DNA of 63,620 nucleotides, the filler included, from Olpidium bornovanus S191 (taxonomy: Eukaryota > Fungi > Olpidiomycota): assembly GCA_017911155.1 (NCBI GenBank). It is 27 parts of 27 records of this genome, joined end to end, with 100 filler letters (N's around TTAATTAATTAA, not from the genome) between each part and the next. Parts side by side here need not be neighbours in the genome. Positions count along the whole stretch, not along the records: positions 17,566 to 21,763 come from JAEFCI010010246.1; 26 more parts are not named here. One strand, written 5' to 3'. This document shows, in pieces, positions 1 to 63,620 of this stretch; within the stretch, counting starts at the first letter, position 1, and each line of letters opens with the position of its first letter. The translations under genes and the position numbers were made by a program. The notes beneath the pieces are model-generated. The model saw only the letters and a list, made by a program, of their open reading frames with translations. It ran no database searches and had not been told where the DNA came from.

Positions 1-155
1 AAAACCGCAGGTTCTTGGAGTCGCCAGAAAAAGGGAGAGAGAGACGGCGAACCTGCGCCCCCATAACGCAGCCGGGCTTTGCCTGACGGACAATACTTCG
101 GCTGCAAAGAGAAATGGCATGTTGCGGGAGTCGCCCTCTCTCATTGGCCCCAGCT

Positions 156-1038
156 TTAATAACTTCGGTCCACAGTATCCTCATCCTTCGGCAAGTAACG
201 TAAGCTGTTGCCCGCGCCAAAAGCGGCGGTGGCCGCCTTGTACTTCGCGCGAATACTGTCGATCAAGGCAAAAATTTCGGCATCCAGGTTGTTGCTCTTC
301 GGGAAAGACGCGATAAGAGCTCGCAATAACCGGAAGTGCTTCATGACCCTGGCAAAGATGCATATACGGGCAAGCAAAAAGTGTTAACGTCGCAAGAAAA
401 CTGGCCGCCCTCGACGTGCGCACCCTCCGCCTGGTTACTTCTGACCATATACGACAGCGTCGCGGAGAAGAAGGATGCCACTTTACCTTGCGGATGCGAC
501 GCCGTCGTATTTCTCAGCAAGCAGTAAACATTCGCGGGCAACTCCTTCATAAAATCCGACTTCCCGGCCAATCTCAAAGCCATTCTCACACCCCATTGTC
601 CTGCCCTCGAGTTCCCCGGCCGCGACGCCATCTCGCCTCCCGTCGTCACGGCCGAGCGTTTGAAATCTGGTTTTCAAGGATCGGCAACGAGGAAAAAGAG
701 GTGAAACGAAAGTGGGGGTGAAGGGGGGGAGGATGCAAAGTCGTCCGTATGGTAAGGCACGGCGCAGCAGCTTATGCGGCGCCCCGGAGATCACGGCCGT
801 TGCAAAATTTCGGTCCGTCTTCGACACCCGAGCGGAGAAAGTGCGGGCGGACGCGAGAAGACAGGCATATGCACGCCGGTCGCCGCCTCACTTGACCGCC
901 TCACATGTTCTCCAGGTTCAGCAGGTCATCGAGGTCTACATCCGCGACATTGGCCAGGGGCTCCCCCGCTTGCGGGATACACCGCTCTTTCCGGCAGGCG
1001 GCTGCAGTGGCGGCGGAGCTCTGCCCGCCGGCGCTCAT
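156..1038 (-). CDS. LTO1: LTO1/ORAOV1-like protein (Yae1_N/DUF1715 domain), complete, 3 exons
   Basis: Exons 905-1038, 487-666 and 156-348 splice in phase at GT/AG. Translation includes DLDDLLNLENIFQTLGRDDGRRDGVAAGELEGRTMGCENGFEIGREVGFYEG (deca-GX3 repeat) and LIDSIRAKYK. Confidence 0.85.
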
Positions 1039-1201
1039 ATTGGTCGCGGGGCGGGCGAGGGACAACAGGGAACAGTGTGCGCTGCTGCGGAAAAAAAAAA
1101 AAAAAAAATCACCCTAACTGACCGCACACTGCGCCAGACGGCCTGTTTCAACTGGGGCCCGCCTTCACCGTGTGCGGCGATAATCAAATGCGGGAAAAAA
1201 C

Positions 1202-1246
<45 letters not shown>

Positions 1247-1503
1247 ACCGTTTTGCGCTAGCAGCAGCAGTCGTACCATTTGACGAGAGATAAACCACGG
1301 CGCCCCTGGTCGTTCAAACATCCCCTGCCTGTGCCCATGGGAAAAAAACAAGTCCCCGTTAGCTTCTGCGTCGGATTGGACTCATGGGCACCTCCTAATG
1401 GGCTGGATGGCTTCTTCCCCCATAAGTGATCGCTGTCCGGCTGCGTGCCGTTTACCCCCGTTCACCGTATACATCCCCGCCGACACCGAGGCACCCGCCG
1501 TCC

Positions 1504-1603
1504 NNNNNNNNNNNNNNNNNNNNNNNNNNNNNNNNNNNNNNNNNNNNTTAATTAATTAANNNNNNNNNNNNNNNNNNNNNNNNNNNNNNNNNNNNNNNNN
1601 NNN
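1504..1603. other. Artificial contig linker (first of 26): 44 N + TTAATTAATTAA + 44 N
   Basis: The same 100-bp spacer with stops in all six frames starts at 1504, 2640, 4005, 6352, 10542, 12347, 17466, 21764, 24996, 26711, 28054, 30211, 32813, 34674, 36513, 38468, 40995, 43114, 45906, 50109, 51936, 53589, 55838, 57432, 59998 and 61812. Confidence 0.98.
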
Positions 1604-2521
1604 CATGAGGAGGACCTCAACTTTCTTCTGCGTCTTTATGATGGTCTCGTAGGTTTGGGAGTTCTGGATAATCACTCCCGCCTGCGCGGCTAACGCGCGA
1701 AGGAGGATCTCGTCTTCCTCGTCAAAGCCTTGTTTCTCGGCGTCGCCTTCCGGCTCGTCCAGCTGAGCCGACTGCGGCGGCGGAAGCTTGTTCAGCGCCT
1801 CGAGGACACCCTTCGTTACGCTCGTCCGCGTCCGGATCGGCACGCAAAGCACGTTAGCAGGAGAGGCCACCTGCTGCGGCGCGTCCACCTCCCTGTCGAA
1901 TCGCTGGTCGTGCGTCACGTCCGGCACCTTGAGCACCTCGCCGTGCTCGGCCACCCATCCGGCGATGCCCCGGCTCAGCGGGTACCGTTTGACGGGGGCG
2001 CTTTTCTCCCCTTCGTGTAACGACACTCCTCGTTCCAACGAGACCAACTCCCGCGTCTCTTGATCAACCAGATAAAGCTGCAGAGACTCGCAGGGAACCA
2101 TAGACAGCGCATCTTGAATCATGCGGTCCGTCGCCATGCTCAGATCGCTTTCCAAGGAAATGTAACTGCTGGCGGTGAGGAGCCTGCAGACTTTGGAGAA
2201 AACGCTGATCAGATCGGTCAGCTCCCTGCGGCGTTCTGATCTCCGCATGAGTTCCAGGTTGTCGAGGAAGGAAGCCTCTAGGTACTGGTCGATCAGGCCG
2301 GACAGCAAAGAGGTGTCAACGGCCGGGGACGCCGGCGTCGTTCGAGCTGTTAAGCTCCGCCGGCGCCGGCGCTCGAACGTTGACGGTATTTGCTCCATGG
2401 CCTTCTGTACCCCGGGGATATCAATCCCGGAGACCATGGAACCTGACAGGAAAGCGGATGACGCCGTTTCCGCTGTTCGCGCCAAGCCATGACCTTCCGT
2501 GGCGGTGAGGGTCCAAAACAT
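1604..2521 (-). CDS. cNMP-binding-type GAF domain protein (PDE- or GAF-adenylyl-cyclase-like), partial
   Basis: RGIAGWVAEHGEVLKVPDVTHDQRFDREVD...NVLCVPI...GVLEALNK...FDEEDEILLRALAAQAG carries the NKFDE motif, followed by a QKKVEVLL linker. The contig ends before any catalytic domain. Confidence 0.8.
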
Positions 2522-2739
2522 GGGAAATTATCGGCTGCCCGCGGCGTCGTGCCTGCTTCAAACCAATTTGGACGACCATATTGAAAAAAAAAAGCGAAAA
2601 CGATCGTCCGCCAACTCACCGTCAGACAGCTTCCTGACANNNNNNNNNNNNNNNNNNNNNNNNNNNNNNNNNNNNNNNNNNNNTTAATTAATTAANNNNN
2701 NNNNNNNNNNNNNNNNNNNNNNNNNNNNNNNNNNNNNNN

Positions 2740-3886
2740 ACATGCCGCTGCCGCCAGGGTTTTCCAGCCGTCCCTTCAGCATCGCGTGAACGCTTTCTGG
2801 GCGGCGGCCCTCCGTGCCGGCGCCAGTTTCCGCCTCGGGCCCGCCGGACTCGATCGAAAGTACCAAGGCGCTCGAGAAACTCGGCAGGCGGAAAGGGCGA
2901 AACGCGGAGTGATTAAGGAAGCGTGACACGCGCCATCCGTCCTCAATCGGCCCTGCGCTCTTCGCCGCCTCCTCGGCCCGTTTCTCCGCTTGTCCGGCAG
3001 TTCGGCTTGCGCCCGCAGCCGAACTCTCGCGCGAACTGGGCGGCGGCTCACGCAGCAGATTTGGCGAGGAGTGTGCTTTCGGGCGGGCGGCCGCACTTGG
3101 CGTCGCGCAGTGGGCAGTCTGAAACTCGGCTATCGGGCGAGAAGCGGGCGGCTCTTCGACGTCGGTCGACGCGAGCTGGTCCGGACCGCCGTCCGGAGGC
3201 GTGGCCGGGGCGCTGGCAAGGATCGGGGTGGAGGGGGCGAGGTCGCCGATAATAAAACGCCGGCCGATCATCCGGTTTGCGTACGATGCGAGGGGCGTTC
3301 GCAGCGCGGCGGGTGACTCCGCGGCCCTTTGCCGGTTTTGCTGCCCGGGAAGAGCCTCGGCCGCCGCCGCGTCGCCGGCCAACAGCTGACCACCCAAACT
3401 CGAAACCTCGTTCTTTGTCGACAGCGGCGACGAAAGTTCCAGGGCCGCCTGGGCCGCGCTGATCCCGCCGCGAAGCCGCGAAGGCCGCGGACGCCGCACC
3501 TCCGGCTCGCCCGCCGGGGCCCCCATCCCCGCGTTGGTCGCCCGCCTCCCCAGCGAGTCGAACGCCAAGCTGAGCGGGGACGGCAGCTGCAGAGCCAGGT
3601 ACTGCGGATGGAAGCGGGCGCCGGCTCGTGGCCGCGGAGGCCGGGGGCGCTCTGGAGTGCTCGGCCGGTTGAGCGACGCGGGCGACGGCAACGGTTTAGA
3701 AACGCCGTGTTCGCCTTCGGGCGCAGGTGCGTCGGTAGCCAGCCTGGTCAGCGGCGTCGGTCCGGCCCTCGCCGCTCGCGGATTCTGGCCCGGCGCGGCG
3801 CCGGCCTCCGTTTGCCCGCCCTTCGCACCTCCTCTTCCGCCGGCCGGTACGGAATCCGGGTCCTGGCGCGGAGGCGAAGAGCTCAT
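2740..3886 (-). CDS. Pro/Ala/Ser-rich protein of unknown function, partial
   Basis: Long open frame from ATG 3886 (MSSSPPRQDP...); low complexity, no recognisable domain. Confidence 0.4.
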
Positions 3887-4439
3887 GATGTGGGGTCGGG
3901 AACCGGAGGTGGCCACAGCGGGGTGCGTTCCTCTTTTCCGCTCTCTCGCAAGAGGGCGTCGCGGGGGTGGGGTTGGCGGAGACGCGGCAAATTGCGGCGT
4001 AATANNNNNNNNNNNNNNNNNNNNNNNNNNNNNNNNNNNNNNNNNNNNTTAATTAATTAANNNNNNNNNNNNNNNNNNNNNNNNNNNNNNNNNNNNNNNN
4101 NNNNCATGATTCACAATACAGAATATATACTGGCTTTCTCTGGTGCGCAGAGTGCGCTGTGTGTGTGCTGGTGGTGGTGCTTGAAAAGATTTTTGGACCA
4201 ACGGGTTGCGTGTGCTGGCAGGCCACGGAGAAAAAACGGTGCAGCAGGGCGTGACCGGCGACCTCTGCGTACAGGCCGTGCACACGTGGAATCGAAGAAA
4301 TGCGGCAGTAGCGAGCAAAAAAAAAAACCCGTCGCCAAACACCAACCGCTTCGTGTGGGTGTCGTCCGGAAAAGCGAGAAAGGCGCGGGAGAGAGGGGGC
4401 GGGGGCGGAAGGGTCCCCCGGAGGAAGGGGGGTCGGGTT

Positions 4440-5320
4440 TCGTTTTCTCAACCCTGATTCCCCCCCTCCGGGCATATCTCGACGACTTAGGGCGCAGAGG
4501 CGGCCTCGGGCGGTGCCAGTGCGCTCTCCCCCGCCGGCAGTTGCGCCTCGCCTATCAGGTACCTGTTTTTTTCGGGACGAAGGACGGCGCGTCACACAGG
4601 CGCGCTTTTTCCGCGTACGATTTGCGGACCAGGAAAAAAAAAGGGGGTGGGGAAAAAGGGCAGGTAACACGCGCCCCGAGACAGTCGTGACTGACGGAAT
4701 CAAGCCGGGTGCACCAGGCCCACCCTTTTTCTCACCCAAGTGGGCTTACCGCAGCATCCGCACCCGGGTCACCGTTGGGGACTTCGGCAGGAAAAGGAAA
4801 CGCGCGAGTTGTCGCGACCGGGGTGGTGTGTGTGTGTGTGTGGGAATCGAGAACCGAGAGCGGCATTTTTTTTTTGTTTTTTTTTTTTTTTTTTTGCCGC
4901 TTCCAACAGTTACAAAAAAGGACGGACTGCTTTTTACCCGTGTTACAAGACGACGGCGACAAAACCAAAGGGACAGCAAGACAACTTTTTTTTTGTGCCT
5001 CTTTTCGCCGCTTGGTTTATTTCCTCGTCCGGTTGCGGGGGAAAAAGGCGTGGAGGGCGCGCGTTGTGATCCCGTTCCCCTCTCACCTCGCAGTGGGCGA
5101 CGGCGTACTGTAGCAGCACCGAGTCCCGCTCGAGAGCCTCCGCGGCCGTCTGGCAGACGAGTTCGTACTCCAGGTCGGACCTCTCCAGACGCCGCGGCAT
5201 CCCCCGGGTCGTCCGCCCGCTCGACGGCGACCGGGCCGGCGGCGGCTGCGGGTCTCCGCCCTCTCCGCCTCCGCCGGTCGCCGCCGGCTGGGACGGCGTC
5301 TCCGCGGCGACGTCGGCCAT
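4440..5320 (-). CDS. Multi-exon protein of unknown function
   Basis: Exons ~5083-5320, ~4748-4791 and ~4440-4561 splice in phase: MADVAAETP...SDLEYELVCQTAAEALERDSVLLQYAVAHCE/LPKSPTVTRVRMLR/YLIGEAQLP. No family recognised. Confidence 0.45.
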
Positions 5321-5562
5321 GGCGATGGAGAGGGGTGGGGTGGGAGTGAAGCCGCGCGTCTATCGTCCTGGCGCAAGCCAACGAACGACGCGACGTGGTG
5401 ACGAACACGCCGCGAACCGGGCGTAATAGATTTCGGGGGAGAGGGGGGGTGTCTGAGCGGGTGTCGTTCTTCTGCTCGATGTTTGCGCTTTGGCCAGACG
5501 GAACACCAGCGCACCTCCACCCGAACTGCGAGAGAGGCCTTGAAGATTCAGCGGCGGTGCGC

Positions 5563-5587
5563 GGGGGGGGGGGGGGGGGGGGGGGGG

Positions 5588-5632
<45 letters not shown>
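5563..5632. repeat. ~70-nt poly-G tract (one C interruption)
   Basis: Read directly from the sequence. Confidence 0.9.
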
Positions 5633-5633
<1 letters not shown>

Positions 5634-7494
5634 AGCTCTAGCTGCGGGAGGAAGGGTGGGGTGGGGAGGCGAAGGGTCCACGAGGGCAGCCTTTCTCCGC
5701 GGCGGTGGGTGAGCCCCGGAGAGAGCGGGCGACTCCAGATGGTTGACGTTCGAAAAGCACGCGGGGGTTGTTGAAGTGGACTGGAAGTCAGAAGACGCCT
5801 GCTGCAGCGCTTGCCAGACGAAGATGAAAAACAAAAGTGACCCTCGAGCATTTGAATGGAACAACAACGCGCATGGACTCCGCAGGCGCGCGCCGGCCGG
5901 CAAGCGCAAAAGACTACTTGGCCAACAAACACGCTGTACAAACGAAGACCCCCCCGGACACCAGTGATTCACGGAAGGTGAAACGCGGCGGATGCAACGG
6001 AGACACTGCAGGAAGCGGAATCATGCCGCCCGAATGAAGGGACGGCGGCCTCCGGGATGCAGGCGCAGCCTCCGTCATGCCGATTTCAGAATTCCGCTGG
6101 GCGGGGGGGTGGGGGGAGGGGCCCGCAGTAATTTCGGTTGAGCCCAGTTGGAATCATCTTCCACGAAGCAAATCTGGGACCTAACACCACAGGAGGCGAA
6201 TCCGGCGGAAGGAAAGACAGAGGGAGGGCCGTGTTACCTGGAGTTTAAATGACGGACTCCGCATCCTGGTGGCAGCATCCGGAGCCTTGAATCCGGGATC
6301 CCGTCAGGGGAAAACGGGGTGCCCTGAATGGGGGGGGGGGGGGGGGGGCGCNNNNNNNNNNNNNNNNNNNNNNNNNNNNNNNNNNNNNNNNNNNNTTAAT
6401 TAATTAANNNNNNNNNNNNNNNNNNNNNNNNNNNNNNNNNNNNNNNNNNNNAACATGCGCAACTTTTTCAGGCTCTTGGACACGATGAGGGCGGAGGGAT
6501 GGGTGGGTAATCTATTTTGCCGTCCTGCGTACCGCTGTTCGCCGCGCTGAAATGTAAGGTGTGACTATGGACGACGTCGAATAGGCGGTATTCATCTGTC
6601 AAGGCAACGTACAGGCCCTTCTAAAACCGCAAGGTAACCACCTTGCCGGTTACTTGATGCTGGACGAGGCGATAAAAAACTGGCCGAAAGGAACAGAACG
6701 GCCTTACGTATGAGATTGGGTGCTGCATCGAGAACGCCAAGCGCGCTGCATCGGCTGCACGGGTAACTTTTCGCACTTCCTTGGCCCTCCTTAAGATTTT
6801 CACTGTAATCATACCAATCATTCGCAATATATACCCAACTCGCTGTCCTCTGGCTGCAACGGCATTAAAAAACAAAAGCGCCGTCACGGTTTGAATCTTA
6901 CGAGAAAACGTGGGTTGAGAACCCACGGCATATTATCCCTAACAAAAAAATTCGCCTCTTTTTTCCCACTCAAAATTTGATACCGCCAACGCGCCGCAGA
7001 CCCCCAGCTAACCCCTGCTGCGGCACCAATGCGGAAGGTGAAACGAAAGTCGATTTCGTTTTGCCCCTTCCGTTAAGCCCGCGGTGCTGTTTAGCGAGAA
7101 CTCCTGATTCGGAGTTCTCGGGAGGCTTCATGCAATGCTTGCTGCTTGGAACCGCACACAGACGCGTTCCGCAAACCGCAGTTGGGGCCGTCGTTTGCCG
7201 GGGTGCGGGGTGCAGGGAAACATCCCGCCCCCCCGCGCGCGCAACGCCGGGCCCTGGTTCCCTTCCCCGCTCGCCCCCGCCAGCGGCTCCCGCCCGCCCC
7301 TCCTCCCCCGCATCCCCGCCAACGACACAGCAATCGCGCTCTGCCCGCCACGGCCCTGCCTTTGCCGTCGCTTTCCCGCGGCACCGCCACTTCTCTGGCA
7401 CACCGCGCGGCCAAGGGGGGAAAAAAAAAAAGGAAAAAAGAGCCGCGGTGTCCCGAGATCAGTACAGGACGGTTGCCGTCGCGGCCGGACACAC

Positions 7495-9333
7495 ATGGCG
7501 AAGAACAGGAAGAACAGGCCCGCAAGCAGCAACGGCAGCGCCGGCAGCGCCGGCCCCGCCACCAACCAAGCCGACGGCGGTTCGGCGTCGCCGTCCTCTC
7601 TGTTCGCTGGCCGCGGAGTGGACCAGCCTGCCGCCGCCGTCGCCCCTCCTTCCGCCTCATCGGCACCGGCTAACCCCTCTTCGTCACGGCGCTCGCCGGC
7701 GGCGAAGAAGCTGAAACCGTCTCTCCACGCAGGCGGCCAGGGCGGCTTGTTCCTGGACCCGCTGCCGGAAGCGTCGTCGCCCCCCGCTTCGCGGGATGCC
7801 GGGCAGCTCATCTCCTTTCCGTCGATGCATCCCGTCGCCGCGGGCAGTCCGGCGTCTGCGCTGCGGGTCAACACGAAGCAGGCGCAGCAGCAGCACACCA
7901 CGTTCTCGTCGCTGGCCAGTCACGGCCTCCTGAGCCCCACCGCGCTGGCTTTCTCCCAGCAGTTCGGGATCGGGCCGGGAGGTTCAAGCCAGGCGCGCCG
8001 GTCGTCGATCGTCCCCTTCGGGTTCGGGTCCGCTTCCGCGCCGGCGATCTCCGTCTCGTCGCCCGCTTCGGCGACCGCTGCCGATCTTGGCCGGCCGCGA
8101 CCGTCGGATTCCGCCGGGCCGCCGTTGCCTACGCGCAAGGCGAGCACCTGGATGCTGGTGCCGGCTGTATTCCTGGCGCTCTTCCTGGACAACTTCATCA
8201 CGGCGTTCGTCGTGCCGATATTACCGCTGTACCTGAAAGACCCCGAAAAAGTTGGGTTCCTGTTCGCCAGCAAGGCGCTTGTGCAGATCTTGTGCAACCC
8301 TTTCGTCGGCGTCCTAACCGACGCCGCCGGCCGCGTTATACCCATGCAAGTCGGCAACGCGCTGTTCGTCGTATCCAACATCATTTTCGCCGCCGCTCGT
8401 GGATATATGGGTCTGTTGTTTGCCAGGGCGTTGCAGGGGGTGGCTTCCAGTTTACTGGCCACTGCGGGTGCGTGTGTCCGTATGACGTCAATGACCGGCC
8501 GGCCGCAGGCCGTTTATCTTGAAAAGTTTTCCGATCTGACGATCCTCCCCGCGACGGCGTCCTCGAAAAGGCATGGCTCTGCTCGCGGACGTGTTCACTG
8601 ATGAGACCGAGCGCGGCGTGGCGATGGGCAAGGGTTTGAGCGGGGTCGCCCTCGGGTTGCTGTCGGGTCCGCCGTGCGGCGGTTTCCTCTACTATATCAG
8701 CGGGGGGGCGGTGACGCTCCCTTTCGCCGCGGTGTCTGCATTGTCGGTCGTCCTGGCCTTTCTGCTGTTTTGGGTCCACGAACCGGCGCGGCCGAGCGCC
8801 CAACAGCCGGGCGATCTTCCGCCTGCTTACGAAGAGCACGGCCGCAGATCCGTCGGCGACGCTTCGGAGACCGCGCCGCTGTTGTGGGCACTCTCGTCTC
8901 AGAGGGACCACCCCTCCGCAGACGGTCACCTCAGCGAAGACTTGTTCGTCAGCGACGAATGGGGCGCGAGCGACAGCACGGCGGCGGCCGGCCGCCGCGA
9001 CGCCGGCGCCCCGCCGATGCCGTACGGCACGATCGCGGGCCGACCGGCGGCGAACGACTCCGTCGAGAGGCCTCTGGCGGAGTCGCGCTCCGCTCCGCGG
9101 GAACAGTCCACGTACGTTGCCCTCTTGCGCAACGGGGCTATCGCCGCTGCGTTCCTGTCACTCTTTGTCGCAAATTCCATCGTCGCCGCGTTAGAGCCCA
9201 CCCTTCCGCTCTGGTGGGGCTCCTCGGGCATTGGCTTGACGGACAACCCTATGGTCGTCGGTGAGCGTTTTCCGTCGGGCAGGGGGTCTTCCCTGCTCGG
9301 AGAATTTTCGTTTTTCCTTTTTTTTATTTTTTT

Positions 9334-9367
<34 letters not shown>

Positions 9368-10420
9368 CCGTTCCTGACGGGGCGTCCCACACCGCGGCCA
9401 GGCTTCCTGTTGGCGTCCTCGACGATCTCGTACACGTTGGTCTCGCCTTTCTCCGGCGTCTTGGGTGCACGTGTCGGACGGGCGCGGCTGATCTGCGCCG
9501 GCCTCGTTTTCCTTGGCGCGGCGCTCCCGTTCATCGCCCTGCCTCGGTCCATTCTAGGGTTCTGCCCCCCGCTGCTCCTTTCGGGAATCGGCATCGGGCT
9601 GGTCGATGCCAGCTGCCTGGCGGTGGTGGCGGCGAAGACGGACGAATGGTCGGCCGGCGCCGACGCCGATGGGGCGCACGGCGACGACCCGGACCGCCGC
9701 GAGCAGGCGCTCGCCGTGAAAGACACGTACAACGCGGGGGAGTCCGCGCAGTCGTATTTCTACCACGCACCGAGGAGCCCGGTCAAGAGGCGAAGGTCGC
9801 TGTCCCGCCCCGGTACCGCGCCGTCGTCAGACCGTGGCGGCCGACGGTCCGAGCGTTCGTACAGCCGCCACCAAGACGAGGATCAGCATCGGCACGGCCA
9901 GCACGTTCTTGCGAGACACGTCGAGAGCAACGGACGAGACGGCGGCAAGGCCAGGCACGGTGGGGGGTACTATGCTCACGTGTTCCCCTCCGCCCCAATC
10001 GGGGATTCGCTGTACTCCCCGTGCTTCTTACCCCCGGACGGGCACCATCAGCAGCCGGGCCATCATCACCACCGGCGCGAAAACCCCCCCCCACGCGTCT
10101 CCCCGCCGCCGGCCGGCCGGCGGCCGTCCTCACGCGGCGAGAGCGTGGGGGCCAGTTCGAGCGACGGCGCGCGGGGCGGCGGCCGTAACATGTACGGCAA
10201 AGCGTTCGCGCTGGCCGATGCGGCGATAAATCTTGGGTACTTCGTCGGTCCCAGCCTGGCGTCGCAGCTCACCGCACGTTTCAACTACCCTATCGCGCTC
10301 TATGCCTTTTCCGGCATCGGCTTGGTGGCAGCACCTGTCGCGTACGCGCTGCTCTGGAACGACAGGCGGTCGGCGGCGGCAAGGAGAACGCCGGTCCCGG
10401 TGACCGCTCGGTTACCGTGA
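7495..10420 (+). CDS. SLC18/VMAT-like MFS vesicular amine:H+ antiporter, complete, 3 exons
   Basis: Exons 7495-8467, 8571-9260 and 9402-10420 splice in phase. Motifs VFLALFLDNFITAFVVPILPLYL, VGFLFASKALVQILCNPFVG, ARALQG, MALLADVFTDETERGVAMG, ANSIVAALEPTLPLW, GIGLVDAS and YGKAFALADAAINLGYFVGP align TM by TM with VMAT2. Confidence 0.85.
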
Positions 10421-10641
10421 AAGGAATGGGACGGACCGGTGCTTTCCATCTTTTTTACTATCGTTCGGAATGGTCATGATCCATCTACATAGAGTCCGCG
10501 GGTGGTAACAGACTGACCCCGCTCCCCCCTCCCCCCCACCTNNNNNNNNNNNNNNNNNNNNNNNNNNNNNNNNNNNNNNNNNNNNTTAATTAATTAANNN
10601 NNNNNNNNNNNNNNNNNNNNNNNNNNNNNNNNNNNNNNNNN

Positions 10642-12346
10642 CAAACGCCCCCTCGCGGAGAAAAAAAAAGCCCGAACAAAAAAAAACCTCGGGGGAAAAT
10701 CTGGACGCACGTGAACATGTGGTAGAGATCCGTGGTGTCGGTGTGAGTGAAACCGGAGTACGCGACCAGCGCGGGGATCTGGAGCAGTGCGACTTGCACC
10801 GCGTACGCGGAACCGATTTCCATGGACAGCGCGATGTTGTTGTAGATGGCGAAGGAAATGGCGTTCATGAATTCTGTGACGTTCGGCACCTGCGGAGGTG
10901 CGTGTGCGCGGGGAGAATGTGTCGAAACTCGCGCGTTTCGTCACTCGCTCTCGTTGCGCCGCCAACCCTTCCCGACGGGGGAAGGAAAAATTTTTTCTTG
11001 TGAACTAAGAGGGAACGGGAGCGGGAAAAAAAAACCAAAGAAAAAAAAACCAGAAGGAAACAAACCAGCGCAAACAGAGTAAGTCCTAAAAACTTTTCGT
11101 CGATGTTCATATTCTCGACGACGGGATCTACGGAGTCCACGAGAATTTCTGCGCTTGTCGGGAAACGAGCAAATTAGAGGAAACCGGTGTTTTCACGTCG
11201 CTCCGTTTGCTCAATCCAAAAAAATTTGCTCAATCCAAAAAAAAACAACCCGTTTCCGATCCGTACCGGCGATGGCAGAGAACAAAACCGTGCACGTGCA
11301 CAGCACGAAGGACGACTTTAGCTTGCTCCAGTTTGGAGCGTCGTGGCCGCCGGCTTCGCCGCCGTCGGCGGAGTCGAAAAAGCTGTGAGCGCGGCCGCTT
11401 TCCGGCGGGTTAAGCGCAGAAAAGATTGCGCTAAAGGGGGCCCGAGGTTCGGCGCATTTGTCTGGCGCCGGTAGTTCAATCGACGTCCCGGCGGCGGCGT
11501 TCTGGTCTGCGCCGGACCCGCCTGCGTACGACGACGAAGGCGGGGCCGCGGACGGGCCGGGGGCGGCATTGGCGCCGCCGGCGGGTGGGGCGGGGGCTGC
11601 CCCTACGGCGTTTAACGTCAAAGTCGGCGGCGTAGCCGACTTGGAATTGGGGACGCCTCGGTGACTGTGAGTTAGCCGTCTGTACTGGCTGTCAAGACGA
11701 CCGTTGTGGCCGTGGTGAGAACCCGAAGGATGCGTCGTCGGCGGGGCGGAGTAGATGTGCGACGCGTGGGTTCTCAATGTGAACCACAGTCCAATGAGGT
11801 ACGCCTGGAATTCACCGGAAAAGATTTAAAACAAGGAATACCTCGTCTTGTTTAAACGACGCCACATCTATATCCGAAGCGGGGCCAGGGAAGGGGGAAG
11901 GGGTCTAACCAAGAAGCGCGCGAGCGCAGCAAAACGTACCAGCGGCAAAAGCAAGGCGCAGAGGTATGCCAAAAGCTTCACTTTCTTCTGGAAAAAATCG
12001 TCCGTGAGAAGATTTATGTGCTCGTAAGAACACCTGCTGCACAGTTCTCGGCTTCCGGCAACTGCATCACGCGCGAGGTCAGTTTACCGAAGCTGAAAAG
12101 CTGCTTGGCATTACAGAAAAATAAAAAAAAGGCTCGGGCGCCGAAGCGACGTACCGAGCGATGGCGTTGGCGGACATCCCGAGCATTTTATCTGAAACTG
12201 GTGTTTTGAGGTATGATTGCGTCACGTGTTTGTGCGTTCCAGCCGCATTCCGCCCAAGCTTTGTCCGGAACATCAAACTTACTGGCCCGTAGGTGTTGTA
12301 GAACAAAGTCGGCGTGCAAACTCCGATCAACGAGAATATGAGCATG
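10642..12346 (-). CDS. VNX1: Vacuolar cation/H+ exchanger, VNX1-like (CAX family), partial, multi-exon
   Basis: MLIFSLIGVCTPTLFYNTYG; AYLIGLWFTLRTHA; GGHDAPNWSKLKS...AEILVDSVD...EKFLGLTLFAL; VPNVTEFMNAISFAIYNNIALSMEIGSAYAVQVALLQIPAL. Confidence 0.9.
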
Positions 12347-12800
12347 NNNNNNNNNNNNNNNNNNNNNNNNNNNNNNNNNNNNNNNNNNNNTTAATTAATT
12401 AANNNNNNNNNNNNNNNNNNNNNNNNNNNNNNNNNNNNNNNNNNNNCATGATCCACCTTCGCGGTGCTTTGTAAAAGAGTTACCCCACATATCCCGCACC
12501 GGTTGCATTCGATCTTCTTTTCGAACCAGAAAACCATCCTTTGTCCTACTGCCATAGTGTCCTACGCAACCCCATTTTTACCCGGACTGCTAACTCATCC
12601 TGCGGGCGATATATCGTCTTCTACGCTGTGATATCAAAGATAAAATATTTTGTTCGTTTTAGGCAACAGCACTACAATTGCAAGATATCGACCCTCTGAC
12701 AAACTGCCCCTTCAAACTCATTGTAAGCCCATCTCGAGCCGTCTCGCGTTTTTAAAGTCTTCTGGTCGCCTCTCGGCGTTGTCTACTCTCCCGTACTTCA

Positions 12801-14475
<1,675 letters not shown>

Positions 14476-14566
14476 TTTTCTGTTTCCTTTTTCTTTTGCA
14501 GCTTTTCCGATGTGTTGTGCGCCAACAAGCACATCCGGGGCCGCAGGTTTGGATGAAAATCTGACG

Positions 14567-14576
14567 GTCACGTGCC
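14567..14576. promoter_or_regulatory. E-box GTCACGTG about 90 bp upstream of the PQ-loop ATG
   Basis: GTCACGTGCC; bHLH (Cbf1/Tye7/CLEAR-type) motif; function inferred from position only. Confidence 0.35.
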
Positions 14577-15954
14577 GACGGAGGCGCCCTGGGCGAAAGT
14601 CCGAAACATCTGGCGCTCGCCCGGCGCGGAAGACGGAAGTTTCACGGGTGCCGGCAGGGCCTGAACATCCCGCTCCGCAGCTCAACGGGCGAACCAGGTT
14701 GGCACGGGTTGCTGCGCCGCTGCTCACTTGAGAAAAATGTCGTGGTCCCTTGCGCCGTTCAACAATTTAGCCGAAGATGACGCAGTTGCGACATAGGACG
14801 ACACGGTTTCCAGATGATGGTCCTGATCCCCCAGCAACCTGTCGACCTGCAAACAGGTAGATTTGATAGAAATCTTGTTTTCGAATTCGGGTAAGGCAAT
14901 AATTCCGGGATGTATGTGAGACATGTTGCCGTCTGCGGGAATATCTAAGGGCCTCAATAAGGTGGTGAGGGATGAGAGTCTGGCACCTACCTATCAGTGA
15001 GAGCACCTGCGGCCTTGAAGCTGGTGTGAAGGATTGCTTCATCATACCATGGCCGTACCATACCGTTGGCGACCGTGTGCTCTCTGATTTAAGGCATTTT
15101 CATTTTGCGTTTCCTACTTGACGAGCGGCCCTGATGACACGTGGGTCATAAAAGTAGAGGGGGGCGGCGGAAGGCGGCCCAAACGGCCCTTCACGTGACT
15201 GGCGAACAACCAAACTCACTTTGGCCGGCCGCACCGTCTGGCGAACCTCACCGATCGTCGCTTCGTTCGCAATCGACATTCGCCGTCTCACACATCCCTC
15301 ACCTACTTTGCGCAGCTGCGTGTGTGGCCACGGAGGGCAAACAATACGCGGCGTCCGCGGTAAATCGTCCGCGCGCGTGGAATTGATGCGGCCGCCGACC
15401 TTTCGGAATTTCGCGTACACCATGGGTCGACCACCTTCGCGGCGGCGCCCGCGGTCCCGTGAGTAACCCCACGAGCTTTGATAACCCACGACGTAGAGCA
15501 AGCGCCGTCAAATCGAACCCCCCATCCATCGACGTGTAAAAGGGGCAAGACCACGGCGCCCGCGATACGCACGCGTCCCGCACACACACAAGCAAAATCA
15601 TCCCCCCCCCTTTCAGTGATCGGTTGTGGGCGATTCGCGCATCGGAACAACCATCAGGCCCCGCGCTTCTCGTTCAATTGGAGCCCCGGCTCGATAGCGT
15701 CAGCTGCCTCGCCGGGCATCGCCCCCATCGTCGTTTATTTGATTCTTGCGAGCGATTGTCGTGGTCGCTCAGTTCGCTTCACGTTCGTGTCCCGCCGTGA
15801 GGGCGCGAACAACTTGACGCGCCTCCCCGCCCGACACATCGCCCCAAGCTCCCCGCGAGCCAGTAACTGGTCGCTCCTGCCCCCCCCCCCCCCCCATCGA
15901 CCTCGTTCGATCCTCAACGTCGAGAATTGTAGCCGACAGCTGCCCAAAAGTGAA

Positions 15955-16560
15955 AGCTGTCCTTGACAGTGGTTGCACGAGACACATGGTGAAGGATCCA
16001 AAGTGATTCTCAACCATGTCACCCCTTACTCAAACCGTGCAGCTGCTTAATGAGATGATCAAACGGTGCAAGGTGAGGAGACAGTGAAAATGATGACACC
16101 GGACCGTTTGATAATACATTTGCGAGGTGTATTACATACGCCAACCTTACACATGTCTCTACTATCCGTCCCTGCCACAACATACCACAGGCGGCACATA
16201 CTGTTCAAATCCGACGGGCAGACAATTGATCATGCGCGGAGCAACGTCACGTGTGTTGCTTTCGTTGCCACAGAAACATGCGATGAAAACAAAATGACAC
16301 CCTTCAATCATTGTGATGCCGGCACGATCTGCGATCTCGGAAGTGGTGCTGGTTACATCAGAGACTAAATTACCCGTTCACGACATTTGGCATGCTCGAC
16401 TCAGCCATTTTAGATATGACAACCTCCGCACTCGTCAGCATCAAGCCAAATGGACTATTGCTGCAATCAATCTGTCACGCTAGGCGGAAGTCAAACCTTG
16501 TCAATTCGCGGAGCAGATCAGATAACCCCACCCTCCATCGACGACTATCCATGAACCCAG
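15955..16560 (+). mobile_element. Degenerate Ty1/copia remnant: protease to GAG-pre-integrase
   Basis: VLDSGCTRHMVKDPK* (copia protease DSG), IIHLRGVLHTPTLHMSLLSV and DIWHARLSH; stops and frameshifts present. Confidence 0.8.
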
Positions 16561-16699
16561 AAAAATCATCTGTTGTCAAGATATTTTGAGGACCGGCGAG
16601 AAGACGGTTCATTCGGAGACAGCGGGCGGTGGGAAGCTAGTGTAGCTAATATCACGCGACTACCTTGGCTGGGTACGCAATCCAACACTTCCCTACTAC

Positions 16700-17465
16700 G
16701 CGACGTTGATCCCGCCGCTGTGTCGCACAAACGCCCGCAGGTCCCCATCCTCCCACCGGCGTCAACGACTCCTAGTCCCATGGTGTGCTTGATATGTTTC
16801 AGCCGTCCGATCCGCTGTTTGTGGCTTCGTGTCAATAGGCTTAACCGTTGTTGACCGGGTTGTGGGCCAACTGCAGCGCGCCCCGGGTTGTCCTCGTAAA
16901 GGGTAATTGGCGTTTTTTGATTCGGCAGCAATGGCAGTCTTCCACTTGTCAGAGTTCTTCCCATTCACGGCCTCATTGAATGTCAGTGGCTCTCCCAGAA
17001 CGTGCGATGCAGCATTTGTCGTCATCCGGGTGACTGTCTCGGTCGGCGGAACCCCATTTTCATCATCACCTCCCACACGAGCATTGCCCGCGTTGGCTTC
17101 CTAAAAATCTTCTTCGAAGTCCGCGTATTCCGCCTCATCTGGAGGTTTTCAGGTTGATTAGCTGCTACCGGTAATTGCCCTTTTCTCCTGGCATAACCGG
17201 GTCCTGCTCGCCCTCCCCTACGCGCGCCGCAAAGGCACCCGTTTCTTCGAAGAACGCAACATTGTGCGGCTCCATATGATTCGGCGGATCTCCGGGTTCC
17301 AAAGCCTCCAGTCCTTGCTCGAATCTGGGGTGCTCAAGCATCACTGCTCGCTCGGCCTTGTCGCCGAGTTTGCCTTCCTTGATTAGTAAGGCTGGAATGC
17401 GGACTTGGGGCGAGGCGCCCGAATACGCGGAGGTGGACCTCAATGGGCTTGCGCCCCTGTCATGC
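16700..17465 (-). mobile_element. Degenerate, internally deleted Ty1/copia remnant (integrase C-terminal part fused to RNase H C-terminus)
   Basis: GKLGDKAERAVML, (S)KDWRLWNPEIRRIIWSR/NVAFFEE and EPLTFNEAVNGKNSDKWKTAIAAE, followed directly by KTPITLYEDNPG/LQLAHNPVNN/KPIDTK. Confidence 0.8.
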
Positions 17466-18207
17466 NNNNNNNNNNNNNNNNNNNNNNNNNNNNNNNNNNN
17501 NNNNNNNNNTTAATTAATTAANNNNNNNNNNNNNNNNNNNNNNNNNNNNNNNNNNNNNNNNNNNNACGATTAACACACAACGAGCGTATTTGAACTACGA
17601 CGCCCTGATTCCTCGTCGAGGATATGTAGGCAGTCTATGATCGTTGGATACCCATCGGGAGACACGGGACAAATACAAAAATCATGCAGCGTGGGACGCG
17701 AATAATTGCCGGAGGACACATTCGGGACCAGACCATACTCGCTCGTCGACCACGTTTGCTGACAGTGCTTTCTGCGGTGTTATGGACGGTTAGGTCGACG
17801 AGAGGGAGTGTGGCGCCTCGAGGCTCCAAACGTCAGGTTGAAGGCGAGGAAGGGATGGCGGGGATCTGGAATGAAGGAGGCAGGGCGACCAAGTTTCAAC
17901 TATCAAATGCTAAGACCTTCCCCAAACACTTCGTTTCATCCCATTTGAATTTTCTCGCGTCGGAATGGCTTTTCCGTTGAGATTGGAGGTCTCCCTCGAG
18001 ATTTTTGTGGTATCCGGAGATGTGCTAAACCAGCACGTTTTGCACCTTGCAAGAACCTGGTCGTGTTATTTAAGCACTCTGCAGGCCCCGAACAACCCGT
18101 TCCGGGGGTCCCAAATCCAAAACTTGATCTCGAAATTCCACCATACTCACGGGTTTTTTTATTTTGTTTCCCTCTGGAGGGAAGGAGAAAGGGGAGTAGC
18201 GTTGCGA

Positions 18208-19486
18208 CTACGGAGCGGGTGGCATGTCAGCTGCCGCCGAGCCAGGAGCCGACGCGTTGCCGCTGGAGGAAGACCTGCCGGGAGCAACGGTCGCCGAGGA
18301 AGACCCGCTGGCAGATGGCGGCGCGGGCGCGGCCACCGAGGAAGGCTCGCTGGTAACAAGGGGCACGGGGACCGAAGAGGCGGAGGTCAACAACAGAAGG
18401 GTGACGGCGGCGGTTGTCCGCGACCGCGTGCTACGATGACTGCTGGGGGCGGTGGCGGTTGCAATCCTGCGACTTGTTGTGGAGGCAGAGGTAGAGCCGG
18501 ATGTTGCCGGGACAGGCGCGTGTCTGGTCGTTGACGCGGAGGCGTGGCTGGCGCGAGCCTGCGACCGCGTGACGCGATCCGAAGGGGGGGGGGCGCCCTC
18601 GTCCCTGCCGCCTCCCACGGGATTGTCGTCGTCGTCGCGCGGGACGTCCCGCCAAATGTCTGAGAAGAGAAAATTTTGTGAGCACGTTTGGCCCTGGTCG
18701 ACCCGGGACATGTCGATGGGAGGGTCCTCTCGTGCGACCGCGAGCCGGCGGAGAAAATTATAGGATTCGGCGCTTTGGCGGAGCTCCGGGAACCAAGAGT
18801 TCCGGCCCCGGGGAGAAATGGCTGCCGGGGCATCGTCTGCGAGTTCGGCGTCTGGCTGCGGCGGAGAGACCGGGTGCATGAGGACGCGAACATGAATATA
18901 ACTGTCGTTGGCGACGGGAGCGGGGCGCAGATCGTAGTCGCAATCTTTGGGGCCGCCGGGGCCACAATACTGCGTGTCTGACGGCAAGAACAGGAATTCC
19001 AGATTGCGAGGATCCGCGGGAAGCCAAAAGGAGGCTGGCCAATTCATGACCTGGAGGAAGGCGTCAATCATTGATCGGCGAAGTCTGCAAGTAGACGTGG
19101 AAGAGGTTATCTATCAAAGTGGAGTTGTAGTACGAAAAAGAGACCAAAACTGACTAGAGAAGGGCGACGCAGGCTTCGGTACTTCCGTCCTCGTGGACAG
19201 CGCGAAACCACGCGTAATGGATGAACCGGATCATCCGCCCGCGCAGAGTGCATTGACGTTCTGGCGTCGGCCGATCAGCAACGCACGTAGCTGCAGCCGC
19301 GAGCAAGCTGCGAGAATCGCGCAACCGATGCGCCCAGAAGGCCGTGTAGATCCGACGGGTGGTGGCGTCGAGACGCCTCTCGGTGAAGGCGGACGGGGTG
19401 GGCGCAGGGGCAGCGGATGCAGAGGACGACATTGTGGACGGGTGGACGTGGCGGAGACTGAAGTAGGGGGTAATGGTGCGGAGCAA
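18208..19486 (-). pseudogene. Intronless orphan ORF pair (110 aa + 287 aa) separated by a stop and a frame change
   Basis: ORF 19154-19486 (MSSSASAAPAPTPSAFTERRLDATTRRIYTAFWAHRL...) and ORF 18208-19071 (globular N-half, Ser/Thr/Ala tail). No family recognised. Confidence 0.3.
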
Positions 19487-19919
19487 GTGGCGTTGGTGGA
19501 GCCAAATCCGACTCGTTAAAAACCAAAAGAGCTGTCAACCACGTGATACACCGTGACTGCCGAAACAAGCTCGTCAGTCACGGGGGGGGCGGGCGGCTGT
19601 AGTGAAGGGGAACGAAGGGGACGAGGGGAAAACAGGAGAAACCGTGAGGAAACCAAAAACCGCGCATTAAATTCCAGAGACCGAACATAGAATTCCAACT
19701 ATTGCAGAAGAGTGAGAGGCTGGTTGCCACGGAGCAATTTGTACTACGCGTAGGCCTCTTCTCCCCCCCCCAAAAAAAACGCGTGCGAACCCACACGAAA
19801 GGCAGCCAACTCTCCTTCCTCCCACTCTCTCTTCTCTCTCTCTCTTAACGCGCACTCCCGCACTCTCGGCAAATACCGTCCCACGAATAAGAGGCCCTGC
19901 GCCGCCTTGAAAACCTGCC

Positions 19920-21763
19920 TTCCTTGGTCTCAGTTATGCAATAGTGCCCTCACAGGGAAGCTCTGGGCGGAAGTGTCGTGCGCCGTCGTTTACGTTTACA
20001 ATTGATCCTATCATACGGCCGTTGACGGGATCCCGCTGCATCGCATCGACCCCAATGGCCATATCCCGGATCTCTCGCATCTTCGGATCATCGGTTGCGT
20101 GGCGTACGCTCATATTCCAAAAATACTTCGGCCGGTACCTCGGAAGCTCACTGCAACGGCCGATACGTTGATCATGGTCGGATACTCCGACGTTTTGAAA
20201 GGTTGGCGGTTGTGGAACCCGGTCAATGATTCCGTCGTCAAAAGAGTCGACGTCACTTTCGACGAAGCGAAATTTTACCATCCTGATCTTTTTGGACTCC
20301 CTCGCCATGCGGTCGTTGATCCCGACCGTCCTCTGGATGAGACGCCGGAGGAAACGCAGGAGGATGAGATCAAGAGGATCTTGAAGCACGACGACGATTT
20401 TGACGGCCATGGTGAACGTCGATACCTTATCAAATGGCAGAACTATCCGTCGTCCGAGAACACTTGGGAACCCCGGGATTGCCTACTCGGCAGCCCTCAT
20501 ATTCTCACAGCGTACGAGCGCAAGGTTGGTATTCCGCCTGACCCTGTCGTTGCGTCACCTGCTATCACTTCCGATGTTTCTCTTGTTGATGCCGGACTTC
20601 CGGATCCGACCGTCAATGCTCACCCGGCCGCCGTGTCGGAGACAGGACTCCCTTCATTTTTCGCCTCTCCGTCGTTGCTCGGCTCGTGGCCACCCGAGCC
20701 GCACTCGTACGACGATGCAGTCAGCGGTCCGGAAGCAAACCATTGGAGAGAGGCGATGGCCAAGGAATATGCCTCGCTCCTTGCCTTGAATACCTTCAAG
20801 GTGATCAACCACGATGATTTGCCGCCGGGAAGCAACATCGTCAACAGCAAGTGGGTATACAAACAAAAGCTCCATCCAGACGGATCCCTTGATAAGTACA
20901 AGGCGCGCTACGTCGCCCGCGAATTTACGCAGCGGAAGGGCGTAGACTACGACGAAACTTATGCGCCGGTCATCTCGCATCAAGCGCTGCGCCTGATGAT
21001 CGCCTTCGCTACCGCGAAGCGGATGCCATTGATGCAAAACGATTATTGCAACATTTATTTGAAATTGCACCTTCGGCATCGGGTCTTCATGGAGCCAATT
21101 GTCGGCTTCCCGAATGATCGTCCCGATACGGCCCTGGAGATGATCTGTGCCCTCTACGGATTTCATCAATCTGCTTTTGAATGGCATGATGCCGTTGACC
21201 GTGACCTCAGGGAGCATGGCTGGTTACTTCTTCCCGTTGAACGCTGTCTCTAGGTAAGGTACCGCCATCGAAGGGGGGATGGCAATACGGAATATCTGAC
21301 GCCAGACCTGCTTGCTCTCCCCTACGGCTCGGCCATCGACCTATCGAAGCTCAGAAAAATCGCCGATGCGATGCTCCGTGTCGATGAGGTCGTTGACGCA
21401 GTCCTCAAGCCCTCCGAAGTTCTGGAGCTCGACGCAGTCCTCGGACTCTTCGTTGACGATGTCGTCTGGGGCGCGAAGACCGACGCAGACCGCATCGGAG
21501 AGGAGCTCAGGTCGAACTTCCATATGGATCCCGCTAGAGAAGCCACTCACGTCATTGGAATCCGTATCATTACGAATCCGAGCTGCTCCGAGCGGATCCT
21601 CATCCAGGATCACATTGTGTCGAAGATCTTGGAGCGCTTCGGCATGGCGAACTCGCACGCCGTTAAAACGCCAATCGATTCATTTGAGAATCTCGAGAAG
21701 CGCGTTGATACGGCCACGGCGAAAGAGATCCTCCGATACCAGCAGGTCATCGGATCTCTTCTC
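19920..21763 (+). mobile_element. Ty1/copia pol fragment: integrase C-terminus - chromodomain - reverse transcriptase; two in-frame stops, both ends truncated
   Basis: One frame: LWAEV..VYVYN*, GCVAYAHIPK..KL..MVGY..KGWRLWNP..DVTFDE, chromodomain, EPHSYDDA..WREAMAKEYASL, KWVYKQK..DGSLDKYKARYVA..TQRKGVDYDETYAP, LYGFHQS, FVDD, YQQVIGSLL. INT-before-RT order is copia. Stops at 20003 and 21251. Confidence 0.93.
20360..20524 (+). other. Chromodomain inside the copia pol
   Basis: EDEIKRILKHDDDFDGHGERRYLIKWQNYPSSENTWEPRDCLLGSPHILTAYERK matches the consensus YEVExIL..YLVKWKGY..ENTWEP..L. Confidence 0.9.
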
Positions 21764-21863
21764 NNNNNNNNNNNNNNNNNNNNNNNNNNNNNNNNNNNNN
21801 NNNNNNNTTAATTAATTAANNNNNNNNNNNNNNNNNNNNNNNNNNNNNNNNNNNNNNNNNNNN

Positions 21864-22389
21864 CAACTTTGTTGAGCTGCTGCGCAGCATGACGGAGAAC
21901 CCGGACGAGGTATGGACTTGGTGTGCAAACGTTTCCCACCCGCCTGGCGACTCGTTCGGCGCAGATCCTTGAACGCGCGGCATGATGTTCCTTTTGAACT
22001 GCGCAACCCCCACGCGATCAGATACCCGATCACATGGAGCACCTCCGGCAACTCTTCGTTAACATGCACCATCTAATAAATGAATACCGGCCGCATCAGG
22101 TGCTTGCATGGGATACTTTTCGCTTTCCGCTGACTGCCTAATTCTTTGTCATGTCGCTGACTTCGCTGATTGTGGCGCAGGCCAGAGAGGATCTACGGCG
22201 ACTTATGCAGGACCAGCTGGAAAGGAAGAGGGCGGAGAACACGGCAATACGGAGGTGCGGATCTGATGCGACCGTGATGACTTCGGTAGGACGCACCAGC
22301 TGATTTGAGCATGATGTACCTTCAGGACCTGCGAACATGTGATGGAAATTTTAGCACTGCCGATGAAGGCTGCCGGAGAAACAACCTGA
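21864..22389 (+). CDS. MED7: Mediator subunit 7, 3' part
   Basis: Exons NFVELLRSMTENPDE / IPDHMEHLRQLFVNMHHLINEYRPHQ (22022-22099) / AREDLRRLMQDQLERKRAENTAIR (22181-22254) / TCEHVMEIL...stop 22389. Confidence 0.9.
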
Positions 22390-23067
22390 TTAACGGACAT
22401 GCGTACTGAGATAAAATGTTTGGCATATAAATGCTTCATCTTAAACTTCATGAGATTCCAGTTGCCATTATTCCATTGTTCGTGGGCGCCTCGCAGTGAC
22501 GTCTTGATGTCAAGTACAGCGGTGTTCTGCACGGCATCCGCTTCCAGCCCACACTATTCTGGCCGGCACAGTAGAATTCAAAACCCGCGATGTTTTCGCG
22601 GTGACAAACAGGCGCCTTATCGTGCACATCACGCCGATAACCAAGCAACGTGGAATGGAAATGTCTGCGATTTTACGCTCCGCCTCCTCGCAAGGGCGAA
22701 AGATAACATTCGAAAATCGGACGAACAAACGCAGAAAATCGCAGTGTGGATCAGCTTGCGTCATGCAGCAACCAGCCTCGTTGTGATGGGCAAACGTCTT
22801 GTTCGCTAGTTGCTCGACTTGCCCTTTGACAGAGGATGTCGGGAAACCATATGACTTAAAATCCCTTGCTCCGACTGTTCGTCTCATTTATTCCCATTTC
22901 AAAATCTGGTCGCCGGTCCAGCAATGGCCAGCCCTGAAACGTTCTGCCTCGAAGCTAGTCTGATTTCGTTCTCTCGTGTACTCGTTTCGCCTTTCTTATT
23001 GGCCCGTTACTTTGTCGTCGAACACCCGCCACAAGTATAAACAACTTTTCTTTCTTTCTTTTTTACT

Positions 23068-24826
23068 TCAAACGAGCCCCAGCTCCGTCGCTTTCTCGAG
23101 CGATTCTGCGACCGTGGGGCGGGCTGTGGGGTCAATCACCAGCAAGGATCGCACCAGCGTCACCACGGTGGCCGGGTAGGGCAGTCTCCGCAATTCGGTC
23201 TCCGACGGAAAGGGAATCGCGCCCATAACTGAGGTGTGGGTGCCGTCGAACGGCTGTCGGCCGAAAGTAAGCGCGAAAAGCACGCAGCCCAGCGACCAGA
23301 CGTCGGTGCGCTCGTCGATTTCGCACTCTGACGGGACAGAGAAGAGTTCAGGGGCGCGGAAAGGCGCCGAGCATGTCTCCGCGGCGGTTTCTTCCAGTTG
23401 GAGGGCCTGCGAAGCTCGGATTGTTCAACGGAATCGCGCGTGAACGAGCGGCCGCGGAATTTCGCCCCATCGACAATGCAAAGGCAATCGGGCATCCTTC
23501 CCCGAAAACCTGATCTCGCCTACGTATCCCGGCCCTTACCTCTTTTCGCGACCGGATCGTCCAGCGAGATGGCGCGACAGAGCCGAGGTCCGTGAGGACG
23601 CCTGCGCCGTTGCTATCAATGAGAATATTCGCAGGCTGAATTGAGATCATTCCCGTGTAGTTATGGTCGATACGCTTCAGTGACCAAAAAAGAAATAGTC
23701 TTTACACGAGAAATATGGGACAGTTTCACTCTCATACTCGACGTCACCTTTAAATCCCGAAACGCCAGCGGCGGGTCTTTGGTGTGAAACGCTCGCAAGG
23801 CTTTACAGCATGACACGTATATAGCCATAACTTGCGCAAGTGGTAATGGCTGCTTCGAAGCGCCAATCCGGTCGACGAGGTCTTGTGCCGTGCCATTCTG
23901 TCGTTTTCGACCGCGGATCAAGCAGCGATCTCGTGCGCAATGCGCCAAAATCCGCCAACTCCCCCACGCCAGGACGGGCCGGTTCGCCCAGTCCGGTCAA
24001 ATGGCCTTCCACATTCTTACCCTGTAAAAAGGCAGCAGCAGCACGCCTTCCCTCATCCCGCTCTTGAGCTGAAAGATCGCGTGGTCGAGGAGACGGATGA
24101 CGTGCGGGTGGTCCGGGACCGCATAATGCGCCTGCACTTCCCTGTCGAACCGGTCAGCCTGCTCGTCGAGCTGGATGCGGATCCGCTTCAGCGCGAACTT
24201 CTGGGCGGTCCGAGCCTCCTTTGCAAGGTACACGAACGCAAACCCGCCCTCTCCCAGCTTCTGGACCAGCCGGAGGTGGCGGTAGTGCAGCCTGGTTACC
24301 AGCGAACGGGACCGCGAGGAGAACCGGAATTATTCCCGCTCTCAGAAGCGATCGTCGCTTGCCAAGCGTTTTTTTCTAGTTACCGCAGAACACGTTCGCG
24401 TTTCGGGTCCTGGGTAGGAACGATTTAACGACGGTGAAACGCGTTCGATTCGGCGCGGCCTTTTTTTAGAAGTGGCACGCCGGAAACTCCCTGATTCTCT
24501 TACCAGCCATTCCTCCACAAGGAAAACCAGTCGCTGCACCAGGATCATCGCAGCGCCGACGGGCCAATGAGCGGATCGGGGCGAGTCCAGAAGGAAAGCG
24601 TGGTTTACGCTGTCTCAGCGCAGGCGACATGACCATCTCCTCTCGGCCGCAACGGGACGACCGCACCCACTCCGAGCAGGAGGAGGAGCGAAGCCCTTAC
24701 CCTCCCCCCTCGCTCCCCTCCTTTTTTTCTCGCGCGCGTGTTCGGCCGCATATCCACGCGACCCGTCTCGTCCGCTGCCTGCCGGGCGGACGCACACACC
24801 TGAAGACTCTGGAAGCAGCCATTCAT
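23068..24826 (-). CDS. ENV7: Ser/Thr kinase, ENV7/STK16 (NAK) family, complete, multi-exon with micro-exons
   Basis: MNGCFQSLQ/RLVFLVEEWL/DPKRERVLR/LHYRHLRLVQKLGEGGFAFVYL..FALKRI..HPHVIRLLDH..AFRDLK/PANIL..LTDLGS..CSAPFRAPELF..IDERTDVWSLGC. Confidence 0.9.
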
Positions 24827-24970
24827 TCGCGAAGACACCTCGGCGTTATCCGGGTAAGACGTTTCCTGCCGCCGCGGGTGTATCCCCCGTCGTTCGTCAG
24901 AAGAAAGAGCGGGTGGGGGACAGGGTCGGCTGCGCCGTTAGGGCAAAGCAGAGTTCTGTTGAGCGTCGCA

Positions 24971-24980
24971 GTCACGTGAC
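24971..24980. promoter_or_regulatory. Perfect palindrome GTCACGTGAC, 145 bp upstream of the ENV7 ATG
   Basis: Seen directly; bHLH-ZIP E-box consensus. Confidence 0.4.
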
Positions 24981-25095
24981 TGCATTTTTGGCATGNNNNN
25001 NNNNNNNNNNNNNNNNNNNNNNNNNNNNNNNNNNNNNNNTTAATTAATTAANNNNNNNNNNNNNNNNNNNNNNNNNNNNNNNNNNNNNNNNNNNN

Positions 25096-26170
25096 CATGA
25101 ACTGGACCGCGTTGCGCACGACTAGCAAGACCTCGTCCATAATCTCCTCCCCGGAACTGCCGTCGTCGCACTCACCGGAGGCGACGACGACAAGGGTGAC
25201 TATGCACAGAAGAACAAGGAATGCGTCAGCGACGTTGGCCGCGGACGTCCAGTAACTCTGTTTGAAACCGGGTTAAATGCAGTGGTGTGAGGTTCCGCGG
25301 TTGCAAAAGCGGGTCAGAGTTGTTGCAAACAATACTTTGATCAAGGAGTTTAGAAATCCTTTGGCTCGCGAAAACCCCCGCCCCTTTCCGAGCGTAAACA
25401 GGCGCAATACGACGTCCAGAAGTAATGCGGCGTTGATAACCACTTCGAGAATTATGGCGGTTTTCGTGGGACTATTGGATCATAACCGACGGCTAGCGTG
25501 AGCGGGACCTGCCCTTCCCCGAGTTTCCGGTTCTTCGTTTTCGCAGGGAACACACCAGGGTGATATGACGGACTGCCCAAACGTCGGCGGCGCTGGGGCA
25601 GTCAGGCTCGCTAGGAATCCTCATCCAGTCGTAAAACGTCAAGCTGACGAAGGCTGTGCGTTCTTACCAATAGGAAAGACGAAAAGGCCACGAGAGCCAT
25701 CCCGACGTAGACTCCAAGATACGCTTTGGAATGTACTATTTGGCTGGTCAGATTCCGGATAATCTCTTTACGGCTGAGCCCATACTGCGACCGTTGGCTT
25801 CTTTGTTGCCCAAATGCCGTCCGCAATAAACAATAAAAACAAATAAAAAAAGTCCCACCGTTAGAAATGATCGAACAGCGTCGGGTGGGGGGATGGGGGG
25901 GAGAAGGTCCGGCGCAAACGGGGGCAGGACCCAGGAGGCGCATTCTCGCTCAGACAGTAGCGTTGCCTGCTTTTTTGCAGTCTATCGTCCAAACGACGCA
26001 AAAGAAGCGCCGGCCCCCTCGAAGCCCCTAGCCGCTGGTCGACATTCTCCGAAGAGGTCTCTGCACCCCCCCACGCCTGGCGGCACATTTTAGCTTGGGG
26101 TTTTTGCCGGGACATCGTACCTTGCGTTTGCCTGCGTGATCAGCCCGACCGTGGCCTCCTCGTCTGCCAT
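25096..26170 (-). CDS. Stand-alone 4-TM voltage-sensor-like (Ion_trans S1-S4) protein, 3' truncated
   Basis: MADEEATVGL../LSRKEIIRNLTSQIVHSKAYLGVYVGMALVAFSSFLL/CPTKTAIILEVVINAALLLDVVLRLFTLGK/YWTSAANVADAFLVLLCIVTLVVVASGEC..EEIMDEVLLVVRNAVQFM. Confidence 0.65.
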
Positions 26171-26810
26171 GACGGCGGCGGCGGCAAAGCGTTCGGCGGG
26201 AAGTGGACCCCGTGGGGCGTTAACAGCTGCGTGACCCCACTCCGTACTCCCCAAGTCAACTAGGGGCTTTCTCCCCGTGGCCGCAAAAAAGTTTTCCCCC
26301 ACCACCAAATCCCCCTCGGAGAGTTTTCATGCGCAGAACAATAAAAAAGCCTGGGGACGTACGCCCGCCCACGCGGTGTGAAAGACGGGAACAGTAAAAC
26401 GGAAGAGTCATGACGGAAAGGGGTAGCCGATAAGTAAAAGACAGGGGCCCACAACGCTCGGCGGCCGCCGTGCAGACAAAAGATCACCCTCCCAAAGTAG
26501 GCAGGCAACTAGCGAAGCCGGGGAAGCGTAGTTTGTTGACGTCAACCCAGTCAAACACGTCCGATTGCCAAAGTGCATCCTTATCTCCTCATGCTTCATA
26601 AGTAATGCATCGAAATTGATTAACATATCCGTCCCTGCGGCTCCCTAGAAAAATTTTCTGTTATTTTATTTTACAGTTTTCCGTCTTATATAGAATGTCC
26701 TTGGTGGAGCNNNNNNNNNNNNNNNNNNNNNNNNNNNNNNNNNNNNNNNNNNNNTTAATTAATTAANNNNNNNNNNNNNNNNNNNNNNNNNNNNNNNNNN
26801 NNNNNNNNNN

Positions 26811-27140
26811 CATGGCCTTCTTGCACGCGCGACAGTTCCAGATGCCGACGGCTGTGCGCTTGACGGTGTCCTACGTGACAGAAATAAGGATAGGAAGGTT
26901 CAGCAACGGTGTTGCCGTCGTGGAAAAGCAACGGTCGGACCCGAAAAGTCGACCGAGGAAAAGCCACCGTTGCGGCCCCTTCCCTTCAGGCCGCTTCAAC
27001 GTTACCTTCCCGCAAAACGTGCACGTGTACTTTGCGTGCTGAGTGATTTCCATCTTCTTCACCTGTTTACGCAGAGAGGCACCGTAACGGGTGCCGTACT
27101 TTCCAACAACTCCAAGCTTCTTCGTGCGTTTCTGGCGAAA
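26811..27140 (-). CDS. RPL43: 60S ribosomal protein eL43 (L37a), partial
   Basis: [42 protein letters not shown] / [20 protein letters not shown]. Confidence 0.97.
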
Positions 27141-28389
27141 TCAAAAGCAGAGTATAAACCCAGACGGACTGCTTTAGCACCAAAGAAATGACGGCGAGCC
27201 GGAGACGAACGGTCTTCGAATCGGCTCGTCGGCAGTAAATTCGACGGACGGAGACACTCCTAGTCCCCATTCCAAAAGCCTTTTCTGGGCCGCGCCTTTG
27301 CAGACCGAGGACGGCCTCCGCGATGACGGCTTCGCCCAGAGCCCGGCCCATGCTCCATTTTGAGCTCCCGAAGGAGTTAGGATTTCGCCGGGTCTTCCGG
27401 GTCAAACCGTCCTAAATTGCTGAAGAGTGTAGGCCCCTTCGTAAACTGGTTCAGACGGGGTCGGTTCCGCCGCCTGCGGCGAAGTTTTCCCGGCTGCGGG
27501 CGATGCCCAGCGCGCCGCGCTGCCTCGGCGGCCAAACGTGGAGCGGCAGCAGATGGCGCGCCGAACGGGATGGGTTGCGGCGGGGGAAGGTCGTCGACGA
27601 CGGACAGCGCCCTTACCGCCATTTCTCTTGCTGCTGTGGCGTGCGGCGGCGGAGTGGCCGGTAAGCTGGGGGGGGAATGGGGAAGGGGGGCGGGGGAGGA
27701 GAACGGGGGAAAGGGGGAGGGGGGGCCACGCGCCGGACAACGGGCACGCCACCATTTGACACAGCAACTCACCCTGGGAGAACAGGAAGTGCGCAGGCCG
27801 AAGGCCTTCGGCCCCAAGGTCGTCACAAAACCGGCGCCGCCTCACATAGGCAACAATTGAGCCTTCTGAGCTCACAGCAGACAACAAGGCATTCAGAGAG
27901 GTCCAAGCACAGTAATATCAGGTTCCAGTCACTTGGGGCAATGCTCCGCGGGTGAGATCACCCGGATCGCGCGCATTGCCTCCGCTGAGAATCCAGCTGG
28001 CATCCTCGTGAAGCCATTATATGCGGTTAAGTTTGCCAAGTTCAAGAACATGGNNNNNNNNNNNNNNNNNNNNNNNNNNNNNNNNNNNNNNNNNNNNTTA
28101 ATTAATTAANNNNNNNNNNNNNNNNNNNNNNNNNNNNNNNNNNNNNNNNNNNNCATGAGATTAAAGATTAGGTCTATGAGCGCCCGGGTTTGCGCCTTTC
28201 GCTCTGTGCAAAAATGATCCTGTAGCGCGCGCAGAACCGGGAATGATTCGGGAGATGCGAGAGGCCGGTGGCGCGAAGCGCGTGGGGGGATGAGGCGGGG
28301 GGGGTGTGTGGGGGGGGGGGGCGGCGTAGCGATTTTTTAAGGTTTTTGTCGTTTTCTCGTATTTCGGCTTTTTGACGTTTCGTCGAGGC

Positions 28390-30210
28390 TCAGTCAAACG
28401 CCACTTCGCCCGTCGCGTTGCCGTCGCCGTCGTCGTCCGAGGCGGGCAAGATCGAGGCGCTCGCGTCGTTCTGGTCCTCCGCGCCGCCGCCGTAGTCCTC
28501 ACCACCGGCGGTCTCGATATCGACGGCAGACGTCGCGCCGGCGAGACTCGCCGCGACTGCTTCGACGGGCGCCTCGTGCAGGCGGTAAACGGCGGCGACG
28601 TCGGCTCCTCCGGACGCGGCAGGGTCGACGGCCGCGGCGTACGCGACCGGCGCGGCGGCGTGGGGCGCCGCCAAGGGGGGGGCGGGAGCGGCCGGGGCGG
28701 TCGGCTGGACCTCGAAGAGGGTGCCGGACGGCGGCGGCGGCGCGAATGCGGAATCGCCGGCGGCCGCCGCTCCGGTTGCCTCGACCGGCGGCCCGGCCGT
28801 CGGGCTCGCCTCGCCCCAGCCGTCCGGCGCAGCCGCGTACAGCGGATCGAAGTCCGTGAGGCGGACCGGGATGCCGGGGTAGTTGGACCCCTGGATCACC
28901 GCAGTGGGCTCGGTAGTCGCGGCGGCGGCGGCGGCGCCGCCGTCGGCCGTCCAGGAGGAATGCGCGTGCTGCGACGAGGGATGGCCGGCGGTAGGCGTTG
29001 CGTGAGGCGCCGACGGGCCGGGGACGGAAAGGCGGGAGCTTTTCTCGGCGGCGGTGTCGACGTTGACGAAGATCGGGCCCGCGATGATGAGGCTCTGGGT
29101 GTTTCTCAACGTGAGACGCTCGTCGCGCCTGATCACTGCGACTGGACAAGGCGGAGCAGGAGGCGCGTGCGCAAAAACAGGGGACTTAGTTGGAACAGGC
29201 CTCGTGGGATCACGCGCAGCCGGGGTAACGCGCAGGGCCGCCGCGCGCAGAGACGTTACCGAAGACGTCACCGCGAGCGCCCTTCGGGACCCTGCAGCCG
29301 TTTCCGGGATCGAGCGGCACGGTGACGGACTTGTCCGAGAACAGGAAGCTGCAGAAATGACCTCCCGAGCCCGACCCCGCGTACTCCAGCCGGACGTTCC
29401 TTCCTGAGCGGACGGCCGCCGAGCCGACCAGCGTCAGGCTCTTGAAGGGCGCCGCGCCGAGCGTGGACGGGATGTCAAACGGGCAGCTCTCGATGACGGA
29501 GGCGGCCATCGTCACGACCACGGGCCCGGCGAGGGGCGTCTCGAAATCTTGAGGGAAGGGGCCAAAGCCTACAAAACAACCGGAGGAGGGCAAAACGCCC
29601 CCGAAGAGGTTTCAGGAAGGGGCGTTCCAACCCGCGGCGGTCGCTGCTGGCAACTTTTCGGGGCGTCCTGTTTCACACACCTGATGCGGAGTCTAGGAAG
29701 CTGGCATGGCGGCTCTCGACCGCCGCAATCGACTGCCCGAGGGATGGAAACGCAAAATTAAGTCCGCGGTCGACAGCCGCTTGCGCCGCGTTTTATTTCT
29801 CGGGACGGCTCAGATTTGTTTTTTTTTTTTCACCCACCGCCGCGGCCGTCTGAATATCCCCGTTGCTGACCAGCGCGATCGCGCCGCCGTAAGCCGACGC
29901 GCCCAACTTTTCTAGCCGGCGCGCCACGGTCAGGAAGCTGTGCACGTCGCCGACGCCGACTTTTTTTTTTTTTTTTTTTTTTGTTGCCGCGCGGGAGGAA
30001 GGAGATGAGATTTTGGAACGGGGAGCGAAGAGGGGGTCCGGTTCAGTCGCGGCGGGGGCTCCATAAGCAAACCCCGAACCCCCTTCTTTCCCCACCCCCC
30101 CCTCCCCCCGCCACCACCAGCACCACCAGCACCTCCAGCGGGAACGACGGGCCCGCGCGTCGCGTCTTACAGTTGTATTTGCAGGGCGGAAGCGGCGTCC
30201 CGCAGAACGC
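28390..30210 (-). CDS. Ferritin-like (Ferritin_2) Rds1-type protein with long Ala/Pro/Ser C-terminal tail, 5' truncated
   Basis: Exons AFCGTPLPPCKYN / DVHSFLTVARRLEKLGASAYGGAIALVSNGDIQTAAA / SIAAVESRHASFLDSAS / PFPQDFETPLAGPVVVTMAASVIESCP, then ORF to 28390. Confidence 0.8.
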
Positions 30211-33200
30211 NNNNNNNNNNNNNNNNNNNNNNNNNNNNNNNNNNNNNNNNNNNNTTAATTAATTAANNNNNNNNNNNNNNNNNNNNNNNNNNNNNNNNNN
30301 NNNNNNNNNNCATGTTCGCGCGTGAGCAATTCCGTCGACGGGGTCGGGCAGCAACCACTTTTGCTCAGAAACAATCCGAGCCGCGCCACGCGCAGCTCGT
30401 TCGGTGCCGCGGGGCAGCCGGCGAAGATGCTGGAAGGGAAGCCCAGCCTTGTGCAGGTTTCTGTTGGATGAGAGTGAAGTTTGCAAAGTTTTGTGGTATG
30501 GTCAGCACGTGCGATTTTGATACAACCCGGCAGAAATAGGGACAATGCCCAAAGAATTGAGACCTTGAAAGGCGGAGAGATAAAGAAGAGTACGTGGAAA
30601 CCGGCGGGGCCCATGGAGAGAGGTGGAGGAGGGGGGGGGGTCGCTGGAAGGAGGCAGACATGTGGCTAGAGAGCACTGAGGACACCACCCAGCTGTACCC
30701 TCCCCATTCCAATTCGTTCCGGGGTACGATGGCAATCAACCGTAAAATGATTGCATTCCAAACAATACTCGGAACATTTTTCGCCACTCGGGGCGTTGCT
30801 GCGTTGCTACCTGTTGCGGTGCGGAAAGCGCGGTGTGGCGGGCGATATAACGAACTATGCGGAACGGCAAGGAATGTTAGTGGGAGCAGTTGGTGTGCTG
30901 CGCCAAACGGCAGCTGCGGCACGCGCCAACCCCGCGACTGTGTGAACTCGAAGGTTTTACACGGACGGATTGACTTGGAAAAGGAGTCCGTTAAAAGCTT
31001 CTGGAAATTCCCGTTGCACCACGTTGCGGTGGTTGGGGATGATCTGCGCGCACGAGGAACGCGCTCGCGCGGGCATACAGCAGCAATGACGTGCCCCTGC
31101 CGTATTTGTGGTTTTATGTTATGGTACTTGCGCGTGAGGTGCACAGCGCGTGGTGTGCTGCGTGTGCAGTGTTTGAGGCGGGCTGCTCTGTTGCATGGAA
31201 GGAGACGCACGCGTGCGGACGACGCGCCGGGTCGGAGAAACCGGACGGCGCCGTGCTCGGCGACGCGCTGTTGAAAAAAAAAACGCCGATGCTGATGCGC
31301 CTGTGCGGCTGGTGGTTGGTGGCAGCGCCGGCAGCGTGGGACCCGTTTGTCGCCGAGCCACGTCGTCCTCCTTGCGAACGGGCCGCGCGGCAAAATCCCC
31401 GCAGTCCGCGTCTGGATGCGGGGTTGGCCGATATGCAAACACAACGGCGATACGATGACGACGACAGCAGGCCGTAGCCACCACCACCCTGAACAACGGC
31501 GGCAACGTCATACACACTGTACTCCGCAAAGAGCGCCGCGCCGCCTCGAAGCAGGACACCTTGGCGCTTCGCTAATACTGCCGCACAGCACGTATCGGTT
31601 CCCTTCGCGACGTGGTCCGAAGCTCTTTCGTCCGCGCCGAGAACCGAACAGAGAAAGGAAACCCACGACCCTGCCAGCTTACCGGATTGCTGCCCGCGGC
31701 GTCGATGTCGGTCTTGAACGGGAGGTGGCGGACGAGCAACTGCAGGAGGATCACGTAAAATCTCTGACCGTTGGATATCCACTCCGTAAGTAATCAGAGC
31801 GAGAAAAAAACGAGTGAACATCCAATTTGCGCCTGGTTGGGCGGATCTGTATCCACGTCGCCGCATGTGCCGTACAGTACGGCTACATTACTGTACAGAG
31901 ACGATAACGGTCAAAAACGATAGTGACGGGACATCACCATAGGAAATGGCGCCAGAAATATTTGGAGCACCGCATGCGGCAGAAAATGCGCCCGACGACG
32001 CCGCATAACCATTTCCAGCTTCTACAAGGGCCATCGCAGATGCGCCGATCACGCGCCCTAGAGATGTTGTAGCGCTCGCGGACGGTCTCGAGTCGGGGCT
32101 AAGTTGCCCGCTGCGCATGCCTCGTCATCCTCAAAGGCGCAGGTGAGCTCTCGTTGCGCTCGCACGCCCTCCCTCACCGGCCTCCTCGACCACTCAACCC
32201 GAATTCCCTCGAACGTCCCCCCTCGGGTCCTCGACGAACCTCCCGGCGTCCCCCTCGTAGGCCTCGACCGTCCCGAAGTACAGGAAATCGTCCCCTTCTC
32301 TGCTCCCAGGGTCGACGGACAAAAAGCACCTTAAACCAGCATTCTGCATCACTGCTTAGGGTTAGGGTACGAAGAGGATATCATGTATTGTACACTGCAA
32401 CGGGTAAACGAAGCAAACCAGACAGCAGGAAGCAAAAGATTGTTAAAGCTACCATGCTGCCAAGCAGAAATGGATGGCACCGAGAAAAGAGGATTCAAGA
32501 CGTGCAATGATGCCATGACGGGAACCCGCACGCCATGCAAACAATGAAGTAGAGCACAAGCTACAAGGATTACGGCGGCGAAACCAACGGAGAAGAAAGG
32601 ATTGCGCAAGTCAGGACAGCGGAATAAATTTTTTAAATTTGTCAAGAGGTGTCACGACTCTGCCGGAACTTACCACAGAAGCGACGCCGACCATGACCAT
32701 CAGCTATGTAAGAAGTTGGGGCAAGGCGAGGTCGCCGGGTCAGGAAGGATAAGGCAGCTAAGCCGGATCAGCAGATGCGTCTCACAAAAAGCCAATTTGC
32801 CGACTGTCATTCNNNNNNNNNNNNNNNNNNNNNNNNNNNNNNNNNNNNNNNNNNNNTTAATTAATTAANNNNNNNNNNNNNNNNNNNNNNNNNNNNNNNN
32901 NNNNNNNNNNNNATTTTGTCGAGCGGTAGATCTTTATTATTAAAAGGGCAACTATTGAACGACGAGTTGGCCAACGCCGACCGCAGCGTCAAACGGCTGG
33001 GTGCACATTGGCCGGAGGGGCAGGGGGAGCGGTAGGGGGAGCGGTGGGGCGCAGCTCGGGGTGCAAGCGCCAACAGCGCGTAGCAGCGTGCCCCATGTTT
33101 AAACTGGGCTAAAAGGAGAAACCGTTTCCTACCTTGGCTTAGAGAGCAGCTAGAGCCTTGCTTTTTTTTCTGCAGCGTGTCTTGGCTCTTTCCTCCCCTG

Positions 33201-33603
33201 CCTGACCTGTTCTGTAGCCCGTCGGGTTTTTTTTTTTTTTTTTTTTTTTTTCCCGTCCGGCGGGGGTGTCGTCCGGCGGCCCGAGCGCCCGACCCTCGCG
33301 GGCATAAAAGGCGCCCGCCCCTCCGCCCGCCTCCCCGAAACACCAACACAAAACAAAGGGAGAAAAGGAAGTTAGGGGAAAAAAAGATGGCGGCCGCTGC
33401 GCTCTCGTCCGCGGTTATGTGGCCGCCGCGCTCTCGTCCGCTGTTGCTGCGGCCATCGTGGCCGTCCGCGAGTACTGGCACGTCTCTGAAGCATGGCTGT
33501 CCGACAACACGCGCCGTGGTCTGCGCGTCAAACTTGAGGTGCGTACAGAGGCTGGACGAATTCACGGGCATTGCCGCACGCAGCGCCACACAAAGCGGAA
33601 GCA

Positions 33604-33860
33604 TGGAGGACCGAAGTCGGCTCTCCCGGGGTGCGTGTGGGCGCGGGTCTCTGACGGTTGGCCACCGGAGCAGAGGTCCCAAGCCCACAGCATTATCCGG
33701 GGGCCACTGGGCGTCCTTCTCGCGGAGGCTTCTTGTGGGTGCAGCCGTGTGCGCGGTCGTGTGCGCGGTCGTGTGCGCAGGCTGTGGATGAAGTGGATGC
33801 TCGGAGGACCGAAGGCGGCTCTCCCGGGGGGCGTGCGGGCGCAGGTCTCTGACGGTGTCG
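33604..33860 (+). repeat. Imperfect ~57-bp direct repeat (copies at ~33604 and ~33803) inside a 170-aa ORF
   Basis: GGAGGACCGAAGTCGGCTCTCCCGGGG..GTCTCTGACGGT versus GGAGGACCGAAGGCGGCTCTCCCGGGG..GTCTCTGACGGT; peptides GGPKSALPGCVWARVSDG and GGPKAALPGGVRAQVSDG. Confidence 0.75.
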
Positions 33861-34348
33861 GAGAAATACCGGTGCCCCCTTTTAGTCACGTGTGCGTGTT
33901 GCGCATCGAAAATACCGTTGATCGCAGGTAGCATAGCGACCACCACCGACGAAAATATTAATAAAACGAGGAGAGAAAGTCGATCCCTGGTTTTTTTTCC
34001 CGGACGCCTTGCGACCGCGGCAAGCCACGACGGACTGTCGGCGCCCTCCTTGGGCCGGGACGAAATGGCGCTGCTCGGCTTCTTTGAGGTCAGTTTGGTG
34101 CGCGTCGACGGAACGTTCGAAGAGGTCGTCGAAGGTAAGTACGGTCCCGCGCCAAGCGTCGTGTACCTCCTCTAACTCCCACGGGGAAGAACCGCCCCGC
34201 CGCGAGAGCACCACCGCGCAGCAAGGGCTCCCGCCATGTCGTCTCCCCTGCCATCCCAAACGAGAGGGGCTTGTACTCTCGATAACTGGCGCTCCCAGGC
34301 AGGACTCGACTGGGCGAGGTAGGTGTGAACGCGCGCGCACAGGGGAAG

Positions 34349-34673
34349 ATGGAGGACGTGCGGATATTAGCGGAGCAGATGCGATCCGCCGAAGTAAGGG
34401 CTGCCGTCGTGCAGTTTACTCAGGAGGGCGCGCTGTTCAAAGAAAATAATATTTCTAAGTACCTGCGGTGTTTCGAGGCGGCTGTCTGTCAGTGGGAATT
34501 GACAGACTTCGAGTTAGTAAGGTACCTCAGGCTCTCCATCCACGAGGACTGTCATGACCGTGTGGCCGAGGCCACGGCCTTGTGCACTTGGCCGGAAGCC
34601 AAAGAGGTGCTCTGGGAAGTGTTTCGCGGGCAGGATGAGACTCGTATGACGGTCAGGCGGTTCGCCGAGTAGG
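34349..34673 (+). mobile_element. Ty3/gypsy-type gag N-terminal fragment
   Basis: LFKENNISKYLRCFE..ELTDFELVRY..W..AKEVLWEVFRGQDETRMTVRRF resembles the FxGxNVxxFLxxYE..W..L...D..R.T gag pattern; intronless, stop at the contig end. Confidence 0.5.
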
Positions 34674-35145
34674 NNNNNNNNNNNNNNNNNNNNNNNNNNN
34701 NNNNNNNNNNNNNNNNNTTAATTAATTAANNNNNNNNNNNNNNNNNNNNNNNNNNNNNNNNNNNNNNNNNNNNGTTTCTGTTTCTGTCTCGGAATCTTCT
34801 TCTGTGCCAGACGCCTGTGATTGGCTGAGGAAAAATTGTATACCAGACGGATATTTCTTTGTCGTTTATTCGTTTTTTTTTGATGGGTTGCATGACATAG
34901 CAGCTTCCGTCCGGTATAGATCCAATCATTTACTTTTATTTATATAGAAGGTGGACAAAATTTTACAGCTACTCTGTGGTCTTGCAGCTCCCAGACTTGA
35001 GGCATACTGTTGGCAAAATATACGGCGCGGAATGACGAGTCTTTTTCTAACGTTCGTGTATGCGTCGGGTAAACCCCGGATCCGGAGGTCATCATAATAA
35101 AACAAAAAAAAAACAAAGCGGGGTTCAACCCGGGGACGGAATAGG

Positions 35146-36066
35146 CTAATTCTTGATCGTCAAGAGATCCTGCAAGTAAGCGGCGGCGCGTGTTCCCAAA
35201 AGGTGGTGGAAATCCGCCGAAAAGTGGGATCCGTCCCAGAAGAGATATGCGTGGGGACTTCCGTTCGTCTCCATGTGTTCGTTCACGCAGGGCTCGTCCT
35301 GCACTTCGAACACCGACGCCGTTTCATAAAAGAAATCTCGCGTGGGGAAGATGTCGACCGGGCTGGAGCCAGGTTCTTTGCGAATTGCGGCAACTCCCGC
35401 GTACAGTTGCAAGTTGAATTCGCGCGTCCACACTTTGAGCTTCTCCCTCAGTGGCGCGTTCGCGTCGCCGGCCACGGCAGGGAACGCGTCCAGCGGCGGC
35501 AGCTCGAAAAACAGGGTGGGCAGCTTGCCGGCGCGGAACTGGGGGATCAGCGAGACCGCGTCGACGACCCGGCTGGCGGAGGATTGCGCCGAAGTTTCCG
35601 GGTCGTACAGGAAGTCGTTTGCTCCGGCGAAGACGGCCAGCACGTTCTTTTGGTTATTTTCCGCGAACGCCTTTAGCGCCTGCTCGTACAGGTCCGGCAA
35701 ATGAAGGCCGTCCGGCCGGTTCACCTTCACGCCGAAGAACGGCGAGGCTCGGACGGCGTCGTTGCTGGTGGTGGAGCCGGCGTAAGCGCCGCAGTTGAGG
35801 TCGAGCCCGGCATTAACCGCGGCCACCTCGGCCCACAGGGGCCCGTTGGAGAAGCGTCCCTCCGAGTACGGCGGCGACGGCGCCACGGCCTGCCCCGTGA
35901 GCAGGTGAGTGTTGCGGACGTCCGACCAGTCCTCGCCCAGCACCACCAGGACGGTGCTCTGGCTGGCGGAGGAGGAGGAAGCGGGAGGCCTTCCGCGGGC
36001 GGCGGCGGCGACGGCAGCGAGCGCCGCGAGGGCGAACGCGGCGGCGACAAGGACGCGGGGGGCCAT
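35146..36066 (-). CDS. Secreted SGNH/GDSL-family (CE16-like) protein, intronless, block I Ser replaced
   Basis: Signal peptide MAPRVLVAAAFALAALAAVAAA; LGEDWSDVRN (block I), PPYSEGRFSNGPLW, AYAGST (II), FAGANDF (III), YLFWDGSH (V). Confidence 0.88.
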   Translation of the reverse strand: MAPRVLVAAAFALAALAAVAAAARGRPPASSSSASQSTVLVVLGEDWSDVRNTHLLTGQAVAPSPPYSEGRFSNGPLWAEVAAVNAGLDLNCGAYAGSTTSNDAVRASPFFGVKVNRPDGLHLPDLYEQALKAFAENNQKNVLAVFAGANDFLYDPETSAQSSASRVVDAVSLIPQFRAGKLPTLFFELPPLDAFPAVAGDANAPLREKLKVWTREFNLQLYAGVAAIRKEPGSSPVDIFPTRDFFYETASVFEVQDEPCVNEHMETNGSPHAYLFWDGSHFSADFHHLLGTRAAAYLQDLLTIKN

Positions 36067-36729
36067 CAGATCTGGTGATGGTTTTTTTTTTTTTTTTTTT
36101 TTTTCCGCTCGCTTGCTCGCCTCGCGCTCTCTCCGTTTTCCCTCCGGGGAAAGGGGGAGTGTTTGTTGGCGAAGGGCGAAACGGAGCGAGAGAGGAAAGA
36201 ACTTCAAGTCCGCGCCTCTTATTACATCTTCTGCTTCTCTTTTTTTTTGCACACGACGCGGAGTGAGGACTCCCACCCCCCCCTTGTTTACCCCCTGTTA
36301 ACCCCCCTTCCCCCCCCTTGAAAAAAAAAAAAAATCAAAAAAATATTCCCCGATAACAAACACGCCGCCCCCTCTCTCCCCTTTGTCCCCCCTTGGCAAC
36401 AACAACAACAACAACAACAACAACAACCCACTCCCCACTTCAAACCTGGCGAGGGGGGACGTGTGACGGGGGGAATGCGAGGGGGGCGGGGTGGGGGACG
36501 GGGGCCGGGAGANNNNNNNNNNNNNNNNNNNNNNNNNNNNNNNNNNNNNNNNNNNNTTAATTAATTAANNNNNNNNNNNNNNNNNNNNNNNNNNNNNNNN
36601 NNNNNNNNNNNNCGCCAAGACGGAATCTCTCGACTACCAGGACGACCTCGGCGCCGCAATCCGGGATTTGGGATTTGGGATTTGGGATGCCGGGTAGCGC
36701 GCTTTGCTTCCTGCCGTCTTACTCTCTCA

Positions 36730-38467
36730 TGGATTATTTTGCCCGACGACCCAACAACCCGCCATCATCTGGCAATTGTAGTCTAGCCTGACGACGGCGC
36801 TGGCGGCGTCAGTGCCCGCAGCGGCGCTGAGGCGGTCCTTCGCGACCTGGACGGTGACGTCTCCGATCGCGGACAGATCCGGAAAGAACGTAAGGAGCGC
36901 AGAGCGCCGGAGGTAGACGTTTTGCTGTCCAATCCGCTGGACGGCAACCCGGTACTCGGTGGGACAGGACAAGCCGCTGTCCGAGTACCCGACCTGGTTT
37001 CGCTTAGCGTCCATGCCGAGGGTCAGTTCCAACGACATGCAAGTGAGACGGAAAACCCGGCGGCGCATACCATGTTAGGGTCCGCATTGTTCTGACAGGC
37101 AGCCCTAAGTGGCGCATCGCAGTCGGCCACCCGCCACCGACGGGTTGCGATGTCCATGGCAGAGCATCTGGTTAAATCAGTGCTCTTGTTATGGCCGTGG
37201 CCAATATCCCAAGACCAAATGCCGCCAGGCAGCACATTCGGAAGGCCTACGCTCGCGAATATGGAGTTCGGTGAGTAGCCGCATCTCGCCTTGTAGTCCC
37301 GCAAGTTGACCGTGTAACAACGCGGATATGGTCATTAGCCCCAAACCGCGGAAAACCGTTGCAGCGAAGTCACGAGCAAGGGCAGTTTCAACGTACCGCC
37401 TGGTAAACGGTCTCCAGACTCCATCTGTTTGTTGGGCTTTCTTTAGCTGCCGCCCACGCCCAGCTGGCTGACCTAGAAACCGTTGACGCAGCAGGAGGAG
37501 GCGAAGAACCCCACCAGTTTCCGCGCCCAAAAGCGCCAAAGGCACTTTCGGACCCTGAGGGGAGTAGCACGAGGTCCCCGAGGGGCATACTGCAATTCAG
37601 CCAACCTGAGGCAGGCGTGTCGGAGAGCGTCGGGTTTCCATCGGGTTTCCATCGGTCACGTTCTGCAGTGGGCCAGGAATGTCGAGGCTCCCAGGCGGGT
37701 GAACCACGGATTCAGTATCCGAGCTGACGTTGTACCCGGTGTACATCAAGGAGGGAGTGGAGGGGGTAGTCGCGGCGGCAGGATCAGCAGGGGTTTGGAG
37801 CTTGACATAGCCAAAGCCCGCGTGGACCATTCGCGGGGGGGAGCTTTGACCCAGCAGAGCTGCAGGCGAAGGCCACTCGGACCCCACACTGTTGTACTGC
37901 TGTGCGGTGACACTGCGTGACGACCGGTCCTGCTGCAAGTTCACGTTTGTGTAAAGCGCGTTCCCGAACGTGGAAAAGAGCAGGCGGCCGAGGCTAGGCC
38001 GGGGCTGCGGGCCGCGAGCGTCGCGTTCGTGTTTGGTGACGGACCAAAGAATATTACGTTACCGGCAGGGGGCCTGAGACCAAGTAGGTTCAACACAAGC
38101 ACCACGACATCTCGATCTCGTTTCTCTTTCGAATTCGCGGCGACCCAGGAGTTGAGTGCGCCGAGGAAGAGCTGGAGCTGGTCCGACGAAGTCAAGCACA
38201 AGACGTCTCCGATCTGTCGGACTTGGGCAGGCGGATCGGTCGGCGCCGAGGCCGAGCCTGAAGTCCTCGTCGTTGTGGTGGCCGCAGACGACGATGCAGA
38301 AGGCGTAAGGCGGGCGGGACACAACTGCCACGCCGGCAGCGCTTGCTCATAATACAGGTTCACCGAAAGCCTCCTCCAACCCGCCTTTAAAACACTGGTA
38401 ACGTTTTTGATCAGCGCGGTGGAAAACAATTTGCCGCCGCCAAAAAATGCCGACGTCAAGTTCATGA
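36730..38467 (-). CDS. MTC6: MTC6-like fungal membrane protein, partial, multi-exon
   Basis: MNLTSAFFGG..VLKAGWRRLSVNLYYEQALPAWQLCP; later IWSWDIG..RCSAMD..RWRVADCDAPLRAACQNNADP (lectin-like C-terminal domain). Confidence 0.72.
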
Positions 38468-38887
38468 NNNNNNNNNNNNNNNNNNNNNNNNNNNNNNNNN
38501 NNNNNNNNNNNTTAATTAATTAANNNNNNNNNNNNNNNNNNNNNNNNNNNNNNNNNNNNNNNNNNNNGGGGGGGGGGGATGCGGAGGAGAGCAGGAAGCG
38601 GGATGATGCGCAACACCACCCCCTCCCCCCTTTACATGACGGGAGAGTGGGAGGGGTGCGGGGGCCAACACTCCGGGTTTCTCGTTTTTCACGCGTTGTT
38701 TTTTGTCTCTCGGTGGTTTTTTTTTTTTTTCTTTTTTTTTTTTTCTTTCCCCTGCGCGCCCCCGCGTTTTCTGTCCCCCGCGTCGCTCGGAAATCCAATC
38801 TCCCTCTCTCCCGCCGCCTCAGCCCGCCTCGCCGGGCCCGCTTCCGGGACTTTCCCCTCTTTCACCGCGTCTTTGCGGCGCCCCACC

Positions 38888-39382
38888 ATGGCCACGCTGC
38901 CGCCCGTGCCTCGCGACCTCCTCGCCGCGGACGCGAAGGAGGAGGAGGCCGCCGCCGCCGCCGCCGTCGTCGAAAGCCTGGCGGTGGTCGGCGCGCCGGG
39001 TACCCCGGGACCCTGCCCCGCCGACGGAGTCCCCGCCTGTTCCGCGCGTCCGGCCGCCGCCGCCGCCGCCCTTTATTTTCTCCCTCTCGCGGAGACCTTG
39101 CCGCGGCTGAGGCCGTTCGACGCCAGGGACCTGCCGGACAACAGCGCCCCCGGTCTTCCGGCCCGCCCCAGGGCCGGCGGAGACGGCGGCGGCGCGAGGA
39201 AGGCGGGCGAAGGCGGCGCGCGCCCGCGGCCCGCCCGGCCTGCCGGCGCGACTGCGGCGAACGTGTGCCGTCCAACCAAGCCGTCGTCGGACCGGGCGTG
39301 CTCGTCTCTTCGTGCGTCGCGGCCGCGCTCTGCCGCCCGGCAGGCACCCTCGTCTTCCAAGCGCCCGCAGGAAAGCTGCCAT

Positions 39383-39458
<76 letters not shown>

Positions 39459-40006
39459 GGCGGCGGCGAGAAGGGGAAGCCCATCTGAGACCGTCGAGCG
39501 CGGACGACGCCGCCAGGGCGGCCCTCGTGCCGACGCGGGCCCTCTACGCCGAAACGTCCGTCACGGAGTCTGCGCGCGTGCAGCACCTGGTCGCCCTGCT
39601 GGCGGAGGAGCGGATCCGCAGCACCGACGCCGCCCGCCGCCGCGCGGACGCGTCGGGCGACGCCGCCGAGCTGCTCCGCGTCATTGAGATCCGCGAAGCC
39701 ACCATCGAGAGCTTGAAGGCCGAGGTCGACGCGTTGAGGCGGTACGCGCGGGACCTTCTGCGCGACCGCGGGACGGAGAAGGCCCTGGCGGCGGCGGAGC
39801 TCCTCGGCGGGGGACACGGCCTCGCCGCCGAGCGCGACGCCCTGGAGCAGGAGCTCCTGGACGTCTACGCCAGGTTCCGCGAGAGCGAGGAGGGGTGGGC
39901 GCAAGAGCGCCGGGAAAAAGACCGGAAGATCCGCGCCCTCAGTTCCACCCTGGCGTCGCTCCTCTCGGACGCTCGTCCGCCGCGGGCGGCGGTGGACAGT
40001 ATATAG
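38888..40006 (+). CDS. PolyQ, coiled-coil protein of unknown function
   Basis: ATG in a CACCATGG context; Q25 tract, then heptad-like IEIREATIESLKAEVDALRRYARDL..LEQELLDVYARFRESEEGWAQERREKDRKIRALSSTLASLL. Confidence 0.55.
39383..39457 (+). repeat. CAA(CAG)23CAA microsatellite encoding Q25
   Basis: Counted from the sequence. Confidence 0.92.
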
Positions 40007-40463
40007 CGAGCGGGAAAAAGCCGCGTCTTTACCGTCGCGCCGCCTGCCGGCGCCTGGGAACGCGTTGCGCTCGGCCTCTTCGGCAACTGGGCATGAACCT
40101 GCCCTGCTCCCGCTTCGGTCAACACTACGCGTCTTGCCGCCTGGGTTGCCGACGAAGCGGTATTCTTTTTGGCCACCTTGCGCAGGCTAACCTTTGAGGC
40201 GCGATCGGCGGACCCCGCTCACGCCCGCGGGTTGGCTACCGTGGACGAAGACGGACTCACGGCCGTCCTGCTCCGCCTCCGGTCCCGGGCAACCGACAGC
40301 AACGGCTGTCGTTGGCCTCGATTGGCCAAAAAGGGGCATCTTACGGCCGTCTGCGAGAGAGCAAGAAAGATCATGCGGGTATTTTTCACAGGTGGAAGGA
40401 GGATTACTTTTATGCATTGATGGGGCACAAGAAAAGCGGTGTGGTAGGGATGCTTGGCGTGCG

Positions 40464-40994
40464 TCATGAAGGTGTGGCGAGGTGGCTCTGGGCGTTTTGA
40501 AATAAAGTCTGCGGACGGGGGAGAAGCGGATGAGCAACAAACCCAGGCGGGCCCCGTAACGTTAGATTTCGCGCCGGGCTTTCTCGTCCGCTCACCTGCC
40601 ACATGTATGCTTCAGAAAGCAGCAGCTCGATGTCTTTTTCCCCCCAATTACTGGTGGGCAGTGATTGCAGATACATCATTATACCCTGAAACCGGCGGAT
40701 TGCTCACTTAGCTGCGGCCCTCTTCCACAATCCGAAAAATTCCAGGGCGCGTGTCACCCTTTTCCTGCGGGACCGACGCCGTCCAGTGCGAGGGGAGGGG
40801 GGGGGGGGGGGGGGAGGGGGGAGGTGGGAGGAAGGCACTACGAACCTGGAAGTCCATGCTCTTCAGCTTCTCACTCCACTTAACGAGGAACGCGGCGCAC
40901 ACGTACAGATGGAAGCCGGCAAATCCGTTCGATCCCTCGGCGAGGTAGGTGTCCCACATGCGGATGGTGAGCTTGAGGCTGAGTTCTCTCATCA
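40464..40994 (-). CDS. GYP1: TBC-domain Rab GAP, GYP1/TBC1D22-like, C-terminal exons
   Basis: MRELSLKLTIRMWDTYLAEG..FHLYVCAAFLVKWSEKLKSMDFQ / IMMYLQSLPTSNWGEKDIELLLSEAYMWQ / TLFQNAQSHL..stop. Confidence 0.92.
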
Positions 40995-42816
40995 NNNNNN
41001 NNNNNNNNNNNNNNNNNNNNNNNNNNNNNNNNNNNNNNTTAATTAATTAANNNNNNNNNNNNNNNNNNNNNNNNNNNNNNNNNNNNNNNNNNNNCCATGG
41101 CCGTACGATCGCTTATGCCTTCTTTGGAGGCTTCATCCGCAGCGTTAGTTCCCGCTTGGGTATATCGAATTCGAGAGCCTGATCATTTTTACCTGCCCAG
41201 CACACAGCGAATGCGTCAAATAATGGCAAAAACATGACCTACAGAATAATGGCCCGGGTAAGCGAGGGAGTTTGCCGGAAAGACGAGGACCCAGCAAAAA
41301 ACGCCGGCCAATATGCACGACTCCCATGTCGAGGGGGGAGGACGGTGACTGACGGCCGAGGCAAATTATCCTTCACCAGGGGCGGAAGACGCCACGGACG
41401 AGAGAGGACAATGCTGCCGCGGCGGCGCCCCCCCCCCCCCTCTCCCCCCCACGCCGTCCGTCGAAGGTAAACAACAAGAAAAGAAGAAAAAAAGAAAAAT
41501 CAAAAACGAACCGTAAGAAATTTTTTTTTTCTTTCAGAACGCGTCTCGGGGTGACCCGCGGGACCGCAGGAAAAAAAAAACATTTTGTGAGGTGCCGGCG
41601 CAAACGGGCGGGGTGTGCCCCGCACCTCCCCCATTCCCCCGGCTTGCGCGCGTACCGGCCCGCCAACAAGCTCTCGAGGCACGCGGGTAGAAAAGAAAAA
41701 AAGAAAAAAAAAATAAAATTGGAGCGAGACACCGTCCCCCCCCGTTATACAAACATCAAATGCGGCGGGGGTTTACACGCCGGCGGCGCCTTTTGCTTCA
41801 TCCCTCCCGCTCGACCCTATCCACACGGGGCCGACGACCTCCCCCTCTCTGGAATTTCCGTTTGGAGCGGACAAATGGCCGACACGTGATCGGACCGAAG
41901 AAAACCGACGCGTCCGCCGCCTCCTTTGTTCGCGACCTTCCCGGCCAATTCCAAACCGTATGCCTGCGAAAGAGCTGCTGCGACGTGGCAGTTGCCGTAT
42001 ACCGCCGGCCGGCGAACAGAACGTGGAAACCTAGCCAAAATGGTAACGGACTGCAGCAAAACTTTACCCGAGGATAATTACGCTCGCGTTTAATCCGCCC
42101 CCACTCGGAGCCTGGAGCTCTGGCCGATACGCATCGCGCCGCCGCGCAACCCCGTGTCATCGCCCTCTCTCCCTGCTTCCACCTCCGCTCCACTCCCCCA
42201 ACAAAGAGCCACTCACCCGCCTCGGCACATCAGCACCTTCCGACAGAGCGACCCCTGCAGTTTTCGCCTGTTATTTTTCCAAGATCCCCGGATTTAAACG
42301 CACCCGCGAACTGAACCGGAAGCGCACGCCGCCCCGCGCCGTTTTTTTTTTTTTTTTTTTTTTGTCAATCTCGGCCGCTAATTGTCCTACGGGTTTGCAT
42401 CGGTCACCTTGGGTCACGGCGACCCGGAATGTCGACAGAGAGCGCTCCGGCCCCCCTCCACCTTTGCCTCCCCGGCCCCCCGACGATCCGCCGGATTGGT
42501 ACCCAAACGGCCCGCCGGCGAGGTGGTGCATAATTCAGCGGCCCAGGCCTCCGGGAAAACCGCGTGGAACCTGAATCTTGCGCTTTCTGGACGTAAGACG
42601 AGTCCGCGGGAAGTATGCTCCTCGCACGGGAGGGTATAGCAGGAAAAAGGAAAGAAGTAATATAGAAGTGCTGGAAATGGAACAGGAAGGACGGCAGGAC
42701 AAGATAACCTTGGCCGGTACGCGCGCAGACGGGAGGGGGGGGGGGGGGGGGGGGGGGGGGACAGGGGCAGGGAGGATCCGGCTTTGATAGGCGCCGACGT
42801 GGACGACGTTCCTTCC

Positions 42817-43113
42817 TCACAGTATGACGCACTTCTTCTGTTTCCGCGGCGGCACGACGGGGCACAGGACCGCCCGAATGGCCTCGTCGAACACGTTCTT
42901 CAGCCCCTTCTGCGTCAACGCCGAGCACTCCAGGTACCGCCCCGCCCCGATGTCCTTGGCCATCTGCAGGCCCTGCGGGTAGGAAATAGGCGCCATGCGC
43001 TTCTCCTTGAGCTTCTCGATCGTCTCCTTATCCTCGCGCAAGTCCAGTTTCGTGCCGACGAGGATGATGGGAATGTTTGGCGCGTGGTGACTGATCTCAG
43101 GGTACCACTTTCC
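42817..43113 (-). CDS. RAC1: Rac-type Rho GTPase, C-terminal exon
   Basis: [67 protein letters not shown] (CAAX). Confidence 0.95.
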
Positions 43114-43766
43114 NNNNNNNNNNNNNNNNNNNNNNNNNNNNNNNNNNNNNNNNNNNNTTAATTAATTAANNNNNNNNNNNNNNNNNNNNNNNNNNNNNNN
43201 NNNNNNNNNNNNNCATGCTAATATTCGTATATGATAAAAGTATTGTTATTACAAAATTTGTGATTTACCACAGGGACGGACAAATTGAGAGTGTCTGCAC
43301 ACGACGTCATACCGCGCCCGACAAATGCCGATCACGACGGCCCCAAATAATACTGAATGTACGGATTTCAATTGGATGTGAAGACATTCCACTGATGAAA
43401 TATGGAAAGTGTGCGCGAGACGTGAACTCCGCAGGAATGGGGAAAAGTCAATAATTTTTATGGGCGCGCGGCGCCCGCGCGCGGCAAAAAAAGCCCTTGA
43501 TGTAAGTGTTTTGTAAGGGGGTGGGTGGGGGGGGTACGCGCAATTGGTGGGGGGGGGGTTACGCGTAATTGACGGGCAAGGGAAAGGACGAAGAGGAAGG
43601 GGAGGGATGACGGAGAGGAGAACATGATGGCGCCAGGCAAGCAGGTAAACTCCGGTGTTTGTTTTTTTGGTTGCTTCCGTCTATATTATTATTGCAAAGA
43701 AGTTGCGGGCGCGGGGAAAAGGGGGGGGGGAAGCGCGGGGCGAGCGGGCGGCCGGTTTCCTTCCTT

Positions 43767-45033
43767 TCACAGGTCCGCGTTCCGACTAATAGACCTCGGT
43801 TTCACCATGACGTCGCTGCAGGCCAAGTAAAAGCCGCCGCTGTGGGGTGGAGAAAAAAAAAAAAAAAGACGGGATTGTCCGGGCGGGAGGGGAGTGAGGA
43901 GGCGGGTGGTGGGGGCGGGGCGGAGGGGGTGGGGCGGGAGACAGGTTTCGCGGAGTTAGACACGGCAAACAACAAAGTTGCTTTCGAAAAGCGCGCTCGA
44001 GAAAGGACAATAAAAAAAAAATAAAAAAGACTTACTCCGCTGCCGAATCCCACACCCATTGGCTTGATGACGGACGGCGGGTGAGGATAAGAAGAAAAAT
44101 TTCGATCGTTGTGAGAACAAGCAAAAGCCAATAAAGAAAGAAAAATATAGAAAAAGAAAAAAGAAAATGCACCCCCGAAAAAAGTCCCCTCTCTCTCCTT
44201 TTCTCTCTCTCTCTCTTCCCCGGCCCCCCTCCCCCCCCCTTTCGCTTTTGCCATCTCTCCGGCCGCAAAAAAAAGTTCAGAAACTCTTTTTCTCTCTCTT
44301 TCTCTTCCCCGGCCCCCCTCCCCCCCCTTTCTCCTTTGCCATCTCTCCGGCCGCAAAAAACAGTTCAGAAACAGAGAGAGGGAAAAAAAATGTCGTTCCG
44401 CTCACATTATCGCGTGCTCCGACGTCTCGTTCGCGGGGAGCGAGACGGTGACGCTCCTCCTGAAGATGTTGACGCCCGTGACGAGCGGCCGGAACTTCTG
44501 GCCCCTGCGGTACTTTATCGAGACCGTCACTCCCGGGTTGCTGGGGTGCGGGGTCGTGATATCCCACTTGATGGTGACATTCTGGCCGGCCGTGTACGCG
44601 CGGACGGGGGCGTTGGCCGGCGCCCTCATGCACGTCCGGAGCTGCGCGGGTGTCGGCGGCCGCGGCGAAAACTTGAGCCCACGCCCGACAGCTTGTCCGC
44701 CTAAGTGCATTTACGCAGAAAAAAGAAAAAAAAGTGTGGGGGGAAAAAGTGTGGGGGGAAAAAGTGTGGGGGGAAAAAGTGTGGGGGGGGAGGAGGGGAA
44801 GGGTTTAAACACCAAAACCCGACAAAAAATCGAAAAGAACAAAAAGAAAAAAAGTTCAACGGTCTGCTTTTTCCGGGTTTGATTTTGGACGACCGCGCCC
44901 CGTTCTTCTCCCCACAAATTTATCCCAACTTACGTCTCGGCGGAGGCTCGGTCAGAATGGCGTGGCCGTCGACGGCCTGGGGGGCAACGAGGAAAATCCC
45001 GGCGAACAGGGCGGCAGCGTGTACCCACTTCAT
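43767..45033 (-). CDS. Small secreted histidine-brace protein, LPMO-like (closest remembered pattern: AA16), complete, 4 exons, 164 aa
   Basis: Exons 44934-45033, 44406-44700, 44036-44062 and 43767-43839 total 495 nt and splice in phase. Signal MKWVHAAALFAGIFLVAPQAVDG, then His1 HAILTEPPPR; YTAGQNVTIKWDITTPHP; IIQWVWD..GGFYLACSDV. Confidence 0.8.
44190..44380. repeat. ~90-bp imperfect tandem duplication in intron 2 of the LPMO-like gene
   Basis: CTCTTCCCCGGCCCCCCTCCCCCCC..TTTGCCATCTCTCCGGCCGCAAAAAA..AGTTCAGAAAC occurs twice. Confidence 0.8.
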
Positions 45034-45820
45034 TTTTTTTAAGTCTTTTGGGAGAGAGAGACGAGGGTGGGAAATAGAGGGCGAGACTTTCTTTCTTTGC
45101 CTTTAAAATATTCTTTAGGCCGGCCTAAGAGTCAGGATTAAGGTGCGGGTTGGGGGGGGGGGGTTCGAAAAGACTTGGAATGTTTTATAAAACGGCGCAT
45201 TTTCTGTCGCCGGGTGGGAGGGTCGGGCGCGAGGAAGGAAAACGGGAGCCCCCGAGAAGAAGACGAGCGGGCGCGGCCACAGAGGCCGGGCCACCCGTAG
45301 CCCCGCGCGCGACGACCGACGGCCGCACCGCCGCCCGCGTGGAGGCCCCTTCCCCCTTCCCCCCCCTTCCCCCGCCTTTCCTTCCTTTCCGCCCCCTCTC
45401 CGGCCTCCCGCGCCGCGCTCCCCGACCGGACCCGAATGAATTTTCTTTCTTTCATTTTTTGTTCGCGCTTTATTTTCCGACGGGGCGGGTGTCAGGCCGG
45501 GCAAAGCACGCGGGCGCGTGTCCGCGTGGGTTGGTTGGCAAGGGCGGGGGGGGGGGTAATGCTGGTGTCGCGGAATTTTTCGGCTTTCCCCCCACAAAAA
45601 GAGTATTACTGGTGCCGGAAATTCGCTCTCCCCGGCGCTCCTGTCGAAGCCGAAGCTGAACGCGGGAAAAGGAGGGGCCAAAGGGGAAAAGAGAACGAGG
45701 CGGGGCGGTTCCCTCGCATAGGCCTTTTAAAAGCCCTTCAACGCTGCTTCCCATCTCTCGCCGGGCTTGGCGCGCGCCTTACTCCGTCCTTTCCTTCCGA
45801 ACTTGTTCTTCCGGCACAAA

Positions 45821-45871
<51 letters not shown>

Positions 45872-46005
45872 ACCCCGCCCCCGCCCCCCCCCCCCCCCCC
45901 CGTCCNNNNNNNNNNNNNNNNNNNNNNNNNNNNNNNNNNNNNNNNNNNNTTAATTAATTAANNNNNNNNNNNNNNNNNNNNNNNNNNNNNNNNNNNNNNN
46001 NNNNN

Positions 46006-46910
46006 CATGAACGGTTTTTGTTGCGATAATGCCGGGTGATTGAGGCATATGGCGAGCGCTGGGCACAAGTTGTTCATCGGCTTACGCCGCGCGGTAAAAT
46101 CTTTAAACCACGGGTTATGCGGTGGATCTCCCAAACCGTGGCGCGCCTGACAAGTCGCCGGTCTCACCGATTCACGTCGCCTTCGTGCACGATTCTCTTC
46201 GTGACGGTGACGTCTCCGCAGCCAACTTCTTTTTTTTTTTTTTTTGTGGGCGGTCACGATGCACGTCAGACACCATGATCTGAGAGTTCTCGCACCTGGT
46301 TACAAATTGACGTTGCGCACAACCTGCTTTCTCGTCATCGTAGGGCCGGCTTTCTACCGAATCCGTCGGGAGAACCACTTCGGCGAACTCGACGTAACTC
46401 GTCTCCTTCCCCCCCGTCGCTGTCCCGAACAGGAGGCTGTGGACGTTGTAGTGAGGGGACCGGGAGCTGCGAGGTTGCCGTCAGAAACCTCTGCCTGCTG
46501 ATTTTAAGATGGCGGAGCGCCACGCCCCACCGCGCACCTGTCCACGCCGGGAAGCCACTGCAAGGTCGAGGTAGGCCGGTCCACGGACCGCGACACGACG
46601 AGATCGTACAGGAACGGCGAGTTCTTCTTCCAGATCTTAAACTCTTCCAGTATAATTCGCTCCCTCACCGTCATCTCTGCCGCACGGCGACGAGCTGTTC
46701 ACAGCGGGGGAATGAGGCACACGCCACGCCAAAGGGACATCGGAGATTAGCAGGCGACGCAATAGGCGAATTTCGCGCGCGGGCTGGTGGGCAGCAGCAG
46801 AAGTGGCGCGCCGGACACCGGCCACCCCGCGTCGCTTTGCGCGAGAGCCTGCAGCGCCGCCCCGCCCCTCTCTCCCTTGCCTTGCGGGCACTCTCACCTG
46901 CGGCGGCCAT
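46006..46910 (-). CDS. RBBP4/HAT2/MSI1-like WD40 histone chaperone, 5' part, divergent
   Basis: MAAA/EMTVRERIILEEFKIWKKNSPFLYDLVVSRSVDRPTSTLQWLP; YNVHSLLFGT..VEFAEVVLPTD..YDDEKA; ARHMPQSPGIIATKT. Confidence 0.88.
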
Positions 46911-46989
46911 CGCGAACAACCTGGCGAAAGGCCGCGGCGCGCGAACTCGGTGAAGTTTTGGCGCGGCAAGGGGGCCAAGCCGCAAAAAG

Positions 46990-47024
<35 letters not shown>

Positions 47025-48939
47025 ACCCACGTTTGCACTCTCCCTGCCCGGAAGGAAAACTCATAATGCCCGCTTTTTCCCGCACGAGGCGCGCGTGCTT
47101 GGGCGCATTTCCCCTCCGGCTCAGCGTCCTGATTCCACCGGCAGCCAGTCCGGAATCGCGTCTCCAAACACACCAGGTGCCTTGCAAGCTGGCGTTGCTG
47201 GTGTGATCGGCGGTCGCAGTCAAAGGCCAGTGCACAGCAGAATTTGACGTCGCATCTGCCACAAAACAGCGAAAATGGCGTCTTGCTGGACGTCAAACAA
47301 GACCTTGAAAATTGAGCCCAAGGCCGACGTGCCAATCGTCGGGCAAGCTTCTGTCGGGGACCATCTGGCCTTGCCCGGTTCACGATATATAGATGCCTAC
47401 CAGAGGCACGCGCAGCACGCACGTGAACAGCAGAACGAACTGTCCGCGTACACGAAATGGAGCAGAAGGCGTCAATCTGATACAAATGCCGATGATCCGA
47501 TTTCTGCCAACGACCTGGCCGTGGCTCTGCGGACGTCAAGACGCATTCGACAGTAGAAACCTGCTTGTTAAATGTTTGAAGGCTAATTTATCTTCCAAAC
47601 AAAATCACCGTTTTGTAGACTTTTATCGAACTCCGCAATTTTTCAAGGATTTCCGTAGTTCGCCAGACGGCGGGGATGCCAGCACCGCCGTTCCGGGCGC
47701 CATGGTCATGGCGGGCCAACACGAAGCATCGTGGCGATACAATATTTCGCGAACACACGTCCGCTATTTGCAGGCTCCCGACATAAAACTGATTGTTTTC
47801 GGGTAAAGCAAATGATTGCTAGGCAGCGGTAAAGTGAATGTCCGCTGCCTCCGAGGTCAATCAGGCGGGTGACAATGGTGGCGGACCAATCCGGGAGCAT
47901 CAGCTGAACGCGTCTGCATCTACTGGATAAACAGAGTTTGGGTGAGTGGTCCCCGGAGGACGGGCTGTGTGTGATAAAAGTGCCGACGATCACTGGTTGC
48001 AGAGGCCCACGAGCTGTCCTAATCCCCACTCAAGTGCAGCCGGATGAAGGATGAAGGACCAGTTGTGGGTTTTGATCCGCTTGGCGAGCAAACGGCGTTC
48101 CGTTCGGCGCTGCAGGCATCATCAGTCAGCACGTTGACCGCCGCGCAGGATCTAGTCAGCAAGCGCCGCACCAAAAGTGTGAAGGACCGGTTGCGGGTTG
48201 CGGGGTGGGAAGAAAGGGAGAGGGGGGACTGGGGACGGCCGATTCTCTGTCGATTCCGGGGTTTTGCATGGTTTCTCCCGCCGTTGTTTGTGGTGCAGGG
48301 TGTTGCTGCTGACGTGAAAAGGGACCGGGTGCGTGCGCTCCAAGTGGGGCGTGGGAACGGCGGTGTGTGGCGCGACCCCGTGCACAAAACGGCCCCGTTC
48401 GCGGCAGCGGCAGCAGCAGCGGCAGCGGCAGCGGCAGCAGCATCGAGGGTCCCGGGCGAAAATCGGCGGCGGATCCAAACGCAGACGGGCCGGGCTTCGG
48501 TCGCGCGCTTCCTGGAAGCACAGCGCCCCCTCGCCCCAGCCCGCGAGCGCGCAGGCGACGCTTCCCCCGCAGTTCGCACCCGGTGTGCTCCGGGGCGCCG
48601 GGAGTCCGCCCCTCCCCTCGCGAGAAAGGCTTCCGAAGAAGAGCAAGAAGAAGCGTGTACGCGGAAGGTCACCGCGGCAAGTTGGCCTGGCCGCATGGAG
48701 AGGAAGGTCGTTAGCATATCTTTCGACGACGGCAGACAGCTCCCTGCGCCGGTGGCCGCTTCTGCGCCGCCTGGGTTTGCACCAGGTTCGTCCGGTTCTC
48801 CGCCGTTCATTTGGACGCCGGTTCTCCCCCCCTTCCCCTTCCCCTCCTCCTCTTCCTCCTCCTCCCCGGCTGACGCGGCCCCGCGCTTCGTTTTTTACGC
48901 GGTTCCCGGCTCGTGTAGACTCCGCTCCGACGCCCTCTC

Positions 48940-63620: not shown

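What the first reader, a model, noticed from the sequence alone, without database searches (positions are those of the whole stretch)
7495..10420. Animal-type vesicular monoamine transporter (SLC18A/VMAT) signature in a fungal gene
Seen: the spliced protein matches VMAT2 helix by helix and keeps residues equivalent to human VMAT2 D33 (LDN), K138/Q142 (FASKALVQ), R189 (ARALQG), E312 and W318 (LEPTLPLW), Y341 (ISY), D399 (GLVDAS), D426 and Y433 (ALADAAINLGY). Established: these residues couple protons and bind amines in VMAT/VAChT, which are mainly known from animal secretory vesicles. Inference: a pre-metazoan SLC18A-like amine/H+ antiporter retained in an early-diverging fungus, or a horizontal acquisition. 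It could load biogenic amines or polyamines into vacuoles or vesicles.
Basis: partly seen in the sequence, partly recalled or inferred. Interest (0 to 1): 0.76.

Follow-up and report, generated by a model that had tools for sequence, protein, structure and literature searches.

The report
VMAT-like amine transporter, non-animal eukaryote
A three-exon gene from a GC-rich microbial eukaryote encodes a membrane transporter that keeps every key proton- and amine-handling residue of the animal vesicular monoamine transporter. It sits on an old, non-animal branch of that family, of which other members are already on record.

Summary
Exons 7495-8467, 8571-9260 and 9402-10420 splice into an 893-aa major facilitator superfamily (MFS) protein. 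Among solved structures its best matches are human VMAT2 and VMAT1 (E 6e-44 and 2e-41), then VAChT (4e-25) and NorA (3e-14).

It is not SLC18B1: no profile hit, and 2 of 12 signature residues. It is not nested among animal VMAT/VAChT either. It lacks the large luminal loop 1. It groups, weakly, with short-loop homologues from protist transcriptomes and metagenomes (Syssomonas, a diplonemid, MMETSP, EukProt). These lie between bacterial VMAT-like pumps and the animal clade.

The best hit among 1.84 billion representatives is only 39% identical, so this is an isolated lineage. Its source organism, and the "fungal" label, could not be determined.

The most likely function is H+/organic-cation (amine) antiport by the VMAT mechanism. 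Substrate and membrane are inferred, not shown. Pre-animal SLC18A-like genes have been reported before (Goulty 2023; Göhde 2021), so this is a new member of a known kind. It is notable for a complete VMAT2 signature (12 of 12) and three large cytosolic inserts. Leucine at the V232 position predicts tetrabenazine insensitivity.

The parts
6950..7494 (+). GC-rich upstream region / probable 5' UTR and promoter; not coding
   Evidence: There is no GC3 excess in the CDS frame (GC1,2,3 = 0.64, 0.65, 0.68), against 0.83 at GC3 just after ATG 7495. GC rises from about 50% to 65-72% at about 6950. An A-rich tract lies at 7417-7440.
7495..8467 (+). Exon 1: start codon, a 215-aa Ser/Ala/Pro-rich cytosolic N-terminal extension (7495-8139), then TM1 to the first half of TM4. 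Holds D232(D33), N233(N34), K260(K138), Q264(Q142) and R311(R189).
8468..8570 (+). Intron 1 (103 nt, GTGCGT...AAG, phase 1, CTGAC 35 nt before the acceptor)
   Evidence: It contains in-frame stops and shows no GC3 periodicity. The VMAT2 alignment is continuous across the junction...LLATAG|MALLADVF....
8571..9260 (+). Exon 2: rest of TM4 to TM6, a 108-aa cytosolic loop 6-7 insert (about 8791-9097), TM7 and the start of luminal loop 7-8. Holds M326(M204), R339(R217), L354(V232 position), N526(N305), E533(E312) and W539(W318).
9261..9401 (+). Intron 2 (141 nt, GTGAGC...CAG, phase 1) with a T run of about 50 nt at 9318-9367 and CTGAC 27 nt before the acceptor
   Evidence: GC is 0.43 with no periodicity. 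The T run is and the splice signals. Homology is continuous across the junction...NPMVVG|FLLASSTISY.
9402..10420 (+). Exon 3: TM8-TM10, a 182-aa Gly/Arg/Ser/His-rich insert in cytosolic loop 10-11 (9641-10183), TM11-TM12, a short C-tail and stop TGA. Holds Y565(Y341), D623(D399), Y819(Y418), D827(D426) and Y834(Y433).
   Evidence: The insert has GC3 0.82, like the conserved exons, and carries no donor or branch signals.

Best explanation
The gene encodes a 12-helix MFS transporter of the drug:H+ antiporter-1 type. It belongs to the VMAT-like (SLC18A-related) lineage and comes from a GC-rich, intron-bearing microbial eukaryote. It most likely exchanges luminal or external protons for a cytosolic organic cation, an amine, by alternating access as VMAT does.

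Inferred mechanism, by residue:
- D232 (D33) and E533 (E312) are the protonation and amine-binding carboxylates.
- K260-Q264-D827 (K138-Q142-D426) form the TM2-TM11 hinge network.
- R311 (R189) and N233 (N34) line the cavity.
- Y565-D623 (Y341-D399) link TM8 and TM10.
- W539 and F257 (W318, F135) close the luminal side.

The likeliest physiological role is sequestration of biogenic amines, polyamines or cationic toxins into an acidic vacuole or vesicle energised by the V-ATPase.

Shown here: the gene structure, family placement, fold and residue conservation. Inferred: proton coupling, cationic amine substrate, membrane location. The three long inserts (N-terminus, loop 6-7, loop 10-11) all lie on the cytosolic face and probably serve regulation or sorting.
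For: - Spliced ORF and junctions supported by homology.
- Pfam MFS_1, E 7.7e-43.
- VMAT2 and VMAT1 are the best solved-structure matches by sequence (6e-44). They are also best by fold (TM-score 0.89-0.91), using a model of pLDDT 89.9.
- It keeps 12 of 12 functional VMAT2 residues. Medians are 10 for animal VMAT-like representatives, 8 for protist relatives, 4 for bacterial relatives and 2 for SLC18B1.
- The roles of these residues are established experimentally in PMC5940252 and PMC10959523.
- Profile scores for the window protein: protist group 351 bits, animal VMAT 297, bacterial 271, VAChT 183, SLC18B1 none.
- In an NJ tree rooted on SLC18B1, VMAT-like versus SLC18B1 is 200/200 and eukaryotes together 122/200. 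The window protein is sister to protist sequences in more than 170 of 200 replicates.
- GC3 periodicity of 0.75-0.84 in every proposed coding segment, inserts included, argues for a live gene.
Against: - No functional data exist for any member of the non-animal group.
[quoted passage not shown] Homology alone does not prove monoamine transport.
- Bacterial relatives such as BbMAT are multidrug/amine efflux pumps that share D33, E312 and R189. The conserved core is therefore compatible with broad cation efflux.
- The protein lacks luminal loop 1 and its disulfide, which PMC10959523 reports (citing earlier work) to be critical for VMAT transport.
- The backbone of the tree is weakly supported, and identities to all groups are similar: 34-39% in the N-half and 25-26% in the C-half.
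- A 182-aa insert between TM10 and TM11 is unusual and not verified by RNA.
- The AF2 alignment was dominated by animal VMATs, so the fold match is partly inherited from it.
Confidence: 0.72

Rival explanations
1. Same fold and proton antiport, but the protein is a plasma-membrane multidrug/toxin efflux pump (DHA1, like bacterial BbMAT or NorA, or yeast TPO/QDR-type pumps) rather than an endomembrane amine loader.
For: Bacterial VMAT-like proteins score nearly as well as animal VMATs: profile 271 versus 297 bits, and P0085 from a Syntrophomonas MAG is 36% identical. D33, R189, E312 and Y341 are shared with them. BbMAT is described as a close bacterial homologue of VMAT that also depends on these carboxyls (PMC5940252). 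VMAT1 structures themselves bind MPP+ (entry 8tgg).
Against: K138, Q142, D399, D426 and Y433 are typical of the eukaryotic groups and are mostly replaced in bacteria by Y, L, L, N and M. The window protein has all of them, plus N34 and W318, which are otherwise commonest in animal VMATs. Location cannot be read from the sequence.
Confidence: 0.3
2. It is an SLC18B1-type vesicular polyamine transporter orthologue.
For: SLC18B1 is the SLC18 member described as the closest relative of VMAT in sponges. Polyamines are universal, plausible substrates.
Against: Authentic mammalian SLC18B1 sequences give at most 22 bits against the core, while VMATs give 184-195 bits. The SLC18B1 profile finds nothing. 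SLC18B1 separates from all VMAT-like sequences at 200/200. SLC18B1 has only 2 of the 12 signature residues, R189 and Y341.
Confidence: 0.02
3. The gene is a recent horizontal transfer from an animal, or the piece is animal contamination.
For: The N-terminal half is up to 45% identical to vertebrate VMAT1/2, as high as to its nearest protist relative. The 12 of 12 signature exceeds that of all protist relatives.
Against: It was never nested in the animal VMAT/VAChT clade in 200 bootstraps. It has a 5-7-residue loop 1-2, where animal sequences have 23-400 residues. Identity is no more than 39% to everything in 15 billion proteins. GC3 of about 0.8 and short introns with CTGAC branch sites are uniform across conserved and unique parts of the gene.
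Confidence: 0.03
4. The locus is a decaying or mis-modelled gene: the large inserts are unrecognised introns, or the protein is non-functional.
For: The 182-aa loop 10-11 insert and the 215-aa N-terminus are low-complexity, and most relatives have no counterpart. In 70% GC DNA, long open frames arise easily.
Against: The inserts show the same third-position GC excess (0.82-0.83) as the conserved helices, unlike the introns and the upstream DNA. They contain no GTRNGY donor paired with a CTRAY branch site. Every functional residue is intact. All inserts fall in cytosolic loops, where MFS proteins tolerate them.
Confidence: 0.07

Closest known systems
SLC18A1/SLC18A2 (VMAT1/VMAT2), animal vesicular monoamine transporters
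   Same: 12-TM MFS fold (TM-score 0.89-0.91). Best sequence match among solved structures (6e-44). All of D33, N34, K138, Q142, R189, Q192, N305, E312, W318, Y341, D399, D426 and Y433 are conserved. About 35% identity over the core, up to about 45% in TM1-6.
   Different: No large glycosylated luminal loop 1 and no loop1-loop4 disulfide. Three long cytosolic inserts. Falls outside the animal clade. Has L at V232, T at L37, L at F334, I at F429 and F at Y422. V232L abolishes dihydrotetrabenazine binding (PMC10959523), so tetrabenazine sensitivity is not expected. Substrate unknown.
Non-bilaterian and unicellular SLC18A-like sequences: sponge, choanoflagellate and other holozoan outgroups of VMAT/VAChT (Goulty et al. 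2023, PMC10244343); 'VMAT/VAChT in some fungi' (Göhde et al. 2021, PMC7934909)
   Same: Same grade. These are short-loop eukaryotic homologues branching outside bilaterian VMAT+VAChT. My set includes Sycon ciliatum, Syssomonas multiformis, the diplonemid Namystynia, and MMETSP/EukProt and metagenome proteins. The highest profile score is to this group (351 bits).
   Different: At most 39% identical to any of them. It is the only one with all 12 VMAT2 signature residues; the others reach at most 10. The loop 10-11 insert is nearly unique. None of this group has been functionally characterised, as far as I could find.
SLC18A3 (VAChT)
   Same: Same fold (TM-score 0.86) and same charged-residue framework.
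   Different: A weaker match: E 4e-25 and profile 183 bits. The VAChT clade is a separate group at 200/200 inside animals.
Bacterial VMAT homologues (BbMAT of Brevibacillus brevis; Syntrophomonas MAG protein P0085) and NorA
   Same: DHA1 12-TM proton/cation antiporters that share D33, R189, E312 and often Y341. 33-36% identity.
   Different: The bacterial proteins are about 400 aa without inserts. They mostly carry Y/L/L/N/M at K138/Q142/D399/D426/Y433. They separate from the eukaryotic group in the tree at a modest 122/200. NorA is much more distant (3e-14).
SLC18B1 (vesicular polyamine transporter)
   Same: MFS fold, and nominally the same SLC family.
   Different: Essentially no detectable specific similarity. 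About 19-21% identity. 2 of 12 signature residues.

Membership tests
SLC18A (VMAT1/2 + VAChT) | 12-TM MFS (DHA1) fold | tested here: met
   Pfam MFS_1, E 7.7e-43. The AF2 model has 12 long helices and pLDDT 89.9. Foldseek gives TM-score 0.89-0.91 to VMAT1/2.
SLC18A (VMAT1/2 + VAChT) | Membrane-embedded charge and polar network: D33, K138-Q142-D426, R189, E312, Y341-D399 | tested here: met
   All are present in the HMMER alignment to human VMAT2. Residue numbers D232, K260, Q264, D827, R311, E533, Y565, D623. 12 of 12 signature sites.
SLC18A (VMAT1/2 + VAChT) | Large N-glycosylated luminal loop between TM1 and TM2, disulfide-linked to loop 7-8 | tested here: not met
   The loop is 5-7 residues (LKDPEKV), against 23-400 in animal sequences. 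There is no equivalent Cys pair. The role of the loop and disulfide is described in PMC10959523.
SLC18A (VMAT1/2 + VAChT) | Phylogenetic position inside the clade formed by animal VMAT and VAChT | tested here: not met
   In NJ trees it sits in the protist grade outside the animal clade and was never nested in it in 200 bootstraps. Backbone support is weak.
SLC18A (VMAT1/2 + VAChT) | Delta-pH-driven monoamine or acetylcholine uptake; inhibition by reserpine, tetrabenazine or vesamicol | not testable with these tools
   Needs a transport assay. L354 at the V232 position predicts loss of tetrabenazine binding.
Non-animal eukaryotic VMAT-like group (unnamed; holozoan and protist outgroups of SLC18A) | Short loop 1-2, extended cytosolic loop 6-7, K138/Q142/D399/D426 retained, closest by profile and tree | tested here: met
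   Loop lengths. Site frequencies. Profile 351 bits, the highest of five groups. Sister to P0065 in 101/200 replicates and to protist-class sequences in more than 170/200.
SLC18B1 (VPAT) | Specific sequence similarity to authentic SLC18B1 | tested here: not met
   At most 22 bits to six mammalian SLC18B1 proteins and no profile hit. Separated at 200/200.
Bacterial VMAT-like DHA1 pumps (BbMAT type) | About 400-aa protein; D33/E312/R189 core with Y/L/L/N/M at the K138/Q142/D399/D426/Y433 positions | tested here: not met
   The window protein has the eukaryotic residues at all five positions. It also has introns and long inserts.
   The piece carries only this gene. There is no relative at 40% identity or above and nothing close in JGI metagenomes. 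The 30 relatives I could name are animals, protists, metagenomic or bacterial, and none is a fungus. Short GT-AG introns with CTGAC branch sites fit fungi but are not diagnostic.

The most novel reading that the evidence does not exclude
This is a true vesicular monoamine loader outside animals, possibly outside Holozoa if the source is a fungus or another protist. On that reading, the complete VMAT2 binding and coupling site (12 of 12 residues, N34 and W318 included) existed before animals and before luminal loop 1 was added. Regulated storage or secretion of biogenic amines would then be an ancient eukaryotic trait. The protein would also offer a naturally 'minimal' VMAT core for mechanistic work.
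Probability: 0.15. Interest if true: 0.65.

Novelty: new member of a known kind. Interest (0 to 1): 0.38.

Why it matters
VMAT and VAChT are usually treated as animal, even bilaterian, inventions, and the origin of vesicular amine storage is an open question in nervous-system evolution. This gene adds a very divergent non-animal member whose functional site is more VMAT2-like than that of any other non-animal relative sampled. That makes it a good candidate for testing whether the pre-animal branch already transported monoamines. Its lack of luminal loop 1 also tests how far that loop and its disulfide are needed for the mechanism. The existence of pre-animal SLC18A-like genes is already published, so the finding refines the picture and does not change it.

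Tried and rejected
1. Word-indexed homologue searches with the full protein and with the helix-only core returned only animal VMATs at 36% or less, plus a few metagenomic or bacterial proteins. They found no self-match and no close relative. The full-length query was probably swamped by low-complexity words.
2. An exact look-up of the exon 2-3 ORF product found nothing. The spliced model was not accepted by that tool.
3. A JGI metagenome scan found nothing above 26% identity, so the source organism could not be traced.
4. A coccidian origin (Toxoplasma-like low-complexity inserts) was considered and dropped. GC3 of about 0.8 and introns of 100-140 nt do not fit my recollection of coccidian genes. 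Any annotated relative would also have appeared at 50% identity or above. A literature search for a Toxoplasma VMAT found nothing.
5. SLC18B1 membership was rejected. All comparisons used the authentic named proteins it returned.
6. Hidden introns in the inserts: none found.
7. There are no tRNA, Rfam or notable repeat features in the piece apart from homopolymer runs.
8. The supplement of PMC7934909, which might say which fungi have VMAT-like genes, is not held.
9. Only distance (NJ) trees could be built, because no maximum-likelihood software was available. Deep branching order is therefore unresolved.
Full report
**1. What is in the sequence**

The piece (6452-10541) holds one gene on the + strand. 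An open frame from ATG 7495 breaks at 8467/8468 (GTGCGT). It resumes after AAG at 8571, breaks again at 9260/9261 (GTGAGC) and resumes after CAG at 9402. It ends at TGA 10418-10420.

The spliced CDS is 2682 nt, 893 aa.
- Intron 1 is 103 nt, not a multiple of three, and contains stops.
- Intron 2 is 141 nt, 43% GC, and contains a T run of about 50 nt.
- Both introns carry CTGAC 27-36 nt upstream of the acceptor.
- The HMMER alignment to human VMAT2 runs through both junctions without a gap. This independently supports the model.

Third-position GC is 0.75-0.84 in every proposed coding segment. In the two introns it is 0.40-0.50, and in the DNA upstream of ATG 7495 it is 0.47-0.68.
- This supports 7495 as the start.
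- It also indicates that three long low-complexity stretches are translated: the N-terminal 215 aa, 108 aa in loop 6-7 and 182 aa in loop 10-11.
- These stretches contain no donor or branch-site signals like those of the real introns.
- No tRNA or Rfam feature is present.

**2. Is the observation true?**

Yes.
- Pfam gives MFS_1 at E 7.7e-43.
- Against all PDB sequences, the best matches are human VMAT2 (6.1e-44) and VMAT1 (2.4e-41). VAChT (4e-25) and NorA (2.9e-14) follow.

Counting along the printed alignment reproduces human numbering (D33 in LLLDN, K138 in FASKATVQ, and so on). In the 893-aa protein these are D232, K260, Q264, R311, E533, W539, Y565, D623, D827 and Y834.

They are described as part of the polar network and gates (PMC10959523; PMC5940252).

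An AlphaFold2 model of the helix core (pLDDT 89.9, pTM 0.90) matches VMAT2 and VMAT1 structures at TM-score 0.89-0.91 and rmsd 2.3-2.5 A. VAChT matches at 0.86 and NorA at 0.76. One caveat: the alignment fed to AF2 was mostly animal VMATs.

**3. Relatives**

An exhaustive HMMER search of 1.84 billion representatives, standing for about 15 billion proteins, found 4487 hits. The best is only 39% identical (P0065, E 4e-58).
- The protein itself and any close relative are absent from the collection.
- They are also absent from JGI metagenome contigs.

The top 150 hits fall into three structural classes.
- **Class A:** a long TM1-TM2 loop of 23-400 aa. Named members are animal VMATs. A 17-member subclade is VAChT, since its member P0185 hits PDB VAChT at 5.5e-79.
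- **Class B:** a short loop 1-2 and usually a long loop 6-7. These come from marine and other eukaryotic transcriptomes and metagenomes. Named members are Syssomonas multiformis (a unicellular holozoan), Namystynia karyoxenos (a diplonemid), MMETSP and EukProt entries, and the sponge Sycon ciliatum.
- **Class C:** about 400 aa and compact. At least one is from a Syntrophomonas MAG, so this class is bacterial.

The nearest relative, P0065, lies on a 15-kb metagenome contig with fragmented, intron-split eukaryotic genes. That contig is 45.7% GC, so it comes from a different organism than the 65-72% GC window.

**4. Which residues are diagnostic**

- D33, R189, E312 and, mostly, Y341 are shared by all three classes, bacteria included.
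- K138, Q142, D399, D426 and Y/F433 are typical of the two eukaryotic classes. In bacteria they are mostly replaced by Y, L, L, N and M.
- N34 and W318 are common in animals but rare in class B (N34 in 3 of 37, W318 in 11 of 37).

The window protein has all twelve. For comparison:

| Group | Signature residues out of 12 |
|---|---|
| Window protein | 12 |
| 35 class-B proteins | none above 10; median 8 |
| Bacterial relatives | median 4 |
| VAChT | median 11 |
| Animal VMAT-like representatives | median 10 |
| SLC18B1 | 2 |

N34 and N305 were added from the literature, and both also match.

**5. Family placement**

I obtained authentic SLC18B1 proteins.
- They give at most 22 bits to the core, against 184-195 bits for VMATs.
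- An SLC18B1 profile does not detect the protein at all.
- Profiles of the other groups score 351 bits (class B), 297 (animal VMAT-like), 271 (bacterial) and 183 (VAChT).

A neighbour-joining tree on 382 columns, rooted on SLC18B1, with 200 bootstraps (an earlier version is):
- VMAT-like versus SLC18B1: 200/200.
- Eukaryotic classes together: 122/200.
- VAChT clade: 200/200, inside the animals.
- Window protein + P0065: 101/200. With P0148 added: 91/200.

The immediate sister of the window protein is a class-B sequence in more than 170 of 200 replicates. It is never nested inside the animal VMAT/VAChT clade.

Identities to all groups are similar and low: N-half means of 34-39% and C-half means of 25-26%. 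It is therefore a long, isolated branch, and the deep order is unresolved by these methods.

**6. Conclusion on identity**

It works like, and is related to, SLC18A. It fails two membership features: clade position, and the large luminal loop 1 with its disulfide.

It is best filed with the non-animal eukaryotic VMAT-like grade. Published work already reports this grade:
- Goulty et al. 2023 placed sponge, choanoflagellate and other holozoan sequences as outgroups of bilaterian VMAT/VAChT (PMC10244343).
- Göhde et al. [quoted passage not shown]

Horizontal transfer from an animal, or animal contamination, has no support.

The 'fungal' label cannot be tested. Short GT-AG introns with CTGAC branch sites and high GC3 are compatible with a GC-rich fungus, but equally with many protists. 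None of the 30 relatives whose origin I could read is fungal.

**7. Mechanism (inference)**

The residue roles come from mutagenesis and cryo-EM of VMAT2 (PMC5940252; PMC10959523).
- D33 and E312 are the essential carboxylates whose protonation drives the conformational switch. E312 and K138 coordinate the amine substrate.
- K138-Q142-D426 form an inter-domain hinge.
- R189 is essential for transport.
- Y341-D399 tie TM8 to TM10.
- F135, F334 and W318 form the luminal gate.

With all of these except F334 (leucine here) conserved, the protein most likely acts as an H+/organic-cation antiporter.

Several substitutions fall in the drug pocket: L at V232, T at L37, I at F429 and F at Y422. In VMAT2, V232L abolishes dihydrotetrabenazine binding. 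I therefore predict tetrabenazine insensitivity, so a negative tetrabenazine result would not refute the VMAT-like mechanism.

All three large inserts map to cytosolic segments in MFS topology. This is consistent with regulatory or sorting roles.

The substrate could be a monoamine, a polyamine or a xenobiotic cation. The membrane could be vacuole or vesicle, or the plasma membrane. Both remain open. The bacterial homologue BbMAT shows that the shared core also supports multidrug efflux. In C. elegans cat-1 mutants, the sponge proteins that failed to rescue were the SLC18B1 paralogues, described there as the closest sponge relatives of VMAT. This warns against assuming monoamine transport from homology.

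**8. Verdict**

This is a real, intact and unusually VMAT2-like transporter gene from an unidentified GC-rich microbial eukaryote. It is a new, very divergent member of an already noted pre-animal branch of the VMAT family, not an animal-type gene acquired by a fungus. Its interest is moderate, chiefly as a candidate for the first functional test of that branch.

Noticed in passing
window 9318-9367: A homopolymer T run of about 50 nt sits inside intron 2. Both introns carry CTGAC 27-36 nt upstream of the 3' splice site (8536 and 9374).
   Followed up: partly
window 6452-7494: GC content steps from about 50% (6452-6950) to 65-72% from about 6950 onward. The upstream 1 kb has no codon periodicity and no convincing ORF. 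A C-rich stretch (7230-7350) and an A-rich tract (7417-7440) precede the start codon.
   Followed up: partly
window 9641-10183 (residues 634-815): A 182-aa Gly/Arg/Ser/His-rich insert (including HHQQPGHHHHRR) lies in the normally 10-residue cytosolic loop between TM10 and TM11. Among 150 relatives, only P0148 (93 aa) has a comparably long loop there.
   Followed up: partly
window 8657-8659 (L354): The protein has leucine at the position of VMAT2 V232. The V232L mutation abolishes dihydrotetrabenazine binding in VMAT2, so the protein is predicted to be tetrabenazine-insensitive.
   Followed up: partly
L001 1543-3078 and flanks: The nearest relative (P0065, 39% identical) lies on a 15-kb ENA metagenome contig of 45.7% GC. 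Its neighbours are intron-split eukaryotic genes (DAHP synthase class II, GET3/ArsA, PIG-F, EI24, a response regulator). The called start truncates TM1: the frame continues upstream with ...ALFVDNYL, which keeps D33 and N34.
   Followed up: partly
window 8926-9732 minus strand and other antisense ORFs: Several long antisense or out-of-frame ORFs (up to 268 aa) overlap the gene. They have no homology and are the expected by-product of about 70% GC.
   Followed up: no
P0198 (Sycon ciliatum) and P0195/P0082/P0074 in the tree: A calcareous-sponge 'chromaffin granule amine transporter-like' protein with a short loop 1-2 branches just outside the animal VMAT/VAChT clade, together with unnamed metagenome proteins. 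This agrees with the published statement that sponges alone among non-bilaterians keep an SLC18A-like gene.
   Followed up: no

Follow-up and report, generated by a model that had tools for sequence, protein, structure and literature searches.

A decayed Ty1/copia fragment of Olpidium bornovanus belongs to a rare lineage with a chromodomain behind its integrase

The window analysed here, a stretch of 63,620 nucleotides from Olpidium bornovanus S191, carries at positions 19928-21763 a decayed copy of a copia retrotransposon from a lineage whose integrase chromodomain probably (at a rough probability of 0.75) tethers intact members to methylated-histone chromatin. As a whole, the chromo-copia design is real but rare, and its members include early-branching fungi as well as intact environmental copies.

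The piece of the window at 17566-21763 shows one long plus-strand coding signal, in the frame of position 20099 (translation from 19799), and Pfam searches together with translation resolved this frame, over 19928-21763, into a copia integrase tail, a chromodomain and a copia reverse transcriptase (RT). Along the piece, the features are the following:

17566-19927, no strand assigned: GC-rich flank (up to 68% GC), with long overlapping ORFs on both strands and no family match
19928-20056, plus strand: start of the homology, last helix of the integrase core region (LTGKLWAEV...VYVYN), by tblastn and translation
20057-20278, plus strand: copia-type integrase C-terminal SH3-like domain (PF25597 SH3_retrovirus, 74.8 bits, E = 5e-21, model positions 2-72 of 73)
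20363-20365, plus strand: GAT codon (Asp) at the first aromatic-cage position of the chromodomain, aligned with the cage Tyr of Clr4
20366-20524, plus strand: chromodomain (PF00385), with the cage Trp (KW) and the third cage Tyr (QNY) kept
20525-20815, plus strand: Pro/Ser/Ala-rich linker from chromodomain to RT (family alignment)
20816-21763, plus strand: copia RT (RVT_2), collinear with the relative P0124 in the same frame up to 21763
21257-21433, plus strand: lineage-specific RT insertion, about 55 residues long and directly preceding the YVDD box (RT alignment)

With an RVT_2-type RT and an integrase upstream of it in the same frame, the window holds a fragment of a Ty1/copia LTR retrotransposon. 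The Pfam cut-offs being 27 for SH3_retrovirus and 31.6 for RVT_2, the latter model matched 20816-21223 with 89.4 bits, and a second stretch at 21437-21676 with 26.3 bits (model positions 163-242); the YVDD box has the form FVDD in the window (21449-21460). An earlier note on this DNA had proposed a Ty1/copia coding sequence, which was borne out by the copia-type integrase tail lying upstream of RVT_2 in one frame, and the HMMER check found Chromo, RVT_2 and SH3_retrovirus in the same plus frame, without the rve core. The RT insertion is common, at its full length, to the window and P0124, while most copia RTs have no residues there; the inserts found at this site in P0129, P0209 and P0245 are shorter and unlike it. 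As for the linker, both its length and its sequence vary among relatives (alignment columns about 236-290, poorly conserved).

The chromodomain match is far above chance, with PF00385 scores of 45.9 bits in context and 50.2 bits (E = 2.4e-13) for the domain alone, against a cut-off of 25.1. A phmmer search of the PDB sequences aligned the domain end to end with the chromodomain of Clr4 and also matched Swi6, SUV39H1, CBX7, Chp1 and HP1. The AlphaFold2 model of a 77-residue segment, built on a 14-sequence family alignment, had a mean pLDDT of 81 and displayed three strands followed by a C-terminal helix (E-E-E-H). Its best Foldseek matches in the PDB were H3K9me3-bound chromodomains, namely those of Rhino, Chp1, CDY1 and MPP8, with target-normalised TM scores of 0.74-0.85 and rmsd values of 1.1-2.0 Å, the modest Foldseek E-values (4e-4) being due to the shortness of the domain. 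A score above the curated threshold and the three-strand plus helix fold place it in the HP1/Clr4-type PF00385 family, and the extent (20360-20524) and motifs first given for it proved correct by Pfam and translation.

The window copy itself is a dead, 5'-truncated pseudogene fragment and not an intact element, since it carries two in-frame stops (TGA at 20003-20005 and TAG at 21251-21253, the frame being open only over 20006-21250) and only the last part of the integrase, with no rve core, protease or gag in any frame of 17566-19927. In tblastn, the homology sets in abruptly at 19928-19934 for P0146, P0129, P0131 and P0143, and at 19958 for P0124. The flank at 17566-19927 lies outside the copia fragment: its six ORFs had no credible Pfam match, tblastn with five family polyproteins detected no gag, PR or IN core in it, and tRNA, Rfam and repeat searches, as well as tblastx against all fetched loci, were all negative over these 2.4 kb upstream. 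LTRs, a primer-binding site, gag and protease are all absent from the window copy, and the repeat search found no repeats in it. Past the TAG, the same frame continues without frameshift up to 21763, where the edge of the piece cuts the RT and the 3' end of the copy is lost. A frameshift in the RT, hinted at by the ORF list, was rejected, as a single alignment with P0124 crosses the TAG at 21251 in one frame; the apparent separate downstream ORF is the same RT within this 622-residue alignment.

Decay is also visible in the RT: at the 54 positions conserved in at least 80% of 55 copia RTs, the window keeps 40 residues vs. 44-50 for most of the relatives compared, and several of its 14 replacements are non-conservative (G>E, P>I, K>C, G>R, Y>I). 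The "one uninterrupted frame" of the earlier note stood, then, as one frame without frameshift and failed as uninterrupted, given the stops at 20003-20005 and 21251-21253; similarly, its retrotransposon stood as copia coding sequence and not as a whole element, in view of the 5' truncation, the stops and the missing gag, PR and IN core.

Relatives of the fragment were recovered only when HMMER was run exhaustively over 1.84 billion representative proteins, with the integrase tail and chromodomain (window 20006-20572) as query; this search gave 2920 matches, and about 17 clusters span the integrase tail and the chromodomain as one stretch. Word-index searches missed these relatives: with the whole ORF, the best 120 matches were ordinary copia RTs of at most 41% identity and without a chromodomain; with the chromodomain alone, only four candidates appeared; and with the family alignment, HP1-like and generic proteins were returned and the known members were not recovered. 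Four relatives (P0124, P0129, P0131 and P0143) are full-length polyproteins of 1457-1701 aa, in which Pfam places Retrotrans_gag, Pol_BBD, gag_pre-integrs, rve, SH3_retrovirus, Chromo and RVT_2 in this order, i.e. the general order gag-PR-IN-chromo-RT, and nine shorter relatives contain the matching part of the same architecture. The closest relative, P0124, shares 43% identity with the window over 622 residues (E = 1e-155) and is collinear with it through the integrase tail, the chromodomain, the residues after it, the linker and the RT, while P0146 is 66% identical over 82 integrase-tail residues (tblastn). Both of these proteins, the two closest to the window, come from the read archive run SRR10938843. 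The earlier note had named other copies without the chromodomain as a ground for abandoning its reading; the relatives carry the domain, and no refutation came from this side.

Two loci, L004 (5025 nt) and L005 (5102 nt), bear terminal direct repeats of 166 and 127 nt, respectively, and a single intact ORF each (1492 and 1457 aa) with gag and PR present, which indicates that intact members exist. End repeats of this kind are what is expected of an assembled LTR element. Among named hosts, relatives were found in O. bornovanus itself (three partial proteins, KAG5462474.1, KAG5463735.1 and KAG5459893.1) and in Powellomyces hirtus (TPX52903.1 and TPX54414.1), that is, in zoosporic fungi of the Olpidiomycota and Chytridiomycota, the other relatives residing on Logan, ENA and JGI contigs. 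The Olpidium contig JAEFCI010002080.1 has a GC content of 55% vs. 57% for the window piece, and its copy is frameshifted inside the chromodomain; the Olpidium copies being degenerate as well, activity of the lineage in its named hosts is unproven.

That a chromodomain is rare in copia elements, as initially claimed, was confirmed: the family chromodomain profile had no match in 80 generic copia loci, fetched from JGI metagenomes via an integrase-tail motif, and the literature searched reports it only for CoDi-A/CoDi-I. A quick neighbour-joining tree was built from 283 RT columns of 55 sequences, with 200 bootstraps; 40 of the 55 sequences are without chromodomain status, most comparison sequences beginning inside the RT. 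The five RTs nearest to the window by distance are all chromodomain-bearing, the window and P0124 were sisters in 198 of the 200 bootstraps, and the smallest clade with all seven chromodomain-bearing RTs comprised 8-10 taxa in 100 of the 200 replicates. P0209, a close relative nesting near this group, has no chromodomain between SH3 and RT, so that loss or more than one gain is possible. Coarse as this analysis is, the RT pattern fits a single ancient gain, occasionally followed by loss, and not a recent join. The unusual chromo-copia lineage suggested from the window alone was thus upheld by the roughly 17 spanning clusters, the full polyproteins and the RT grouping.

Copia elements with an integrase-linked chromodomain are, as a kind, already described under CoDi-A/CoDi-I. 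Llorens et al. 2009 (PMC2774666) reported diatom integrases of CoDi clade A with a putative C-terminal chromodomain, no other Ty1/copia element with a chromodomain being known at that time. Ustyantsev et al. 2017 (PMC5348765) listed chromoviruses and CoDi-I as the only prior cases, to which they added the oomycete Chronos as a convergent gain. The CoDi-A/CoDi-I elements of Phaeodactylum tricornutum, CoDi-A being the only copia group reported with a chromodomain in the literature searched, resemble the window lineage as Ty1/copia elements with a putative chromodomain at the integrase C-terminus, a likeness taken from the published descriptions; their hosts, however, are diatoms, whereas the named hosts of the window lineage are zoosporic fungi, and no diatom protein was found among the matches spanning the integrase tail and chromodomain in the exhaustive HMMER search. 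Concerning fungi and chytrids, no description of a chromodomain-bearing copia element was found in the full-text literature searched, which took in surveys of LTR elements and of copia diversity in fungi, Repbase being outside the search.

Ty3/gypsy chromoviruses (MAGGY, Tf1 group) likewise have a chromodomain fused to the C-terminal end of the integrase, and the relatives of the window possess all three cage aromatics, as do the fungal and vertebrate group I chromoviral domains. The window differs from them in its RT, which is RVT_2 and not RVT_1, in its integrase C-terminal domain, SH3_retrovirus (PF25597) and not SH3_Tf2-1 (PF24626), and in having the integrase upstream of the RT; with this copia-type order, the chromodomain is internal to the polyprotein and not at the end of pol as in chromoviruses. 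Chromovirus identity was therefore rejected, on account of RVT_2, of the integrase before the RT and of the chromodomain being followed by the RT. A true chromovirus (RVT_1, RT_RNaseH, rve, SH3_Tf2-1, Chromo) adjoins a family member in locus L003. Chronos, an oomycete Ty3/gypsy element (PMC5348765), is again a separate LTR group that gained an integrase-linked chromodomain, and shows that such captures recur, but it belongs to another superfamily and another host group and has the domain at the 3' end of pol.

With regard to the origin of the domain, chromoviral chromodomains scored 66-71 bits against the family profile, and chromodomains of the chromoviral and the HP1/CBX-like host kinds both scored 64-76 bits; as the two kinds score alike, this 55-residue domain cannot separate a chromovirus from a host-gene donor. 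An undescribed chromo-copia lineage of zoosporic fungi and uncultured relatives, with the domain gained independently of both chromoviruses and CoDi-A, is a tentative proposal, to which we give somewhat less than even odds; the lineage may instead be CoDi-A itself or its sister. If the proposal is true, histone-mark-guided integration would once more have been invented convergently, and the intact members (about 5 kb, single ORF) could be used experimentally.

For intact members of the lineage, the following mechanism is proposed. A canonical HP1/Clr4-like chromodomain comes directly after the integrase C-terminal SH3-like domain and, with the integrase preceding the RT in copia elements, is internal to the polyprotein. 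The element protease would cut within the variable linker 3' of the chromodomain (the equivalent of 20525-20815, the putative IN/RT site), so that the mature integrase would end in a chromodomain tail, in the position held by the integrase targeting domains of Ty1 and Ty5 and by the chromovirus chromodomain. Its cage (Tyr/Phe-Trp-Tyr/Phe) would then bind a methylated histone lysine, most likely H3K9me in view of the family cage and of the structural neighbours, and H3K9me binding would guide cDNA insertion towards heterochromatin or repeat-rich DNA. A precedent is given by Gao et al. 2008 (as cited in PMC5348765), according to whom chromoviruses are directed to heterochromatin by their chromodomains.

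Within copia, comparable determinants exist in Saccharomyces. In Ty5 and Ty1, too, targeting depends on the C-terminal end of the integrase, directly ahead of the RT in the polyprotein, but the determinant consists of short peptide motifs and not of a folded histone-reader domain. The Ty1 and Ty5 motifs bind a Pol III subunit or Sir4, Ty5 being tethered to heterochromatin via Sir4.

The chromodomain might alternatively serve something other than steering, such as recruiting or evading silencing, aiding nuclear import, or taking part in particle assembly within an uncleaved polyprotein. Such a role would suit a domain internal to the polyprotein, the IN/RT cleavage site being only putative, and no function has been established for any chromodomain-bearing copia element. 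It is nevertheless unlikely, given that the position after the integrase C-terminal domain is that of every known integrase-linked targeting case (the cases compared being chromoviruses and Chronos, PMC5348765, together with Ty1 and Ty5) and that the conserved methyl-lysine cage of the relatives, judged from their sequences, argues for histone-tail binding. Steering by the chromodomain is thus the preferred reading for the intact members. The window copy, with no gag, protease or IN core, with two stops and with an Asp in its cage, can perform none of it; uninformative on function, it has its value as a pointer to the intact relatives L001, L004 and L005.

The Asp (GAT) at the first cage position, with Trp and Tyr kept, had been noticed from the sequence alone and holds in the alignments with Clr4 and with the relatives. 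Tyr or Phe occupies this position in 16 of 18 relatives, the closest, P0124, included; in the 19-sequence family alignment, the column has 13 Tyr and 3 Phe, and Asp in the window only. Regarding the remaining two relatives, P0151 is not cleanly aligned there and P0128 has a Tyr in its plain sequence (NEYVVKRIV). At the second and third cage positions, Trp (of KW) and Tyr/Phe (of KGY/KGF) are conserved, window included, so that the window reads Asp-Trp-Tyr, which is not a three-residue aromatic cage, vs. Tyr/Phe-Trp-Tyr/Phe in the relatives. Most likely, this Asp represents post-insertion decay that would cripple the cage, and not a new specificity, as it is unique among the 19 members and occurs in a 5'-truncated copy that is interrupted by two stops and retains just 40 of the 54 conserved RT positions. 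The altered histone-mark reading once suggested for it found no support, the residue being restricted to a single decayed copy among the 19 aligned.

Asp could instead be a fixed functional feature of a subfamily, changing or widening the ligand, e.g. to a non-methylated or differently modified tail, in the way that plant group II chromoviral chromodomains are without some of the cage aromatics. In favour of this, Trp and the third Tyr have been retained, the remainder of the domain gives a confident model and the nearest relative is only 43% identical; moreover, no close copy giving the ancestral codon at 20363-20365 was found in JGI metagenomes, GTDB genomes or IMG/VR, nor did an exact-protein look-up of two window ORFs find one, so that no sibling shows the ancestral state and Asp could be a subfamily trait rather than damage. 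This is quite unlikely all the same, against the Tyr/Phe of 16 of the 18 relatives (P0124 among them) and the load of two stops, a truncation and 14 residues replaced where the RT is strongly conserved, beside which a single-codon deviation is what neutral decay predicts.

The Asp codon coincides with the end of an imperfect tandem repeat of 12 nt at 20342-20364, a weak one with a score of 39. Replication slippage in the acidic leader may be an alternative to a point change as the source of the Asp, and the repeat may be due to chance.

Finally, an origin of the chromodomain junction by chimeric assembly, or by recent one-locus recombination with a chromovirus or a host gene, might be suspected from the rarity of the arrangement (none in 80 generic copia loci, none in the 120 best word-index matches), but it is almost certainly wrong and is refuted by the collinear relatives: no chimeric join was detected, and independent Logan, ENA, JGI and NCBI contigs share the SH3-chromo-linker-RT order, and are collinear with the window from the integrase tail to the RT, both ahead of the domain and behind it, down to the residues that follow it directly (TAYERKVGIP vs. 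AAYDDYAGIP).

Integrase-linked chromodomains are the best-understood route by which retrotransposons reach safe landing sites, a route known almost exclusively from Ty3/gypsy elements. Its occurrence in a copia lineage, with the module in the middle of the polyprotein, shows once more that this solution can be reached from different starting points, and raises the question of how protease processing delivers the chromodomain to the integrase. The interest of the window therefore lies in the lead that it provides to intact relatives, in the presence of the lineage in early-diverging fungi and in a possible independent acquisition of the domain.

The gag of the full-length members of the chromodomain-bearing copia lineage, found on three fetched contigs (L001, L004 and L005), hits PF03732 (Retrotrans_gag / PEG10 N-capsid), with a weak further match to Ty3_capsid. 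It has no match to PF14223, the gag family usual in copia elements. PF14223 is present in P0254, one of the comparison proteins without a chromodomain. The gag of P0124, the relative closest to the window copy, carries a Gly/Asn/His/Arg-rich tandem repeat at the place usually taken in copia gags by a zinc knuckle region.

L001 346-5451, full-length member, gag PF03732
L004 266-4744, full-length member, gag PF03732
L005 276-4649, full-length member, gag PF03732
L001 1675-1734, 30-nt tandem repeat HGNNHGNHRGRGNNHGHRGNRGG, gag region of P0124

The RT of the window copy, in which the YVDD box reads FVDD, carries a lineage-specific insertion that has a full-length counterpart in P0124, with the common motif PYG[SK]AID..., and P0129, P0209 and P0245 possess shorter, dissimilar inserts at the same site. 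Ordinary copia RTs have no insert there.

Window 21257-21433, RT insertion of ~55 residues, just upstream of the YVDD box
Window 20342-20364, imperfect 12-nt tandem repeat (ACGCCGGAGGAA / ACGCAGGAGGA), acidic leader of the chromodomain

As for the Asp at the first aromatic-cage position of the chromodomain, the 12-nt repeat ends on its codon, so that slippage rather than point substitution might be its origin. Since its TRF score is low (39), the repeat may nevertheless be due to chance.

At its truncated 5' end, the copia fragment adjoins a 2.4 kb flank with overlapping long ORFs on both strands. Searches of this flank against Pfam and Rfam and for tRNAs and repeats gave no match, and it resembles none of the fetched loci.

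Window 17566-19927, 2.4 kb flank, GC up to 68%
Window 18208-19071, minus strand, Ser/Ala/Pro-rich ORF of 287 aa within the flank

Another decayed copy of the lineage is present in O. bornovanus (L086). Its chromodomain is divided between frames by a frameshift and partly omitted from the gene model of KAG5462474.1, which explains why Pfam Chromo was not called on this protein. Concerning L003, a contig of 18.5 kb, the chromodomain-bearing copia element P0188 is accompanied by a separate copia integrase-tail fragment and, on the opposite strand, by a Ty3/gypsy chromovirus whose upstream ORF contains a dUTPase. This small transposable-element cluster is compatible with insertion into repeat-rich DNA, as a single example.

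L086 26-1978 (JAEFCI010002080.1), decayed copy, spanned by the annotated protein KAG5462474.1
L003 600-15023, transposable elements

Finally, P0209 (1413 aa), which is close to the lineage in its RT and shares its integrase tail, has no chromodomain between SH3 and RT (protein residues ~760-960), and could provide a natural contrast to date the gain or loss of the chromodomain.

Follow-up and report, generated by a model that had tools for sequence, protein, structure and literature searches.

A predicted compact histidine-brace protein of the LPMO type on an Olpidium bornovanus contig and its relatives in zoosporic fungi

The gene described here lies on the minus strand of contig JAEFCI010000040.1 (Olpidium bornovanus), a 2692-nt record whose whole length occupies positions 43,214-45,905 of the window, i.e., the entire 63,620-nt stretch of DNA analysed, filler included. 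Sequence reading together with a script reproduced exactly a four-exon model (100 + 295 + 27 + 73 nt, GT-AG introns, all joins in phase) that had been put forward in an earlier note on this DNA, and the resulting 495-nt coding sequence translates to 164 aa. The features of the gene are as follows.

44934..45033, minus strand: exon 1, 100 nt, with the start codon at 45033-45031 and the HAILTEPPPR motif
45033-44965, minus strand: predicted signal-peptide region, 23 aa, within exon 1
44964-44962, minus strand: putative His1 codon (CAC) in exon 1; His24, family HMM position 1
44701..44933, minus strand: intron 1, 233 nt, GTAAGT..TTAG
44729-44788: perfect 15-bp repeat, four copies, inside intron 1
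44406..44700, minus strand: exon 2, 295 nt, domain core, scoring 81.3 bits alone against the family HMM (six-frame translation)
44632-44630, minus strand: Cys57 codon, exon 2
44548-44546, minus strand: codon of the putative second brace His, His85, in WDITTPHPSNPGV, exon 2
Exon 2, minus strand: N-glycosylation sequons N74 and N124
44063..44405, minus strand: intron 2, 343 nt, GTGAGC..CAAG
44195-44372: 88-bp tandem duplication inside intron 2
44036..44062, minus strand: exon 3, 27 nt, (I)QWVWDSAA(D), with the invariant Trp134 and Trp136
43840..44035, minus strand: intron 3, 196 nt, GTAAGT..ACAG, with a T15 pyrimidine tract
43767..43839, minus strand: exon 4, 73 nt, (D)GGFYLACSDVMVKPRSISRNADL and stop, Asp141 being split over the exon junction
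Within exon 4, minus strand: Tyr145 (43829-43827), Cys148 (43820-43818), Asp150 and the stop codon (43769-43767)

In this model exons 2 and 3 meet at GCGATAAT/CCAATGGG, giving a gapless A-I-I-Q-W-x-W that corresponds to A-V-[LV]-Q-W-x-W in relatives, and exons 3 and 4 meet at GCAGCGGA/CGGCGGCT. The GC3 of the coding sequence was 0.836 versus a GC content of 0.45-0.53 for the introns, and intron 1 (0.45) differed similarly from its adjoining exons (0.67). A family HMM built without the Olpidium protein scored 158.7 bits against the spliced product, with HMM positions 1-131 aligned gaplessly to residues 24-154, whereas the annotated 132-aa product scored 107.6 bits against the same HMM and covered profile positions 1-109 only; the difference in score and the end-to-end fit thus validate exons 3 and 4, both of which are needed to reach the higher value. 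By these comparisons the predicted four-exon structure is correct. The gene had been called hidden, which holds for part of it: GenBank already covers exons 1 and 2 with the 132-aa O. bornovanus hypothetical protein BJ554DRAFT_6123, a model that runs into intron 2 and then stops (ending AIM-stop), and the novelty is confined to exons 3 and 4, where the Trp/Tyr/Cys strand is encoded. The GenBank model is truncated, and its correction is due. The exon for the signal peptide and His1 had also been described as missing from the six-frame ORF track, but it appears there as a 37-aa ORF (44920-45033) once short ORFs are listed.

No convincing fifth exon with a Ser/Thr stalk or GPI tail was found at 43214-43766 in the three minus-strand frames; the other long ORFs of the contig, on both strands, had no Pfam match, and the contig had no Rfam match. 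Low-complexity runs are abundant on the contig and include an 80-nt poly-C at its end. Because the source assembly is metagenome-style and was made from non-axenic zoospores (PMC7865070), the assignment of the contig to Olpidium is that of the record's label. The intron positions of the Olpidium gene were not shared by the Lobulomyces and Chytriomyces genes with which it was compared, the former having three introns elsewhere, one of them only some two codons away from intron 3 of Olpidium, and the latter being intronless. The genes neighbouring two homologues offered no clue to function.

The predicted product has the layout MKWVHAAALFAGIFLVAPQAVDG/HAILTEPPPR...WDITTPHP...QWVWDSAADGGFYLACSDV...ADL-stop and, as already noticed in the earlier reading, exactly two Cys residues (57 and 148). 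His24 is preceded by a typical n/h/c signal region in which Val at -3 and Gly at -1 fit the -3/-1 rule, and the aligned His lies at median position 21 in 46 Met-started relatives. The domain comprises 131 aa (14.4 kDa, 2 Cys), and the protein as modelled would be free and very basic (15.5 kDa, pI 10.9), with neither stalk nor anchor. Mature numbering, with precursor numbering in brackets, is as follows: His1 (His24), Cys34 (Cys57), His62 (His85), Asp118 (Asp141), Tyr122 (Tyr145) and Cys125 (Cys148).

Profile and structure searches both led to the lytic polysaccharide monooxygenases, in agreement with the LPMO-like character first proposed. Pfam PF03067 (LPMO_10) matched residues 60-151 at profile positions 77-183 of 183 with 32.3 bits, above the gathering score of 23 (E 2.1e-7), and also matched 14 of 18 family members. 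As a structural proxy we used the AF2 model of a homologue, P0002, which is 43% identical to the Olpidium protein and has block-mean pLDDT values of 78-98 over the domain (>88 in most blocks). The top 20 Foldseek matches of this model were all LPMOs, the best being AA11 7p3u (1.4e-6), several AA10s including the 15.5-kDa 5aa7, and AA13 4opb. The AA10/AA11 entries among its top matches (CBP21 2BEM, 5AA7, 7P3U and 9EXJ) suggest a common beta-sandwich LPMO fold, at identities of 13-17% and TM-scores of only ~0.45-0.55. The 5AA7 domain, that of JdLPMO10A, is a chitin-active AA10 LPMO as small as 142 aa, and the Olpidium domain is smaller (~131 aa). When the truncated 132-aa Olpidium model, which lacks the last two strands, was submitted to Foldseek, only non-significant FN3-like matches were returned, with 7ze9 at rank 5 (E 0.11); this model is uninformative.

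Among PDB chains, the family profile matched AA13, AA15, AA16, AA10 and AA11 about equally weakly (E 2.9e-6 to 5.8e-4), the best HMMER matches among solved structures being AA13 (AoAA13, 4OPB; E 2.9e-6) and AA15 (TdAA15A, 5MSZ; E 1.3e-4). The alignment with these two is confined to the last 25-40 residues, where LP-x-x-x-S/C-x-x-x-V-L-x-W-x-W is held in common and AA13 also has Y-L-S-C-A-D-I; the domains of both are far longer (233 and 201 aa, respectively), and AA13 keeps the Q-x-Y motif. The individual brace residues proposed earlier found counterparts in these families. His85 aligned with the second brace His of AA15 (APH, 5msz, opposite TIPH) and of AaAA16 (RAPH), and Tyr145 aligned both with the Tyr of Q-I-Y-L-S-C in AoAA13 and with Tyr158 of MtAA16A, for which an axial ligand role and a Trp stacking on the Tyr have been described (PMC10088020). 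The predicted protein retains counterparts of both brace His residues (His1 and the second), of the axial Tyr and the Trp stacked on it, and of one Cys pair. It lacks, however, the N/Q/E-x-F/Y second-sphere motif common to AA9, AA10, AA11, AA13 and AA16 (PMC6420742), having D-G-G-F-Y instead, and the presence of G-F-Y at this place makes catalytic LPMO activity less certain. This motif change had been overlooked in the earlier note. Taken together, the evidence indicates that the product of the locus is probably a copper protein of the LPMO (histidine-brace) superfamily, secreted and consisting of a single domain.

The Olpidium protein is not alone. An exhaustive search with the annotated 132-aa product (exons 1-2 plus the intron 2 read-through) as query recovered 86 further 50%-identity clusters, colinear with the query and with E values down to 5e-23; in a word-index protein search with the spliced product, the sole match was the 132-aa annotation of the contig itself. 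Identity to the Olpidium protein is no higher than 42-46% in the best relatives, and the relatives that are named are hypothetical proteins of Chytridiomycota and Blastocladiomycota. Since most relatives have the same domain length of 127-134 aa, compactness is a property of the family and not special to the Olpidium gene. His24, Cys57, His85, Gly90 and Asp141 were each conserved in all 56 domains of a set picked by requiring Tyr145, Cys148 and Asp150, and the latter three were invariant in an 18-sequence alignment taken by rank. The position two before Tyr145 was Gly in 55 of the 56 members, and the Asp four before this Tyr was present in 56 of 56. Among the 62 sequences whose C-terminal motif is complete, 27 had GPI-like tails and 6 a transmembrane segment; many relatives have a Ser/Thr/Pro stalk followed by a GPI-like tail, and we infer that most are tethered in this manner. 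In distant versions the domain is joined to a membrane-spanning segment and to what looks like a cytoplasmic WW domain. The family was present in saprotrophs, algal parasites and a root parasite, and it was not described in the literature consulted on chytrid LPMOs, AA15 in Chytridiomycota, Paraphysoderma, AA18, LPMO-like proteins and HMM-based discovery. AA18 is CelOCE, which is unrelated. The family in which the predicted Olpidium product falls is conserved and unnamed, its domain measures ~130 aa, and those of its members that are named come from zoosporic fungi (Chytridiomycota, Blastocladiomycota and Olpidium).

Of the characterized families, AA16 is the one to which the protein had originally been likened, and the resemblance proved real but remote. 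By hhalign, the family matched AA16 over all 131 columns with 97.2% probability (E 3.3e-11) and 24% identity. AA16 sequences scored 19-34 bits against the family HMM (AaAA16 33.7 bits, with the Cys, second His and C-terminal motifs aligned), a three-sequence AA16 HMM gave the Olpidium protein 20.1 bits, and cross-family HMM scores spanned 6-34 bits versus the 158.7 bits of the Olpidium protein to its own family. A full-length, high-scoring match to an ordinary AA16, which the earlier note had named as evidence against novelty, was therefore not what the comparison returned. In both groups H-[AG]-x-[VIL]-x-x-P-x-P-R comes after the signal peptide, a Y-x-x-G-x-x-[VI] strand runs to the second His, L-Q-W-x-W precedes a Tyr nine residues past the second Trp and then x-x-C-x-D, and a Cys pair joins the N-terminal region to the last strand. 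They differ in length, the three AA16 catalytic domains used having 167-173 aa versus 131 aa; the ~41 missing residues correspond to hhalign gaps mainly between the PxR motif and Cys57, where the absence of a loop had been predicted. AA16 members have 6 or more Cys and a long Cys-containing loop after PxR, whereas the Olpidium protein has 2 Cys and most of the loop is gone; the AA16 Q-T/N-Y motif is replaced by G-F-Y (G-[FYS]-Y in the family) behind the invariant Asp; and H-x3-P-G-V after the second His is a feature of the Olpidium family, unlike AA16. AA16 is distributed mainly in Dikarya and oomycetes, the named members of the Olpidium family being zoosporic fungi. As judged from these alignments, the family is a remote full-length homologue of AA16 minus ~41 loop residues. 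The predicted Olpidium protein is not an ordinary AA16, being set apart by HMM scores, Cys count and motif, and the idea of a new compact LPMO subfamily stands to that extent; the compactness, however, is common to at least 86 clusters, and the gene is one more member among them.

We favour the view that the protein is a minimal LPMO-type peroxygenase or oxidase acting on wall polysaccharide. Signal peptidase would cut after AVDG and free the amino group of His1 (His24); one Cu would be held by the amino group and imidazole of His1 and by His62 (His85), with Tyr122 (Tyr145) axial, and Cys34-Cys125 (Cys57, Cys148) would form the sole disulfide. Within the D-G-G turn, the invariant Asp118 (Asp141) may replace the absent second-sphere Gln/Glu. 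Once reduced to Cu(I), the site would use O2 or H2O2 in the wall or at the surface of the cell, the target being either the fungus's own chitinous wall or, for the root endoparasite Olpidium, the host wall. The loop region that forms much of the substrate face in larger LPMOs is reduced, which speaks against an LPMO. In its fullest form, the proposal would be a new CAZy-level LPMO family with the smallest known catalytic domain (~130 aa, one disulfide) and the D-G-G Asp in place of the second-sphere Gln/Glu, sister or ancestor-like to AA16 and located at the cell surface of zoosporic fungi; we advance this tentatively and consider the complete set of claims rather unlikely to hold. New LPMO families have each altered views of how copper enzymes attack polysaccharides and have given tools for biomass conversion. 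If the proposal is true, a 130-aa histidine-brace domain with one disulfide would be the smallest natural scaffold for study and engineering, and the family-wide exchange of Gln/Glu for Gly with an upstream Asp would be a natural test of the role of the second-sphere residue. The family is found chiefly in flagellated fungi with chitinous walls that branched off earliest, and its members are usually predicted to be surface-tethered; it may thus be relevant to the origin of AA16 and, in these lineages, to remodelling of the wall, encystment, penetration of the host or uptake of copper.

The strongest alternative, which we regard as quite possible although we lean away from it, is a copper protein that has the histidine brace but no polysaccharide-cleaving activity, being either an H2O2-making small-molecule oxidase like MtAA16A and AnAA16A, or a protein for copper capture or handling at the surface like X325/Bim1, in which case Asp141 might itself be a copper ligand. 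These two members of AA16, the nearest of the characterized families, cleaved no polysaccharide and showed oxidase activity producing H2O2 (PMC10088020). X325/Bim1 proteins are secreted, GPI-anchored fungal histidine-brace proteins of the cell surface that lack CBMs, have an Asp carboxylate at the copper site and are not polysaccharide oxidases (PMC13353379). The tails of many relatives look like those of X325, the Olpidium protein itself having no stalk or anchor; GPI anchors are also found in some AA16 clades (PMC6420742). The shortened loop after PxR, and the change of the second-sphere Gln to Gly in nearly all members with an invariant Asp two residues upstream of it, fit such a protein, as does the occurrence of the family in saprotrophic as well as parasitic fungi (of algae and of roots), which argues for a self-directed housekeeping role over a host-specific one. 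On the other hand, the axial Tyr and the stacking Trp are retained, the chitin-active AA10 domain of 5aa7 is nearly as small, and cellulose cleavage has been reported for AaAA16 (PMC6420742). Neither the matches of the family profile to PDB chains nor the P0002 Foldseek list contained an X325 entry. Structures of X325 are present in the PDB.

A second alternative, which we judge unlikely, is that the protein is a divergent CAZy AA16 member whose only novelty is a corrected gene model. The whole-domain hhalign match, the AaAA16 score with its aligned motifs, and the report of AA16/X273 from "a few Chytridiomycetes" (PMC6420742), whose chytrid members are unnamed in the supplement, would be expected of such a member. 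Against it stand the gap between within-family and between-group bit scores, the equally weak PDB-chain matches to five AA families, the lack of the Q-T/N-Y motif, the extra cysteines and the ~165-172-aa domain, and the Foldseek search, in which 7ze9 (MtAA16A) was missing among the top 50 matches of the full-length P0002 model.

That the gene is an artefact (a pseudogene, a chance chain of ORFs or part of a non-Olpidium contaminant contig) is very improbable, for although the contig is only 2.7 kb long with low-complexity runs and the poly-C end, the assembled material was non-axenic and the gene model was predicted from sequence, the gene has lost none of the residues invariant in the family, its reading frame is open throughout, its GC3 is 0.84, and an HMM built independently of it fits without gaps. 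Its best relatives are just 42-46% identical, so that no sequenced chytrid represented in the searched databases is the source of the contig.

The contig occupying window positions 43214-45905 (2692 nt, present in its entirety) carries one recognisable gene, on the minus strand, and the four-exon, in-phase GT-AG model of 164 aa proposed for it in the earlier note was reproduced base by base:

45033-44934, minus strand: exon 1, 100 nt
Intron 1: 233 nt, donor GTAAGT, acceptor AG
44700-44406, minus strand: exon 2, 295 nt
Intron 2: 343 nt, donor GTGAGC, acceptor AG
44062-44036, minus strand: exon 3, 27 nt
Intron 3: 196 nt, donor GTAAGT, acceptor AG
43839-43767, minus strand: exon 4, 73 nt

The CDS totals 495 nt (100 + 295 + 27 + 73) and has a GC3 of 0.836, versus a GC of 0.45-0.53 for the introns, which are rich in simple repeats. 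The spliced product begins with MKWVHAAALFAGIFLVAPQAVDG followed by HAILTEPPPR (His24 of the precursor being the predicted mature His1), places His85 inside WDITTPHPSNPGV and carries QWVWDSAADGGFYLACSDV close to its C-terminus; translation also returned exactly the two cysteines previously counted, Cys57 and Cys148. The predicted mature protein is 141 aa long (15.5 kDa) and strongly basic (pI 10.9), with a conserved domain of 131 aa (14.4 kDa). Two N-glycosylation sequons are present (N74 NVT and N124 NET).

A word-index protein search with the spliced product gave a single match, the 132-aa hypothetical protein annotated on the same contig (BJ554DRAFT_6123). This GenBank model (window 44406-45033) comprises exons 1 and 2 and then runs into intron 2 up to a stop (..SEHAIM*); exons 3 and 4 are absent from it, and with them the last two strands and the residues Trp134/136, Tyr145 and Cys148. 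The public annotation is thus truncated, and the gene was already half annotated. Because the 132-aa sequence equals exons 1 and 2, the signal-peptide/His1 exon was not hidden from GenBank, and the description of a hidden gene holds for the unannotated exons 3 and 4 only. The assembly derives from non-axenic zoospores treated as a metagenome (PMC7865070).

Homology was used to judge whether exons 3 and 4 are real. In an exhaustive phmmer search, the 132-aa annotated product matched 86 further 50%-identity clusters (E down to 5e-23, identity 32-46%, colinear), and immediately past the part corresponding to exon 2 these relatives continue as A-V-[LV]-Q-W-x-W-[DA]-S-x-x-D-G-G-[FY]-Y-x-[GA]-C-x-D-[VI]. 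A family HMM built from the domains of 54 relatives, with Olpidium left out, matched the spliced protein without gaps at 158.7 bits (HMM positions 1-131 on residues 24-154), versus 107.6 bits for the annotated product, where the match ended at HMM position 109; on the raw six-frame translation it detected exon 4 on its own as ..GGFYLACSDVMV. The gapless fit and the exon 4 match argue that both exon junctions are right to the residue and that the predicted mature domain begins precisely at His24.

The Olpidium protein belongs to a sizeable family that has no name and is found mainly in zoosporic fungi; its named members come from Chytridiomycota (Lobulomyces, Siphonaria, Chytriomyces, Obelidium, Spizellomyces, Geranomyces, Phlyctochytrium, Blyttiomyces, Nowakowskiella, Quaeritorhiza and Gorgonomyces) and Blastocladiomycota (Paraphysoderma and Blastocladiella). 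All named members are annotated "hypothetical protein", one of them with the automatic UniRef label "Chitin-binding type-4 domain-containing protein". No description of the family was found in the LPMO literature searched; up to 2026 the listed LPMO families comprise AA9-11 and AA13-18, AA18 being the unrelated CelOCE. In most members His1 and C-x-D lie 127-134 aa apart, so small domain size is a family trait; the compact domain for which a new LPMO subfamily had been suggested is therefore real, but not peculiar to the Olpidium gene. The C-terminal motif is complete in 62 sequences; of these, 27 finish with a Ser/Thr/Pro-rich stretch and a hydrophobic tail of GPI-like type, an internal membrane span occurs in six, and 10 are short, as the Olpidium protein is. 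In contrast to most relatives, the Olpidium protein lacks a stalk or anchor, and no extra exon for a stalk or GPI-like tail was found 3' of its stop codon.

The LPMO-like reading was supported at the superfamily level. Pfam LPMO_10 (PF03067) scored 32.3 bits against a gathering score of 23, reaching the final profile position, and matched 14 of 18 aligned family members. For the Lobulomyces homologue P0002 (43% identical), AlphaFold2 with an alignment of 14 sequences gave a model with block-mean pLDDT values of 78-98 across the domain, most blocks exceeding 88, and all 20 significant Foldseek matches to this model in the PDB were LPMOs, namely AA11 7p3u (1.4e-6), AA13 4opb and AA10s such as 2yow, 5wsz, 5ftz, 2bem and the 15.5-kDa 5aa7, at modest TM-scores (0.45-0.55). 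A model of the truncated 132-aa Olpidium product was uninformative on fold. Weak local matches of the family profile to PDB sequences were spread over AA13 (4opb, 2.9e-6), AA15 (5msz, 1.3e-4), AA16 (7ze9, 2.4e-4), AA10 (7okr, 4.5e-4) and AA11 (7p3u, 5.8e-4), a distribution that places the protein in the LPMO superfamily but, as far as sequence searches can tell, not clearly within any family having a solved structure.

The AA16 resemblance pointed out in the earlier note was examined against the catalytic domains of AaAA16, AnAA16A and MtAA16A (supplement of PMC10088020). Profile-profile comparison aligned 131/131 query columns to AA16 positions 1-172 (97.2% probability, E 3.3e-11, 24% identity), and approximately 41 residues are missing relative to AA16, mainly in the stretch from PxR to the first conserved Cys, where a lost loop had been proposed. 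However, the full-length, high-scoring match expected of an ordinary AA16 did not appear: the family HMM gave 33.7, 27.7 and 19.3 bits for AaAA16, AnAA16A and MtAA16A, respectively, and the three-sequence AA16 HMM gave 20.1 bits for the Olpidium protein and 6-28 bits for family members. AA16s have six or more cysteines, whereas the Olpidium family has two. The Q-T/N-Y conserved in AA16, one form of the more widespread N/Q/E-x-F/Y motif (Filiatrault-Chastel et al., PMC6420742), reads G-[FYS]-Y in the family, with Gly in 55/56 members and, two positions before this Gly, Asp in 56/56; in its second-sphere motif the family differs from all characterised LPMO families. Judged on HMMs of three AA16s and 54 relatives, the low scores, two cysteines and altered motif indicate a remote, stripped-down AA16 relative rather than an ordinary AA16. 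AA16 itself has been reported from "a few Chytridiomycetes" (PMC6420742), so a formal place in AA16 is less probable but conceivable.

The alignments show the putative brace and Tyr positions to be conserved, in agreement with the residues originally picked out: the counterpart of His85 is the His in APH of TdAA15A and in RAPH of AaAA16, and Tyr145 aligns with MtAA16A Tyr158 and with the AoAA13 Tyr in Q-I-Y-L-S-C. Trp136 aligns with MtAA16A Trp149, at the same nine-residue Trp-to-Tyr spacing; in the MtAA16A crystal structure Tyr158 is the axial ligand and Trp149 stacks on it (PMC10088020). Cys57 and Cys148 align with the AA16 cysteines of WLCKGY and ESCVD.

With gene structure, family membership and superfamily homology established, we favour a minimal LPMO-type oxidase/peroxygenase that would work at the cell surface, or close to it, on a polysaccharide of the wall. 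Cleavage after AVDG would free His1; one Cu would be held by His1 and His85, Tyr145 would be its axial ligand and Trp136 would stack on that Tyr; a Cys57-Cys148 bond would link the last strand to the N-terminal segment; and the second-sphere role would fall to Asp141, invariant in the D-G-G turn. The main competing reading is a copper protein that does not cleave polysaccharide: either an oxidase producing H2O2, as MtAA16A and AnAA16A are reported to do, or a copper handler resembling X325. The lost second-sphere Gln, the trimmed loops and the GPI-tethering of relatives speak for this reading. Family members occur in saprotrophs, one algal parasite and one root parasite, which points to a self-directed role in the fungus, not one tied to a particular host.

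Several relatives depart further in architecture. In the Paraphysoderma sedebokerense paralogues P0089 and P0038 (Blastocladiomycota) the PxR-to-conserved-Cys segment is wholly absent, and P0089 is reduced to ~108 aa from His1 to C-x-D. P0060, P0064 and P0085 (also P0029, P0056, P0066 and P0081), distant relatives originating from marine metagenomes and one Picozoa single-cell assembly, have a membrane span after the LPMO-like ectodomain, and in at least three the cytoplasmic tail carries a WW-domain-like motif (e.g. GWQEHTDPGTGRAYYYNVNTGASSWVVP); this combination is not known from any described LPMO. Intron positions also differ among family genes: the Lobulomyces angularis gene (L001 713-1504) has three short introns (~50-60 nt) at other codons, one just ~two codons off Olpidium intron 3, and the Chytriomyces sp. 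MP71 gene (L002 6001-6720) has none. Neighbouring genes at these two loci gave no functional hint. Upstream of the Olpidium gene, at the extreme contig end, lies an 80-nt C run (45822-45901, ~92% pure), which may have arisen in sequencing or assembly or may be a true homopolymer. Tandem repeats occur in intron 1 (44729-44788, perfect, 15-bp unit AAAAAGTGTGGGGGG x4), in intron 2 (44195-44372, 88-bp unit x2, 93% matches) and in the 3' flank past the stop (43520-43571, 25-bp unit x2).
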